Positions 1-64,000 are shown, counted from the first letter of the stretch. The stretch: 64,000 nucleotides of DNA from Verrucomicrobiia bacterium (GCA_036268455.1 DATAUD010000026.1:12407-76406), one strand, 5' to 3'. The notes: generated by a model not told the origin, from the sequence alone. Numbers and translations: made by a program.

Positions 1-545
1 CGCTCCGCCATCGCCTCCAGCAACGCTGACTGGGCGCGCGGCGTGGCGCGATTGATTTCATCCGCCAAAAGAATCTGCGCGAAGATCGGCCCGGGCCGAA
101 ACTCGAAATCAGCGGTCCGGGGATTGAAAATGGAACTTCCGGTGATGTCGTTGGGAAGCAAGTCAGGGGTGCATTGAATCCGCTTGAACACGCATCCCAG
201 ACTTCGCGACAAAGCCCTGGCGAGCATGGTTTTGGCGACGCCGGGAACATCCTCCAGCAGGACATGTCCCTCGGCAAGGAGAGCGACTACTGTCAACTGG
301 ATTTCCGCGCGCTTGCCGACGATGACTTTTTCGATGTTGTCGATGACCCGGCTTGCGACAGCTCCAACCGGAGAGGAACCCTGTTCGCGTTGGGCGGGGT
401 CCTTTTGCCTGGGAATGCGAATCGCAGCCGGGGTTGAATCCAATAGCGTCCTTGCGCCGCAATTTGGACACGTCACCTTCTTCCCCGCCATTTCGTTTGG
501 GAATTCGATATGCTGTCCGCATTGGGTGCAAGTGCTTTTGGACAT
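1..545 (-). CDS. MoxR-like AAA+ ATPase, 5' part only (runs off the window), with an N-terminal CxxC...CxxC zinc-ribbon extension
   Basis: Own translation of the minus strand from ATG at 545 gives [30 protein letters not shown], then [20 protein letters not shown] and [22 protein letters not shown] (MoxR/AAA_3 hallmarks). The ORF is open at the window edge, so it is absent from the ORF track. Confidence 0.8.
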
Positions 546-551
546 AATTAG

Positions 552-878
552 TTACAAAAACGAACAGATGTACTGGCAAATACCTGACTGAACACCAATG
601 TCGAAACCCGATTTCGCGGCAACTTCAAAAACGTCGCCTGCGGAATAAGTCCTGGCGACATCCTGGCCATCCAGCTTGACGGTGCATTGCCCGTCCACAA
701 TTTCCATTCTTTCGGCCTGGCCCGTGCCAAAGTGAAATTGGCCTGGATAAATCAAACCAAGCGTCTTTTTCACGTTGCCGGTTAAAAGAATTGTGTGGCT
801 GACCACGCGCCCGTCGAAATAGACATTCGCCTTCGCCACCGCGGTTACATTTTGGAATTCATTTGGAATCATGGACAA
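552..878 (-). CDS. ppnP: pyrimidine/purine nucleoside phosphorylase PpnP (YaiE/DUF1255 cupin)
   Basis: The 108-aa ORF contains NVYFDGRVVSH...ERMEIVDGQCTVKL...YSAGDVFEVAAKSGFDI...YICSF, which is collinear with E. coli YaiE. It lies 6 nt upstream of the MoxR gene. Confidence 0.8.
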   Translation of the reverse strand: MSMIPNEFQNVTAVAKANVYFDGRVVSHTILLTGNVKKTLGLIYPGQFHFGTGQAERMEIVDGQCTVKLDGQDVARTYSAGDVFEVAAKSGFDIGVQSGICQYICSFL

Positions 879-996
879 ATTTTAGGGTTTCAACCGTGCG
901 CTATAAAGTTTAAAAATGTGTCGTGCGAGTCGATTCTGATTTGACAGTGGAGGCGGCCAGGACTCACGCGCGAAAACACTCGCCAGACCCAACCCC

Positions 997-1677
997 ATGA
1001 CGCAAGCCGTGCCAAATGTCATTATCGATGAATTTCTTGGCCACGATCCGGATTGTCCGGTTTTCGGATTTAACCTCGCCTGTGCGTATCCATTCCCTCC
1101 TGCCGTCGCGCAATTCTACCATCTTTTTGCCGGCCGCCTGTCCGCGCTGGACCCGTGTGTGTATGTTTATCCCGAGTGCGAAACGCATGTGACCATCATC
1201 ACATTCGTCAACTTCAGCCTGCATCGGCGGCCGGACGCAAGCCGACTCGCGCGATTGCAATCGCTTCGTGAACCTGTGATTGAAATCCTGCGCACGGTGC
1301 CGGCAGGCCCCATGTTTTCATTGCTGATCGGCAAACCTGTATTAACTGCGAAGGCAGCCATCCTGCCGATCTCGGATCCAACGGGGGAAATCGGCCGCAT
1401 TCGCCGCGAAGTCATTGCCGCGCTCCAGGCGAACGGGGAATTGCATCGGAGACTGTCGGCTGCCGGCCTGAATGTCCCGGGAATTATCCACAGCACCGTG
1501 ATGCGGTTTAAATCCGCGCCGTCGGACTTGAAACGATTCGTCGCTGATTTCGAAAAGATTGCCGCGTCCGTTCAACCGGTTGAAATCAGAATCGAAGAAC
1601 TTCTCCTCACTCTCGAAACCAAGCCGTACATGCGCGAAGGGATGATCGACCATCGTTTTCCGCTCGCTCCTGTTTGA
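997..1677 (+). CDS. 2H phosphoesterase superfamily protein (LigT-like), function unknown
   Basis: The 226-aa ORF has two HxT/S motifs about 100 aa apart (ETHVTIITF and IIHSTVMRF), which is the 2H-fold signature. Confidence 0.55.
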   Translation: MTQAVPNVIIDEFLGHDPDCPVFGFNLACAYPFPPAVAQFYHLFAGRLSALDPCVYVYPECETHVTIITFVNFSLHRRPDASRLARLQSLREPVIEILRTVPAGPMFSLLIGKPVLTAKAAILPISDPTGEIGRIRREVIAALQANGELHRRLSAAGLNVPGIIHSTVMRFKSAPSDLKRFVADFEKIAASVQPVEIRIEELLLTLETKPYMREGMIDHRFPLAPV

Positions 1678-1701
1678 CGCGTTCCCTATCGTTTGCGCCG
1701 T

Positions 1702-3177
1702 ATGTCGCAATCAAAAGTGGAATGGGTGCGGGTGCCAACGCTCAAGACGCCCGACAATTTTCGCAAATACACGGCTTCGCTTGGGTTGAATCTGCCGTGT
1801 GACTCCCAAATCGAAACCGCCGCATCCTCGCCTCTTAACCGTCCGGTCGAAGGTGTGTTAATCAACGGAAAAAAAATCGGCAATCGCTTCGCCGTCCAGC
1901 CCATGGAAGGCTGGGACGGCACGCGAACTGGCGGATTGACCGATGAGGTGTTGCGACGCTGGACGCGCTTCGGTCAAAGCGGCGCCAAGCTGATTTGCGG
2001 CGGAGAAGCCATGGCGGTCCGCCCCGACGGCCGGGCCAATCCAAATCAACTCATCATCCGGGAGGAGAATAAAGCCGATTTGGCGCGGTTGCGCGAGACC
2101 CTTCTCGAGGCCCACCGCACGCGCTATGGAATGGTTGACGACCCTGTCATCGGCTTTCAATTGACGCATTCCGGCCGATTCTGCCGGCCCAACGACAAAC
2201 GGCTGGAATCACGCGTCGCCTATCGCCATCCGATACTTGACAAAAAATTTAACGTCACAAGCGATTCGCAAGTCTTTACTGACGCGGAAATCCGAGAATT
2301 GATCGGCGATTACGTGAAAGCGGCCAAAATTGCGTGGGACATCGGGGCTGATTTTGTGGATATCAAGCATTGCCACGGTTATTTGCTCCATGAATTCCTG
2401 AGCGCGTTCACACGTCCGGGGGATTACGGCGGATCGTTTGAAAACCGCACGCGCATCCTGCGCGAAATTGTCGGGGGGATTCGCGCTGACGGCAATAAAA
2501 TCGAGATTGGCGTCCGTTTGAGTTGTTTCGACACGGTGCCTTTCAAGCCTGATCCGTCGCGCGCGGAATCTGGCAAACTTGGTCCCGGCGTGCCGGATGA
2601 TTTTCCCGTGCCGTATCCTTACGGGTTTGGAGTCAATCAACAAAATCCGCTGGAACTGGACTTGGCCGAGACACACCAATTTGCGCAATTGTGCGCGCGA
2701 CTCGGAATCAAAATCCTGAACATCACCGCTGGCTCGCCCTATTATTGCCCGCACATCCAACGTCCCGCCGCCTATCCGCCCTCTGATGGTTACCAGCCAC
2801 CGCGCGATCCTCTGGTCGATGTCGCGCGCCAGATTGACGCCACGCGCCAGATTAAAGCGAAAGCGCCGGACGGCATGGTGATTATAGGCTCCGCTTACAG
2901 TTACCTGCAGGAGTTTCTTCCCGCCGTCGCCCAAGCCGTGGTGCGGGAGGGGTGGGCCGACATGATCGGCCTAGGTCGGATGATCTTGAGTTATCCTACG
3001 CTGCCCGCGGAAACTTTGGAGCGCGGCGCGCTGACTGCAAAGTCCATTTGCCGCACCTTTAGCGATTGCACGACCGCGCCTCGTAACGGAATGATCAGCG
3101 GGTGCTATCCACTCGACAAATATTACGCGTTAAAGCCCGAGGCGGAAAAAGTCAAAGCGCTGAAAAAAGCGTTATAA
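1702..3177 (+). CDS. NADH:flavin oxidoreductase, Old Yellow Enzyme family
   Basis: Motifs FAVQPMEG...GAKLICGGEAMAV, GFQLTHSGRF and DFVDIKHCHGYLLHEFLS...R.D.YGGSFENR. The track start at 1693 is TTG, so I used the ATG at 1702. Confidence 0.8.
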   Translation: MSQSKVEWVRVPTLKTPDNFRKYTASLGLNLPCDSQIETAASSPLNRPVEGVLINGKKIGNRFAVQPMEGWDGTRTGGLTDEVLRRWTRFGQSGAKLICGGEAMAVRPDGRANPNQLIIREENKADLARLRETLLEAHRTRYGMVDDPVIGFQLTHSGRFCRPNDKRLESRVAYRHPILDKKFNVTSDSQVFTDAEIRELIGDYVKAAKIAWDIGADFVDIKHCHGYLLHEFLSAFTRPGDYGGSFENRTRILREIVGGIRADGNKIEIGVRLSCFDTVPFKPDPSRAESGKLGPGVPDDFPVPYPYGFGVNQQNPLELDLAETHQFAQLCARLGIKILNITAGSPYYCPHIQRPAAYPPSDGYQPPRDPLVDVARQIDATRQIKAKAPDGMVIIGSAYSYLQEFLPAVAQAVVREGWADMIGLGRMILSYPTLPAETLERGALTAKSICRTFSDCTTAPRNGMISGCYPLDKYYALKPEAEKVKALKKAL

Positions 3178-3208
3178 GGGCAAAACCGACGGGTTCTTGT
3201 GACACACG

Positions 3209-5659
3209 TTAAGAATCCCGGTGATCGAGCACTTCCCGAACCTTGTGCGCCAGGGCGGAGGGCGCGAACGGTTTTTGCAAAAGCGCCACGCCTTTGTCCA
3301 GCACACCTTGGTGGACAATGGCGTTCTCGGTATAGGCGGTGGTGAACAGGATTTTGGTGTGCGGATACAGCGCTTTAACGCGGTCAGCCAATTCCTTGCC
3401 GCTCATATGCGGCATCACAACATCTGTAAATAATAAATCGACATGCCCGGCACCGCGTTGCTGTTTCAAGCTCAAGGCCTCAACTCCATTGGCCGCCGCC
3501 CGGACGGTGTAGCCGAGCCGCCGCAGAACTGTCCCCGCCATTTCCCGCAACGCGGGATCATCCTCGACCAACAAAATGGTTTCTGTTCCGTTCGGCAATG
3601 CCAGCGGTCCCGGTGGCCGCGGTGGAGCTTTTTTCTGCTGTTGAAGTTGCGCCAGGTAAATCTTGAAGGTCGCGCCGCGGCCAATTTCGCTATAAATGCT
3701 GATGTGACCGCCGCTTTGTTTGACAATGCCATAACAGGTGGACAAGCCCAAACCGTTTCCCTGGCCAACGCATTTCGTGGTAAAAAATGGTTCGAAGGCG
3801 CGCGCCTTGACATCCTCGCTCATGCCCATCCCCGTATCGGTAATGGCCAGCATCACGTAATCGCCGGGCTTTAATTCCGGATATCGGCCCATACTATCCT
3901 GATCGAACGAAACATTCGCGGTTTCCAATGTAAGCCTGCCTCCATTGGGCATGGCATCACGCGCGTTCATAACCATGTTCAGGATGACCTGTTCGATCTG
4001 CCCGGCATCGGCCTTTACCGGTTGAAGGCCCGGGGCGGGAACGATGTGGATTTTAACATCGCCGCCCATGATGTGGTGGAGCATCCCGTTCATATTTGCC
4101 AGGACCTTGTTCAGATCGAGGGTTTCCATCCGCAACATTTGTTTGCGGCCGTAGGCCAGAAGCTGGCGGGTGAGCGTGGCCGCGCGAACGGCGGCCCGGT
4201 TGATTTCCATTGCGCTTTTGGCGGACGAAGTGTCAGCAGGAAGATCGTTCAACAATAACTCGCTCTGCCCGATGATGGCCGTGAGGATGCTGTTGAATTC
4301 GTGCGCGATGCCACCCGCCAATTTGCCGACGGTTTCCAATTTTTGAGATTGAAACACCTTGGCTTCGATTCCTTTTCGCTCAGTGATGTCGCGCTGAATG
4401 GCGACGAAATGCGTTGTCTTTTGGTCCGCGTCGCGAAGAGGGGCGACGTGCCATTCCAGATTGAATTCTTTTCCATCCTTGCGGTAATTGATGGCTTCGC
4501 CTTGAAATGTTTCGCCCCGTTCAAGATTTTTGCGCAACCGGTCCAGAACGGCCTTCTCCGTTTTAGGGCCTTGTAAAATTCGCGGCGTTTTACCAATTGC
4601 CTCTTCCGCGGTGTATCCGGTCATTCTGGTGAAAGCGGGATTGACGAAGACAACTTTTGGCCCCGGCAAATCGAGTTGCGCGTCCGTAATCACGATGGCC
4701 TCTTTGCACTGTTCCACGGCGGAACCGAGCAGTCGCAACGATTCTTCCGCTTTCTTGCGAGCGGTAATGTCGCGGAACGACCAGACCCGGCCATAGTATT
4801 TTCCGTCCTTGCCGATTGCGGGGAATGAATGCCGGTCCAGGATCGTGCCGTCCTTGAGTTCGACTTCATCGTGGCTGGTTTCAGCGGGATGCGCATAAAG
4901 ATGGAGAACTTTTTGGACGAAGGGTTCAGGATGTTTGATGAAGTCCCTTACCCACCTGACCCGATTCACGTCGCCTTCCTCCTCGGCGATGTGCGCCGGC
5001 ATGTTAAATAAGTCAACGAAACGCCGATTCTGAAAAATCGTCTTTCTGTCCGAGTCAACAATCAAAAGTCCGTCCACGGAAGAGTTCACTTCGGCTTCAA
5101 GGAACGCGGTTTTCCACTCCAACTCCGCTTGCGCGCCCTTGAGTTGCGCCACGGTTTCCTGGAGTTCTGTTCCTCTGCGCCGCAATTCAAGCAGCGCGAC
5201 CACCTGGCGGCTCAACGCTTGCAGCGCCGCCTTTTGTTCCGGGCTTAATTCGCGCGGCACTTGATCTTTCACGCACAACATTCCCAGCGCATGTCCGTCG
5301 GACGTCACGAGAGGCGCCCCGGCATAGAACCGGATTTTGGCGTCCCCGGTGACCAACGGATTTGAGGCGAATCGAGTGTCAGTTTGCGCATCCTTAACAA
5401 CGAAAACTTCGGCCTGCAAAATCCCGTGCGCGCAAAAGGCAATGTCGCGCGGCGTTTCGCCCGCTGTCATGCCCACCTTGGATTTGAACCATTGGCGATT
5501 CTCGTCAATCAAGCTGACCATCGCGATGGGAGTTCCGCAAATATGGGAAGCAAGCAGGGTAATATCGTCAAACTCCTGCTCTGGAGGCGTGTCGAGGATT
5601 TGATAAAGTCGCAACGCCCTCAGGCGCTCTTTTTCATCAGTCGGCAATGGGGCATGCAT
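3209..5659 (-). CDS. hybrid sensor histidine kinase (GAF - 2x PAS - HisKA - HATPase - receiver)
   Basis: GAF-like N-terminus (LRLYQILDTPPEQEFDDIT...), H-box GGIAHEFNSIL, G-boxes DTGMGM and GLGLS, and C-terminal receiver LLFTDVVMPHMSG. I chose MHAPLPTDEK (5659) as the start. It still overlaps the upstream stop by 23 nt. Confidence 0.85.
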   Translation of the reverse strand: MHAPLPTDEKERLRALRLYQILDTPPEQEFDDITLLASHICGTPIAMVSLIDENRQWFKSKVGMTAGETPRDIAFCAHGILQAEVFVVKDAQTDTRFASNPLVTGDAKIRFYAGAPLVTSDGHALGMLCVKDQVPRELSPEQKAALQALSRQVVALLELRRRGTELQETVAQLKGAQAELEWKTAFLEAEVNSSVDGLLIVDSDRKTIFQNRRFVDLFNMPAHIAEEEGDVNRVRWVRDFIKHPEPFVQKVLHLYAHPAETSHDEVELKDGTILDRHSFPAIGKDGKYYGRVWSFRDITARKKAEESLRLLGSAVEQCKEAIVITDAQLDLPGPKVVFVNPAFTRMTGYTAEEAIGKTPRILQGPKTEKAVLDRLRKNLERGETFQGEAINYRKDGKEFNLEWHVAPLRDADQKTTHFVAIQRDITERKGIEAKVFQSQKLETVGKLAGGIAHEFNSILTAIIGQSELLLNDLPADTSSAKSAMEINRAAVRAATLTRQLLAYGRKQMLRMETLDLNKVLANMNGMLHHIMGGDVKIHIVPAPGLQPVKADAGQIEQVILNMVMNARDAMPNGGRLTLETANVSFDQDSMGRYPELKPGDYVMLAITDTGMGMSEDVKARAFEPFFTTKCVGQGNGLGLSTCYGIVKQSGGHISIYSEIGRGATFKIYLAQLQQQKKAPPRPPGPLALPNGTETILLVEDDPALREMAGTVLRRLGYTVRAAANGVEALSLKQQRGAGHVDLLFTDVVMPHMSGKELADRVKALYPHTKILFTTAYTENAIVHQGVLDKGVALLQKPFAPSALAHKVREVLDHRDS

Positions 5660-7238
5660 CGGGGGTTTGTTTCTCGGCCTGGTTGAGGGTGTCTCCGCAA
5701 TCCAGCATCTCGCGAACTTTGCGGCCAAGCATCACGGGGGAATACGGCTTGGGCAGGAATTGAAATCCCACCTCCAATGATCCGTTCTGCGTGATCGCGT
5801 CATCGGTATATCCGGACGTGAAGAGAATCTTGAGATCGGGATTGGCTGTTGTAAGCCATTCGGCCATCACTTTGCCGCCCATCTGCGGCATGATGACGTC
5901 GGTAATCACCAGTCGAATCGTCGAGCCTTTATGGTCGCGCACTGTGTTCAAGGCATCCTGGCCGTTGGACGCCGCCAGCACTTCGTAACCCTGATTCTCC
6001 AAAAAACTTCGGGCAAGGTGTCTCAATGAGGGCTCGTCTTCGACGACCAGCAAGGTCTCCGTTCCTCGCGGCATGGGGCCCGTTTGCGGCTTGGCTGCGT
6101 CATCCAAAGGCTGATCGACTCGCGGAAAATAAACGCGGAAGGTCGTTCCTTTGCCGAGTTCACTCCGCACGTCAATGAAACCTCCCAACTGTTGCACGAT
6201 GGTCTGGCAGGTCGCCAAACCCAAACCGGTGCCTTTACCCTTCGGTTTTGTCGTGAAAAATGCCTCAAACAGGTGGGCTTTAACTTCGTCGGTCATGCCG
6301 GTTCCTGTATCACTGACACTGAAAACAACATAGTTGCCGGGCGTTGCGCCCTCATGCTTCCGCGCGGATGCCTCGTCCAGCTTGGCGTTCCCCGTCGCAA
6401 TAGTAAGCTTGCCCCCGTTGGGCATCGCGTCCCGGGCGTTGACAACCAGATTCATCAGAAGTTGTCCGACATACCCTGAATCCGCCTTGACCCGTCCAAT
6501 CTCTTTTCCAGGGGCAAAGGTCATTTCGATGTTCTCGTCAATCAACCTCCGCAGCATTTTGTCGAGGTCTTTGACCACGTCATTGACATCGAGAACAACA
6601 GGCTGAAGAGTCTCTTTGCGGCTAAAGATAAGGAGTTGCCGCGTCAAACCGGACGCGCGTTCGGTCGCCGACCTAATCGTCTCGATATAGCTTTTGAGCG
6701 CGTCGTCGGAGCCGGCGTTCATCATTATCAGGTCGCTGTAGCCCATGATGACGGCAAGAATGTTATTAAAATCATGGGCCACGCCCCCGGACAACAGCCC
6801 GATCACCTCCATTTTTTGCGCTTCGATAAATTGCGCTTCCAGCCGCTCGCGTTCAGCCCGGTCTTTGACTTCCTGCATGGCGCGGCTCACCGCCGGCGGA
6901 AGTCGGACGAGTTGGTGCTTAAGGACGTAATCCGTCGCTCCGCTCTTAAGCGAATCTATAGCCTGCTGTTCCCCAAGCGTCCCGGAAACGAAGATCAAAG
7001 GAATGGCCGGACAGAGGACGCGAGCGATATTCAACGCGGCCATTCCATCGAACGAAGGCAGCACGCAATCGGAAAGGATCAAGTCAACACCGCCACGTTC
7101 CAGCGCCTCGACAAAACTGGCGCGATCCTGCACTCGAGTGATGGCGCAAGCGAAGTTTTCGGATTCCAGCGCCGCTTGGATGAGCATGGCATCACGTGGG
7201 TCGTCCTCAAGGTGGAGGATGCGAAGGGGGTGGGTCAT
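5637..7238 (-). CDS. hybrid histidine kinase (receiver - HisKA - HATPase - receiver)
   Basis: N-terminal receiver ILHLEDDPRD...LILSDCVLPSFDG, H-box GGVAHDFNNIL, DTGTGM/GLGLA, and C-terminal receiver LVITDVIMPQMGG. Confidence 0.85.
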   Translation of the reverse strand: MTHPLRILHLEDDPRDAMLIQAALESENFACAITRVQDRASFVEALERGGVDLILSDCVLPSFDGMAALNIARVLCPAIPLIFVSGTLGEQQAIDSLKSGATDYVLKHQLVRLPPAVSRAMQEVKDRAERERLEAQFIEAQKMEVIGLLSGGVAHDFNNILAVIMGYSDLIMMNAGSDDALKSYIETIRSATERASGLTRQLLIFSRKETLQPVVLDVNDVVKDLDKMLRRLIDENIEMTFAPGKEIGRVKADSGYVGQLLMNLVVNARDAMPNGGKLTIATGNAKLDEASARKHEGATPGNYVVFSVSDTGTGMTDEVKAHLFEAFFTTKPKGKGTGLGLATCQTIVQQLGGFIDVRSELGKGTTFRVYFPRVDQPLDDAAKPQTGPMPRGTETLLVVEDEPSLRHLARSFLENQGYEVLAASNGQDALNTVRDHKGSTIRLVITDVIMPQMGGKVMAEWLTTANPDLKILFTSGYTDDAITQNGSLEVGFQFLPKPYSPVMLGRKVREMLDCGDTLNQAEKQTPDACPIAD

Positions 7239-8551
7239 TTTTCTTCCTTTTCCGGGGAAACATTTTTCCCGCTGTCGATCAAGGACTTTTCGTCCAATGT
7301 AAAATAGAAGGTTGCCCCTTCATTTGGGACTCCTTCAGCCCATATTTTGCCGCCGTGCTTTTGAATGATGCGCTTTACCGTTGCCAATCCAATTCCCGAG
7401 CCTTCGAATTCGTCCATGCGGTGCAAACGTTGAAATGCGCGGAAAAGTTTGCCGGCATACTCCATGTCGAAGCCCGCTCCGTTGTCACGGATGAAATAGG
7501 GCGAGTCAACTTCACTGTGATTCCTGCCAAACTCGATTCGGGCGTCCGAACGTTTCGAGGTGAACTTCCATGCGTTGCCAAGCAGGTTCAGCAATGCGCT
7601 GTACAGCAAGCGTTGATCTCCTTGAGTGTTCAACCCCGATGCGATATCCACGCGCACCGCGCGATCAGGCTGGCTTTCCCGCAATTCCGCCATCACCTCG
7701 CCTGCCAGGGCGCTGAGATCGATCGGACGCCGATAAACTCGAGCGCGCGAGGCCTTGGACAGCTCCAGCAAGCCGTCAATAAGCCCTGCCATCTTTTGCG
7801 TGCTGTTGCAGATGGAGCTAAGATGTCTAAGATTGGTTTCGTCCAGTTGGGCCGCTCCATTTCTCAGAACCAACTTTGCGAAACCGTCGATATGCCGGAG
7901 CGGCGCGCGCAAATCATGGGACACCGAATAAGTAAACGCTTCGAATTCCAGGTTGGACGCTTCAAGTTCCATCGTGCGATGGCGGACGCGTAAATCCAGT
8001 TCGCTATTGGTCCGCCGCAATTCGGCGCTCGCCCGTTCCAGTTGCTCGGTACGGAGCGCCAGATCGCGATTCGTTTGTTCCAGTTCCAGATTTTTAGTTT
8101 CCAGCTTCGCGACCAGGCGATCGCTGTATTCCCTCATCACACCAGATTCGGAAAGCATCGGGACACGATCTGAAAGGGACCGCTTGTCCGTGCTCGCGGC
8201 CTCTCTCAACGCCGTCAAAATCGCCTGTGACGAAGCGGGCTTTTGCAAATACTTATCCGCGCCCAAATTATAGCAGAGGCTTTCATCGCTCGGCGACGTG
8301 TAGGTGGCGGTGTAAAAAATAAAAGGCAACAGGCGAAACTTTTCGTTCTTGCGGATTTCGTAACAGAGACGGTACCCGTCCATGCGCGGCATAAGGATGT
8401 CCGAGATAATGGCGTCAACCGCCGCGCCTTCGAGGACGTTGAGCGCCTCCATGCCGTCAGAGGCTTCGGCGACTTCGAAGTTTTCCCTTTCCAGCATGGC
8501 TCGCAGAACTTTCAAATTGGTTCGAGTGTCATCGACGATCAGCACTTTCAT
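7235..8551 (-). CDS. receiver - coiled coil - histidine kinase
   Basis: Receiver MKVLIVDD...IISDILMPRMDG, H-box SVSHDLRAPLRHI, and HATPase DNGAGFD...GSGIGLA. An ATGA overlap joins it to the next kinase gene (7235-7238). Confidence 0.85.
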   Translation of the reverse strand: MKVLIVDDTRTNLKVLRAMLERENFEVAEASDGMEALNVLEGAAVDAIISDILMPRMDGYRLCYEIRKNEKFRLLPFIFYTATYTSPSDESLCYNLGADKYLQKPASSQAILTALREAASTDKRSLSDRVPMLSESGVMREYSDRLVAKLETKNLELEQTNRDLALRTEQLERASAELRRTNSELDLRVRHRTMELEASNLEFEAFTYSVSHDLRAPLRHIDGFAKLVLRNGAAQLDETNLRHLSSICNSTQKMAGLIDGLLELSKASRARVYRRPIDLSALAGEVMAELRESQPDRAVRVDIASGLNTQGDQRLLYSALLNLLGNAWKFTSKRSDARIEFGRNHSEVDSPYFIRDNGAGFDMEYAGKLFRAFQRLHRMDEFEGSGIGLATVKRIIQKHGGKIWAEGVPNEGATFYFTLDEKSLIDSGKNVSPEKEEK

Positions 8552-8712
8552 ACCGGGTCCTTTCGCCAGGAGTGTGGAACGAGCGCAAACGGGCTGTTTT
8601 GCTATTTATTTAACAATTTTTGCTTCTAATTGCTGACTATCAGTAACATGAGACAATCCACCTATCTATCGGCCTTGGCGGGGGAAAACTTAACAGGAGT
8701 TGATGGGAAACT

Positions 8713-10272
8713 TTACGCCTGAATCCCGAATATCGCCGGGTCCAGGCCAAGTTTGTCGCCAACCGTCTTTTGCCATTTTACCAATTCGCGAAACAGTTCG
8801 GAAATCGTCGCGGAGTGACGGGCATCGCCCGCAAGATTGGTGATTTCCCACGGGTCATTGGCCATGTCGAACAATTGAATTTTCTTCACCTCTGGATAAA
8901 GGATCAGCTTGTGGTTTTCGGTTCGCACCATGCGTTGGTAACGCCGATAGGCGCAATAAATGGAGTCGTAAAGCCGCGGGCGTTCGCCACGCAACACCGG
9001 CAGAAGACTGGGGAATTGCACGGTCGCCGGCGTGGCGATTCCGGCCAAATCGCACAGCGTTGGGAAAAGAGAATGCTGGTACACCATTGCGTCAATCCGA
9101 TGCCCGGCGGCGATGCCAGGACCGCAAATAATAAATGGCATCCGCAACGAGCAATCGTAGAGATTCTGTTTGCCCATCAACCCGTGCTCGCCCACAGCCA
9201 GCCCGTGGTCCCCCGTGATAATGATGTAGGTGTTGTCCGCCTGGCCCGTCTTGTCCAACGCATCAATGATCCGGCCAAGTTGCTGATCCATGTGAGTGAT
9301 GATCGCATAATATTCCCGCCGGTGAACCTGCGCGTCGTGCGGCGTGAGCGGAGAAGGCGCCAGTTTTTCGTCGCGCACCTGGGCGTCACCCTGATCGAAC
9401 GGATGCTTCGGCAGGAAATTAGGCGGCACTTCAATCTTCTCTGTCGGATACATGTCAACTATTTCCCTGGGCGCCTGCCGCGGATCGTGCGGCGCGTTCC
9501 ATGCAAGATAAAAAAAGAATGGCCGATCAGCCGTGGCCGGCATTTGCCCCAACAATTCGATGACGCGGTCAGTGTAGAGTTCGCTGGAGTGCTGGCTCCT
9601 TTGGTAACGCTTGCCGGCTTCGGCGGGTTTTGGCCCATTTTGCGAAATCCAAAGCCCGTCATGCTCCGGATACTCGATGTCCCACAAATCGTTCGGCGTC
9701 CAATGACCGTGATATTGCGGGTCCCACGGCGTCCACGGGTCGCCGGGGCGCGGACGGTTGTAGGCGATTCCGCTCTCGGGCGTGGAAGCAAAAAAGCCGG
9801 GGCCAAGGGTCTTGCCGGTCGTGAAACTTCGCAAGGCCGTCTGATCGCCGTTGTGCCATTTTCCCACCGCGTAAGTATCGTAGCCCGCCATTTGAAGGAC
9901 CTCGCCCAACAGCGGATAAAATCCGCAACGATCGCCGCCGCAGTTCCAGACGTAACGGCCTGTGTGGATCATCGCGCGACTGGCGACGCAGAGAGCGCCT
10001 GACCACGAACCCTGATGAAAACAGTGCGTGAAAGCCGTGCCGCGCTTGAGAAGGCGATCAAACGTCGGCGTATGAACTTCGGGATTATTTAATGTGTTGA
10101 TGGTTCGGAAAGCCTGGTCATCGGCGACCACTATGAGGAAATTTGGTTTTTTGCTCGGAGAAGCGTTCGGCGGCTCCCCGGCGGTCAACTGTTTGGGAGC
10201 AAGCAGCGCCGAGGCGGAAATTCCGCCAACGCGCTTTAAAAAATTTCGCCGGTCAAATCCTGTTTGCGTCAT
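8713..10272 (-). CDS. sulfatase (Cys-type formylglycine), Tat-signal
   Basis: Twin-arginine N-terminus [11 protein letters not shown], then LIVVADDQ and the [12 protein letters not shown] sulfatase signature. Confidence 0.85.
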
Positions 10273-10356
10273 AACTTTGTCCTTTATCCTTTCTCTCTAT
10301 TCAACTTGCAGCTTTGCCGGCCCATTAGGCAATATCCGATCCAAAGACTATTCATT

Positions 10357-11379
10357 ATGAAACGGCTCCTTGCGTCTCTGGCAATCGTTCTCATCGCCGC
10401 CCCTGCGGTATTCTCGCAGGCCACCGATACCAACACTCCGCCACGGCGCGCGCGGCGCGGCCCTCCGAATTCAAACGATGTCTTCTATGCGCTCGGTCCT
10501 GATTCCAAACCGAAAGACGGTGTGCCGAAGGGCAGATTCGCGGGACCGAAGATCATTCCCAGCAACATTTTTCCCGGCACGCAACACACGTACGATGTTT
10601 ATATCCCCGCGCAATACGATCCCGCCGTCCCGACCGCCGTCATGATTTTCAACGACGGGCCGGCGATGAAAGCCGAACCCGGGGATGTCCAGGCCCAGAA
10701 CGTTTTGGACAACCTCATTTTCCGCCGCGAAATTCCGGTCATGCTCGGCGTTTTCATCAGCCCCGGTCGTCGTCCGAACCAGCCCGAACCCACCCCCCAG
10801 GAATGGGGAGATCGAACCGTCAATCGCGTCGAAGAATACAATCCGCCCACCGACAAATACGCCCGCGTCGTCACCGAGGAATTGATGCCGGCCTTGCGCA
10901 AGGACTACAATATTTCGCCCGACCCGAATCTGCACGGCATCATGGGCGCCAGTTCAGGCGGATGCGCCGCGTTCGCGGTCGCGTGGTTCCGTCCCAACGA
11001 TTTTCGCAAAGTCATCACGTTTGTCGGCAGCTTCACCAGCATTCGGGGCGAATATATCTACCCCGAACTGGTCGCGCAGAGTGAACCCAAGCCGATTCGG
11101 ATATTCATGCAGGACGGTCGCAATGACAACCGCCGTCCCGGCAATCCCAACGGAGATTGGTTCTACCAGAACGTGCGACTGATGAACGCGCTCACCAAAA
11201 AAGGATACGACATCAACTACACATGGGGCATCGGCAACCACGGCCAAAAGCAAGGCGGGGCGATTTTCCCGGATATGATGCGCTGGCTCTGGCGCGACCA
11301 GCCCGTCTCCACCGATCCCGACGACAAGGTTGAGCGCTCGTTCCACCTCCCCTCTCCCTCCGGGAGAGGGCCAGGGTGA
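10357..11379 (+). CDS. secreted esterase (putative esterase / enterochelin-esterase-like alpha/beta hydrolase)
   Basis: Signal peptide [22 protein letters not shown] at the internal ATG 10357, and a nucleophile-elbow-like GIMGASSGG. The last 12 codons are a GC-rich hairpin repeat. Confidence 0.7.
11350..11370. repeat. GC-rich 9-bp-stem hairpin (CCCTCTCCC-tcc-GGGAGAGGG), REP-like element between convergent genes
   Basis: The perfect 9-bp inverted repeat with a 3-nt loop was read directly. It encodes ...[10 protein letters not shown] at the end of the esterase ORF. Confidence 0.5.
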
Positions 11380-11391
11380 GGGTTCTTCGCG

Positions 11392-12237
11392 CTAACTCTG
11401 GCTCTTCGCATCAATTGATTCGGCGACTTTCCTGAATACAGCCTCGTCCATCGCTACGAGGTTTTTGGCTTCCGGGAAACGTCCGTTTTGAACGTCCGCG
11501 GCATATTCCTTGAATGCGGCTATGCGCTCATTCTGCAACCGTTCATATTCCTTCCGAAAATTCCGGTACGCCTTCGCGTGGCGGGGAATTCGTTCATCGT
11601 AGTCCCCCAGGATGTCGTCCGAAAACAGGAATTGCGAGTCGCACCCATTGCCCGATCCCAGGGACATCAAAAACAGCGAAGTTTTTTTGCAAAGATAAGC
11701 CGCCAGGTTATGAGGCGCCAATTCCAATTCCGCCGCGTAGGCGCCCGCATTTTCAAGGCGCTTCATTTGGTCATACAATAACAGCGCTTCGTCGGCAGTC
11801 TTGCCAATCGCCCGAACATTCGTCCATGTCGCATGTCGCGGAACCATCCCCAGATGGCCGACCACAGGGACTCCCTCCAGCGCCATCGCTTCGATCATCC
11901 GAACGCTGGCCGAGCAATACACCGAACTTGCGCCCAATTCCAGCGCTTGGAATGCAATGCGAATTGCCTCCTCCGGCGAAGCCAATCCATGCGGTGTCGC
12001 AGCCGAAATAAAACTCTTTGGGGCCGCCGCCACGAGCAGAGGTAGCCGGGCCTGCGAGACTGGCGAGTCAAAGCTACAACTCATCAAATCAATCCCCGCC
12101 GCTTCCGCCGCTTCCGCCTCCTCCGGCGATTTAACGTGTATATGAGTCAAACATCGCTTCCCTTTGAGCCGCCGCAAATCATAGACGGTATATTTTTTGT
12201 CCAGTTTCCACATTCCGGGACAGTGTATTGCAGGCAT
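11392..12237 (-). CDS. PanB-family protein (3-methyl-2-oxobutanoate hydroxymethyltransferase-like), divergent
   Basis: VVGHLGMVPRH....IGKTADEA, AGAYAAELELAP and LMSLGSGNGCDSQFLFSDDILG are collinear with PanB motifs. The N-terminal GDS region is not canonical. Confidence 0.6.
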   Translation of the reverse strand: MPAIHCPGMWKLDKKYTVYDLRRLKGKRCLTHIHVKSPEEAEAAEAAGIDLMSCSFDSPVSQARLPLLVAAAPKSFISAATPHGLASPEEAIRIAFQALELGASSVYCSASVRMIEAMALEGVPVVGHLGMVPRHATWTNVRAIGKTADEALLLYDQMKRLENAGAYAAELELAPHNLAAYLCKKTSLFLMSLGSGNGCDSQFLFSDDILGDYDERIPRHAKAYRNFRKEYERLQNERIAAFKEYAADVQNGRFPEAKNLVAMDEAVFRKVAESIDAKSQS

Positions 12238-12657
12238 TGCCGCCGCAAGCCGGAAATTGCGCTTATCGTTCCGAGAGATGGGAATGAATAGAAAACGAAT
12301 CTGGAAATCATAAAATCAGGAATTCCTTTTCCTGATTTCCTTGAGTTCCAGACAGAAGTTTTCAGTTCGTAAGCCCCACTTGACGTTCATTGATTGTCAA
12401 CGTGACCGGGTCTTCCGCTTTGCGCCTCTGGGGCTTGGCGGCATCGCGTTAAAAATTCACCAGGTTGATCCCCAGCCTTTTCGGTGTTTCCGGCGGCAGT
12501 CACTCTTCGCCTTTATGGTTATCCTCAACTTCCGCGCACAGCGCAAAGAGCCTCAATGCAGAAAGCTCTTGCGAGTCCCATTATATGGTGGTATATAGTT
12601 TTTCAATGGGACATCCAAGTCACATTAGTCGAAAACAGCACAAAAAGAATGATCCTC

Positions 12658-13336
12658 ATGCAAACATCAGCATCCACCCCTGACACCACCGCCTCCACCC
12701 AGCGCCGCGGCAAAATCGCCCGCCTTCCACGCGAGATCCGCGAACAACTCAACACCCGCCTCGACGACGGCGAGGATGCCGCTCAAATCCTCTCCTGGCT
12801 CAACGCCCTTCCCGCCGTCCAGAAAGCCATCGCCACCCACTTCAACGGCCAGCCCATTTCCCCACAAAACCTCAGCGCCTGGCGCAAGGGCGGATTTCAG
12901 GAATGGCTCTTCCAAACCGATTACCTCGACAGCGCATTCCACATGCGCGAGCACATCCAGGAATTGCAAAAGGAAATCGACGCCGACACGCCCCGGCGAG
13001 TTCTTCCGCTCAATGGCCGACTTCATGGTCAACCATCTGGCCGTCCGTTTTACCGTCTTCATGGGCAGGTGGGACGGTTCTCCCACAGCCGACCATCAAG
13101 CCCTGATGAAAACCGCCATGATCATTTTGAAATTGCAGGCCGCTTGCCTCAAATCCGAACGCGCCGCTCTGGAAATTCCGCAATTGCGCTGGAAGGCCCG
13201 GCTTGAGCAAGAAAAACGCGATGAACTTCTTGCGGCCTACGAAGAACACAAGGAGGAGCAGGCCGAAGAAGTGCTTAAGGAATTCATGGAATCGTACGAA
13301 GCCAAAATGAAAAAAGAGGAAGCCAAAAAAGGGTAA
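12658..13336 (+). pseudogene. frameshifted conserved hypothetical (N-terminal RLPREIREQLNTRL helix-turn-helix-like region, DUF3486-like; helical Lys/Glu-rich C-terminus)
   Basis: Two overlapping ORFs (frames of 12484 and 12776) each look protein-like over only one half. The frames switch at the C4 run 12991-12994. The stop codon TAA 13334-13336 lies inside the IS inverted repeat. Confidence 0.55.
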
Positions 13337-13356
13337 TAATATACTTGTTGCAACAT
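13331..13356. repeat. left terminal inverted repeat GGGTAATAATATACTTGTTGCAACAT
   Basis: It is the exact reverse complement of 16442-16467. Confidence 0.85.
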
Positions 13357-13396
13357 GCGACGGGTGCAGCATAGCGGATGCCAAGCCGCCATTTTT

Positions 13397-13606
13397 TCAC
13401 TGGCGCTTTTTGGCTTCGCGCTTTTTCAGGTTGCTGGCCTGAAACTCAGCCAACTGCCGGTCTGATTCCGCCTTCGTATTCGATAATATCTTTTTGACAG
13501 AATTCTTAAATTCGTCAAACGGAATCAGCGGAACGTCATTGGCAGAGTGATGCTTTCTTCCACTCACAATTAAAAATTTTACAAACCTTGCAACATAAAC
13601 GCGCAA
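13397..13606 (-). CDS. small hypothetical ORF (passenger D), doubtful
   Basis: The ORF has a TTG start and no ATG, and it overlaps the 3' end of passenger C out of frame by 71 nt. The C-terminal ...FDEFKNSVKKILSNTKAESDRQLAEFQASNLKKREAKKRQ looks protein-like. Confidence 0.3.
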   Translation of the reverse strand: MRVYVARFVKFLIVSGRKHHSANDVPLIPFDEFKNSVKKILSNTKAESDRQLAEFQASNLKKREAKKRQ

Positions 13607-14096
13607 GCATCTCTTTCATTGAACATCTTCTCCAAAGAATTTTGTATATCTTGCCGTAATCGTCCGGCTGTTGTCCTTCCAGTGAGTTGGGGGTATTATG
13701 AAAAATATCAATGCCCTTGCCGAGCTTGCTAGTCCAGAGGCCGCAATTCAATTGATCCGAAACGTGGGTAAATTCCCACTGCTGTGTGCCGTAGATTCCA
13801 AAAGCGGCGTATATCGCTACCTTCTTAATGAAGAAATTGAAACTTGTATCTAGGGTATCAGATTGCCTATAACCGCGCCTTTCAAACAAAAAAATGAAGC
13901 TATCTAGCGAGTAATCATCAGGAACGTCACTCGGCCATGTCTCCCATTTATTGATTGGTTTTGGCTCATACCACGCGGTTTGCGTGCGTTCTACAGACCA
14001 TCCGATGCAATTGTATTTATTCGTAGCCTCGCTCGTTTTTTTACCACCGTCAAGCCGAAGCTTTGGAAACAATGCGTTAATGTCCGGGGGGATCAT
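13536..14096 (-). CDS. passenger C: hypothetical protein with papain-like/NlpC-P60-like Cys...His signature
   Basis: KYNCIGWS (Cys30), KVAIYA...EFTHVSDQL (His111) and LWTSKLGKGIDIFH. The ATG at 14096 sits 1 nt after the stop of passenger B. The track start at 14168 would overlap B by 71 nt. Confidence 0.6.
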   Translation of the reverse strand: MIPPDINALFPKLRLDGGKKTSEATNKYNCIGWSVERTQTAWYEPKPINKWETWPSDVPDDYSLDSFIFLFERRGYRQSDTLDTSFNFFIKKVAIYAAFGIYGTQQWEFTHVSDQLNCGLWTSKLGKGIDIFHNTPNSLEGQQPDDYGKIYKILWRRCSMKEMLARLCCKVCKIFNCEWKKASLCQ

Positions 14097-14097
14097 T

Positions 14098-14526
14098 TCA
14101 GGATATATAGCGCTGCCTCTTTCCCCACGCAATCCAAGATGCAACAGCATCGTCAAATGTTTTGGCACACTTTGCCGGGTCCTGACCGCTCAATAGTTTG
14201 AGCGCCTCGAACCAAATATCTGGGCGTTCTCGCAGTTCTTCTAGTATCAGTGGAATAACGTCGCCTTGCGGTTGCTTCGCAAACAACCCGATTAGGCGCT
14301 GGTAAGTCGGGTGTGCATAGCGTCGCATGTTTAACGCATAAGACGCAGTCGTGTCTTGCCAGTCTTTTGCAAGGGTCCGAAAGTCCCTGACCAATGTGCT
14401 TTCGGGATTCGAGATTAACTCTATGTTCTCATTTAAATCGGCGAACTGATACAACACGCGACCGTCTGGACACGGCTCGTAGTGCGGAACCGCAAAATCA
14501 AAATTGATCTCAAAAGCTGTTTGCAT
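14098..14526 (-). CDS. passenger B: small helical hypothetical protein
   Basis: The 142-aa ORF has a perfect AAGGAG Shine-Dalgarno 8 nt upstream of its ATG, inside the end of passenger A. The C-terminal motif is HPTYQRLIGL...VIPLILEELRERPDIWFEALKLLSGQDP...WIAWGK. Confidence 0.65.
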   Translation of the reverse strand: MQTAFEINFDFAVPHYEPCPDGRVLYQFADLNENIELISNPESTLVRDFRTLAKDWQDTTASYALNMRRYAHPTYQRLIGLFAKQPQGDVIPLILEELRERPDIWFEALKLLSGQDPAKCAKTFDDAVASWIAWGKRQRYIS

Positions 14527-14531
14527 AAGTT

Positions 14532-15203
14532 TTACTCCTTGTCTTCAAAAAATCGAACGCCGCTTTTTTGAATATACGATTTCAGTAAAGCGTGCTTCTT
14601 TTCCGCCCTTTCGATAGACTTTTTAAGTTTTTGAAGGTCATCACCATTCATGGCCACGTAGATGTCGTGATGCCTTCCTTCGTGGTGGTAATAGAGATTC
14701 AACGTGTGAATAATCACACCGGCATCAATTGACGTGGCAGACTCGGAAAAAACTGGGCGCATGTCGGAAAGAATGCGGACTCCACAAAAGACCTTGTCTT
14801 GGTCAGACATCACGTTAATCGTTTTCCCGATTAACCCCATACCCCCGCCGACATTCAAAAGTTGTGATAGTCGATCTATAAATACGCTCAGCTTGTCCAT
14901 TGGAAAACCCCTTGGCTCCTCGCTTTCGATTGTCAGCCTTACGTCACTTGTCAGTCCCTGTGCGGTTCTCCCGATGGAACTCATTAACCGATGCAGAGAA
15001 GAAACAGTGCGGACAAGTTGGCGAGTGATCTCAATAGAGACCGAAGGAACTCGCTCGTGAAGAGCGGACGCAAAATTTAAATGCGTTACGGTCGGCCCGA
15101 TTTCCTCAATTCCATTCAACAAATTCTCGAATGACTTGTCATCGAGCAACGCAATAGATTTGTAAACTCGATATTCCGAGGATGGAATTTTAAACTGTGG
15201 CAT
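14532..15203 (-). CDS. passenger A: hypothetical protein, 223 aa
   Basis: A clean ATG ORF 50 nt downstream of the transposase stop with plausible protein composition. I recognise no family. Confidence 0.6.
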   Translation of the reverse strand: MPQFKIPSSEYRVYKSIALLDDKSFENLLNGIEEIGPTVTHLNFASALHERVPSVSIEITRQLVRTVSSLHRLMSSIGRTAQGLTSDVRLTIESEEPRGFPMDKLSVFIDRLSQLLNVGGGMGLIGKTINVMSDQDKVFCGVRILSDMRPVFSESATSIDAGVIIHTLNLYYHHEGRHHDIYVAMNGDDLQKLKKSIERAEKKHALLKSYIQKSGVRFFEDKE

Positions 15204-15253
15204 ATCTAATTGTCCGATCTCTTCTTTCCACGACGTTGCCGATTTTCGTGCAT

Positions 15254-16210
15254 TCAGCTTCCACCGGTGGCTCCAATTAACTGCTTATACGTCATGTGCT
15301 TTCCGGTCATTCCACCCACCGCTTTCACGAATCTCTCACCGTCCACATTGGTTCGATTATTGAACCGAAACGCCTCCTCATCAAGATAACGGAAGAGGTG
15401 AAATGGTTCAACACTCACATGGGTGCCTTTGAAACAACGCTTTAGCAAGCACCAAAAATTTTCAAGCCCGTTCGTGTGAACTGCACCCTTTGCGTAACAC
15501 TCCGCATGGTCAATCGTCCGGTGAATATAATCGCGCTCCAATCCATTATATGACCGCAACGCATCGGTATAAATTTGGGAACCAGCGGCGACGTGCTGGC
15601 GAATTTCACCTTGAACGGTTGGCCGTTTGGCATTCGGGACGTGCTTTAGTTTGACGCGGCTGCCAGTGGCGTGCCGTTCCAAAAGTCCCATAACGATTGC
15701 CTTGCCGACGCCCCCAGTTCCACGACCTGGCTTGCGTCGGTGTTTGGCATTCATTAAGCGGACTCGTCCGCCGATATATGTTTCATCGGCTTCCACCTGC
15801 CCGGACATTTTTTCAAAGGTGCCGTCTTTGAGAGCCAAACGAATGCGGTGCTCCAAAAACCAAGCGGTCTTTTGCGTGATTCCAAGTGCGCGGTGAATCT
15901 CGTATGAACTAATGCCGTTTTTCGCGCTGGACATCAGCCAGAACGCCACGAGCCATTTATCTAGCGACAGATGGCTGTCCTCCATAATCGTGCCAACCTT
16001 GACGGAAAATTGCTCCCGTTTCGGACAATCTTCGCATGTCCAGACGCGACGCTTGGCTGTGAAGGACACATGGACGGAACCGCAACGGGGGCATTTTACA
16101 ACGCCGTCCGGCCAGCGGATATTCTTGACGAATTCAAGCGCAACATCTGGGTTGGAAAAATAAACAATTGCGTCTTGCAACGTCTTAGGAATTTGTTGAT
16201 CTGTGTTCAT
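15254..16210 (-). CDS. IS1595-family transposase (zinc-ribbon + ISXO2-like DDE domain)
   Basis: RWPDGVVKCPRCGS...WTCEDC, SSYEIHRALGITQKTAWFLEHRIR, EADETYIGG, IYTDALRSYNGL and HTNGLENFWCLLKR. I used ATG 16210 (MNTDQQIPKTLQDAIVYF) because the track start at 16336 is TTG. Confidence 0.85.
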   Translation of the reverse strand: MNTDQQIPKTLQDAIVYFSNPDVALEFVKNIRWPDGVVKCPRCGSVHVSFTAKRRVWTCEDCPKREQFSVKVGTIMEDSHLSLDKWLVAFWLMSSAKNGISSYEIHRALGITQKTAWFLEHRIRLALKDGTFEKMSGQVEADETYIGGRVRLMNAKHRRKPGRGTGGVGKAIVMGLLERHATGSRVKLKHVPNAKRPTVQGEIRQHVAAGSQIYTDALRSYNGLERDYIHRTIDHAECYAKGAVHTNGLENFWCLLKRCFKGTHVSVEPFHLFRYLDEEAFRFNNRTNVDGERFVKAVGGMTGKHMTYKQLIGATGGS

Positions 16211-16214
16211 TACC

Positions 16215-16358
16215 TTAGCTGTTCTGGGTCTTTTTCCCTTTTTCTTTCTCCCATCGTGCGAGCGCAGCGGCGCGGGCTTGTGCGCTGGTTCGGGCTTTTG
16301 CTTTGCCTTTTCCGGCTCTACCTCCCAGTCTTCCAAGCTGTTGCGCCGCTTTGTTCAT
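16215..16358 (-). CDS. 47-codon Lys/Ala/Gly-rich small ORF between IRR and transposase
   Basis: Own translation gives MNKAAQQLGRLGGRAGKGKAKARTSAQARAAALARWEKEKGKKTQNS. It stops 4 nt before the transposase ATG and is below the track size cut-off. Confidence 0.35.
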   Translation of the reverse strand: MNKAAQQLGRLGGRAGKGKAKARTSAQARAAALARWEKEKGKKTQNS

Positions 16359-16441
16359 GGTGATAGTATGCACAACCGCTTGCGCATGTGCAACAATTAT
16401 TTTTCATAATATATGTAAGTTGTTGACAGTAAGGATAATTT

Positions 16442-16467
16442 ATGTTGCAACAAGTATATTATTACCC
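16442..16467. repeat. right terminal inverted repeat ATGTTGCAACAAGTATATTATTACCC
   Basis: It is the exact reverse complement of 13331-13356. Confidence 0.85.
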
Positions 16468-16660
16468 TGCTAAAGGTTCGCGCAAAAAACCCGGTTCCAG
16501 CACAAAACCTACCGAACCGACTGTCATAGAGAATGTTAAGTTTGATGAGGGCCATCAAATCTCCCCTTCGTCCGAAGCAGGAGTCGAAAACAGCTTGCCA
16601 GCAGGCCCAGCTTGTGAAAAATTTCACTAAGTCGGTTGAGCAGGTTCGAGAATCAAGTTT

Positions 16661-17749
16661 ATGACACATGTGAAATTGCATATTCCGGGGCCGGTCGAGG
16701 TCAGCGCCAAGACGTTTAAGGCGTTCTGTTCGCCAATGATCGGCCATCGCGGCCAGGGTTTCAAAGACCTTTACGCCAAAATTCAGCCGCAGTTGCAACA
16801 GTTGCTGTCCACCAAACAATTTGTCTATCTGAGCACGTCTTCGGCGTGGGGTGTGATGGAAGGGGCGGTGCGCAATCTGGTCCAAAAACGTGTTCTTAAT
16901 TGCATGTGCGGCGCGTTCTCGGACAAATGGCTCGATGTTTCCAAGCGTTGCGGTAAACAGGCGGAGGCGCTTCAGGTGCCGTGGGGTTCGCCTATTCTTC
17001 CGGGACAGATTGAAGCCAAATTGGCCACCGGCACCTTTGACGCCCTCACCATCATTCATAATGAGACTTCAACAGGAGTGATGAGTCCCATTTACGAAAT
17101 CGCCGCGCTTAAGAAAAAGTTTCCCGATGTGATGTTTATCGTCGATGCCGTCAGCTCGATGTCGGCGACCAAGCTGGAATTTGACGTCCTTGGAATCGAT
17201 GTGCTGCTGGCCGGAACACAAAAAGCGTTCGCAATGCCGCCGGGTCTGGCGGTATTTGTCTGCTCGCCGGCGGCGCTGGCAAGAGCAGCGGCGGCGACGG
17301 ATCGCGGGTATTATTTTGACTTTGTCGAGTTCCAGAAGAATGCCGAGCAAAGCATGACGCCGAGCACGCCGAGCATCGGGCATGTTTACGCGCTGGCTTC
17401 CAAGCTGGAGGACTTCTTTAGCGAGGGCCTTGAGGCTCGTTACGCCCGGCATACAAAACTGGCCGGCTTGACGCGGGCATGGGCGGCGAAACACGGCTTC
17501 ACGCTCTATCCGGAGCCTGGCTATGAATCGGTGACGCTGACGTGCGTCAATAACGGCGCGAAGCCGGGGGGACGTGTTATCGACGCGGCGAAGTTGCAGA
17601 AGGCGGTGAAAGACCAGGGATTTTTGATTGACGGAGGTTACGGGAAAATTAAAGGGACGACCTTTCGCATTTCCAACATGGGTGATGAAACCGAGGAAAC
17701 GATGGGGCAGCTTTACGCCGCGCTGGATTCCGGGATGAAACAGTTTTAA
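16661..17749 (+). CDS. class V aminotransferase (serine-pyruvate/alanine-glyoxylate aminotransferase-like)
   Basis: IPGPVEV...MIGHRGQGF, IIHNETSTGV, DAVSS and GTQKAFAMPPGLA (PLP lysine context). Confidence 0.85.
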   Translation: MTHVKLHIPGPVEVSAKTFKAFCSPMIGHRGQGFKDLYAKIQPQLQQLLSTKQFVYLSTSSAWGVMEGAVRNLVQKRVLNCMCGAFSDKWLDVSKRCGKQAEALQVPWGSPILPGQIEAKLATGTFDALTIIHNETSTGVMSPIYEIAALKKKFPDVMFIVDAVSSMSATKLEFDVLGIDVLLAGTQKAFAMPPGLAVFVCSPAALARAAAATDRGYYFDFVEFQKNAEQSMTPSTPSIGHVYALASKLEDFFSEGLEARYARHTKLAGLTRAWAAKHGFTLYPEPGYESVTLTCVNNGAKPGGRVIDAAKLQKAVKDQGFLIDGGYGKIKGTTFRISNMGDETEETMGQLYAALDSGMKQF

Positions 17750-17750
17750 G

Positions 17751-18263
17751 CTACGGCGAGATAGGCAGGCGTTCGTCGTTTTTGTCTTCGCTGATCAACA
17801 TGCCTTGATCTTTGTAGATCTTGAGCATGAAATGCGTCGCCGTGGAGAGAACACCATGGATTGTGGCCAGCTTCTCGGAGACGAATGTTGCGACTTCGCG
17901 CAGATTGGCGCCTTCCACCACAACCTGCAAATCGTAACCGCCGGACATCAGATAGCACGAACGGACCTCGGAGTATTTGGCGATGCGCTCGGCCAAACGA
18001 TCAAAACCGCCGCCGCGTTCGGGAGTAATCTTCACTTCGATGACCGCTCGAACGGAGTCGGCGCCGACCTTCTCTTCGTTCAAAACGGCGCGATAGCCGA
18101 GGATTACCTGGTCGTTTTCGTAAGATTTGATCTTCGCGGCAATTTGCGCTTCGGAGAGGTTGAGCATCATGGCCAACTGGTCGGGTTTCAACGCCGCATT
18201 TTCCCGCAAAAGTTTTAGTAACGGATCCATGACCGCATTGTTATCACTTCCCGCGTCTGACAA
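17751..18263 (-). CDS. Lrp/AsnC-family transcriptional regulator
   Basis: An HTH N-terminus is followed by an RAM-type domain (AVIEVKITPERG...VRSCYLMSGGYDLQVVVE). The start may instead be the internal MDPLLK (18230). Confidence 0.8.
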   Translation of the reverse strand: MSDAGSDNNAVMDPLLKLLRENAALKPDQLAMMLNLSEAQIAAKIKSYENDQVILGYRAVLNEEKVGADSVRAVIEVKITPERGGGFDRLAERIAKYSEVRSCYLMSGGYDLQVVVEGANLREVATFVSEKLATIHGVLSTATHFMLKIYKDQGMLISEDKNDERLPISP

Positions 18264-18301
18264 AAGAAGAATAACCGTCCGGTTTTCCGGTTTGGCTGGC
18301 G

Positions 18302-20200
18302 CTACTTTATCATTCCTTTTTTCCGCAACATCGCTTCCATCGCTTTGTCCATCAGCAATTCAGCCAGGGGCTTGGTGGCTTCGTCCAATGCGGCCAGCGC
18401 GGCTTTCAGACGGGCGGGGTCGGGAGCGGCGGAGGTGAGTTGATCCGTGACGGACTGCATCTCTTTCTCAACCTGACTTTTATAGGCCGGATCGAGGTCG
18501 GCGGCGCAATCGGCTAAACCCTTGCGGGCGGCGTCTAATGTTTCTTCGGCGCGAAGTTTGGCTTCGATCCATTGGCGCGCGCGCAAATCTTCGAATGCGT
18601 TTTCAACGGACTCTTCAACCATTTTTTGCACCTCGGCGTCGGCGACATCCACGGCGGATTTCATTTCGACTATTTTTTGCCGGCCAGTTTTGGTGTCACG
18701 GGCCAAAACGCTGAGGATGCCGTTGGCGTCGATCTCGAATTGGACGCCGACGCGGGGAAGACCCTTGGGGGCGGACTCAAAATCGATGGTGAAACGGCCA
18801 AGACTCCAGTTGTCCCTGGCCCGCTCGCGCTCGCCTTGGAGGACGTGTATCAGCATCTCGCGCTGGCGATCGACGGCTGTGGTGAACATTTCGCCGGCCT
18901 TGATGGGAATGGTCGAGTTGCGCGGGATAATGACATTCATCAGGCCGCCAAAGGTTTCGATACCGAGGGACAACGGCGTCACATCAAGCAAGAGAACGTT
19001 TTTGAAACCGCCGGAAAGAATCTCCGCCTGGATCGCCGCGCCGAGGGCAACGGCTTCGTCCGGATTTTGCGAGATGTTGAGTTGCGGGCCGGAGGGCTTG
19101 TGGTATTCGGAACCCAGCCGCAGATCGCCGCGCGTCTCCTCGAATTCCGCGCAGCCGAAAACCTCGGCAACCATCCTCCGCACCAACGGCATGCGCGTCT
19201 GGCCGCCGACAAGAATGACCTGGTCGAGATCGCGCGCCTCCAGCTTCGCATCGGCGAGGGAGCGCAGGCAATGCTGGCGGGTGCGCAGGAGAATGTCGTG
19301 AGTGAGGTCTTCCAATTCGGAGCGCCGCAGCTCGTAGTGAAAATGAAAATCCGGCGTGATGAAAGGCAACGCGATTTCGACGGATTCCTCGGTGGAGAGA
19401 CGGATTTTTGCCTGCTCGGCCGCTTCGCGTATCCGCGCCAGCAATGGCAAATCCCCCGAGGGATCCGGGCCGCCGGCGGACTTGATTTTGTCAATTATAG
19501 CTTCTATGAGACGGGCGTCCAAATCATCACCGCCGAGGCGCGTGTTGCCGTTGGTGGAAAGCACTTGGAAAACACCTTCGTTCAATTCGAGGATCGAAAG
19601 ATCGAAAGTTCCGCCCCCAAGGTCATAGACCGCGATTTTGGATTTCTCCCGAAGCTTGTCCAAACCATACGCCAGCGCGGCGGCCGTCGGCTCATTAACG
19701 ATTCGCTCCACCGTGAAGCCGGCCAATTCGCCGGCGGCCTTGGTGGCGTTGCGCTGCGCATCGTTGAAGTAGGCGGGCACGGTGATCACGGCGCGAGTAA
19801 TATTTTCGCCGAGAGAAGCTTCGGCGTCGCGCTTCAATTTTTTAAGAATTTCCGCGGAAATTTCCTCCGGCGTGTACAAACGCCCGCGAACATCCACGCG
19901 GACAGGTCCCCCGCCCTCGCCCTTGATGGGATAAGTCACGACCATTTCCTCCTGCGCAATCTCAATCCCGCGCCGGCCCATGAAACGTTTGATCGAATAC
20001 ACGGTGGCGGCGGGTTGAAGGACTCGGACGCGATTGGCCCCACGCCCGACGATGAGCCGCGCATTGTCCGCCGGGAAATGGACGACCGATGGGGTCAGGC
20101 GCTGGCCTTCGGAATCTGCGATGACGTACGGGATGCCCGAATCCACCGCCGCCACCAATGAGTTGGTCGTGCCAAGGTCGATGCCAACGATCCTGCTCAC
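18302..20200 (-). CDS. Hsp70-family chaperone (DnaK/HscA-like paralog)
   Basis: IVGIDLGTTNS, DLGGGTFD, VILVGGQTRMP and NPDEAVALGAA. Confidence 0.9.
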   Translation of the reverse strand: MSRIVGIDLGTTNSLVAAVDSGIPYVIADSEGQRLTPSVVHFPADNARLIVGRGANRVRVLQPAATVYSIKRFMGRRGIEIAQEEMVVTYPIKGEGGGPVRVDVRGRLYTPEEISAEILKKLKRDAEASLGENITRAVITVPAYFNDAQRNATKAAGELAGFTVERIVNEPTAAALAYGLDKLREKSKIAVYDLGGGTFDLSILELNEGVFQVLSTNGNTRLGGDDLDARLIEAIIDKIKSAGGPDPSGDLPLLARIREAAEQAKIRLSTEESVEIALPFITPDFHFHYELRRSELEDLTHDILLRTRQHCLRSLADAKLEARDLDQVILVGGQTRMPLVRRMVAEVFGCAEFEETRGDLRLGSEYHKPSGPQLNISQNPDEAVALGAAIQAEILSGGFKNVLLLDVTPLSLGIETFGGLMNVIIPRNSTIPIKAGEMFTTAVDRQREMLIHVLQGERERARDNWSLGRFTIDFESAPKGLPRVGVQFEIDANGILSVLARDTKTGRQKIVEMKSAVDVADAEVQKMVEESVENAFEDLRARQWIEAKLRAEETLDAARKGLADCAADLDPAYKSQVEKEMQSVTDQLTSAAPDPARLKAALAALDEATKPLAELLMDKAMEAMLRKKGMIK

Positions 20201-20655
20201 CGCGAGATGTCCGATTGGCGGAGGACGCGAAAGGAGTGGCGGCTAAGAACGCGCTCGCCGACCTCGTTGTCCTCCATGCTGACGCCGAGGATTGATTTGC
20301 CCTCGGGATGCGGAATGAAGCAGTACATATAGTTAATATTGACTTCCGCCTCGAGGAAAGCGGACATCAACTCCGGCAACTGGACGGCGGAATCGATCTC
20401 GACGACCAGCAACTCGCTTTCCGTGAACGCGAAGCTGTTATCGCTGAGCAAACGGCGCGCCGCCTGCGGATCATCCACCACCACACGGATGATTGCCGTT
20501 TCGGAAGTGTCCAAAACCGTGACCGCCAGGACGTGAACGGAATTGGAGCTGAGAAGTCCGATCAGGTCGTGCAACCGCCCCATCCGGTTGGCGGTGAAAA
20601 TCGAAAACTGGGTGACCGCGTCCGGGTGCCGCCCTCGCATTGCTTTCGTCGTCAT
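20197..20655 (-). CDS. tandem ACT-domain protein
   Basis: Two ACT-like repeats (QFSIFTANRMGRLHDLIGLL... and VVEIDSAVQLPELMSAFLEAEVNINYMY). I used ATG 20655. A 4-nt overlap joins it to the Hsp70 gene. Confidence 0.7.
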   Translation of the reverse strand: MTTKAMRGRHPDAVTQFSIFTANRMGRLHDLIGLLSSNSVHVLAVTVLDTSETAIIRVVVDDPQAARRLLSDNSFAFTESELLVVEIDSAVQLPELMSAFLEAEVNINYMYCFIPHPEGKSILGVSMEDNEVGERVLSRHSFRVLRQSDISR

Positions 20656-20683
20656 CCCTACAATAAGCCACACTCCGCGCCAG

Positions 20684-20713
20684 AGTTCAAAGTTCAAAAG
20701 TTTAAAGTTTAAA
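20684..20713. repeat. four tandem AGTTYAA(A) units in a divergent promoter region
   Basis: AGTTCAA AGTTCAAA AGTTTAA AGTTTAAA, read directly between the ACT/Hsp70 operon and the coaB-like gene. Confidence 0.35.
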
Positions 20714-20744
20714 CCACCGCCCACTTTGATAGGTTCTCCTTCGG

Positions 20745-21395
20745 ATGAAGTGCATTGTCACCGCGGGACCAACTTATGAGGAACTGGACGAAGTCCGGCG
20801 GCTGACGAATTTTTCCACCGGAACCCTCGGCACGGAATTGGCGAACTTTCTCGCCGCCCGAGGGCACGAAGTCGAATTATTCCGGGGGCATTATTCGACT
20901 TGTCAACTTGAGCCGGTCACGAGGACGCAGGTTTTCACCACGACGGCTGATTTGCGGCGCCGGTTGCAAAAGGTCAAAAACACGGACGCTGTGTTTCACG
21001 CCGCGGCGGTGAGCGATTTTGCGTTCGGGAGGATTTGGTCGCGCGCGCCAAACGGGAAGCTGCGCCCAATCCGCTCGCCGAAAATTTCGACACGGCTGGG
21101 GCCTGTTCTCGCGGAACTGGTGGCAACGCCCAAGATCATCTCCGAATTGCGAAGCTGGTTTCCGAACGCGCTATTGGCGGGCTGGAAATATGAATTGGAG
21201 GGAAACCGCGCCCAGGCTATTGCGCGAGGCGAGCGGCAATTGATCGCCTGCAACACGGACATTTGCGTGGTTAACGGCCGCGCTTATGGAGCGGGCTTTG
21301 GGCTTGTGACTGGCCGGAATGAATGCCGGCATCTTCGCGACAAAAAAAGTTTGTTTGACGCATTGCAGCAGCTCGTCACATCTCGAACGTCCTGA
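20745..21395 (+). CDS. coaB: phosphopantothenate-cysteine ligase (stand-alone CoaB domain)
   Basis: IVTAGPTYEELDEVRRLTNFSTGTLG...AARGHEV and FHAAAVSDF. Confidence 0.7.
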   Translation: MKCIVTAGPTYEELDEVRRLTNFSTGTLGTELANFLAARGHEVELFRGHYSTCQLEPVTRTQVFTTTADLRRRLQKVKNTDAVFHAAAVSDFAFGRIWSRAPNGKLRPIRSPKISTRLGPVLAELVATPKIISELRSWFPNALLAGWKYELEGNRAQAIARGERQLIACNTDICVVNGRAYGAGFGLVTGRNECRHLRDKKSLFDALQQLVTSRTS

Positions 21396-23112
21396 CGCGG
21401 CGCAGACCGAGGCGATAAGGAATCCAGCCGAAGACCACGGAGAAAAGCGCGAAACCAATCCAGGTTATCAAAATCCCCCTGATGGACGCTTCACCGCGCC
21501 ATCCCCACGGCGAACCCATCGCCAGCAGCGTTACGGATCCGACAATATAAAGAAAGCTGAGGACCAGACAGAGCGTGCCGCCGAAACCGCTGACGATCTT
21601 GGTCGGGTTGTCCTCGCGGAAATTTGGATACAACGCGCCCAGGCCGATCGCCAGCCCCGTGAGAGTGAAGGTCATCGTCGCGATGATAAGTCCGAGATAC
21701 GAGGTGCGTTCCAGGGGTATTCGGAGCATGTGGCACGAAAGCCAGATCAGGCCCAAAGTCACCACGAGCGCGGCGCGGCTGGCGAGCCAGAATTTTGCGC
21801 GCAAAACTTTCACCAGCCCCAAAGGCGCCATGCCTACGATCCAGAGCCGTTTACCCTCCAATGAAAATTGCGGAAACACAAAGCGCGTTGTGAGCGTCGC
21901 CAGGTTCAGCGCGCACGCCCCAAGGTTTAAATAGCACACCAAATGGATCCAGAATGGATTGGTCAGGTCCTGGGAGAAGTGCCGCAGGTTGATCACATAA
22001 ACCCCGAGCAAACCGAAGAGCACCAGCGTTTGGCCCCATTGCGTGGTATCGCGCCAGAACATCCGGGCGTCCTTTACCAGAAGCGCGGTAACATCGGGCG
22101 ACCCGCTGTGGAAGAAACCAAAAAAACGCTCGATGGCCCCGCCTGGATAATCAAACGATGGCCGGTGTTTACGCCAATCGCGAAACCAACTCCATCGGGC
22201 AAAAATGCTCTCGCGGCTTTGCGAGGTGGAATAAGCCTCGTGGAACAGCCGTCCCGTTTGCGTGAACGACAGGTAACCGAAGAAAAGGACATTGCTGAAC
22301 AAGACAAGAAGAAAAAATCCGGCCGCTCTCAGCGCGCCTTCCGCCCATTGAAAAACGCTGGTGGAAAGCCAGTAGCTCGGCAGCCACGCCCACTCGGAAA
22401 AATGAGTGCGCATGAGCAGTTTGTCCAAAGTCGCCAGGACGCGCGTGTCCGTCGAATTGTCGGTCAGCGTTTCCGGCCGGAACCAATGGGCGAGCAGCGG
22501 CAGGACAGTGACAGTGAGGATCACCGCGACTATTTGAAAGGCGCGGCGATCCAGATAACGGGCCAGGTTGAGCGCCGCATACGCGCCCGCCACGCCGGGC
22601 AGCACGATGTACATCGCCAGCGCCACAACGGTCATAATGTAAAAATGCCACGCCACTCCATGCGTTAGCCCGTACGCGGCAAGGAGCGGCGCGATCAAAA
22701 AGACGAACGCCCATGAGGCCAGAAGCGCCGATTCCAGAAATTTCCAGCGGAAGATCGTTTGCGACGAAATCGGCAGCGAAGTCAGGAAGTGGGTTTCCCG
22801 ATTGCGAAAAAAATTGGTGTAGCCAACGACGAGGTTGCTGAATAGCAGGAGGATCAGCAGAAAAACAAAGAGCAACAGAAACAGGCGCTCCGTCAAGATG
22901 TCCCCCAGCGCGGGAAAATTTTTCAGGAACCGCAAACCGCTGCGAAAGAGCAGAAACGACAGAGTCAGGTAAGCGACGATGAACAGGCCAATCCCGAAAG
23001 CGAGAAGGCTGGAGGTGGCGTGGATTGTCTTGAGCCTGCGCCATGCCTGGAGGGAATTAGTCCGCACCAGCAGCAACAACTGCGGAACGGCGGCGGCATC
23101 ACTTTCTGGCAC
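21376..23112 (-). CDS. multi-pass membrane protein (putative ABC-exporter-like permease family)
   Basis: The 578-aa ORF has more than 10 hydrophobic segments. Its 3' end overlaps coaB convergently by 20 nt. Confidence 0.65.
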   Translation of the reverse strand: MPESDAAAVPQLLLLVRTNSLQAWRRLKTIHATSSLLAFGIGLFIVAYLTLSFLLFRSGLRFLKNFPALGDILTERLFLLLFVFLLILLLFSNLVVGYTNFFRNRETHFLTSLPISSQTIFRWKFLESALLASWAFVFLIAPLLAAYGLTHGVAWHFYIMTVVALAMYIVLPGVAGAYAALNLARYLDRRAFQIVAVILTVTVLPLLAHWFRPETLTDNSTDTRVLATLDKLLMRTHFSEWAWLPSYWLSTSVFQWAEGALRAAGFFLLVLFSNVLFFGYLSFTQTGRLFHEAYSTSQSRESIFARWSWFRDWRKHRPSFDYPGGAIERFFGFFHSGSPDVTALLVKDARMFWRDTTQWGQTLVLFGLLGVYVINLRHFSQDLTNPFWIHLVCYLNLGACALNLATLTTRFVFPQFSLEGKRLWIVGMAPLGLVKVLRAKFWLASRAALVVTLGLIWLSCHMLRIPLERTSYLGLIIATMTFTLTGLAIGLGALYPNFREDNPTKIVSGFGGTLCLVLSFLYIVGSVTLLAMGSPWGWRGEASIRGILITWIGFALFSVVFGWIPYRLGLRRVRTFEM

Positions 23113-23180
23113 GATTCATTGTCGTTCAAGCCGCCGTTCGAGAAAAGGCGAAAATGGGCGTGATTCCAAAGATCGGTTGC

Positions 23181-23209
23181 TTGACGGCGGGGGCGGGGCA
23201 AAGTAGGGT
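23181..23209 (+). promoter_or_regulatory. candidate sigma70-type promoter for the thiC leader
   Basis: TTGACG, a 17-nt spacer, then TAGGGT, immediately upstream of the riboswitch. Confidence 0.35.
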
Positions 23210-23211
23210 TT

Positions 23212-23312
23212 CAGTTGTGCGGGGAGCCGGGCTTGGTGGCCGAAGGCTGAGAGTTTTGCGGACGCAAATGACCCGTTGAACCTGCTCCAGGTAATGCTGG
23301 CGAAGGGAAAAC
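23212..23312 (+). promoter_or_regulatory. TPP (THI-box) riboswitch
   Basis: GGGGAGCC...GGCTGAGA...ACCCGTTGAACCTGCTCCAGGTAATGCTGGCGAAGGGA matches the THI element core, about 65 nt upstream of thiC. Confidence 0.85.
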
Positions 23313-23364
23313 GCTTTCATCGCGCCGCACCTGTATCGCCTTTCCCCCAAAGGTCCGTCCGTGA

Positions 23365-25230
<1,866 letters not shown>

Positions 25231-25355
25231 TCTTCGTTCCAACGGCCCTTTTGGGTCTCCGGCGAGCCGCAAAAAATTTTGTAATCAGGTATTGCGCTTG
25301 GCCGTCCTTTTCGTAAAGAATAGCGAAATTTTATAGAAAATGGCCTGCAAGCGAA

Positions 25356-28300
25356 ATGAGTGAATATAAAGAAGAAATATTAAGACCAAACGGATACCCG
25401 CCAAAGCAGGGTTTATACGACCCCCAATTTGAGCACGATGCCTGCGGCGTCGGCTTCGTCGTCAACATCAAGGGCAAGAAATCCCACAAAATCATCCGCG
25501 ACGCGCTGACGGTTTTGATCAATCTCAATCATCGCGGCGCCTGCGGCTGCGAAGCCAATACGGGCGACGGCGCGGGCATCCTGATGCAGATTCCGCACGG
25601 CTTTTTCAAGGAAGTTTCGCGCAAGGACAAAATCAAACTCCCGCCGCTGGGCGATTACGGCGTTGCCATGGTGTTCCTTCCGCGCGATCCCAACGAGCGG
25701 CGGACATGCGAAACGATGTTCGAAAACATCGTCGTCGAAGAAGGGCAAAAATTTTTGGGCTGGCGGATCGTCCCCACCAACAACGCCGCGCTTGGCGCGA
25801 CGGCGCGGTCCAGCGAACCATTCGTCCAGCAGGCGTTCATTCGCCGGAACCCGAAGCTCCAGGACGACATGGCGTTCGAGCGCAAACTTTATGTCATCCG
25901 CAAACGCGCTGAACGGGCCATTCGTTATGGCGGGATCAAGGGCGGGCATTGGTTTTATATTTCGAGCCTTTCCGGCCGCACTTTGGTTTACAAGGGGATG
26001 CTGCTCACCGAGCAGATGGATGAATTTTTCCCCGATCTGAAAAACCCGGCGATGGAAAGCGCCCTCGCGCTCGTCCACTCGCGTTTCAGCACCAATACAT
26101 TTCCCAGTTGGGAACGCGCCCATCCGTATCGTTACATCGCGCACAATGGCGAGATCAACACGTTGCGCGGAAATATCAATTGGATGCACGCCCGCCAGGC
26201 GATGTTCCAAAGCGATCTCTTCGGGGACGACATGAGGAAGCTGCTGCCCATCATCAATACGGATGGCAGCGATTCCGCAATGTTTGACAATTGCCTCGAA
26301 CTCCTCGTGCTCGCCGGACGCTCGTTGCCGCACGCGATCATGATGATGATTCCCGAGCCGTGGGCCAATCACGCCACCATGAGCGATGAGAAAAAGGCCT
26401 TCTACCAATACCACAGTTGCCTGATGGAACCGTGGGACGGTCCCGCCTCAATCGCCTTTACGGACGGCAAACAAATTGGCGCCGTGCTCGATCGCAATGG
26501 CTTGCGGCCTTCCCGTTATTACGTGACGACAGACGATCTGGTGATCATGGCCTCCGAGGTCGGCGTGCTGGACGTTCCGCCGGAAAAGGTCCTGCAAAAG
26601 GGCCGGCTTCAACCGGGCCGCATGTTTCTGGTGGACACGGAAGAAGGGCGAATTGTTGCCGACGAGGAACTGAAACTCAAGATCGCCACCGAGCAGCCTT
26701 ACCGCCAGTGGCTCAATAATCATCTGCTGCCGCTCGAAGCCATTGGGGATTCTCCGCACGAAGCGGAACCGGCTCACAATACCGTTTTGCAGCGGCAGAA
26801 GGCTTTTGGTTACACCTTCGAGGACTTGCGCATGATCATGTCGCCGATGGCCCGCGAAGGCGTGGAAGCCACCGGATCAATGGGGTGCGACACTCCGCTG
26901 GCCGTCCTGTCGGGCAAGGCGCAACTGATTTACAATTATTTTAAACAGCTTTTCGCCCAGGTCACCAATCCGCCTATCGATTGCATTCGCGAGGAATTGG
27001 TCACTTCGGCCGCCACGACCATCGGATCGGAGCGCAATTTGCTGAAACCGAAGCCAGTCAGTTGCAACCTGATCGAACTCAAATCACCGATCCTGACCAA
27101 CGAAGAATTTGCGCGGCTCAAGTTCATCAACTCGGCGGGCTTTAAATCCTGCACGCTTCCAATCCTCTTCAGGGTATCCGACGGCGAATGCGGATTGATC
27201 CGGGCCATCGATGATCTTTGCGCGCGCGCTTCCAGCGCCGTCGAGGCGGGGGCCAACATTTTGATTCTGTCCGATCGCGGCGTGGACCACGAAATGGCGC
27301 CCATTCCCGCGCTGCTCGCGGTGGCGGGTTTGCACCACCATCTTATCCGCGAAGGCAGCCGCACGCGTGTCGGGCTGGTCCTGGAATCCGGCGAACCTCG
27401 CGAAGTCCATCACTTCTCGCTGCTCATCGGTTACGGAGCCGGCGCCATCAATCCCTACGTGGCTTTTGAAACCTTGGACGACATGATTCGCCAGGGGCTT
27501 CTGGTCGGGATAACGCACAAGGACGCCTGCAAAAACTACGTCAAAGCCGCCGTCAAGGGCATTGTCAAGGTGATTTCCAAGATGGGCATTTCCACCATCC
27601 AAAGCTATCGCGGCGCGCAGATATTCGAGGCCATCGGGCTGCATCCTTCGGTCGTCGAGAAATATTTTACGGGCACGGCTTCGCGCGTCGGCGGCGTTGG
27701 GATGGATATTCTTGCCCGTGAAATCCAAATCCGCCATCAAGCCGCGTTTCCCAACCGCCAGACCAACGGGCATGTCCTGGAAGTCGGCGGCAATTACCAG
27801 TGGCGCGCGGACGGCGAACATCATCTTTTCAATCCGCAAACCGTCCACAAACTTCAGCAGGCCTGCCGCAACACGGATTACAAGGCGTTCCAGGATTATT
27901 CCCGCGCGGTGAACGACCAATCGAGAAAAGCCTGCACCTTGCGCGGCTTGCTCGAATTGAAAACCGCCGGCGCCCCGATTCCCATCGAGGAGGTCGAATC
28001 GCTTGAAGATATTCTCAAGCGATTCAAATCCGGCGCAATGTCCTACGGGTCAATCAGCCAGGAAGCCCACGAGGCCCTGGCCGTCGCAATGAACCGCATC
28101 GGCGGCAAAAGCAATACCGGCGAGGGCGGCGAAGACCCGGCTCGTTACACGCTGGAACCCAATGGCGATTCCAAAAACAGCGCCATCAAGCAAGTCGCCT
28201 CCGCGCGATTTGGCGTGACCAGCCTGTATTTGATCAACGCCGCGGAACTGCAAATTAAAATGGCCCAGGGCGCAAAACCCGGAGAAGGCGGCCAATTGCC

Positions 28301-29978
28301 CGGCGCAAAGGTCCATCCGTGGATTGCCAAGGTCCGCCATGCCACCCCGGGCGTCGGGCTGATTTCACCGCCGCCGCACCACGACATCTACTCCATCGAA
28401 GACCTGGCGGAGTTGATTCACGATTTGAAGAACGCCAACCATCACGCCCGGATCAGCGTCAAATTGGTCGCGGAGGTGGGCGTAGGCACCATTGCCGCGG
28501 GCGTCGCAAAGGCCCATGCCGACGTCGTTCTGATCAGCGGGCATGACGGCGGCACGGGCGCATCCCCGCAAACGAGCATCAAACACGCTGGCGTTCCGTG
28601 GGAACTGGGGCTGGCGGAAACTCATCAAACGCTGGTCTTGAACAACCTTCGCAGCCGTATCGCTGTTGAGACTGACGGACAGTTGAAAACCGGAAGGGAC
28701 GTCGTGATCGCCACGTTGCTCGGCGCGGAGGAATTTGGTTTTGCGACCGCGCCGCTCGTTTCCCTGGGATGCATCATGATGCGCGTTTGCCATCTCAACA
28801 CGTGTCCCGTCGGCGTCGCCACGCAAGACCCGGAGCTGCGGAAAAATTTCAAGGGCGATCCCGCGCACGCCGTGAATTTCATGCGTTTTATCGCGCAGGA
28901 AGTTCGTGAACTCATGGCCCAGCTTGGTTTCAAGACCATCAACAGCATGATTGGCCGCACCGACTTTTTGGAACCGCGCGAAGCGATTGACCATTGGAAG
29001 GCGCGCGGCCTGGATTTCACGAACATCCTTTATCAACCCAGAGTGCCGGACGATGTCGGACGTTATTGCCAGATCCAGCAAGACCACGGGTTGGAGAAGG
29101 CCCTCGACAACACTGCCCTCCTGCAACTTTGTGAGCCGGCATTGGCGCGAAAGGAAAAGGTCACCGCCAGCCTGGAAATCAAAAACGTCAACCGCGTTGT
29201 CGGCACCATCCTCGGCAGCGAAATCACCCGCCGCCACGGCGTGGCCGGACTGCCGGAGGACACCATCCAAATTCATTTTCGCGGTTCGGCGGGGCAAAGT
29301 TTTGGCGCGTTCATGCCGCCGGGCGTGACCTGGAGGCTGGAAGGCGACGCCAACGATTACATCGGCAAAGGCCTTTCAGGCGGAAAAATCATTTTGTATC
29401 CACCGGAGGGTTCGACCTTCGTGGCGGAGGAGAATATCATCACCGGCAACGTCGCTCTGTACGGCGCAACCGCCGGCGAAGCTTATATCCGCGGCATGGC
29501 GGGTGAACGATTCTGCGTGCGAAACAGCGGAGTTTCCGCGGTTGTCGAATCGGTCGGCGACCACGGTTGCGAATACATGACAGGAGGACGGGTTGTGGTC
29601 CTTGGCCAGACTGGACGCAACTTCGCGGCCGGAATGTCCGGGGGCGTGGCTTATGTTCTCGATGAATCCGGCGATTTCCCAACGCGTTGCAACCAGCAAA
29701 TGGTGCAGCTTGAAAAATTGGATGAGGCGGAGGAAGCCGAGGAAATCCGGCGGATGATTGATCGGCACGCCCAATACACACGCAGCCAGCGCGCGTTCAA
29801 AGTCCTCGCGCTGTGGGAGCAAATGCTTCCGAAATTCGTCAAGGTCATGCCCAAGGATTACAAACGAGCGTTGCAAGCCTTGCGCAAGGCCAGGGAAGCC
29901 GGCCTTAACGGCGATCAAGCCATCATGGCCGCTTTTGAAGCGAACGCCAAGGATGTCGCGCGCGTCGGCGGGAGCTGA
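25356..29978 (+). CDS. gltB: glutamate synthase large subunit
   Basis: The 1540-aa ORF has an N-terminal CGVGFV amidotransferase Cys plus FMN and GXGXG domains. Confidence 0.95.
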
Positions 29979-30028
29979 CGGCGATTTATCATTCGTCCAA
30001 CTTAAACCGTAACAATACCCGAATATAA

Positions 30029-31510
30029 ATGGGCAAAGCTGAAGGATTCAAAGATTACTTGCGCCAATTGCCGCTGGACCGTTCAGCGATCGAGCGAATT
30101 AGCGATTGGAACGAATTCCATCTTCACCTGGATGAGAAGAGCCTGCGGGAACAAGGCGCCCGGTGCATGGATTGCGGCGTTCCCTTTTGCCATACGGGCA
30201 ATTTGCTCAGCGGCATGGCGTCCGGCTGCCCCATTCACAATTTAATCCCGGAATGGAATGACCTGGTCTATCGCGGCCTCTGGCACGAAGCGCTCGACCG
30301 CCTCCACAAAACGAACAATTTTCCGGATTTCACCGGGCGCGTCTGCCCCGCTCCGTGCGAAGGCTCCTGCGTCCTTGGAATTATTTCGCCGCCCGTCACG
30401 ATCAAAAATATCGAGTGCGCCATTGCCGATCGCGGATGGGATGAAGGATGGATCACCCCGGAGCCTCCTCAATTTCGCACCGGCAAGAAGGTCGCCGTCG
30501 TCGGCTCCGGTCCCGCCGGCCTCTGCGCCGCCGCCCAGCTAAATCGCGCTGGACATCTGGTGACAGTCTTCGAGCGGGCAGATCGCATTGGCGGGTTGCT
30601 CATGTATGGCATTCCCAACATGAAGCTGGACAAAACTCTCGTGCAGCGCCGGGTCGATCACATGGCCGAGGAAGGCATCTCGTTCCGCACCAACACGGAA
30701 GTCGGAAAGGATTATCCCGCCGCCGACTTGCTGCGCCAATTCGACGCCGTCATTCTTTGCACAGGCGCGACCAAACCACGCGATTTGCCCGTCGAAGGCC
30801 GCAACCTCAAAGGCATCCATTTCGCGATGGATTTTCTGCTCGCCAACACCAAAAGCCTGCTGGACGGCCACAAAAATGGTTCTTTCATTTCCGCCGATGG
30901 CATGGACGTTGCCGTCATTGGCGGCGGCGATACCGGGACGGACTGTGTGGGGACCGCCATGCGCCACAACTGCAAGAGCCTGGTGCAATTGGAAATCCTG
31001 CCACGCCCGCCGCAGACCCGCGCGAAGGACAATCCGTGGCCGGAATGGCCGAAGGTTTATCGCCTTGATTATGGGCAGGAAGAGGCGGCGGCGAAATTTG
31101 GGGACGACCCGCGCACTTACCTGACGACGGCGAAAAAATTTGTCGGCGACGAATCAGGGCGAGTCAAAGAGTTTCACACCGTTCAGATTGAATGGAAGCG
31201 GAACGACAAGGGCCAATTTGTAGCCGCTGAAGTGCCTGGCACCGAACAAGTTCGACCTGTTCAACTGGTTCTTCTGGCAATGGGTTTCCTCGGGCCTGAA
31301 CAACCGTTGTTGGAACAGTTGGCCATTGAGCGCGATACCCGCAGTAACGTCAAAGCGGAGTTTGAAAGCTACGCCACTAATATCAGGGGCGTCTTTGCCG
31401 CTGGTGATGCCAGGCGCGGCCAGAGTCTGGTGGTATGGGCGTTCAACGAAGGCCGCGGCGCGGCGCGTGAGTGCGACCGTTATTTGATGGGTTCAACGAA
31501 TTTACCTTAA
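30029..31510 (+). CDS. gltD: glutamate synthase small subunit (NADPH)
   Basis: [31 protein letters not shown] and [13 protein letters not shown]. Confidence 0.95.
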
Positions 31511-31523
31511 TTTCGGAAAAGAG

Positions 31524-31567
31524 AAACCCGCCCGATGCAACCAATCACCGGGCGGGTTTCATTTATC
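31524..31567 (+). terminator. candidate intrinsic terminator after gltD
   Basis: An 11-bp stem AAACCCGCCCG / CGGGCGGGTTT (31524-31534 and 31549-31559) is followed by TCATTTAT. The T-tract is weak. Confidence 0.5.
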
Positions 31568-31668
31568 CCCCCAAACAACACAGACACTCTACACGCCCCG
31601 CAAAACTGCACAATCGGGGTGATTCCCCGAAGCGGACTAGGGGAATCCCCATCCGCCATTTGACGGAG

Positions 31669-34284
31669 TTATTTGCGCCGCTTGAAGGTTATTTGATCAC
31701 CTTCAACCGTCGCCGTGATCTTATCTCCAGATTTAAACTCGCCGTTCAAGAGCTTCATTGCCAGCGGATCCAACAGATCATGCTGGATCGCCCGTTTCAG
31801 CGGGCGGGCGCCAAAGAGCGGATCATAGCCTTCCTTCGCAAGATAACGCGTCGCCGCCGCATCCACGTCGAGCGTCAATTGCTGGGCCTTAAGGCGCTCG
31901 CGCAACCGCTCCAATTGGATTTCCACAATCGCCGCAAGCTGCTTCTCATCGAGGCTATGGAAAATAATAATATCATCAATCCGGTTGAGAAATTCCGGGC
32001 GAAAATGTTGTTTTAGCTCCGCCCGCACCAAGGCATCGACGCGCGCCTGGTCCTTCTCCGTCTTCGCGCCGCTCTCTTGTGACGAAAAGAATTCCTGAAT
32101 GATTGGCGACCCGATGTTGCTGGTCATAATGATGACCGTGTTTTTGAAATCAACCGTTCGACCCTGACCATCCGTCAGCCGCCCGTCATCGAGCACTTGC
32201 AGCAGAATATTAAAAACATCGTGGTGCGCCTTTTCGATTTCGTCGAAAAGGACCACGCTGTAAGGGTGCCGCCGCACTGCTTCGCTCAATTGCCCGCCCT
32301 CCTCGTAACCGACATATCCCGGCGGCGCGCCCACGAGGCGGGAAACACTGTGCCGCTCCATGTACTCGCTCATATCGATGCGAATCATGGCGTGTTCATC
32401 GTCAAACAGGAATTCGGCCAGCGCGCGGGCAAGCTCAGTCTTGCCGACACCCGTCGGACCCAGAAAAATAAACGAACCAATCGGCCGATCAGGGTCTTGC
32501 AGGCCGCCACGCGCCCGGCGAACGGCGCTGGAAATGGCGGTGATGGCCTCGTCCTGGCCGACGACTCGCTGCCGAAGACGCTCCTCCATCTTGACCAGTT
32601 TTTCGCGCTCGCCTTCCAACATGCGGCTGACAGGAATCCCGGTCCACGAGGCAACGACCCGCGCAATGTCCTCCTCCGTCACTTCCTCGTTGAGCAGCCG
32701 TTTGCCTTCCCGCTGGGCAAATTGCTTTTCGGCGGCGGCGAGCTTTCCCTGCAATTCGGGAATCCGGCCATACTGAATTTGGGCGGCGAGATTCAAATCG
32801 CCCCCGCGTTGGGCGGCTTCCTGTTTCTGACGCGCCTCCTCAAGCTGTCCATTGAGAATGGAAATGGCGTTGATCGCCGCCTTCTCATTTTGCCACTGCG
32901 CCTTAAGCTGGGACGCCTGTTCCCGCAGATTGGCGAGGTCGCGCTCGATCCCTTTGAGACGTTCCCGCGATGCCGCATCCTTCTCTTTGCGCAAGGCGGT
33001 TTGCTCGATTTCCAGTTGCATGATCTGCCGTTCCAATTGGTCGATTTCCGCTGGCATGGAATCCAACTCCATGCGCAAGCGCGAAGCCGCTTCATCCATC
33101 AAATCGACCGCCTTGTCCGGCAGAAAACGGTCGGTGATATAACGATGGGAAAGTGTGGCGGCGCCCACCAGCGCGGCATCCTGAATGCGGATGCCGTGAT
33201 GGACTTCGTAACGCTCCTTGAGACCGCGCAATATCGCGATGGTTTCCTCGACGCCCGGTTCATCGACCTTCACAGGCTGAAAACGGCGTTCGAGAGCGGG
33301 GTCCTTTTCGATATACTTGCGGTATTCGTCCAACGTAGTGGCGCCAATACAACGCAATTCGCCGCGGGCCAGCGGCGGCTTGAGCATATTCGAGGCGTCG
33401 TTGGCTCCTTCGGCGGCCCCGGCGCCGACAATCGTGTGCAACTCGTCGATGAACAACAGGACGCGGCCTTCGCTGGCCGTCACTTCCTTGAGAAACGCCT
33501 TGAGACGGTCCTCGAATTCTCCCCGGTATTTGGCTCCCGCGATCATCGCGCCAAGGTCCAGCGCCACGACGCGTTTGTTCTTGAGCGATTCCGGCACATC
33601 GCCGCTCACGATGCGGCGCGCCAGCCCTTCGACAATCGCCGTTTTGCCGACGCCGGGTTCGCCGATCAGGACGGGGTTATTTTTGGTTCGGCGCGTAAGG
33701 ACTTGCATAACGCGGCGAATTTCGTCGTTCCGGCCAATAACAGGATCGATCTTTCCGGCGCGGGCCAGGGCCGTTAAATCGCGGCCATATTTTTCGAGCG
33801 CCTGAAATTTATCCTCGGGATTGGGATCGGTGACGCGCTGATTGCCGCGCAATTCCACCATTGCCTTGAGGACGGCGTCCCGTTGAAGGCCGTGGCTTTG
33901 GAAAATCTTTTTTAGCGCGGAGCCGCCATGTTCCAGGGCGCCCAAAAACAAATGCTCGGTGCTGACGTATTCGTCGCGCAATTTGCCGGCTTCGGAGTCA
34001 GCGGCGTCGAGCGATTTTTTGAGCGACGAGCTTGAATACAAATCGGAGGACGACGCGCCCTGAACCTTTACCTTGTGATCAATTTCCTGCTGGACAGCCG
34101 CGGCCACGGCAGCCGGGGACGCGCCCAGCTTCTGCACCAGGGAAGGCACGAGGCTGTCTGATTGTTCCAGAAGCGCGAGCACCAGATGCTCGGAATCAAC
34201 TTCCTGGTTGGAATTGCTTCGGGCGACTTCCTGCGCCTCTTTGAGGGCCTCCTGGGCCTTGATGGTTAGCTTTTCCATTTGCAT
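31669..34284 (-). CDS. clpB: ATP-dependent chaperone ClpB
   Basis: The 871-aa ORF has two AAA+ modules (GEPGVGKTA and GPTGVGKTE) and a middle coiled coil. Confidence 0.95.
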
Positions 34285-34411
34285 ATGAGCAAACGTTCAA
34301 CGTGAAAGCGGCGCTGTCAACCCGCCTATGGGCCGACCGGGCGCCGGCATAAAACTGTCAATTTAAAACTTGAACGGGCCGCGCGGTGCGCCACACTCTG
34401 CGGTCTTTGCA

Positions 34412-34765
34412 ATGACCGAATTTGACCCAAAGATCACGGGGAAAGTCAAGCTGTTGCGCCGGGGGCGGGAAAAGCGCTCCCATTCGCTGGAACAAATCGA
34501 CGGAAAAGATCACCCACGGCCAATTATTCTTGAACCCGGCGAAAGCATCATAGGGCGCGCTGCCGATTCTCACGTTCGCCTCTCTTCCAAGCGCGCCTCC
34601 CGTCATCATGCTTTTGTGCGACTGCGGGGAACCGATTGCGTTTTGTTCGACAACGACAGCAACAACGGCGTCTTTCTTAACGGCGTCAAAGTCCATTCCG
34701 CCGTGCTGCGCGATGGCGATGTAATCCAAGTGGCCGACAGCGTCTTCATTTACTACGAAGATTAA
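34412..34765 (+). CDS. FHA-domain protein
   Basis: IIGRAADSHVRLSSKRASRHHAFV...DNDSNNGVFLNG..V....L.DGDVIQV. I used ATG 34412. Confidence 0.8.
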   Translation: MTEFDPKITGKVKLLRRGREKRSHSLEQIDGKDHPRPIILEPGESIIGRAADSHVRLSSKRASRHHAFVRLRGTDCVLFDNDSNNGVFLNGVKVHSAVLRDGDVIQVADSVFIYYED

Positions 34766-34766
34766 G

Positions 34767-35648
34767 ATGCCTGTTTTTGTCAAATTCTGGGGAACCCGCG
34801 GCTCGATACCGACACCGGCCAGTTGGACGCGCGTGTACGGAGGAAACACCGCCTGCGTCGAAGTTCGCTTCGACGAAACCATTTTCATTTGCGACGCCGG
34901 CTCGGGAATTCGCGAGTTGGGAAAAGACCTGGTGGCTCGCATTCCGCCGCCCAAAGATTTGCATTTGCTGATCACTCATACGCATTGGGACCACATCCAG
35001 GGTTTTCCCTTTTTTGAGCCGGTTTACGGGCAGGATATGCGCATCCACGTTTACGGGCGTCATGCCAATGACAATTCAATCTATCGCGTCCTCTCCGGCC
35101 AGATGAGTTCGAGCTATTTTCCGGTTTCCTTTAAAGAACTTTCCGCGAGCGTGATCTCCGACCATTTGCACCGCGGCGAGAAGAAAATTGGTGGCGTGCG
35201 CGTGCGTGGTTTCCCTCTCAATCATCCTGGCGGCTGCTTCGGTTATTCCATGGAGAGCGATGGCCGTAAAATTGTCTATCTCACGGACAATGAATTGGAA
35301 ATTCAGGACGGCGACCTCTTTCCCGACCTGGACAATTCCGGCCCCTTGCGGCGCGTGCCCAAGGAATTTGTGGACACTGCCCGCAATGCGGACCTTCTTA
35401 TCATTGACGCGCAATATGACGAGAGGGAGTACATGAAGAAAATAAAATGGGGGCATTCCTGCTGTTTCTCCGCCACCGACCTCGCCATTCAGGCAAAAGT
35501 AAAAAACCTGGTCCTCTTTCACCACGATCCCGAGAGCACCGACCGCGCGATCGACCAAATGGTCCAAGCCTGTCGCGACCGCGCTGCGCGCCACCAATCC
35601 GACGTCGTGATTTCCGGCGCGAGGGAAGGCGTCGAATTTAAGTTCTAA
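34767..35648 (+). CDS. MBL-fold metallo-hydrolase
   Basis: LITHTHWDHIQGFPFF (HxHxDH) and FHHDP. It starts 2 nt after the FHA gene stop. Confidence 0.8.
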   Translation: MPVFVKFWGTRGSIPTPASWTRVYGGNTACVEVRFDETIFICDAGSGIRELGKDLVARIPPPKDLHLLITHTHWDHIQGFPFFEPVYGQDMRIHVYGRHANDNSIYRVLSGQMSSSYFPVSFKELSASVISDHLHRGEKKIGGVRVRGFPLNHPGGCFGYSMESDGRKIVYLTDNELEIQDGDLFPDLDNSGPLRRVPKEFVDTARNADLLIIDAQYDEREYMKKIKWGHSCCFSATDLAIQAKVKNLVLFHHDPESTDRAIDQMVQACRDRAARHQSDVVISGAREGVEFKF

Positions 35649-35669
35649 AATTTTTCCCAACGAACTGGC

Positions 35670-35698
35670 TTGACATACATTGCAATACAATGTATTGT
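35670..35698 (+). promoter_or_regulatory. candidate promoter (TTGACA-17-TATTGT) overlapped by an 8-bp inverted repeat ATACATTG-N5-CAATGTAT
   Basis: Read directly. The -10 element ends 6 nt before ATG 35705. Confidence 0.4.
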
Positions 35699-35704
35699 CG
35701 CGCT

Positions 35705-36505
35705 ATGTTTGATCTGGAAAGAGCAATTGAAGACTGGCGGCGCCGGATGATCGCCGAAGGCATCAAGGCCCCCGTGCCGCTGGATGAATTGGAAAGCCAC
35801 CTGCGGGAGGACTTCAGGGCATTCGTGGCCGCCGGCGAGCCGGATCCCACGGCATTCGAGCGAGTGGTATTACACTTGGGCGATTCGCGCGCGATTCGGA
35901 CGGAATTCGGCAAGATTCGGGCTACGAGTCGGGCAATGGAGAAAATCGCAATCAGCGTGTTGGTCGGTGCAATGGTTCTGTTCGCAGTGATGCTGTTAAG
36001 GCGAATGGCCGCCGGAAAGTTAAGCTTTCTGCTCGTGGCGCATATCTTTTGCGTGACGGCGGGCTATGTGACGGCGTTTATGATGGGTGGTCTGGCTATC
36101 TGGCGAACATGGTCTCGGCGATCCGGTCGTTTGAAGGAAGGGCTTTTGAAGATCGCGGGCGCATCCGCGGGGCTGGCGGCGGTCGGGTTCTTTTTGGGAA
36201 TGGTGTGGTGCGGGCGACACCAAGGGGGTTGCTGGAATGGCGGCGCGCGTGAATTTGGAGGTTTATGCGGAACGGCATGGCTTGTCGCCATTTGGGCCGC
36301 CCAACGCCTGCTGCGCATAAGCGAGCGCGCTTGGACGTTGCTGTGCGTTGCGACCAATGTGGTGATCGCTTTGGCGTGGTTTGGCGCGTGGATGTGGTCG
36401 GCGGGGAATTGGCCCGCGGCGGTCATTGTGCCGCTGGCGCTGTTTGTGGGATTTCACATTGGTTTTATGGCGATGGCCGGAACGAAGGAGATAAACTGTA
36501 TTTGA
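35705..36505 (+). CDS. membrane protein with an N-terminal soluble helical prefix (PadR-associated-type prefix)
   Basis: MFDLERAIEDWRRRMIAEGI...LDELESHLRED is followed by about 6 hydrophobic helices. An alternative ATG lies at 35690. Confidence 0.6.
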   Translation: MFDLERAIEDWRRRMIAEGIKAPVPLDELESHLREDFRAFVAAGEPDPTAFERVVLHLGDSRAIRTEFGKIRATSRAMEKIAISVLVGAMVLFAVMLLRRMAAGKLSFLLVAHIFCVTAGYVTAFMMGGLAIWRTWSRRSGRLKEGLLKIAGASAGLAAVGFFLGMVWCGRHQGGCWNGGAREFGGLCGTAWLVAIWAAQRLLRISERAWTLLCVATNVVIALAWFGAWMWSAGNWPAAVIVPLALFVGFHIGFMAMAGTKEINCI

Positions 36506-36559
36506 CACAAAAACAATGCCTTCATTGACAGGGGCGCAGGGATGCGGGAATATGCGCTT

Positions 36560-36982
36560 ATGGCAGAAATTATTTACCCGCGCAGTCCGCGCGAAATGAT
36601 GTCGGGCTGGGTTTACCTGCCTCGGTTCGTCGATAAAATCCGACTGCACCTGGCGGGCAAATTACACTCCGATTACCAGGAGAATTTTACCAAAGGCTTT
36701 GATGGTTCCTGGCTCAAGGCGGCGGGCGTCCAAGCCGACGCGTTCATTGAAGTCGTCAAAAATTCGGTCACCGACGGGCAGGTGGCGGATTGGGTAGGCA
36801 AAAACGTGAAGAAAACCGAGGCGGAAAAAGCCGCGTATGGGAAATTTATACTCAATCGCGGGCAGGATGATGACGCCGTCAAGGCGCGCTTGAAAATGCG
36901 GAAGGAAGAGGCCGGACTTGCGCATCGGGATGACATCAAAACGTTTGTGGATTTCATCGACGCGGATGAGAAGCGTCTCTAA
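36560..36982 (+). CDS. DUF5069-like protein
   Basis: IYPRSPREMMSGWVYLPRFVDKIRLHLAGKL..DY. An alternative ATG lies at 36542. Confidence 0.55.
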   Translation: MAEIIYPRSPREMMSGWVYLPRFVDKIRLHLAGKLHSDYQENFTKGFDGSWLKAAGVQADAFIEVVKNSVTDGQVADWVGKNVKKTEAEKAAYGKFILNRGQDDDAVKARLKMRKEEAGLAHRDDIKTFVDFIDADEKRL

Positions 36983-36985
36983 ACC

Positions 36986-37864
36986 TTGGCCTTGGCCCTG
37001 ACAATCATCAACGATCCGCGTTGCAAGGAGTATGCGGCGCACGGACACCCGGAACGGCCGGAGCGCATCAGCCGTACTGTGGAATTTCTGAAAACGCAGG
37101 ACAAAATCGCGCTCTCGTGGAGTGAACCGGCGGAAGCAAGCGAGGCTTCCATTCTTCGCGCGCACACGCGCGAGCACGTTGAACAATTGGAATTACCGTA
37201 TGATTTTGACGCTGATACACCGGCGCATCCGGGCATTTCGAGACATGCGAGGCGTTCGGCGGGCGGGGCGCTTGCGGCACTGGCGGCGGCCCGCGAGGGA
37301 AAGCCGGCATTTAGCCTGATGCGTCCGCCAGGGCATCACGCGACGGGAAGCCGCGCGATGGGTTTTTGCTATCTCAATTCGATTGCGATCGCGGCTTTGG
37401 AAGCGCAGGCGGCGGGATTCAAGCGGGTGGCCGTTTACGATTTCGATGTGCACCACGGGAATGGGACGGAGGAGATTCTTCTTGATAAGCCCGGGATGGC
37501 GTTCATTTCGATTCACCAATATCCGGCCTATCCCGGAACGGGACGCCAAAACCGGGGAGCCAACTGTTTCAATTTTCCGGTGGCGCCCGCGACTCCAGCC
37601 CCGGAGTATCGCGTCCTATTGCGGCGGGCGTTTGACGAGTTGAAGAATTTTCGGCCGGATATTGTGGCTGTGTCGGCGGGGTTCGATGCTTACCGGGGAG
37701 ACCCGCTGGCGGAAGAAACTTTGGAAGCCCGCGATTACCAGTGGTTGGGCGAAATGATCAGGGACCTGAACATCCCGGCTTTCAGCGTGCTGGAAGGGGG
37801 TTACAGCGAGGAATTGCCGGAGTTGATCTTTGCGTATCTGCGCGGGTTGACCGGAGCGGACTGA
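36986..37864 (+). CDS. histone deacetylase-family (acetoin utilisation/AcuC-like) deacetylase
   Basis: MRPPGHHA, DFDVHHGNGT and VLEGGY. Confidence 0.85.
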   Translation: MALALTIINDPRCKEYAAHGHPERPERISRTVEFLKTQDKIALSWSEPAEASEASILRAHTREHVEQLELPYDFDADTPAHPGISRHARRSAGGALAALAAAREGKPAFSLMRPPGHHATGSRAMGFCYLNSIAIAALEAQAAGFKRVAVYDFDVHHGNGTEEILLDKPGMAFISIHQYPAYPGTGRQNRGANCFNFPVAPATPAPEYRVLLRRAFDELKNFRPDIVAVSAGFDAYRGDPLAEETLEARDYQWLGEMIRDLNIPAFSVLEGGYSEELPELIFAYLRGLTGAD

Positions 37865-37866
37865 GC

Positions 37867-38430
37867 GTGAAAATTCTTGTGGCCATCACCGGCGCGAGCG
37901 GAGCGTTGTACGCGCAGCGGCTTCTGAATAATCTGGACGCGCGCCGGCACGAGATACACGTCGTCTTGAGCAATTACGCGCAAGTGGTGCTGGGGCAGGA
38001 ATTACCCGAAGGTTTGAAGCTGCCGGAGGGAGTGCGCGCCCACAGTCTCAAAAGCATGAACGCGCCGTTTGCAAGCGGTTCCAATCCGGTGGATGCGATG
38101 GTCGTCATTCCTTGCACGATGGGGACGCTGGGGCGGATCGCGCATGGATTCAGCGAGGATGTTTTGTTGCGCGCGGCGGATGTCACGCTGAAGGAGAAAA
38201 GGAAATTGATTTTGGTGCCGCGCGAGACACCTTTAAGTCTGGTGCATGTGAAGAACTTTGAGCTGCTGTTGCTGGCGGGAGCGACGATTTTGCCGGCCAA
38301 TCCTTCGTTTTATCATCGGCCCGCGACTGTGGAACAAGTGGCCGACACGGTGGTGGGACGAGTGCTGGACCATCTGGGAATCGAGCACAATCTCGCGCCG
38401 CGTTGGGGCGAAGAGAAGGAAGTAGATTAA
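37867..38430 (+). CDS. ubiX: flavin prenyltransferase UbiX
   Basis: The ORF starts at GTG and contains VKILVAITGASGALYAQRLL...VVIPCTMGTLGRIAHG. Confidence 0.85.
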   Translation: MKILVAITGASGALYAQRLLNNLDARRHEIHVVLSNYAQVVLGQELPEGLKLPEGVRAHSLKSMNAPFASGSNPVDAMVVIPCTMGTLGRIAHGFSEDVLLRAADVTLKEKRKLILVPRETPLSLVHVKNFELLLLAGATILPANPSFYHRPATVEQVADTVVGRVLDHLGIEHNLAPRWGEEKEVD

Positions 38431-38438
38431 ACCGCGCC

Positions 38439-39059
38439 TCAGCCGAAGTGTTGGCGCAATTTTTCCAAGGCGCGGCCGCGATGGCTTATTTTATTTTTGA
38501 CATCCTCTTCGAGTTCGGCGAAGGAACGGTCGTATCCCTCTGGAATGAACAGCGGATCGTAGCCGAAACCGCCCGAACCGCTCGCGGCGGCGGCGATGCG
38601 GCCTTCACAAATTCCCTCGAAGAAAACAGGTTCGCTTCCGACCGGAACGGAGAGAGCAAGGACGCAACGAAAGCGGGCGGTTCGCTTCTCAGGAAGGGTG
38701 CCATCAAGCAGGCGAAGGAGTTTGGCGTTGTTGGCGGAATCTGGCGAATTGGATGCGGCGGCGTTTCCGGAAGCAAACCGGGCGGAGTGGACCCCGGGAG
38801 CGCCGTCAAGGAAATCGACTTCCAAACCGGAGTCGTCAGCAAGAATGTAAGAACTGAAGGCAGGAACGTTTTGGGAGAGCCAACGCGCCAATGATTCGGC
38901 TTTCTTTTTCGCGTTGCCGGCAAATGTATCGGCATCTTCGACGATGGCGGGCGCGCCGGGAAAATCCTCGAGTGTCCGAAAGCTAAAATTGCCGCCCAGA
39001 ATTTGGCGGATTTCAACTGTTTTATGGGCATTGCGGGTGGCAATGACAAGAGTTCTCAC
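38439..39059 (-). CDS. rdgB: non-canonical purine NTP pyrophosphatase RdgB/HAM1
   Basis: LVIATRNAHKTVEI, EDADTFAGNA and FGYDPLF. It starts at GTG in a GTGA overlap with the upstream gene. Confidence 0.85.
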   Translation of the reverse strand: MRTLVIATRNAHKTVEIRQILGGNFSFRTLEDFPGAPAIVEDADTFAGNAKKKAESLARWLSQNVPAFSSYILADDSGLEVDFLDGAPGVHSARFASGNAAASNSPDSANNAKLLRLLDGTLPEKRTARFRCVLALSVPVGSEPVFFEGICEGRIAAAASGSGGFGYDPLFIPEGYDRSFAELEEDVKNKISHRGRALEKLRQHFG

Positions 39060-42000
39060 TGAGCCAAAAGGATTTGGAACTGGTCGGCGCCGCCATCTGT
39101 ATCAAGCACAAATCCAGAGCCGCCCACTGACGGGTTGATGAATGAGCCTCGAATCGGAAGGGTTTTCTTGTCAGCCGGGTTGTAAATGGTACCCGTGATG
39201 ACACCCGCCGCCGAAAGCGATATTTTCAATTTGTCCGGCGCTCCTGCGGCTGGCACGAACTGCCCGGCTTTTACCGTCAGAATATTGTCCAGGGATGGAT
39301 TGATCGTGCCGCCTTCGAAAACAACCTGATATTGCGAGCCGTTCACTGGCGTTATGTAGTTGGTGCCGGTTGAAGAGGCGAGGATGCCAAGAGCGTTGGT
39401 GTAGTAGGTTCCCTTGATCTTGGGCTTGATCCAAACAAGCGTGCCAACGGATCCCGCGGAACCCGGGGTTGTTCCGATCACGTTAGTTTCCCAGCCAAGG
39501 ATCATCCCGCCTCCGCCGTAAAGCGGCGCATAAATGGGCCAGATACCATCTTTGGAAACGCCCGTTGTGCGCGAGAAAGTTGAATTGTCCGCCAATGTTC
39601 CACCGATTGTCATCGTGCCTGTCTTGCTGACCGAAAGAGTGGCATAACCGTCATTTGTAGGGCCGGAACCAAGTAGATTCGTAACGGTATCGAAATTGAG
39701 AATATATTTGCCCGCCGCGGTATTTGTAGGAAGAGTTGTAACGCCGCGATAGCCGGTTAAGTTCGCGTAAGTTCCATCCCAATAGACATAGCCTGTCACT
39801 GTATCCGTGCCGTTCGTCAAATCAAAAATCACGTCAAAATAAACGTCTGGCCCGTAAGGTCCATCGAACCCTTCGCCAGCGAGCCAGCCTGTGGTTCCGG
39901 ACGGATTGACGGGATAAGTTATTGTATAGCTCCGAAGCGGGAACTGGAGCGTTCCGCTCAGGTAACCAGAGGCGTTCAGCGTCAGCTTGAAATAACCGGA
40001 ATTGTCAGTAGCGATGTTCGTGGGGAAGAAAATTCCGTAGTAGGTCCCGGCAATGTTGGCGAAAAAGCTGACCTTGAAGCTTTCAGAAGCCAGTGTTTGC
40101 CGGCCGGATGAATCGAAAGCATAGGCAAGGGCCGTGTAGGTTCCCTGCGGGAGAGAGACCGGGACTGACCATGTCGTTCCGTTAATAGTAGCGACCTGGG
40201 CCAGGTTCACTGGGATACCATTTGAAAAGATTTGGCAGGTGACCTGGGGATTAACAACGGAGGCGGAAATATTTCCTGTCAACATAAAGTGATCGGCGGT
40301 CACTTTGGAATTTGCGGGAGGATAGGTGAACGAAATGTCCTTGGCCAGAGTGTTGGAAATAAATATCGCGGTAAACGCCACGCCATTGGTCATGGTAAAA
40401 TTAATGGAAGGGTTTAGAGACATGCCTCCGCCGTTAGTCCAGGCGTAAAAAAGATCTCCGGGATTGGGAGTGGCCTTGATGGAATAGGATGTGCCGGAAA
40501 CCAGATATTCACCGTTGGTAAGCGAAGTTTTTCCCGGGCCGCTGACAGTTATTGATAGAGGAGTTAAAACCGTGAAATCTTCGGAAATGGCGGTAGTTTT
40601 TCCCGCGGAATTGGTGGCGATGGCCTGTACAATGTAGCTTCCAGGACTGAGCTGGGCCGCGGGAATCGACCAGGCGCCGCTTGAGCTTGTCACCATGGGA
40701 CCTGTGACGGCATCGCCCGTATTTTTGGAAAAAAACTGACAGCTTACTGTGGTTACTCCCGCGGTCGGTTTGATTGTTCCAGTCAGGGTCACGCTATTCG
40801 TGGTTAGTTTCGCGTTCGCTTTTGGATAAGTGAAAGAAATGCCGCCGGGCAACGTATTTGGAACGAAGTTAGCCGTTAGTTGTCCGCCATTCGGCATCGT
40901 GAACGAGTATGTTGGACTGAATGACAAGTTGGTTCCGAATGTCCAGCCGACGAATATGGCGCCCGCTGAGGGAATCGCTCTGACGACGTATTTCGAGCCA
41001 ACTTTGGTATTGGCCTGAGTCAAACTTGGGGAAACTTTTCCCGGCCCATTCGCGTAGGTGCCAAAAGGAAATTGCGGCACCACGAAATCCGAACCTTCGT
41101 GGCTTGAGAGATTGCCAGCGCCGTCCTGAGAGACGATATCCAAAGAATAGGCGCCGGGAGCCAAATTCCCGGAGTCAAAGGACCAATTGATCGTGCCATT
41201 CGCATTCCCACTAAGAGGTTCTCCAGCGTTGATATTGGTCCCTGTAATGCTGGCCTGAACGCGAGCCAAGCCTGTATCGTCGGCGGCTGTTCCGGCAACA
41301 ATGACATCAGCGTTGGTGACTGTAGCGCCGTTAGCGGGGTAAACCAGGCTGATTGTCGGGGGAGTAGTATCAATAACAGGGAATGTAAGAAAAGCGAAGG
41401 TAATGTAAAACAAGTTAGAATCCGCGGGAGACGCTATGCCATGATAGTTGACCGGCAAATCGCTCAAGGCCCCGCCATAATTAAGAATGCCGTTGGTATC
41501 CGCGTAATCAACACGATCATTAACCGTTGACGCGCTGAATGTGTTGAAATAATCGAGAACATTCGTGCCGGAAAGGATGCGTCCAAAAACGGTGAATCCG
41601 CCATTTTGATTGTCGAGATTTGTAGAATTGTCAGCCAGATTGAAGAAAAACGTGTTCGCAGCCGAATCGGGATTTCCCGCCGACTTGGCCATCGCGATTG
41701 TCCCGAAGGTATTGTTAATTTGCGGGCCAACGCCATATTCGTTGTCGATTTCGAAGGGAAATGGCGGGACGAATCCCAGGTCTGTGGTATAGCTATTGTA
41801 CACGGAATATGCGCTGAAAGGCGCACTGTTAGTCCGGGTGACAGTAGCATAATCGCCGCCTTGCAAGACGAATCCAGGAACCAGGCGGCTCCAGAATATA
41901 TTCGTATAGGCTTCAATGTTGATATAGTGGAGAAAGTTTTGCACTGTGGCCGGTTTGTCATGATCAAAAAGTTGGACAACGACATTGCTGGCGCCTCCAG

Positions 42001-42355
42001 TTCCGTAGCCGGAGAACGTAAGTTGCACGATCGTACCAGGGACGAGCGACAACTGCGCGGGCTGGCTGTTTGTCGAATCGCCCGTGGACGATGTAACGAC
42101 GACCGTGTAATATCCAGCCTGGGTGTTAGTGGCGTCGTCCAGCGTCAGCGTCGAATCCGTCGCGCCAGGAATAGCGGTGGACCCGAACATCCATTGATAA
42201 GTCGCGGCATTCTGGGCTACGACGGAGAAATTCGCCGTGGAAGCATTGTTGATGGTTATGCTTTGGGGTTGAGAAGTAATGACTGGAGTTTGGGCGCTTG
42301 CGCCAAACGCAACGGCCAGACAACAGACGAAAACCCCCTTTAAATTCGCTTTCAT
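39056..42355 (-). CDS. 1099-aa secreted multidomain protein: Ig-like repeat, cyclophilin-type PPIase domain, multiple divergent InlB-B-repeat/Ig-like modules
   Basis: Signal peptide MKANLKGVFVCCLAVAFGASAQ at the internal ATG 42355. The cyclophilin core is VQLFDHDKPATVQNFL...GFVLQGGD...GTIAMAKS...NTFFFNL...GGFTVFGRI. GPGKxS...GW repeats follow. Confidence 0.8.
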   Translation of the reverse strand: MKANLKGVFVCCLAVAFGASAQTPVITSQPQSITINNASTANFSVVAQNAATYQWMFGSTAIPGATDSTLTLDDATNTQAGYYTVVVTSSTGDSTNSQPAQLSLVPGTIVQLTFSGYGTGGASNVVVQLFDHDKPATVQNFLHYINIEAYTNIFWSRLVPGFVLQGGDYATVTRTNSAPFSAYSVYNSYTTDLGFVPPFPFEIDNEYGVGPQINNTFGTIAMAKSAGNPDSAANTFFFNLADNSTNLDNQNGGFTVFGRILSGTNVLDYFNTFSASTVNDRVDYADTNGILNYGGALSDLPVNYHGIASPADSNLFYITFAFLTFPVIDTTPPTISLVYPANGATVTNADVIVAGTAADDTGLARVQASITGTNINAGEPLSGNANGTINWSFDSGNLAPGAYSLDIVSQDGAGNLSSHEGSDFVVPQFPFGTYANGPGKVSPSLTQANTKVGSKYVVRAIPSAGAIFVGWTFGTNLSFSPTYSFTMPNGGQLTANFVPNTLPGGISFTYPKANAKLTTNSVTLTGTIKPTAGVTTVSCQFFSKNTGDAVTGPMVTSSSGAWSIPAAQLSPGSYIVQAIATNSAGKTTAISEDFTVLTPLSITVSGPGKTSLTNGEYLVSGTSYSIKATPNPGDLFYAWTNGGGMSLNPSINFTMTNGVAFTAIFISNTLAKDISFTYPPANSKVTADHFMLTGNISASVVNPQVTCQIFSNGIPVNLAQVATINGTTWSVPVSLPQGTYTALAYAFDSSGRQTLASESFKVSFFANIAGTYYGIFFPTNIATDNSGYFKLTLNASGYLSGTLQFPLRSYTITYPVNPSGTTGWLAGEGFDGPYGPDVYFDVIFDLTNGTDTVTGYVYWDGTYANLTGYRGVTTLPTNTAAGKYILNFDTVTNLLGSGPTNDGYATLSVSKTGTMTIGGTLADNSTFSRTTGVSKDGIWPIYAPLYGGGGMILGWETNVIGTTPGSAGSVGTLVWIKPKIKGTYYTNALGILASSTGTNYITPVNGSQYQVVFEGGTINPSLDNILTVKAGQFVPAAGAPDKLKISLSAAGVITGTIYNPADKKTLPIRGSFINPSVGGSGFVLDTDGGADQFQILLAQ

Positions 42356-42460
42356 CGCGCCGAGTGTCGCCTCAATCCGGTCAAATTCAAGGGAAAAAAA
42401 GAGTTTTTGGTGTTCGAGTCCGAACATTGCGATTTCCAATCGCGGTTGTAATTTATTCGC

Positions 42461-42673
42461 GTGGGTGAGCCTAAAACAATCAAGTGCCCCACCTGTAAAA
42501 AGGCGGGGAATTGGCTTGCGGGACCGTACGGGCCGTTTTGCTCGAAGCGGTGCAAGCTGGTCGATTTGGGAAAATGGCTCGGTGAAGAAAATGTCATTTC
42601 TGAACCGTTGCGCCCGGATCATTTTCAGCCTTTCGAGAACCTGCCTGATGGCGAAGATCCGGACAGAGCCTGA
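42461..42673 (+). CDS. yacG: DNA gyrase inhibitor YacG (zinc finger)
   Basis: IKCPTCKK....W....GPFCSKRCKLVDLGKWLGEE is collinear with E. coli YacG. The ORF starts at GTG. Confidence 0.75.
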   Translation: MGEPKTIKCPTCKKAGNWLAGPYGPFCSKRCKLVDLGKWLGEENVISEPLRPDHFQPFENLPDGEDPDRA

Positions 42674-42744
42674 CATCCACAGCCGTTCAATGTATGTCCT
42701 AACGGCTTGTTTTTTCTGATAAAGGGCCATACGTTTTCATCGGC

Positions 42745-43398
42745 ATGAAAAATTTCCGTTTACAGGCGGCGTCCGGCGCTCTCGTGCTGCTGGCTGCCGT
42801 AGCGGCAAGCTGTCTCGCTTTTCCAATTGCTATGAACGCTGAATCTGGTCCGACCAACGCCCCGGCAACATTGCAAACCGCTACTTTCGGCGGCGGCTGT
42901 TTTTGGTGCGCCGAAGCCGTGTTCCAACGAATTCCGGGCGTTAAATCCGTCGTCTCCGGTTTTGCCGGCGGCACCACCGCAAATCCGTCCTACGAGGAAG
43001 TCTGCACCGGAACGACTGGGCACGCGGAGGTGATTCAGATTCAATTTGATCCCGCCGTCATTTCCTACGACAAGCTCCTGGAGATTTTTTGGGAAGCCCA
43101 CGACCCCACCACGCTCAATCGCCAGGGCAACGACGCCGGCACGCAATACCGCTCGATTATACTTTACAGCGATGACGCGCAAAAACGCGCCGCGGAAAAA
43201 TCCAAGGCCGAAGCCGCCACCCATTTCTCTTCGCCGATTGTGACGCAAATAGTTCCGCTGACGAAATTTTATTCCGCCGAGAACTATCATCAGAACTATT
43301 ACAATGAACATTCGCACCAGGAATATTGCGAGTTTGTCATCCGGCCCAAACTTCGAAAGTTGATCGAGAAAGGCGTCATTCCGGGCGATCAAAAATAG
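42745..43398 (+). CDS. msrA: peptide-methionine (S)-S-oxide reductase MsrA, with signal peptide
   Basis: ATFGGGCFWCAEAVF and GHAEVIQIQFDP. Confidence 0.9.
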   Translation: MKNFRLQAASGALVLLAAVAASCLAFPIAMNAESGPTNAPATLQTATFGGGCFWCAEAVFQRIPGVKSVVSGFAGGTTANPSYEEVCTGTTGHAEVIQIQFDPAVISYDKLLEIFWEAHDPTTLNRQGNDAGTQYRSIILYSDDAQKRAAEKSKAEAATHFSSPIVTQIVPLTKFYSAENYHQNYYNEHSHQEYCEFVIRPKLRKLIEKGVIPGDQK

Positions 43399-43461
43399 CG
43401 CCTCGTCCAAACTCCTTGCCCTGCGGGGAACGTTTCCGCAGAATCCAGCGCTCTATCTAGT

Positions 43462-46167
43462 ATGCGGCGACAATATCCGTTTCATTTGATCGAACCGAAG
43501 TGGCGGCATTTCTGGGACGCCCAGAAAACGTTTCGCGCGTGGAATCCCGGCGAAGCGATCCCCGAAGCGCATCCGTTCGCGGTTCGCCACGGGTTGAACG
43601 GGAAAGTGGATGCAAAAGGACTGCCGCCGAAATTCTACATTCTTGACATGTTCCCCTACCCCTCCGGCGCGGGCCTGCACGTGGGGCATCCAGAGGGTTA
43701 CACGGCGACCGATATCCTCGCCCGTTACCGCCGCGCCCGCGGCTGCAACGTTCTGCACCCGATGGGCTGGGACGCCTTCGGACTCCCCGCTGAACAATAT
43801 GCCATTCGCACCGGCCAGCACCCGCGCAAAACGACGGAAGAAAATATCGCCGTCTTCAAACGGCAAATCCAATCGCTTGGTTTCAGCTACGATTGGTCCC
43901 GGGAAATCGACACGACCGACCCGCATTATTTTAAATGGACGCAATGGATTTTTCTAAAGCTCTATAATTCCTGGTTCAACCCGGCAACGGGCAAGGCGGA
44001 ACCCATCGATTCCCTTCCAACTCCGGGCGAAGGCGCAAATTCTCCGGAAGCATTGCGCGAATACCGCGATAGCCGCCGACTCGCGTACGTCACTGAGGCG
44101 CCGGTCTGGTGGTGCGAGGAATTGGGCACCGTCCTTGCGAATGAGGAAGTCATCGACGGCAAGAGCGAGGTGGGGGGCTTCCCGGTCGTGCGCCGTCCGA
44201 TGCGCCAGTGGATGCTTCGCATCACCGCCTACGCGGACCGCCTTTTGCAAGGGCTGGAGCAGATCGACTGGAGCGAATCTCTCAAGGAGATGCAGCGAAA
44301 TTGGATTGGGCGCAGCGAAGGAGCGGAAGTCGTTTTTCCGCTGGCGGAGGGCGGCCAGGCGATCACTGTTTTTACCACCCGACCCGACACGTTGTTCGGC
44401 GCGACTTACATGGTTCTTTCGCCGGAGCACAAGCTTGTCGAAACGATCACGACGGAAGCGCAGAGGGCGGCCGTATCCGCCTATAAAACCGAGGTTGCGC
44501 GGAAAAGTGATTTGGAACGCACGGAATTGTCCCGCGAAAAAACCGGCGTCTTCACTGGCGCTTATGCCGTCAATCCCGTCAATAACGAAAAAATTCCGAT
44601 CTGGATTGCGGATTACGTGCTGGCCACTTACGGAACGGGCGCGATCATGGCGGTCCCCGCGCACGACGCGCGCGATTTCGAGTTCGCCCGCAAGTTTGAC
44701 CTTCCGATGCGGCTCGTTGTCGAGGCGCCCGGCGGACAGGAATCGATCGGTTTTTTGGGCGACGGGACCAGCGTGAATTCTGATTTTCTTTCCGGTTTGC
44801 CAACGCCCGAGGCAAAAAAGAAAATTGCATCGTGGCTGGAAGAGAAAGGCAAAGGGCGCAAGACGGTCAATTATAAGTTGCGCGACTGGCTCTTCAGCCG
44901 GCAGCGCTATTGGGGCGAGCCATTCCCAATTCTTTGGAGGCGGGAAGAAGGCGGCCCGCCGCGTCACGAGGCGCTGGACGAATCCAAATTGCCGCTGCAA
45001 CCGCCGGCATTAAGCGATTTCAAACCCACTTCCACTGGCGAGCCTCCCTTGGCCCGCGCTTCCGAATGGGTGAACCTGCCGGACGGCTCCGTTCGCGAAA
45101 CCAACACGATGCCGCAGTGGGCGGGGAGTTGTTGGTACTATCTGCGTTTTACGGACACGCGGAATGACGCGCGCTTTTGCGGCAGCGAGGCTGAGGCCTA
45201 TTGGATGGGAACCGGTCCCGGCGGTGCGGGTGTGCGGCCCGGGGTTGATCTCTACGTCGGCGGCATCGAGCACGCGGTTTTGCACCTGCTTTACGCCCGT
45301 TTTTGGCACAACGTGCTCTTTGACCTCGGTTACGTCTCGACGTCCGAACCGTTCTACAAATTGGTCAACCAGGGATTGATCCTCGGCGAGGACGGGCAGA
45401 AAATGTCGAAATCGCGGGGCAACGTCGTCAATCCCGACGACATTCTGCGCGAGTATGGCGCGGATGCGTTCCGGCTCTACGAAATGTTTATGGGGCCGCT
45501 GGAAATGGTCAAACCGTGGAACACCAAAGGCGTGGAAGGCGTGTACCGCTTTTTGGGCCGCGTTTGGCGATTGTTCGTCGATGAAGAGAGCGAAACGGAG
45601 TTCGAACAGGCGCAAACCGCGTCGGGTCAGAACGACGTTAATGCGTTGGGGCGCATACGATTGGGCGCGTCTGTCCGAAGCACATCGCCAACGCGTGTCC
45701 AGCTTAAGGCTCTCCACTCGTGCATCAAGAAAGTCACGGAAGACCTGGAGGGCTTCCGTTTCAATACGGCTATTTCCGCGCTGATGATATTTGTCAATGA
45801 GGCGATAACCTGGGAGACCAAGCCGGTCGCTATTTTGCGCGATTTCCTGATTTTGCTTCAACCCTTTGCCCCGCATCTGGCCGAGGAACTTCACGCCAAA
45901 TTGCGCGATCCAAACGCAACGGATGGGACCATAGCATATGAACAATGGCCGAAATACGACACAGCGCTCCTGATCGAAGAAACGGCTGAAATGCCTGTGC
46001 AAGTCAACGGCAAGCTGCGCGACAAAATTGTGGTGGCGGCGAAAGCAACGCAGGCCGAGATCAAGGCCAGCGCGCTGGCGGCGGAGAAAATCCAAGCCTT
46101 TATCCAGGGCAAAACGATTAAGAAAGTCATTGTCGTACCCGGTCGTCTTGTCAATATTGTGGTTTGA
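43462..46167 (+). CDS. leuS: leucine-tRNA ligase
   Basis: The 901-aa ORF has HVGH (HIGH-type) and KMSKS motifs. Confidence 0.95.
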
Positions 46168-46173
46168 TTTATA

Positions 46174-46305
46174 ATGAATTATCTGACAAAACAGGAACAG
46201 CTTATGCTTTGTCTCATACTTGCATTGGTGTTAATGGGTTGGGCGGTAAAAACGTATAGAATGGCCCATCTGCCCGCGCCAGCAATTGTCCGGCATACAA
46301 CCTGA
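46174..46305 (+). CDS. 43-aa single-pass membrane peptide (not in ORF track)
   Basis: Own translation gives MNYLTKQEQLMLCLILALVLMGWAVKTYRMAHLPAPAIVRHTT. It stops 1 nt before the next ATG. Confidence 0.35.
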   Translation: MNYLTKQEQLMLCLILALVLMGWAVKTYRMAHLPAPAIVRHTT

Positions 46306-46306
46306 T

Positions 46307-46744
46307 ATGCAGCCAGCGAGTTTTGAAGAAGCGGTAAAAAAAATAGCGGAGGCCGACCCCCGTTATCCGATGGACGCCTATTGTTTCGTGCAAGAAGCGT
46401 TACAGCACACTCAACGGGCTTTGGGGCGGCACAAAACCGAGGATAAACACGTTGGCGGCAAGGAGTTGCTGGCGGGCATCCGGGAATATGCCCTGAACTG
46501 CTTTGGGCCGATGGTTCTTACCGTTTTTGCGGAATGGGGCATTCATAGTTGTGAGGATTTCGGTGAAATTGTGTTCAACATGGTCGAACATCATCTATAC
46601 GCAAAGACCGCAGCCGACAGCCGCAAGGATTTTTCCGGCGTTTATGATTTTGACGAGGTTTTCGGGAAGCCGTTCCGTCCTTCCAAACCAATTGGGCCAT
46701 CCCAAAAACGGGACAAGGCCGGGGCCGGCGTAAAGCCGGAGTAG
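46307..46744 (+). CDS. conserved hypothetical protein (resembles the PVC-restricted Minf_1886-type family, from memory)
   Basis: YPMDAYCFVQEALQHT....HVGGKELLAGIREYAL..FG....V...WGI....DFGEIVFNMV. I used ATG 46307 because the track start is TTG. Confidence 0.65.
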   Translation: MQPASFEEAVKKIAEADPRYPMDAYCFVQEALQHTQRALGRHKTEDKHVGGKELLAGIREYALNCFGPMVLTVFAEWGIHSCEDFGEIVFNMVEHHLYAKTAADSRKDFSGVYDFDEVFGKPFRPSKPIGPSQKRDKAGAGVKPE

Positions 46745-46800
46745 AGCGTTTCTGAAAAACCGCTGGCGAGGCACTTCGACCCGCGTTAATCTATCCCCTT

Positions 46801-47046
46801 GTGAAACCGAAGTCGGTCCGCCTTTTTATCAAACCCTGGTGTGGATGGTGCCACGAAGCCGAAGACTGGCTCGAGGAGCGCGGCATCGCGTACGAGACGC
46901 TCGACGTCTCCGCTGAACCCGCCGCCCGCAACGAAATGCGCGAATTGTCCGGCCAGGGCATGGCGCCGGTGATCGATGTGGATGGCGAGATTCTGGCTGA
47001 CTTTGACACCGGCCAACTGGCAGCATTCTGGAAGCGATTTGAATGA
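46801..47046 (+). CDS. glutaredoxin-family small thiol protein (CGWC)
   Basis: The 81-aa ORF has KPWCGWCHEA and a ...GMAPVIDVDGE thioredoxin-fold layout. It starts at GTG. Confidence 0.7.
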   Translation: MKPKSVRLFIKPWCGWCHEAEDWLEERGIAYETLDVSAEPAARNEMRELSGQGMAPVIDVDGEILADFDTGQLAAFWKRFE

Positions 47047-47942
47047 GCGCCGCCTTGAAAAATGCCACCGCCCCTCCCCCGTCCCACCGCCGCCTGCCCG
47101 AATGGCTGCGCACACGATTGCCCACTTCGCAAAGTTTCGGGCGAACGCGCGCGTTGCTGGATGAGTTGAAATTGCACACGGTCTGCGAAAGCGCCAAGTG
47201 CCCGAACCATTGGGAATGCTGGAGCAAGGGCACGGCAACTTTCATGATTGCCGGGGATCATTGCACACGCGCCTGCGGCTTTTGCGCCGTGAGCACCGCC
47301 AAACCACTCGCCTTGGAGTCCGACGAACCTGCGCGCGTCGCCGAGGCTACACGACGCATGAATCTCAAGCACGTTGTCATCACCGCGGTGGCGCGCGACG
47401 ACCTGGCTGATGGCGGCGCGGAACATTTCCGGCAAACGATTGAACGCGTCCGCGACCTTAATCCCGGCATCGTCATTGAGGTCCTTGTTCCCGACTTTTT
47501 GGACCGCGAGGACTCTATCCGTTCGGTGCTGCGAGCGAATCCGCATATTTACAATCACAACCTTGAGACCGTCCGCCGCCTCACCCCCTCCGTGCGCCAT
47601 CGCGCCACTTACGACAGATCGCTCAGCGTGCTGCGCAAGGTCAAAGAGTGGCGCGGCGATTCCATTCATACGAAATCCGGCATAATGCTCGGGCTTGGTG
47701 AAACGGAGGCCGAACTTTTGCAAGCGATGGAAGACTTGCGCGGCGCCCGTTGCGACATTCTTACGCTAGGCCAATATTTGCAACCTACATTGCGGCACCT
47801 TCCGGTGGTGGAGTTTGTTGCGCCAGAGTCATTTGCGCATTACAAGGGATTGGCTGAGAAAATGGGATTCGTCCATGTCGCCAGCGGCCCGATGGTGCGC
47901 AGTTCCTACCACGCCGACGAATTCACGCCGCCGGTTTTTTAA
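47043..47942 (+). CDS. lipA: lipoyl synthase
   Basis: CESAKCPNHWECW and CTRACGFC radical-SAM motifs. An ATGA overlap joins it to the glutaredoxin-like gene. Confidence 0.9.
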   Translation: MSAALKNATAPPPSHRRLPEWLRTRLPTSQSFGRTRALLDELKLHTVCESAKCPNHWECWSKGTATFMIAGDHCTRACGFCAVSTAKPLALESDEPARVAEATRRMNLKHVVITAVARDDLADGGAEHFRQTIERVRDLNPGIVIEVLVPDFLDREDSIRSVLRANPHIYNHNLETVRRLTPSVRHRATYDRSLSVLRKVKEWRGDSIHTKSGIMLGLGETEAELLQAMEDLRGARCDILTLGQYLQPTLRHLPVVEFVAPESFAHYKGLAEKMGFVHVASGPMVRSSYHADEFTPPVF

Positions 47943-49101
47943 GCCCAAGGTCCTTTTCGTAGGCGTCCAACGTCTTGGGAGCGGAGGCGACTCCGGAATT
48001 CAATTCCTGGCGCAATCCGGCCAAACGGCGGTTCGCGACTTCCGCATGGCTGCTCTTCGGAAATTTTTCGATGATCCGCCTCAAGGCTTTCCTTGCGTTC
48101 TCCTCATCGCGGGCGACCTGAATGTGCAATGTCGCCAATAAATTGAGCCAGCGCGCAACGTGTTTTGACGTTTCGCCGGGAACGGAAATAAGTTGTTCAA
48201 TCTGGTCCACCGCCAGATCAAGCCGTTGAAACTGCTCGGCATAAAGGACCGCCAGTTTTTCGCGCGTTTCGGTATCGGTCGGATATTTTTCAAGCTGCCT
48301 GACGTACTGCGCGGCGGCATCATCCGGATCGAGGGCCGCAATCTCGCCGGGCGACGCGGTGGAAAGGCCAATGTTCTGTTCACCAGGGCGAACTTCAAAT
48401 TTGGCATTTTCTCGAAACTCTCGCGTGGCCGCGACATCCGCCAGTCGCGCAATCCGTTGTTCAGCAGCGTGGGAAAATTGGGAATCGGGATATGTCACTA
48501 CGATTCGTTCGAGCGCCGCGCGGGCCGCCTCGACATTGCGGCCAAATTGCAATTGCCAGTCAGCCAAAGTATGCAAGGCGGTGGCTGCCTGCTGCGGCGT
48601 CACGTCCGGCTGGCCGAGCAATTCGTTGATTGTCGCCTCCGCCGCGGGCACGTCATGCAGGTCTTCTGCCTGGATAGTCGCCAGTAACATCATACCTGGG
48701 ATGTCTCCGGGAAATTTTGCCAGTTGTTTGTAGATTTCCGAGATTGCCTCCTGATGCAAGCCTTTCATGCGTTTGGCGGTGGCGATGAAATAGAACGGCT
48801 TCGCGTCCGGCTCCTCACTTCCACCCGTAAAAATGCTGGTGAGCGGGGTGAGAATGAAGTCCGCGACGGTTGGTGTCCACATGAGGCCGACAATAACAGC
48901 CGGGAGCAAGGCAAAGAGCAGCACGCGGGGCTCGTGCAGGAAAATGACCAGCAGCATGAGCAGAGCAAGGATTCCTGTGGCGATCCACTTAATTATCAAC
49001 ATTCGCCTGTCGTCGCTGCGCGCAAACGAGCGGTAGCCGTAGCCGGCGAGGGCTGCCAGCACCAGAATGGCGCAAAGCGTATCGAATAAATGGCCCCACA
49101 T
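47923..49101 (-). CDS. membrane-anchored TPR-repeat protein
   Basis: Three N-terminal hydrophobic helices are followed by TPR-like helical repeats. Confidence 0.65.
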   Translation of the reverse strand: MWGHLFDTLCAILVLAALAGYGYRSFARSDDRRMLIIKWIATGILALLMLLVIFLHEPRVLLFALLPAVIVGLMWTPTVADFILTPLTSIFTGGSEEPDAKPFYFIATAKRMKGLHQEAISEIYKQLAKFPGDIPGMMLLATIQAEDLHDVPAAEATINELLGQPDVTPQQAATALHTLADWQLQFGRNVEAARAALERIVVTYPDSQFSHAAEQRIARLADVAATREFRENAKFEVRPGEQNIGLSTASPGEIAALDPDDAAAQYVRQLEKYPTDTETREKLAVLYAEQFQRLDLAVDQIEQLISVPGETSKHVARWLNLLATLHIQVARDEENARKALRRIIEKFPKSSHAEVANRRLAGLRQELNSGVASAPKTLDAYEKDLGLKKPAA

Positions 49102-49111
49102 AAGGGAGAAG

Positions 49112-49870
49112 TTATTCGTTTATATCAAACTTCAGCTCAGTCCGCAAATCCGTTTTATAGTCGCGAATATTCATCCTCTCCAACCGCCAGCGACCATTGA
49201 CCTTTTTGAAACTTCCCCCCTGCAAAGAAAATTCCTTAACAATCTGCCCGTTCGCATCGTAAGCCTTGGCGATCAGCAAACCGAAGGATTCCTGGTCAAT
49301 GAAAGATGTGACGCGGACAATTCCGCGCCCGCCGGGATTGCTGCTCTCCAAAACGTAACAAGCGCGCGTCAGCCGTGTTTGATTCGGCAAACGCTTCTGT
49401 TGCGGCCAGTGCAAAAACTCCAGCCCTAAGTCGTCCGGCGAAAAAGCGGAGCCGGCAAAGGGAGCGTCCGTGCTCGTCGCCGGCATTGCCGAGGGTTTGG
49501 GCAATTGGCCATCGGGGGTGGCGGCCTGCGAAAAAAGATACTGGTTCGGCCCGTTGGTGTTGTGAACTATGAGCAATAATTCAGCGTTGATGCCGGCGGC
49601 CGACGAAGTCTTGTACTCAGTTTCCCAAGTCGCCCCTTTCAGCGTGACGCGGCAGACGATGGGAACTCGCGTTACGTCTTTTCCGTGGCGGGTGATCAGA
49701 GTTCCGTGAATCTCGGAGTTTTCTTCCGGCTCGGCGGAGCGGATGCGTTCCGCCAGTTCCGCGCCGGACATCGTTGTCTCTGCCGCATGCGCAAAACGGG
49801 CGCCGAAAACCAAAGGCATGACCAGAATCGCAACGAGCTTTTGCGCCCGTAGTCTTAATCTCTTGATCAT
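49112..49870 (-). CDS. outer-membrane lipoprotein-sorting (LolA-like) protein
   Basis: Signal peptide MIKRLRLRAQKLVAILVMPLVFGARFAHA at ATG 49870, with an ATGA overlap to the lon stop. The C-terminus is ...NGRWRLERMNIRDYKTDLRTELKF. Confidence 0.55.
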   Translation of the reverse strand: MIKRLRLRAQKLVAILVMPLVFGARFAHAAETTMSGAELAERIRSAEPEENSEIHGTLITRHGKDVTRVPIVCRVTLKGATWETEYKTSSAAGINAELLLIVHNTNGPNQYLFSQAATPDGQLPKPSAMPATSTDAPFAGSAFSPDDLGLEFLHWPQQKRLPNQTRLTRACYVLESSNPGGRGIVRVTSFIDQESFGLLIAKAYDANGQIVKEFSLQGGSFKKVNGRWRLERMNIRDYKTDLRTELKFDINE

Positions 49871-52266
49871 GCGGAAGTCAGCGCAAGAGGGATCATCTGG
49901 GAAATGTTTCCCACGAAATGGGCCTTTATCTTGCTCCGTACTTCCACCGGCACTTCCAACCAATCGTTGCGGTTTTGATCCGGCAGAATGACATGCTTGA
50001 GGCCGGACCGGGCCGCCGCCAGTACCTTCTCCTTGATCCCTCCGACCCTCAAAACCCGGCCGCGCAAGCTGATTTCTCCCGTCATCGCAACATCCGAACG
50101 GATCTTGCGCTTTGTCAACAGGGACACCAGCGCCGCCACAATGGTCAGGCCAGCGCTCGGACCGTCCTTCGGCGTGGCGCCGGCGGGCACATGGATGTGG
50201 ATGTCCCGCTTATCGTAATCGGTCATATCGATCTTCAGCGATTCGGCGCGATTGCGCAGGAAACTTAAGGCTGTTTGGGCGCTTTCCTTCATCACCTCGC
50301 CCAACGACCCGGTGAGAATCAGCGAGCCTTTGCCGGGCATCCGAGTGGCTTCGATGAATAGGATTTCCCCGCCCACGGGCGTCCATGCAAGGCCAATGGC
50401 GATCCCATGCTCCAAGATGCGTTCGGCGGCTTCCGGCGTGACAGGAGGCGGCCCCAAATAACCATGCAACATGCCGGGCGTGATCGTCAGCGGCTTTTGC
50501 TGACTTTTCCGTCCGACAATCTTGCGAGCGGCCTTTCGTGTCAGCGCGGCGATTTCACGGTCCAGTTGGCGCACTCCGGCTTCGCGCGTGTATTCCTCAA
50601 TAACGTGGCGCAATGTTGCGTCCGGGAAGCGGACCAGTTTTTTCTTCAGGCCGTGCTCCTCCAATTGGCGAGGCACCAAATAGCGTCTGGCAATCTGCAC
50701 TTTCTCCGCCGCTGTGTAACTGGGCAATTCGATGACCTCAAGGCGGTCCCGCAAGGCGGGGTGAACCGGATCAAGCCAATTGGCCGTGGTCAGAAATAAA
50801 ACCCGCGAGAGGTCGTAGGGAACATCCAGGTAATGGTCCACGAAAGCGTTGTTTTGCGTCGGATCCAGCACCTCCAGCAAGGCCGATGCCGGGTCACCGC
50901 GAAAATCGGAGCCTACCTTGTCCAATTCGTCCAGCAGGATGACCGGGTTGCTGGATTCCACTCGGCGCAACGTCTGGATGATTCTTCCCGGAAGCGCGCC
51001 GACATAGGTGCGGCGATGCCCGCGAATCTCCGCTTCGTCGCGCATTCCGCCCAGCGAAATGCGGGCAAATTTACGCCCAAGCGCCTCGGCAACGCTCTTG
51101 CCCAGGGACGTTTTTCCAACGCCTGGCGGGCCGACAAGGCAAAGAATCGGGCCCTTGAGTTGCTGCTTGAGTTTGATGACGGCCAGGAATTCCAGCAGCC
51201 GGTCCTTTACTTTGTGCAAACCGAAATGCTGCTGGTCAAGCAAACGCCCGGCATCCGCAAGGTCCAGCTTGTCCTCTGTAAATTTGGTCCATGGCAGGTT
51301 GATCAGCCAATCCAGGTAGTTCCGCGTCATCGTGTATTCGGCGACAGCGGCGGGCATTTGCTGCAAGCGGTCCAGTTCCTTGAGCGCGATTTTTTTGGGT
51401 TCCTCCGGCAGGTTATTCTGGTCGATCTGCTCGCGAAGTTCCTTTGCTTCGGCCGCTCCCGGCTCGATTTCACCCAACTCGCGCTGGATGGCGCGGATTT
51501 GTTCGCGGAGGAAAAAATCGCGCTGGTTCTTCGACATCGAGGTGACGACCTCGTTCTGGATTTTTGATCCAAGCCGCAACACTTCAAGCTCCCGGCTCAA
51601 TAACGGCAGCAAACGGGTGAGACGATCCTTCACCGACGGCATTTCAAGGAGATGCTGGCGCTCTTCCAGGCTGAGATTCAAATTCGCCGCGATCAAATCG
51701 GAAAGCTTCCCGGCGTCTTCCGTGTTCAGCGCCGCGACTTTCACCTGGTCCGCCAGCGCGGGAGAGAGCTTGATGATCTCCTGAAATTCGCGTTCCGCAT
51801 TTCGCGTCAGCGCAGTCAACTCAAGGGAATCATCCGCCGCATCCTTGAACTTCTCGGTGCGCGCGATGAGATAGGGCGATTGCGAAGAATATTCAATGAT
51901 TCGGAAGCGGCGCAGTCCTTCGACGAGCACGCGCACGGTGCCATCGGGAAATTTAAGCATCTTGAGAACGCGCCCGGCGCACCCATGCGTATGCAGTTCC
52001 TCGGGAGTGGGATTTTCGACTTCCGAATTGCGCTGCAACACCAATCCCAGGAAACGGTCCCCGGCAACCACGTCGTCAATCAAACGAATGCTCTGCGGCG
52101 TTTCGACCAGCAACGGAGTCACCGTGCCCGGAAAAATGACGATGTCGGACAGACCCAGAATTGGGAGCGCCTCTGGCAATGACTTGGACCAAGCCTTGGT
52201 GCCGGCGGCATCCGGCGTTCCACCAGCGCCCAGTATGCTGATGAATTCAGTTTCCGGTGTGGTCAT
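49867..52266 (-). CDS. lon: ATP-dependent Lon protease
   Basis: GPPGVGKTS and PKDGPSAG, with a LON N-domain. Confidence 0.95.
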   Translation of the reverse strand: MTTPETEFISILGAGGTPDAAGTKAWSKSLPEALPILGLSDIVIFPGTVTPLLVETPQSIRLIDDVVAGDRFLGLVLQRNSEVENPTPEELHTHGCAGRVLKMLKFPDGTVRVLVEGLRRFRIIEYSSQSPYLIARTEKFKDAADDSLELTALTRNAEREFQEIIKLSPALADQVKVAALNTEDAGKLSDLIAANLNLSLEERQHLLEMPSVKDRLTRLLPLLSRELEVLRLGSKIQNEVVTSMSKNQRDFFLREQIRAIQRELGEIEPGAAEAKELREQIDQNNLPEEPKKIALKELDRLQQMPAAVAEYTMTRNYLDWLINLPWTKFTEDKLDLADAGRLLDQQHFGLHKVKDRLLEFLAVIKLKQQLKGPILCLVGPPGVGKTSLGKSVAEALGRKFARISLGGMRDEAEIRGHRRTYVGALPGRIIQTLRRVESSNPVILLDELDKVGSDFRGDPASALLEVLDPTQNNAFVDHYLDVPYDLSRVLFLTTANWLDPVHPALRDRLEVIELPSYTAAEKVQIARRYLVPRQLEEHGLKKKLVRFPDATLRHVIEEYTREAGVRQLDREIAALTRKAARKIVGRKSQQKPLTITPGMLHGYLGPPPVTPEAAERILEHGIAIGLAWTPVGGEILFIEATRMPGKGSLILTGSLGEVMKESAQTALSFLRNRAESLKIDMTDYDKRDIHIHVPAGATPKDGPSAGLTIVAALVSLLTKRKIRSDVAMTGEISLRGRVLRVGGIKEKVLAAARSGLKHVILPDQNRNDWLEVPVEVRSKIKAHFVGNISQMIPLALTSA

Positions 52267-52283
52267 TCCCCTGGTTCCCTGGT

Positions 52284-52688
52284 TTAATCATCGCTGACAG
52301 TGATCGTGCGGGGGCTGACGGGAGTGGAAACGAAAGGCACATCAATGCGAAGGAAACCATTTTGATAGACCGCCTTTCCGAGCGACAAATCGCAACCCTC
52401 CGGCACATCAATGACCCGTCCAAAGGCGCCGTAATTGATCTCCATCACAAGAAATTTGCACTGGGCCGGGCGGCAGCCGTCCGGCCTCTGGCCGCTGATA
52501 TGAAGTCTGTTGCCTTCGACAGTCAATTCCAGGTTTTCGCGTTGCATGCCTGCCAATTCGACTTTTATGACGAGGCCGGAATCGGTGCAATAGACATCAA
52601 TGTTGGGAGCCCAATGGGTGTCGTGGTCTTTTGCTATCGCGATTCGGCGTTTGGAAAATTGCAATGAGGCGGAGTTCATTTTTTGCAT
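52284..52688 (-). CDS. Hsp20/alpha-crystallin small heat-shock protein
   Basis: The 134-aa ORF has an alpha-crystallin domain layout and lies 17 nt upstream of lon. Confidence 0.8.
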   Translation of the reverse strand: MQKMNSASLQFSKRRIAIAKDHDTHWAPNIDVYCTDSGLVIKVELAGMQRENLELTVEGNRLHISGQRPDGCRPAQCKFLVMEINYGAFGRVIDVPEGCDLSLGKAVYQNGFLRIDVPFVSTPVSPRTITVSDD

Positions 52689-52760
52689 GGTGTAACGGGA
52701 GAAATTATCTCATCGAGGTGGGTTCTGCAAGTTTCAGTAGGGTGTGTTTTCTTTGGCGAG

Positions 52761-52967
52761 TTAGTTTTGTTTCACCAGTATTGTCGGGCGCCGGCCCTTT
52801 CGTGCGCTGAACACAATGGAACCTTTGGCGCCGGTTCCAGTCGGCGCACTGCAACCGCAGTGTGTGTCCCGCTCAAAACTGAACGCCCGCCGGCGTAGTT
52901 TGGTTCGCAGGAAAATTCCAGCGGTGGCCGCGACAATCACAAGCGCCGTTATTTGTTGCCAATCCAT
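52761..52967 (-). CDS. small membrane protein with a Cys-containing tail (FeoB-associated Cys-rich-like)
   Basis: MDWQQITALVIVAATAGIFL TM helix followed by ...HCGCS.... Confidence 0.4.
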   Translation of the reverse strand: MDWQQITALVIVAATAGIFLRTKLRRRAFSFERDTHCGCSAPTGTGAKGSIVFSARKGRRPTILVKQN

Positions 52968-53100
52968 AATTGTAACATAGCGCGTTGGCGGCGGAGCGCA
53001 ACTGGATGTTTTGAAACAGAAAAAAGGACTCCCACGCCCGGCGCGATCATCCTGCCCCTTCTTTCCAGTCTAAAAGGCGGGGTTTAGAGAGAAAACGGCC

Positions 53101-53388
53101 CTATTTCTTGGCTTTTGCCTTGCCTTTGGTTTCTGTGGCCAGGCGGTAGGTCAGGGTCTTGTTGCGGCGAACGGAGCCGGAGTATTTCCTGGCCCATTCG
53201 CGATTGGCGATGGCGTGCTTCAAGCAGTGCCAGGCCGTGACCTTGGGTTCGCCACAGATGACGCAGCGGCCTTCCTTGGCCCGGCGAAGCTGCCATTTCT
53301 GCTGTCTGGAGATAGGCAATTCCGTAAATTCGTCAACAATTTTTTTCCGCGTATAAGTGCTAGTATTTTTCTTTTGTCCTTTTTTCAT
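53101..53388 (-). CDS. small basic hypothetical protein
   Basis: MKKGQKKNTS...CVICGE....WHC..H, with a Lys-rich C-terminus. I recognise no family. Confidence 0.4.
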   Translation of the reverse strand: MKKGQKKNTSTYTRKKIVDEFTELPISRQQKWQLRRAKEGRCVICGEPKVTAWHCLKHAIANREWARKYSGSVRRNKTLTYRLATETKGKAKAKK

Positions 53389-53599
53389 AAATTCGCAGGT
53401 CAACATGAATTACATAGACAGCGGCAAAAGGAAAGAAAAAAATGCGCTGTCGCAAATAATTTTTTGAAGCGGTGGCCAGTTGACACGCCCTGGACGGAAA
53501 GGAGCGCTGGCTGAAAGAAACGCAAAGGCGCAAAAGGAAGTTAAGCGACGTGGCTTGATTTTCGCGCGCGCGCCAACCATTAGCAAATTTGACCTTTAG

Positions 53600-55276
53600 C
53601 TACGGAGTACTGAGTGAGGGCGAGACACCTATGAGTGGGGTCAGCACGACCGCGCCGCTCAATATGTTTGTGTCGCCAACAGTCAAGAAATAGCCGAAGC
53701 CGTTTTGCATTGATTCAAGCACGGCGCCCTGAATGTGGTCTGTATCGGTGGTGACAGGGTCCACGAATGATCCGGTGAACAGGCCGGTGGTGTTGTTAAT
53801 CGTGAGTTTGACATTGTCCGTGTTCGTTGAAACTCCTTTGCCGTTTACCGAAATCCCGTAATTCACCGGGGTGGGAAGGTCGGCGTTCTGCAATGTCACA
53901 TCGACGTTGGTAAGGTCCAGCGCGTTGGTGTTCTTGCCCGGCGCTTTAAAGGGGGCCAGCCAGATGGCGCGGCCTGTCAAACTAAAACCGTTGGTGAAAG
54001 ACGCGGAACGCGTATCGGCGTCTTTAAACCAGGAGACGGTGTAGTTGGTGGTCGGGATGGCGTTCGTGAAAAGAACCCATCCGATAACCGTCCCGCTGCC
54101 GGATTTTTTTGTGTCATAATGGACATAGAGCGGGAGATAACCGTTTTCGTCCAAGTCCCCGGCAAAAGTGGTCTGCGTGCCATCGGCCAAATACATGATC
54201 GGAAGCCTGGCCCTGCCTGTTGCACTCACAGACGCGGTGCCGTAACTGTAACCTTGCGGCGCGAGGGTGGGGTCGCCATTGCCGGCGCCATTCATGGCCC
54301 AGGTGTACTTGCCTTCGTAACGCGTGGCGGCGTGTTGGAAAGTGCGATAGGCCTGCAATGAGGATACGAATTCGCCTGCGCCGTTCGTGCCTCCGCTGCT
54401 CACTCCGCCGGTCAATCCACTTGCCCCATTCAAATCCAGCGTGAGAGCCAAAAGTAAATCGCCCATCTTTTGCGCGCGGCGAGAGAGTGTCACTTGTGCC
54501 GTGCCGTCGGCGTTGAAACGCTGGTCGCTGAACGAATGCCTTGTGCCGTCAACCCAAACCTGTCCGGAAAATATCCCGGCATGCGGCCCGCTTCCGGTGA
54601 GGGTCAATGTCAAATAACCCGAGTTGGTTTCGCTGGCATCGTCGGAGATCCCGAAGAGGCCGTCGTATGTTCCGGCGAGATTGTTATTGGTAAACGGATT
54701 GGTTATGAACGTGGCCATCAATGACATATTTGACTGCATTACGAACTTCAGCTTTGGATCGCTTTCCGTGAGGCTGCCGCTCCAGCCGTCAAAATATTGC
54801 CCTTTACCGGCAACGGCGGTGATTGCGTAGGTTTCGCCGATGACCAGTTCCTTGCCATTGAGATTGGGCGTAACAGTGCCGGCGCCATGGATTGTGATTG
54901 AAAGCGGGCTGGTGACGACCAGGAAGTAATTGGCGGAATTGGTAAGTGAAACGCCATTGGTCCCGACGGCCCATACTTGAAATAAGTTCGATCCCGGCTG
55001 CGTCAACACAAGGGGAGCCTGCCAATTGTTCCAGTTTTTGTTGTTGAGTTGCGTGGCGGTGGATGGTCCCACGCCGTTAATGGTGTACTGCACCGAGACG
55101 ACGCCGGAATTGGCTTTCGTCGCGCCGCTGACCGTAAAGGAACCGACTGTGACCCGCGCATTGTTCCGAGGCCCTGTGATGGCCGGCTTCGGCGGGACGG
55201 GGGCGACGGGGACGCCGTGAGCGGAAATGGCGATCAATCCGGTCACGAGCAGGGACGAAAGAATGGCTGTTTTCAT
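53600..55276 (-). CDS. secreted Ig/InlB-B-repeat protein, paralog of the C-terminal half of 39056-42355
   Basis: Signal peptide MKTAILSSLLVTGLIAISAHG at ATG 55276, with shared blocks such as AGTYDGLFG...NSGYLTLTLTGSG. Confidence 0.7.
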   Translation of the reverse strand: MKTAILSSLLVTGLIAISAHGVPVAPVPPKPAITGPRNNARVTVGSFTVSGATKANSGVVSVQYTINGVGPSTATQLNNKNWNNWQAPLVLTQPGSNLFQVWAVGTNGVSLTNSANYFLVVTSPLSITIHGAGTVTPNLNGKELVIGETYAITAVAGKGQYFDGWSGSLTESDPKLKFVMQSNMSLMATFITNPFTNNNLAGTYDGLFGISDDASETNSGYLTLTLTGSGPHAGIFSGQVWVDGTRHSFSDQRFNADGTAQVTLSRRAQKMGDLLLALTLDLNGASGLTGGVSSGGTNGAGEFVSSLQAYRTFQHAATRYEGKYTWAMNGAGNGDPTLAPQGYSYGTASVSATGRARLPIMYLADGTQTTFAGDLDENGYLPLYVHYDTKKSGSGTVIGWVLFTNAIPTTNYTVSWFKDADTRSASFTNGFSLTGRAIWLAPFKAPGKNTNALDLTNVDVTLQNADLPTPVNYGISVNGKGVSTNTDNVKLTINNTTGLFTGSFVDPVTTDTDHIQGAVLESMQNGFGYFLTVGDTNILSGAVVLTPLIGVSPSLSTP

Positions 55277-55471
55277 AATTTGTTTGTCATTAAAATACTC
55301 GCTGTCATTAGAAACGCCTTTGGGAAGGCTGTCATCCCCGCAAGCCTCTAATCTTTTATCAGTAAGCGCCATTAGGGTTTTCACCTACCTGCCCTCAGCG
55401 GCGTTCGCTTTTTTCCGTTGCTTGAATAAACCAGTGCCGTATGTTCACCGAGGTCTTTGGGAAATCAGATT

Positions 55472-56386
55472 ATGAATACACCACGAGTCAAAGAAATTTT
55501 AAGCTGGTACGGGAGCGATAATCCCGGCACACTCACGAACCTCGCGCGGCTCCTTAATCACGGAAAACTCGGCGGCACCGGACGCCTGGTCATCCTGCCG
55601 GTGGACCAGGGGTTTGAACACGGTCCGGCGCGCAGTTTCGCGGTCAATCCGCCTGGATATGATCCGCGGTATCATTTTGAACTGGCGATCGAGTCCGGTT
55701 GCAACGCGTACGCGGCGCCGCTGGGGTTTATCGAGGCGGGGGCGCGGGAATTCGCGGGGGACATTCCGCTCATCCTTAAAATCAACAATCACGACGTTTT
55801 GCTTGACGAAAAAGACCCTCTCTCCGCGGTGACCAGCGGCGTGCAGGACGCGTTGCGGCTCGGATGCGCGGCGATTGGTTTCACGATTTATCCAGGTTCG
55901 GCGGAGCGCGTGACGATGTACCAGGAATTGCGCGAGGCGGCGGAATTGGCCAAACATCATGGGCTGGCTGTGGTGGTGTGGTCGTATCCGCGCGGCTCCG
56001 GCTTGAGCAAAGAGGGAGAAACGGCGATGGACGTGTGCGGTTACGCGGCGCACATCGCGGCGGAATTGGGGGCGCACATCATCAAGGTGAAACTGCCGAG
56101 CGCCCATTTGGAGCAGGAAGCGGCGCGCAAAGTTTACGAAAAGGAAAAGGTGCCGATTGGTTCGCTGGCCGAACGCGTGAAACATGTGGTGCAATGCACG
56201 TTTAACGGACGGCGGATTGTTATTTTCTCCGGCGGCCCCTCCGCGAGCGACGATGCGGTTTACGAGGAAGTCACGGCGATTCGCCAGGGCGGCGGGTTCG
56301 GATCGATCATCGGACGGAATTCGTTCCAGCGCAAAAGGGATCAGTCGCTGCAGTTCCTGGGCAAAATCATTTCCATTTACTCCTAG
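55472..56386 (+). CDS. class I fructose-bisphosphate aldolase (DhnA/FbaB type)
   Basis: LVILPVDQGFEHGP, AHIIKVKLP (Schiff-base Lys context) and GRNSFQR. Confidence 0.75.
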   Translation: MNTPRVKEILSWYGSDNPGTLTNLARLLNHGKLGGTGRLVILPVDQGFEHGPARSFAVNPPGYDPRYHFELAIESGCNAYAAPLGFIEAGAREFAGDIPLILKINNHDVLLDEKDPLSAVTSGVQDALRLGCAAIGFTIYPGSAERVTMYQELREAAELAKHHGLAVVVWSYPRGSGLSKEGETAMDVCGYAAHIAAELGAHIIKVKLPSAHLEQEAARKVYEKEKVPIGSLAERVKHVVQCTFNGRRIVIFSGGPSASDDAVYEEVTAIRQGGGFGSIIGRNSFQRKRDQSLQFLGKIISIYS

Positions 56387-56398
56387 GAACAGGCGCCG

Positions 56399-57934
56399 AT
56401 GAATAACCAACCGCCTCCGAATGGTTCCGGCGAGCCGCCGCCGCGCATCGCCGATCCGTGCGTCATGGTGATTTTTGGGGCAAGCGGCGATTTGACCAAG
56501 CGCAAGTTGGTTCCGTCTCTGTTGAACCTTGCGGCGGCAAAACTTTTGCCGGAGGCATTCGCGATCATTGGGTTCGCCAACAATGACTTCAACACGGAGA
56601 GTTTCCGCGCGCAACTGAGCCAGGAAATCAAGGAATTCGCGAGTTGCGACATAACGCCGGAGTTGTGGGATTGGTTCGTAAAAAGAATTTATTATGTCCG
56701 CGGTGATTTTAAGGACGCGAATGCCTACCAGCAGTTGAAACAGGAAATCGCCAAGGCGGAAAAGACACATAACATTTCGGGCAACCACTTTTATTATCTG
56801 GCGGTTGCGCCGCAATTTTTCGGGGAGGTTGTTCGGCAACTTGGCAGCGCTGGATTGGCGCAGGAGGCGAACGGCCGCTGGGCGCGGGTCGTTATCGAGA
56901 AGCCGTTCGGACGCGATTTGGAGTCGGCGAAGGCGCTGAACCGGGAGATCAAGCAAATCCTCGAGGAGCCGCAGATTTACCGGATCGACCATTACTTGGG
57001 AAAGGAAACGGTCCAGAACATCATCATCTTTCGCTTCGGCAACGGGATTTTTGAGCCGATTTGGAACCGGCGCTACATTGACCATGTGGAAATCACCGCC
57101 GCGGAAACCGTCGGCGTTGAGCAACGGGGCGGTTATTACGAGACGGCCGGCGCATTGCGCGACATGGTGCCCAATCACCTGTTCCAACTGGTTTCGCTGA
57201 CGGCGATGGAGCCGCCGATTTCGTTCCATGCTGATTCGGTGAGGGATGAACAGGCCAAGGCGCTGCACGCGATCCAGGCACCGACGCCTGAAGAAGTTTT
57301 GACGATGGCAGTGCGCGGGCAATACGGGGACGGACAAGTTGGAGACGAACACGCGCCGGCTTATCGCAAGGAACCAAATGTCTCACCGGAATCGACGACC
57401 GAGACTTTTGCGGGATTAAAGTTGCGCATTGATAATTGGCGCTGGGCGGATGTGCCGTTTTATTTGCGAACGGGAAAAAGGCTGGCCAAACGAACGACGG
57501 AAATCGCGATTCAGTTCAAGCGCGCGCCGTTTCAATTGTTTCGCGATACGCCGGTCGAGGCGCTGGAGACGAACCGGCTGGTGCTGCACATTCAGCCGGA
57601 GGAAGGGTTGTCACTGCGGTTTGGCGCGAAAATTCCCGGACCGATCATGCACATGGGCCCCGTGGAGATGAAATTCAACTACGTGGATTATTTTGGAAAG
57701 ACGCCAAGCACGGGCTACGAACGGCTGATTTATGATTGCATGATCGGCGACGCGACGCTTTTCCAGCGGGCGGACATGGTTGAGGCCGGATGGAGTGTTA
57801 TCACGCCGATTCTGGACGTGTGGAGGGCGCTGCCGCCGCGGACTTTTCCCAATTACGCCGCGGGATCGTGGGGCCCGAAGGAGGCGGACGATCTTCTTGC
57901 TCGGGACGGGCGGCGGTGGAGACATATCGAATGA
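56399..57934 (+). CDS. zwf: glucose-6-phosphate dehydrogenase
   Basis: [19 protein letters not shown] and RIDHYLGKE. Confidence 0.9.
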
Positions 57935-58623
57935 AAGTGCTGGTCATCGATGTTGGGGGGACGCACGTAAAGCTGTTGGCCACAGGGCACAAGCACAAAA
58001 TTGAATTTCTCTCCGGGCCTGGAATGACCGCGAAAAAAATGGTCGCGCAAGTAAAAGCGACAGTTAAACAGGCGGGATGGGTTTACGAGGTAATTTCAAT
58101 GGGCTATCCGGGTCCCGTGCTGCACGACCGCGCGATAGGGGAGCCGTGGAACTTGGGGAAAGGCTGGGTGACAACGGATTTCAAAAAAGCATTTGGCTGC
58201 CCTGTCAAAATGATCAATGACGCGGCGATGCAGGCGATCGGAAGCTACGAGGGCGGAAGAATGCTGTTTCTGGGATTGGGGACGGGCCTCGGGTCGTCGT
58301 TGATTGTGGATTCGGTGGTTGAACCGTTGGAGCTGGCGCATTTGCCATATAAGAAGGGGAAGACCTTCGAGGATTACGTGGGGTTGAGGGGTCTGCGGCG
58401 ATTGGGGAAAAAGAAATGGCGCAGGCACGTCGCGGACGTGGTGGCCACGTTGAAGGTGGCGACGCAGGCGGAGTACGTTGTCCTGGGGGGCGGCAATGCG
58501 AGATTGCTAAAGAGGCTGCCGCCGAGCGCGCGACTCGGGGACAACAACAACGCGTTTCGCGGGGGATTTCGGGTTTGGAATCCACCTTCCAAAGAAAAAA
58601 AACCGCGCGGGCGGCTGTGCTGA
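57931..58623 (+). CDS. ROK-family glucokinase (polyphosphate-glucokinase-like)
   Basis: [19 protein letters not shown] 57931 forms an ATGA overlap with the zwf stop. Confidence 0.75.
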
Positions 58624-58643
58624 ATTTCCTTCCGTTGGAGCCA

Positions 58644-59885
58644 TCACTTTGCCAAAACTTCGTTTACAAGGCTTTGATCGCCATCGTTGGGGGCGGGGGT
58701 GAGGCCGAGGGTGGCGCACAGGAGATCGTAAATATTCACGTTTTGCTCGGGGGGCAAGACGACGCCGTGCCGGAAGGCCGGACCCCAGGCGATGAACGTC
58801 GCGCCCATGGACTCCAATTCGGGATCAAAGCCGTGCGTGGCGTTTTCAAATGCCCTCGCGGGATCGAGCTTGCGCTTGCTGATATACCAGCCTTCATCTG
58901 CAACCAGAATTACCTGCGGAATACGGGGGCTGGCAGTGTAGTGGAATCGCGCGGGCATGTTTTCGCGGCGGTAAACTCTGAAATGGTTTTCCTTGCCGAC
59001 GAATTGATTGTAGAGGGCATCCACATTGCCATCGAGCGGACGCAGCCCCGCAATTGCACCGGTGGCGTCCACGCGCACGGAGTTCAAATCCACATAATCG
59101 CCCAGGACAATGACGCGGTTGGTGCTTAGGTCCGTCATGCCGTGATCAGAAACAATGATGACGCTGGCGATGTTTTCCAGTTGCAGCCGATGCAAGCCGC
59201 TGGTCAAACGGCCAATCGCTTCGTCCACTTGCGAGACGGCGCGCGCGACTTGAGGCGAGTCCACACCGTGATGGTGCGATTCCGTGTCCACCTCGTGAAA
59301 ATAGAGCGTGAGAAGACTTGGGCGCTGATTGGTTTGCGCAAGCCAGCCAAGGCCCGCGTCAACGCAACTATCGGGGGAAATTTTCGCGTCAAACGGTTTC
59401 CAATTTGTCGGACGCACGCCGTCAATCTCCGCCTCCGAACCGGGCCAGAACATGCAATCGGCAAACCGCCCTTGCTTGATGGCCGTCACCCAAATCGGCT
59501 CGCCGCCCCACCATCGGCCATCCGTTGGGCCGGGATTATTCATGATGTGAAACTCAGCTTTAAGATTCGGATCATACATGCTGTTGTTGACAATGCCGTG
59601 ATGTTCCGGCCAAAGACCGGTGACGATTGTGTAGTGATTCGGAAACGTGAGTGAAGGGAAGGCCGAAATCAACCGTTGCGCCCGGACGCCTTCGCCGGCA
59701 AGTTCATTGAGATGAGGCGTTTGGGCCTTGAACTTTTGGAGATAGTCCCAGCGGAATCCATCGAGCGAAACGAGAATCAAAATCCTGTCGCGCGGAGCAA
59801 CGGCATCGGGTGTTTGGCCGCTGGCCGCCGCCGCCAGCGCAATTAGACACAAGCAAACCAGCCAATCGTGAAGGCGCATTTTCAT
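58644..59885 (-). CDS. ectonucleotide pyrophosphatase/phosphodiesterase (alkaline phosphatase superfamily)
   Basis: Signal peptide, LILVSLDGFRWDYL, FPSLTFPNHY and VSDHGM. Confidence 0.8.
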   Translation of the reverse strand: MKMRLHDWLVCLCLIALAAAASGQTPDAVAPRDRILILVSLDGFRWDYLQKFKAQTPHLNELAGEGVRAQRLISAFPSLTFPNHYTIVTGLWPEHHGIVNNSMYDPNLKAEFHIMNNPGPTDGRWWGGEPIWVTAIKQGRFADCMFWPGSEAEIDGVRPTNWKPFDAKISPDSCVDAGLGWLAQTNQRPSLLTLYFHEVDTESHHHGVDSPQVARAVSQVDEAIGRLTSGLHRLQLENIASVIIVSDHGMTDLSTNRVIVLGDYVDLNSVRVDATGAIAGLRPLDGNVDALYNQFVGKENHFRVYRRENMPARFHYTASPRIPQVILVADEGWYISKRKLDPARAFENATHGFDPELESMGATFIAWGPAFRHGVVLPPEQNVNIYDLLCATLGLTPAPNDGDQSLVNEVLAK

Positions 59886-59909
59886 AAGGCCACTCTCATC
59901 GTGGGAAAA

Positions 59910-60530
59910 TTAAGGACAGTCGTCGCTCAAATTATCCAGGCCTTCGTGGTCGATGGTGAATGAAACGGTGTCGCTTCCACCGAAATGGGTGACTTTTAGG
60001 AGGAAGATGGTGTCGTAGTCTTTGCCGGGCCATTCCGGCACATGCGCCGGATTTCCGTGCGCTTTGAGGAATTTTTTGACGAATTCATCGAGAAGGCCAT
60101 GCTCCCAGGCGACAAAAATGGTGGCGCTTTGGTATTCCGGCTTCTCCAGTTCTTTCTCGAGGCCATCAATCTGGCGGAAGCCGAACTCCGTGTTGACAGG
60201 CAGGCCGCAGCGAATTGCGGTCGGCTCGATGGTCATGAGGGGACGAACGTAATAGTAATAGCCGCGATTTTTGCCGTCCACCTTTTGGGTGGGGTTGGGC
60301 GCGAACACGAATTGAGGTGTGCCGTACTTGGCGAGCAGGACTTTGGGCAATGCAAGGGCGCGATTGAGGCCCCGGCAGTTCAATTGTCCAAGGCCGCCAA
60401 CCGGTTTTTCGCCATGCCGGATGCAGACGATGGTTTCCACAGTTGGCCCGGACGTCTGGGGTGAAGCAGGTTCGTCACCACGAACGGAACAGGCCAGGCC
60501 AATGACAAGTATGCCCAAGAGTATTTTCAT
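59910..60530 (-). CDS. secreted histidine-phosphatase-superfamily protein
   Basis: Signal peptide and an IVCIRHGEKP (RHG) motif. Confidence 0.55.
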   Translation of the reverse strand: MKILLGILVIGLACSVRGDEPASPQTSGPTVETIVCIRHGEKPVGGLGQLNCRGLNRALALPKVLLAKYGTPQFVFAPNPTQKVDGKNRGYYYYVRPLMTIEPTAIRCGLPVNTEFGFRQIDGLEKELEKPEYQSATIFVAWEHGLLDEFVKKFLKAHGNPAHVPEWPGKDYDTIFLLKVTHFGGSDTVSFTIDHEGLDNLSDDCP

Positions 60531-60603
60531 ATAGTCTTGGAGTTAACCACGGATTTTGCGGATTTCACGGATATTCTTTGGGCCACCAAAGACTGCCGAG
60601 CCT

Positions 60604-61383
60604 TCAACCGCCCTCCGGCCAACTGATCAGATCAGCCTGGAGGCGGCGCAAGTCCTGCAAATCGGCGGCGCTGGAGACGGGTTGGCCCAAGGTTTGCATG
60701 GGCTTTGGGCAGCGCCATTGCCAGTGTTCGCAGTGACCATCACAAAAGGAGAGGTTCATGCCCTGATCGTGGCGGTCGGAAGGGGCGTTCTGCCAGGTCT
60801 CGGCGGGGGCGAGAAAAAGGAGGTAAACGCCGTCCTCAATGGTGTAGGGGTTTTCGTCCAAAAACGCGAAGACCGACGCGGGGACGGTGACATCGGTATA
60901 ACGAGTAACGGCGCTGGACAAAGCGCCGTCGGGGAGGTTGTCGGTGTAATTCGTGTCAAGCCCGCCGTTGAGATAAAAATTCACCGAGTAGCTGCGGTTG
61001 CGTAGGACGCCATTGGTAACGGTGGAGGTGTCTGAAGGGCAATGGTAAACGCCGGGCGCGCTGACGTAAGGGTAGATCGTGCCGTGCTTGATGTAGGATA
61101 AATCGGCGGAGTAAGTGGCATCGCCGACCACCCATGAATTTGTGGTGCTGGCGTTGTAGGAATAGCTGGTTTGTTGCTGGTCGTTGAGGGGCATGGTGTT
61201 GTTGAAATCGTCAACGTACATGAGCCAGCCAGTTTGCAATTGGCGCTGGTTGTTGAGGCAGGAAGTTTGCCGGCCACTGCCTTTAGCCCTGGAGAGCGAA
61301 GGCAAAAGCATCGCGGCCAGGATGGCAATAATGGCAATGACTACCAAAAGCTCAATGAGCGTGAAAGCGCGCGACGTTTGCAT
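60604..61383 (-). CDS. prepilin-type N-terminal cleavage/methylation protein, H-X9-DG (DUF1559-like) family
   Basis: [26 protein letters not shown] and a C-terminal [11 protein letters not shown] used ATG 61383. Confidence 0.8.
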
Positions 61384-61427
61384 CCGTAACAACAGACACC
61401 GGCAACCGGGAGTTTTGTATGCGCGGC

Positions 61428-62525
61428 TCATTGGCTTCTTTCAAAAGAAAGCCGGTACGATTCGCCGACTTCACTCCATTTGCCGGTAAGTTTCCCATCG
61501 GCGAGTTTTCCATCGAAGACGACTTTCTGCGCTTTCCATTCAACGCGCACATTGGGCAAATCATGTCGAAAATCGGTCGCGACAATAGGATCGTCCGTCC
61601 CGATGGATAAGGGGTTGGCGAACGCCGCCGAGTAAGTGCCATCCGCCAACCTGGCGATATCCAAATCCCGCGGCTGGTGTGTCAGTTCGTCCATTTTCAT
61701 CGGCAAACTGGCTTTCCAATGTCCCTGCAACTCCGCCGGCGAAACGAACGAATAGTCGCTCTCCGCGAGTGACTGTTCGGGTGGGTGATCGGTGCGTTTG
61801 AAAGTGATCATGTTAGTGCCGCCAAAAGAACCGACGATTTCCGTGCCGGCTTCGTTGAGTTTGCATTTGAATGCGCCCCGGCCGTTCATGAGCTTGAGTA
61901 TTGTGGCGGGAGGCTTGGAAATCACTTCAGCGGCCCAATGGCTTGCGCCAATTCCGGGAAGGTCGAGTTCAGCGCGGCGATTGCCATCCACCGGGTCGGT
62001 TATTTTCCAAATCAGAGGAAAATCCGGGTTGCCGCCTGTCCAGCAACCTTGCAGACCGGAACCGGCGCGCGGGGTGAATTCATTTTCGGTCAACCAGTCT
62101 GGGGCGGTGTCGGGAGATTTGGTGCGTTCCAATATCATGACGTTGGTTCCACTGCCGATTGTCATTATGGTCCCTTCGGCATTGATGGTTGCTTTGCGTA
62201 TTCCCCACGGTTCCTCATCAAAGCGCACATTTGGAAAATCATAGGTAACTTTGCGAATCACGTTGCGCCAGGCGTCTTTACGCTCCAAATCAATGTAATC
62301 CCAAGTGGTGCTGTACACACCGTTGGTTTTAAGAAGTTTCAGGACGACACGCGAACGCTTTATGAGGCGTCCTTGATAGCCGCGCGTTCCGAAATCAGTT
62401 CCTTCCCATGCGCCTTGGATATCCGGAGGCGCGGGGCGCGCGGCGTGAAACATGCGAACGGCCACAATCGCAACGACGACGGCGGCGCACACCACAACGG
62501 CCATTTTTCCCTTAGTCCATGCCAT
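61428..62525 (-). CDS. membrane-anchored hypothetical protein with three ~110-aa internal repeats
   Basis: An N-terminal TM helix is followed by modules starting [14 protein letters not shown] and LQGHWKA, each ending ...F.R. Confidence 0.6.
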
Positions 62526-62578
62526 GGGGAATTATTGACAATACCGGCGCCGGTTTGTCACGGCAATTGCAACTGCTC

Positions 62579-64000
62579 CTACTGCATCTGGAGCGTAAAG
62601 AACTCCTGCGGCGAGTTGGTGGTGGCGACGGACAAACTAAAGTCGCCGCTTCCATCAAAGGTGTTGGTCAGCACAGGGACCCAGCCGGGAAGCGGCATGG
62701 CCACATTAGTGCTTTCCAACAAGACAAATGACTCGTTGGGGATTCCGTTGCTGCCCTGAATCAAGAGCGTTGTCCCGGATAAACTGACACCGGTGATACG
62801 GGGCGAGGGCGGAACAGTTGCCGCAACCACTGAAATGGAGCCGTTCAACGCCAGATTGTTCGTGTTCCATGACAGGCCGAACGCCGGATAGTTGGGGCGC
62901 GGGCCGACGCTTGCAAAGGCGCCGCTGTAACCGCCGGGGGCGTTAAACAAGGTGAAAGTGTCTCCGGCGGCAAGGGAACCCGAAAGATTTGTCAAAACTA
63001 ATGCGCCTCCATAGACAAGGCTGCCGGTCACAGAAAGCTCGTCGTTGGCCAGACCGCCTTTATTAAGCTTCATTATTGTGACGCCGTCCAAAATATTGGT
63101 GTCGTCGAAACCGGTAATGGTCAGCACGCCGGTGGTCGAAGGAGTGCCAGGGGCCACGGTTGAGCCGCTGACGCTTTCCACCAAACCGGTGACGACGCCG
63201 GAGCCGCTTAAGGTTTGTCCCGGAAGTAACGTAAGTGTCGGGTTGTCATTGGTGTTGAGGTAGGAGCTGGTGGTCAGGTCGAGGGCTGAATTTGCGGCGA
63301 GTTCGATGTCGGCCTGGTTGGAAATGGAGCCGACACCCGTCAAGGCGAGTGTTCCGGCGTTGATCAGGGTGTTGCCGGTGTAACTATTATTGCTTGACAA
63401 CATCAGGGTGCCGAGGCCGGTTTTCACGAGCGTCCCCGCGCCGCCGATCGGGCCTTCGAAATTGAGGACTCCGGTGGCCAGCGGGACATCGAATTGGCAG
63501 TTTGTGCCGCTGAGTTGGGCGGTGTAGCCCGAAATGAGGTTTAGAGTGGATGTGCCGCCCGCGCCATTACGCAGCGTTCCGCCGTCGCTGACGGAAAGCT
63601 TATCGATATTCTCATTTTTGCCGTTCAGGTCCATTACGCCACCGGCCAACGAGACGGGCACCGGAGTGCTGGGGGTATCGGAATGAATCTGGAAACCGTT
63701 AAAATCAACGACAAGGCCGTTGGATTGAACAGTCAAACCATTATTGCCCACCCCAATGGCCTGGCCGGATCTGTCGAAGTCAACTTCGCCGGAATTGACA
63801 ACCAACTGGAGTTCGTTGGCGGAAGTTGCGCCGCCGGCCATGACCCAGACGCCGTTGCCGGTCTTGGTGATAACGTTGTTGCCCGAGCTAATATTTCCCT
63901 CCGAATAAAAAGTGTTGGTGACGACGTTGACCGTTACCGGTCCGGAAGAATCAACAATAGTGCCGGTGCCAAGGTCCAAGTTGGTCGTTCCGAGGAAGCT
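62579..64000 (-). CDS. autotransporter-associated beta-strand repeat protein, 3' part (open at window edge)
   Basis: Repeated G(T/S)L.L.G.N.YTG.T.I..G blocks (e.g. GTLMLSSNNSYTGNTLINAGTLALTG). The frame has no stop upstream of the TTG at 63979 up to position 64000. Confidence 0.75.
   Translation of the reverse strand, partial: SFLGTTNLDLGTGTIVDSSGPVTVNVVTNTFYSEGNISSGNNVITKTGNGVWVMAGGATSANELQLVVNSGEVDFDRSGQAIGVGNNGLTVQSNGLVVDFNGFQIHSDTPSTPVPVSLAGGVMDLNGKNENIDKLSVSDGGTLRNGAGGTSTLNLISGYTAQLSGTNCQFDVPLATGVLNFEGPIGGAGTLVKTGLGTLMLSSNNSYTGNTLINAGTLALTGVGSISNQADIELAANSALDLTTSSYLNTNDNPTLTLLPGQTLSGSGVVTGLVESVSGSTVAPGTPSTTGVLTITGFDDTNILDGVTIMKLNKGGLANDELSVTGSLVYGGALVLTNLSGSLAAGDTFTLFNAPGGYSGAFASVGPRPNYPAFGLSWNTNNLALNGSISVVAATVPPSPRITGVSLSGTTLLIQGSNGIPNESFVLLESTNVAMPLPGWVPVLTNTFDGSGDFSLSVATTNSPQEFFTLQMQ

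Follow-up and report, generated by a model that had tools for sequence, protein, structure and literature searches.

Siguier, Gagnevin and Chandler reportedly described, in 2009, insertion sequences of the IS1595 family that carry passenger genes, comprising ISNwi1+ and ISNha5-type groups. The passengers usually quoted for such transporter IS (tIS) are regulators or resistance genes. The features of the IS1595 family and the tIS concept are set out in PMC8101967 and PMC11891212. Prokaryotic COMMD-like proteins, in turn, form homo-oligomeric rings of 8–10 subunits, and in Myxococcota their genes cluster with VgrG, PAAR and DUF2169, that is, T6SS-like components (Liu et al., Nat Commun 2026, PMC13392464); the string 'transpos' is absent from the text of that paper.

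Here, we analyzed a 64,000-nucleotide stretch from the chromosome of an uncultured Verrucomicrobiae bacterium (hereafter, the window). Positions 13332–16466 very probably constitute one mobile, passenger-carrying IS1595 insertion sequence that moves as a unit, a further member of this already known class. In common with the described IS1595 tIS, it has a zinc-ribbon plus DDE_Tnp_IS1595 transposase, inverted repeats (IRs) starting with GG, 8-bp target site duplications (TSDs) in its clade and a few kilobases of non-transposition genes between the IRs. The clade differs from known IS1595 tIS in having a conserved second small ORF and in carrying defence-type systems and a COMMD-like operon as passengers rather than regulators or resistance genes.

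Transposase and ends of the element

The transposase (15254–16210, minus strand; 318 aa) combines an N-terminal zinc ribbon with a DDE domain and matches PF12760 (E = 1.4e-12), PF12762 (E = 4.5e-42, profile positions 2–153 of 153) and NCBIfam NF033547 (E = 8.4e-56). Across 79/79 full-length relatives, the catalytic D (EADETY), D (YTDALRSY) and E plus K/R (NGLENFWCLLKR) do not vary, and the window protein has them too, in agreement with the original prediction, which had quoted these motifs as signs of an intact IS1595-type enzyme. Together with the bounding IRs, the two domains and the catalytic residues place the element in the IS1595 family. The closest annotated plasmid-borne transposases share 37% identity and are named just 'IS1595 family transposase'.

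Between the transposase and its proximal repeat, the ORF list contains a small basic reading frame (16215–16358, minus strand; 47 aa from ATG, or 52 aa from a GTG at 16373), which had no homologue in any fetched locus and no family match in Pfam, PADLOC, NCBIfam or PHROGs. It sits in a stretch of ~200 bp that is absent from relatives: the first base of this repeat lies 256 bp upstream of the transposase start in the window, 47–82 bp in most relatives and 859 bp in the group L046–L049.

Window positions 13331–13356 (GGGTAATAATATACTTGTTGCAACAT) are the exact reverse complement of 16442–16467, which had been reported as a perfect 26-bp repeat. The match is indeed exact and even runs one base further (27 nt, 13330–13356 and 16442–16468), but the outermost G/C and A/T of this longer repeat are flanking bases that are complementary by coincidence. 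Because the true ends, as located by 40 related elements and an empty-site allele, are 13332 and 16466, the IRs are 25 bp long (25/25 matches) and the element proper spans 3,135 bp (GGTAAT...ATTACC). The transposase-proximal repeat, IRL, thus occupies 16442–16466 and reads GGTAATAATATACTTGTTGCAACAT on the minus strand; its outer end is placed by the empty site and by 32 relatives whose ends abut TSDs. The distal repeat, IRR, occupies 13332–13356 on the plus strand, based on the match of the two arms, the relatives and the empty site. When up to three mismatches were allowed, the repeat pattern occurred at only two sites in the window (13331–13356 and 16442–16467), and it was matched in none of 100 dinucleotide-preserving shuffles. 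The ends read GGTAATAAT in the window element and GGTAATTAT in some relatives, resembling 'ggnnatTAT', which we take to be the consensus of the ISNwi1 subgroup.

As anticipated, the interior is AT-richer than the flanking genes: GC content is 0.473 inside the element (0.457 in the cargo and 0.509 in the transposase) versus 0.551 and 0.570 in the two 10-kb flanks. The composition of the element is foreign relative to its surroundings.

An empty site shows that transposase and cargo arrived together

A syntenic sister locus, contig L100, shares the esterase, panB, target, aminotransferase, AsnC and HSP70 genes with the window at 91–95% identity. It aligns to window positions 11387–13331 and 16467–20091, with just 48 bp of target gene between the two segments, and carries no transposase, IRs or passenger genes. 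As the segment missing from the empty site is exactly 13332–16466, we conclude that transposase and cargo arrived together. Non-transposition genes therefore lie between the IRs of a segment that is missing as a whole, as in a transporter IS.

The 5' part of the interrupted target gene (12484–13331, plus strand) has an intact homologue of 253 aa that is 93% identical (P0173), and its N-terminus looks DUF3486-like when judged by eye. This part contains a frameshift near 12990–13010 that is common to the window and the empty-site contig. The 3' part (16467–16630, plus strand) continues in frame from 16469 as ...AKGSRKKPGS..., corresponding to an uninterrupted C-terminal product (P0174) that reads ...KKEEAKK-AKKKPSQSDAQSSPIKA-AKGSRKKPGS.... 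The window copy entered the lysine-rich 3' end of an already frameshifted gene.

There is no 8-bp TSD at the window copy, where CAAAAAAG on the left flank faces CTGCTAAA on the right. Such a duplication records the insertion event and is no part of an element's structure. The 48 bp of target gene present in L100 between the flanks are missing from the window, and probably ~56 bp (these 48 bp and one 8-bp duplication copy) were lost adjoining one end after insertion, which would account for the missing duplication. There is no second copy of the element within the window, and sequence searches outside it returned no near-identical copy at another site, so that recent activity of this copy is unproven.

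Related elements carry different cargo between the same ends

We collected 40 distinct related elements of 1.2–4.4 kb, with transposases 52–72% identical and sharing the GGTAATAATATACTTGAC ends. Perfect 8-bp TSDs directly abut GGTAAT...ATTACC in 32 of the 40 and enclose the whole IR-to-IR unit. Since the DNA enclosed in these relatives includes passenger genes, the real ends include the cargo. Together with the empty site, the TSDs of the relatives bear out the original prediction of a cargo-carrying IS1595-family element of ~3.1 kb that forms one unit; the conditions named there as refuting it thus turned out in its favour. Mechanistically, the transposase would recognise both 25-bp IRs and move everything between them, presumably into AT-rich 8-bp targets; 8-bp duplications are what the relatives display.

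Several sibling IS carry known or candidate defence systems at the same cargo position, including PD-Lambda-5 A+B (E = 6.5e-109 and 3e-122), PDC-M38 A+B (E = 2.8e-82 and 1.6e-53), an RmrA-like gene with DUF4411 (Rosmer-like) and Type IIG/I restriction-modification-like enzymes. In addition, a second IS1595 lineage (transposase ~40% identical, CGGGAYT ends, two elements with perfect 8-bp TSDs AAAAAAAT and AATTAAAA) carries cargo homologous to that of the window, namely COMMD-like, ORF142 and DUF7689 genes, in the opposite orientation. Many loci were found via transposase searches, which biases the association seen between IS and cargo.

The passenger operon

The cargo forms a tightly packed operon: four passenger ORFs, in the order COMMD-like, ORF142, DUF7689 and ORF56, fill the space from the transposase to IRR and share the strand of the transposase. 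From the transposase onward, the intergenic gaps measure 50, 5 and 1 nt, and the last two genes overlap by 32 nt.

The first gene (14532–15203, minus strand) encodes a prokaryotic COMMD-like protein of 223 aa, in which an N-terminal helical domain precedes a COMM domain at the C-terminus. Its family, which comprises 3,842 representative clusters and has no Pfam model, matched PDB 9q6a ('COMMD-like protein MBK5214510') in a profile search (E = 1.1e-35). The AF2 model (pLDDT 92.9) consists of seven helices, three strands and a final helix, and Foldseek aligned it to 9q6a with TM 0.76–0.79 and to human COMMD chains with E = 1e-4 to 1e-6. Profile and predicted structure both identify the protein as a bacterial relative of eukaryotic COMMD proteins. 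It shares the two-domain fold of the solved prokaryotic COMMD-like proteins (PDB 9q6a/9q6c; PMC13392464) at 20–21% identity to the solved protein. Its context differs: the neighbouring genes are ORF142 and DUF7689, in an operon on IS1595 elements, instead of the T6SS-like neighbourhoods of Myxococcota (PMC13392464).

The second gene, ORF142 (14098–14526, minus strand), contains a conserved C-terminal helical domain of ~100 aa and stands directly upstream of DUF7689 in all loci examined. The corresponding alignment (A4) had no match in Pfam or PDB; judged by these comparisons, the predicted product is a novel helical-domain protein outside any known family. At one locus (L019), a Type IIG/I restriction-modification-like enzyme carries this domain as a fusion.

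The third gene (13536–14096, minus strand) encodes a 186-aa DUF7689 protein (PF24738, E = 1.2e-24), in which C30, H111, D130 and H133 do not vary across 18 homologues. In its AF2 model (pLDDT 88.3), C30 is at the N-terminus of a helix and H111 and D130 are on strands, the arrangement also seen in papain-like and NlpC/P60 cysteine hydrolases. Its best Foldseek matches are papain-like but weak (E = 0.16–0.35, TM about 0.3), with phytochelatin synthase, Josephin-type enzymes and a phage tail assembly protein at the top; none of these hits is significant, and its profile had no match among solved structures in the PDB. DUF7689 is thus a possible Cys-His(-Asp) papain-like hydrolase or peptidase, a designation that, with no significant structural neighbour, derives only from the invariant Cys, His and Asp residues.

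The last gene, ORF56 (13397–13567, minus strand), starts with GTG, encodes a small basic protein of 56 aa, overlaps the end of the DUF7689 gene and adjoins IRR. Homologues occur at 14 distinct loci, among them sibling IS that lack DUF7689. Their differences are distributed over the three codon positions as 92/58/178, and we therefore regard ORF56 as coding and under purifying selection.

ORF142 and DUF7689 were found side by side in 16 distinct loci, and the pair recurs in both IS1595 lineages. The partner upstream of the pair is a COMMD-like protein, an unrelated protein of ~135 aa or the fused restriction-modification-like enzyme. One copy of the module without a transposase adjoins SNF2 and DUF1156 genes, and another lies within an integrase island. 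Cargo and transposase similarity do not run in parallel: identity of DUF7689 to the window copy is 65% in the other IS lineage (transposase ~40%) and 30% at locus L042 (transposase 60%). Finally, the COMMD-like, ORF142 and DUF7689 genes are missing from most close relatives, which keep perfect TSDs.

None of the cargo proteins matched any of the 5,027 PADLOC models below E = 0.04, and PHROGs and NCBIfam models returned no match. The cargo had been described as no recognisable set of resistance or regulatory genes; it can be recognised in part, namely in the COMMD-like and DUF7689 proteins.

Possible roles of the cargo

The neighbours of the module lead us to propose, tentatively, that the cargo may be a conflict module, acting in phage defence or abortive infection. 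PD-Lambda-5, PDC-M38, Rosmer-like RmrA and Type IIG restriction-modification systems occupy the same cargo position in sibling IS; the window cargo differs from all of these in matching no PADLOC model. In such a module, DUF7689, the putative thiol hydrolase, would be the effector, coupled through the ORF142 domain to a variable partner; the partner in the window element would be the COMMD-like protein, ring-forming by analogy with the proteins of PMC13392464. The function of bacterial COMMD-like proteins may lie in phage defence or similar conflicts. Alternatively, but with lower probability, the cargo could be an addiction (toxin–antitoxin-like) module with the main effect of stabilising the IS in the genome, DUF7689 being the toxin that ORF142 and/or the COMMD-like ring neutralise. 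In favour of addiction are the small size and tight coupling of the genes, the constant adjacency of ORF142 and DUF7689 and the presence of the module on selfish elements of two IS lineages; the RmrA-like/DUF4411 and AAA_21 'AbiEii-type' sets of sibling IS are themselves TA-like. Three or four genes with a variable upstream partner are, however, more complex than a classic TA pair and match no known TA family in Pfam, PADLOC or NCBIfam; moreover, addiction overlaps with defence, and sequence alone cannot tell the two apart. It appears rather improbable that the operon serves inter-bacterial competition, with DUF7689 as a secreted hydrolase effector, ORF142 as immunity protein or adaptor and the COMMD-like protein as a secretion-linked chaperone. 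This idea draws on the VgrG, PAAR and DUF2169 neighbours of Myxococcota COMMD-like genes (PMC13392464) and on a distant DUF7689-like domain (26% identity) in a 682-aa Parabacteroides protein that adjoins a T9SS sorting-domain protein. Yet in none of the 16 loci do secretion-system genes, PAAR, Rhs or signal features adjoin the module, the neighbours are of the defence type, and the proposed immunity gene comes before the effector gene.

Two further explanations dispute that the passengers are cargo of this element at all. That the IRs bound no single element, the distal repeat being a solo end or chance match beside a minimal IS and resident genes, has next to no probability. The missing target duplication at the window copy would fit such an arrangement, but the empty site lacks the entire 13332–16466 segment, the shuffles argue against a chance repeat, TSDs enclose cargo in 32 relatives, and no internal IR-like site was found in the window near the transposase stop. 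A minimal IS beside resident chromosomal genes is effectively ruled out by the empty site. It is also very improbable that the passengers are accessory transposition factors of the IS, that is, regulators or target selectors: most close relatives without the COMMD-like, ORF142 and DUF7689 genes still show perfect TSDs, the module also occurs without any transposase, and DUF7689 identity does not track transposase identity. What does favour an accessory role is the conservation of ORF56-type small proteins across many clade members, irrespective of their other cargo, and for this reason the ORF56-type gene, at least, may serve the IS.

Ends and build of the element

The original prediction of perfect terminal inverted repeats (IRs) enclosing an intact IS1595-type transposase was borne out. 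The 26-mer at 13331-13356 matches 16442-16467 base for base in reverse complement, with the match growing to 27 nt, and when up to three mismatches were tolerated it occurred at two window sites only, that is, at both arms, and in none of 100 shuffled sequences. The transposase (15254-16210, 318 aa) comprises the IS1595 zinc ribbon and DDE domain, and the motifs previously read in it held up: the catalytic D, D, E and K/R residues are present and are invariant in 79 out of 79 full-length relatives. The larger ORFs between the IR arms lie on the minus strand without exception, and the interior is AT-richer than its surroundings, as had been proposed, with a GC content of 0.473 within the element versus 0.551 and 0.570 in the flanks.

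Scanning metagenome contigs with the transposase yielded 80 loci at 52-81% identity, across which the end sequence GGTAATAATATACTTGAC is kept. Left and right ends could be paired in 48 loci, corresponding to 40 distinct insertions of 1.2-4.4 kb. A perfect 8-bp direct repeat, the target-site duplication (TSD) footprint of the clade, was found directly at GGTAAT...ATTACC in 32 of these 40 (for example, CAATTTTG, CTTTATAG and CAGAAAAG; rough consensus C/T-T-N-W-T-T-A-G). Since the repeats abut GGTAAT...ATTACC in the relatives, the IS begins at GGTAAT; the additional G/C and A/T that stretch the window repeat to 27 nt are flanking bases. A single element (1,215 bp) is near transposase-only size, with poor ends and no TSD, and the remaining 39 each carry ~0.8-3.4 kb of additional DNA.

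No second copy of the transposase or cargo was detected in the 64-kb window, and exact-protein look-ups for the transposase, the COMMD-like protein and the aminotransferase returned nothing beyond the source contig and a single short, identical contig with the same insertion. All-against-all comparison of the 48 paired elements revealed no near-identical elements at differing sites; identical pairs have common flanks and therefore represent one insertion sampled repeatedly. Plasmid transposases reached 37% identity at most. A promoter and terminator scan within the element gave counts no higher than those of shuffled sequence. The IR motif TTGTTGCA(A)CAT occurs a second time ~45 bp further in. 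Finally, an independent k=31 assembly contig from SRR11836410 (L001, equal to window 13302-16765) contains the same insertion and starts 30 nt left of the IS boundary, a position that, suggestively only, would be a de Bruijn graph branch point if occupied and empty alleles coexisted in the sample.

An empty allele of the insertion site

The gene into which the element inserted has an intact homologue (P0173, 93% identical) in a Verrucomicrobiae MAG, and an uninterrupted C-terminal product, P0174, is encoded on contig L100. L100 shares the gene order of the window (esterase, panB, target gene, aminotransferase, AsnC, HSP70) and aligned to it over 11387-13331 and 16467-20091 with 91-95% identity. 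Exactly 13332-16466 is missing from this contig, as a single block, in agreement with the earlier view that transposase and cargo form one inserted unit. Between the flanks, L100 has 48 bp (CCAAAAAAAAGCC...CAATCAAGG, encoding AKKKPSQSDAQSSPIKA) that are absent from the window, and the window copy is without a TSD (flanks CAAAAAAG versus CTGCTAAA). In the simplest reading, for which we infer the order of events, the element would have inserted in the ordinary way and duplicated 8 bp, with DDE-mediated transposition moving all DNA between the IRs; the loss of 48 + 8 bp, a deletion of ~56 bp beside one end, would have come later. A degraded TSD (GCCAAAAA/GCTAAAGG, 5 of 8) was ruled out by the ends of the relatives, the empty site and the 48-bp gap.

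The target gene itself (12484-13336), with an N-terminus that we presume, by eye, to be DUF3486-like, is split across two frames by a frameshift near 12990-13010. This frameshift is common to L100 and P0179, with P0173 being intact; as it is shared by the window and L100, it is older than the insertion. The gene may be a pseudogene, the frameshift may be programmed, or the sequences may share a homopolymer error.

IS1595 members with passenger genes have been on record since 2009, and the mobile element itself is ordinary in kind. It displays every structural feature that defines the IS1595 family and transporter ISs (PMC8101967, PMC11891212), except that the window copy lacks a TSD, which the ~56-bp loss would account for. 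Its documentation is unusually full, with an empty site, exactly defined ends and 40 elements of one clade together with their target duplications. Its value is in the cargo, where a COMMD-like gene shares a conserved operon with two uncharacterised partners.

Passenger proteins

Read from the transposase side on the minus strand, the tightly packed cargo operon encodes a COMMD-like protein (ORF223), ORF142, a DUF7689 protein and ORF56, with gaps of 50, 5 and 1 nt and then a 32-nt overlap. A word-indexed search retrieved only one close relative of ORF223; a full HMMER search placed it in a family of 3,842 representative clusters, almost all ~220 aa long and none of them covered by a Pfam model. 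The family profile matched PDB entry 9q6a, 'COMMD-like protein MBK5214510' (E = 1.1e-35). The AF2 model of ORF223 (pLDDT 92.9) shows seven helices followed by three strands and a helix, superimposed on 9q6a with a TM-score of 0.76-0.79 and retrieved human COMMD chains as well. Profile and model together identify ORF223 as a COMMD-like protein. Prokaryotic members assemble as 8-10-mer rings, and in Myxococcota their genes have T6SS-like neighbours; a 2026 structural paper calls their prokaryotic function obscure and does not contain the word 'transpos' (PMC13392464). No COMMD-like relatives were found on plasmids, nor did viral contigs match the COMMD subfamily alignment.

ORF142 carries a conserved C-terminal domain of ~100 aa, for which profile searches revealed no Pfam relative and no PDB match. 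The 186-aa cargo protein was assigned to DUF7689 by Pfam (E = 1.2e-24). C30, H111, D130 and H133 are invariant in 18 homologues, and in the model (pLDDT 88.3) a helix begins at C30, with H111 and D130 located on strands. Foldseek returned nothing significant against PDB and BFVD, the weak top matches being papain-like (phytochelatin synthase, Josephin-type enzymes and a phage tail assembly protein), and the profile had no match among PDB sequences. On these grounds, DUF7689 may plausibly be a thiol hydrolase. Viral contigs gave no match to the narrower DUF7689 alignment, and plasmids gave one distant match, a DUF7689-like domain (26% identity) inside a 682-aa hypothetical protein of a Parabacteroides distasonis plasmid (NZ_OY725823.1, 173976-176024). 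The following gene encodes a T9SS sorting-domain protein, which hints that some DUF7689 family members are secreted enzymes.

ORF56 (13397-13567, minus strand, GTG start) encodes a basic protein whose homologues were found at 14 distinct loci. Differences fall at third codon positions two to three times as often as at first or second ones, so ORF56 is a real gene. At the other end of the element, the ~200-bp stretch from the left IR (16442-16466) to the transposase start contains a small basic ORF of 47-52 aa (MNKAAQQLGRLGGRAGKGKAKARTSAQARAAALARW...; 16215-16373, minus strand), whose stop lies 4 nt ahead of the transposase ATG. It was present in none of the 80 related loci, and the relatives lack the ~200-bp stretch. 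The COMMD-like protein, ORF142, ORF56 and this upstream ORF had no match in PADLOC, NCBIfam, PHROGs or Pfam.

A recurrent module with variable partners

ORF142 followed by DUF7689, adjacent and in fixed order, recurred in 16 distinct loci. The upstream partner is a COMMD-like gene in the window, L004-L011, L042, L059 and L093/L094, and a ~135-aa protein, c6, in L013, L018, L023, L039, L095-L097 and L098. COMMD-like genes also follow the transposase in L025 and L032, where the contigs end before any visible ORF142-DUF7689 pair, and c6 does so in L030 (with ORF142) and L050, where they stop short of DUF7689. The c6 profile had no match in PDB; its interpretation as a bare COMM domain was dismissed (hhalign probability 0.5% versus COMMD-like proteins). 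L015/L017 and L019 encode a Type IIG/I restriction-modification-like enzyme at the position directly upstream; the ORF142 domain itself forms the C-terminus of this enzyme in L019 and is split by a frame change in L015/L017.

A second IS1595 lineage, with a ~40% identical transposase and ends CGGGAYTRTGCACTT, carries the COMMD-ORF142-DUF7689 cargo convergent with its transposase, in units enclosed by 8-bp TSDs (AAAAAAAT in L005, AATTAAAA in L093). The COMMD-like operon is mobilised by two IS lineages. Cargo and transposase similarities are incongruent, and modules have therefore been exchanged between elements. In L004/L005, an IS21 (rve + IstB; ~4618-7156 in L005) is inserted in the IS1595 transposase gene, with the cargo and outer 8-bp TSD still intact. 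Module copies without a transposase occur in an integrase island (L098) and beside SNF2 and DUF1156 genes (L099). The module is seldom seen in sequenced genomes, where the narrower DUF7689 alignment picked out one module locus among 185,579 species representatives, in a Verrucomicrobiia MAG.

Cargo of sibling elements and a possible role in defence

Among the sibling elements, L024, L033/L029, L052, L015/L017/L019, L036 and L040/L043/L058 harbour phage-defence systems, known or candidate, or NYN/DUF3800 genes. In the same position as the window cargo, these siblings have complete PD-Lambda-5 (A, 6.5e-109; B, 3e-122), complete PDC-M38 (AAA_15/21 ATPase, 2.8e-82; DUF3226, 1.6e-53), an RmrA-like IrrE/HTH protein with DUF4411, restriction-modification-like enzymes (Type IIG-like among them), an NYN nuclease and DUF3800 proteins. 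The IS clade resembles a small defence-gene shuttle. More broadly, IS-sized elements can serve to move small defence systems.

Mainly because of these siblings, we tentatively read the window cargo, by association, as a conflict or defence module; its own proteins matched no defence model. With a similar degree of caution, the ORF142 domain might be the tether that joins DUF7689, a thiol hydrolase acting as effector, to a partner that differs between loci: the COMMD-like ring, c6 or the restriction-modification enzyme. It is more doubtful that the COMMD-like ring, ORF142 adaptor and DUF7689 thiol hydrolase, with or without ORF56, would make up an undescribed anti-phage or conflict system riding IS1595 transporter elements. 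A broader version of the reading would regard the IS clade as a dedicated small defence-system vehicle in Verrucomicrobiota and further bacteria of soil and peat. Our literature searches found no report of the COMMD-like/ORF142/DUF7689 operon or its IS1595 link, no paper mentioning DUF7689 and none tying the COMM domain to anti-phage function. Among other explanations, we consider an addiction module unlikely and an inter-bacterial effector set less likely still; passenger genes serving as transposition accessories, plausible for ORF56 only, are very improbable. If true, the anti-phage or conflict reading would give prokaryotic COMMD-like proteins, kin of eukaryotic Commander subunits, their first functional context.

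Insertion sites and other observations

Seven independent insertions (L039, L044, L045, L055/L056, L057, L064 and L067), in either orientation, lie in one repeat, ...GTCATCCTGAGCTTGTCGA(A/G)GGATCA..., a dispersed sequence that seems to be an insertion hot spot. Six of the seven have a TSD (TTGTCGAA, TTGTCGAG or TTCGACAA), and the two flanks of L039 are inverted copies of this repeat with no direct duplication. In L075 (4208-6680), two IS1595 elements lie end to end with only the palindromic target CTAATTAG between them, representing either a tandem array or a nested insertion. Elsewhere in the window, an ordinary TPP riboswitch (23210-23326; Rfam RF00059, 57 bits) is located upstream of a thiC-like ORF (23377-25230).
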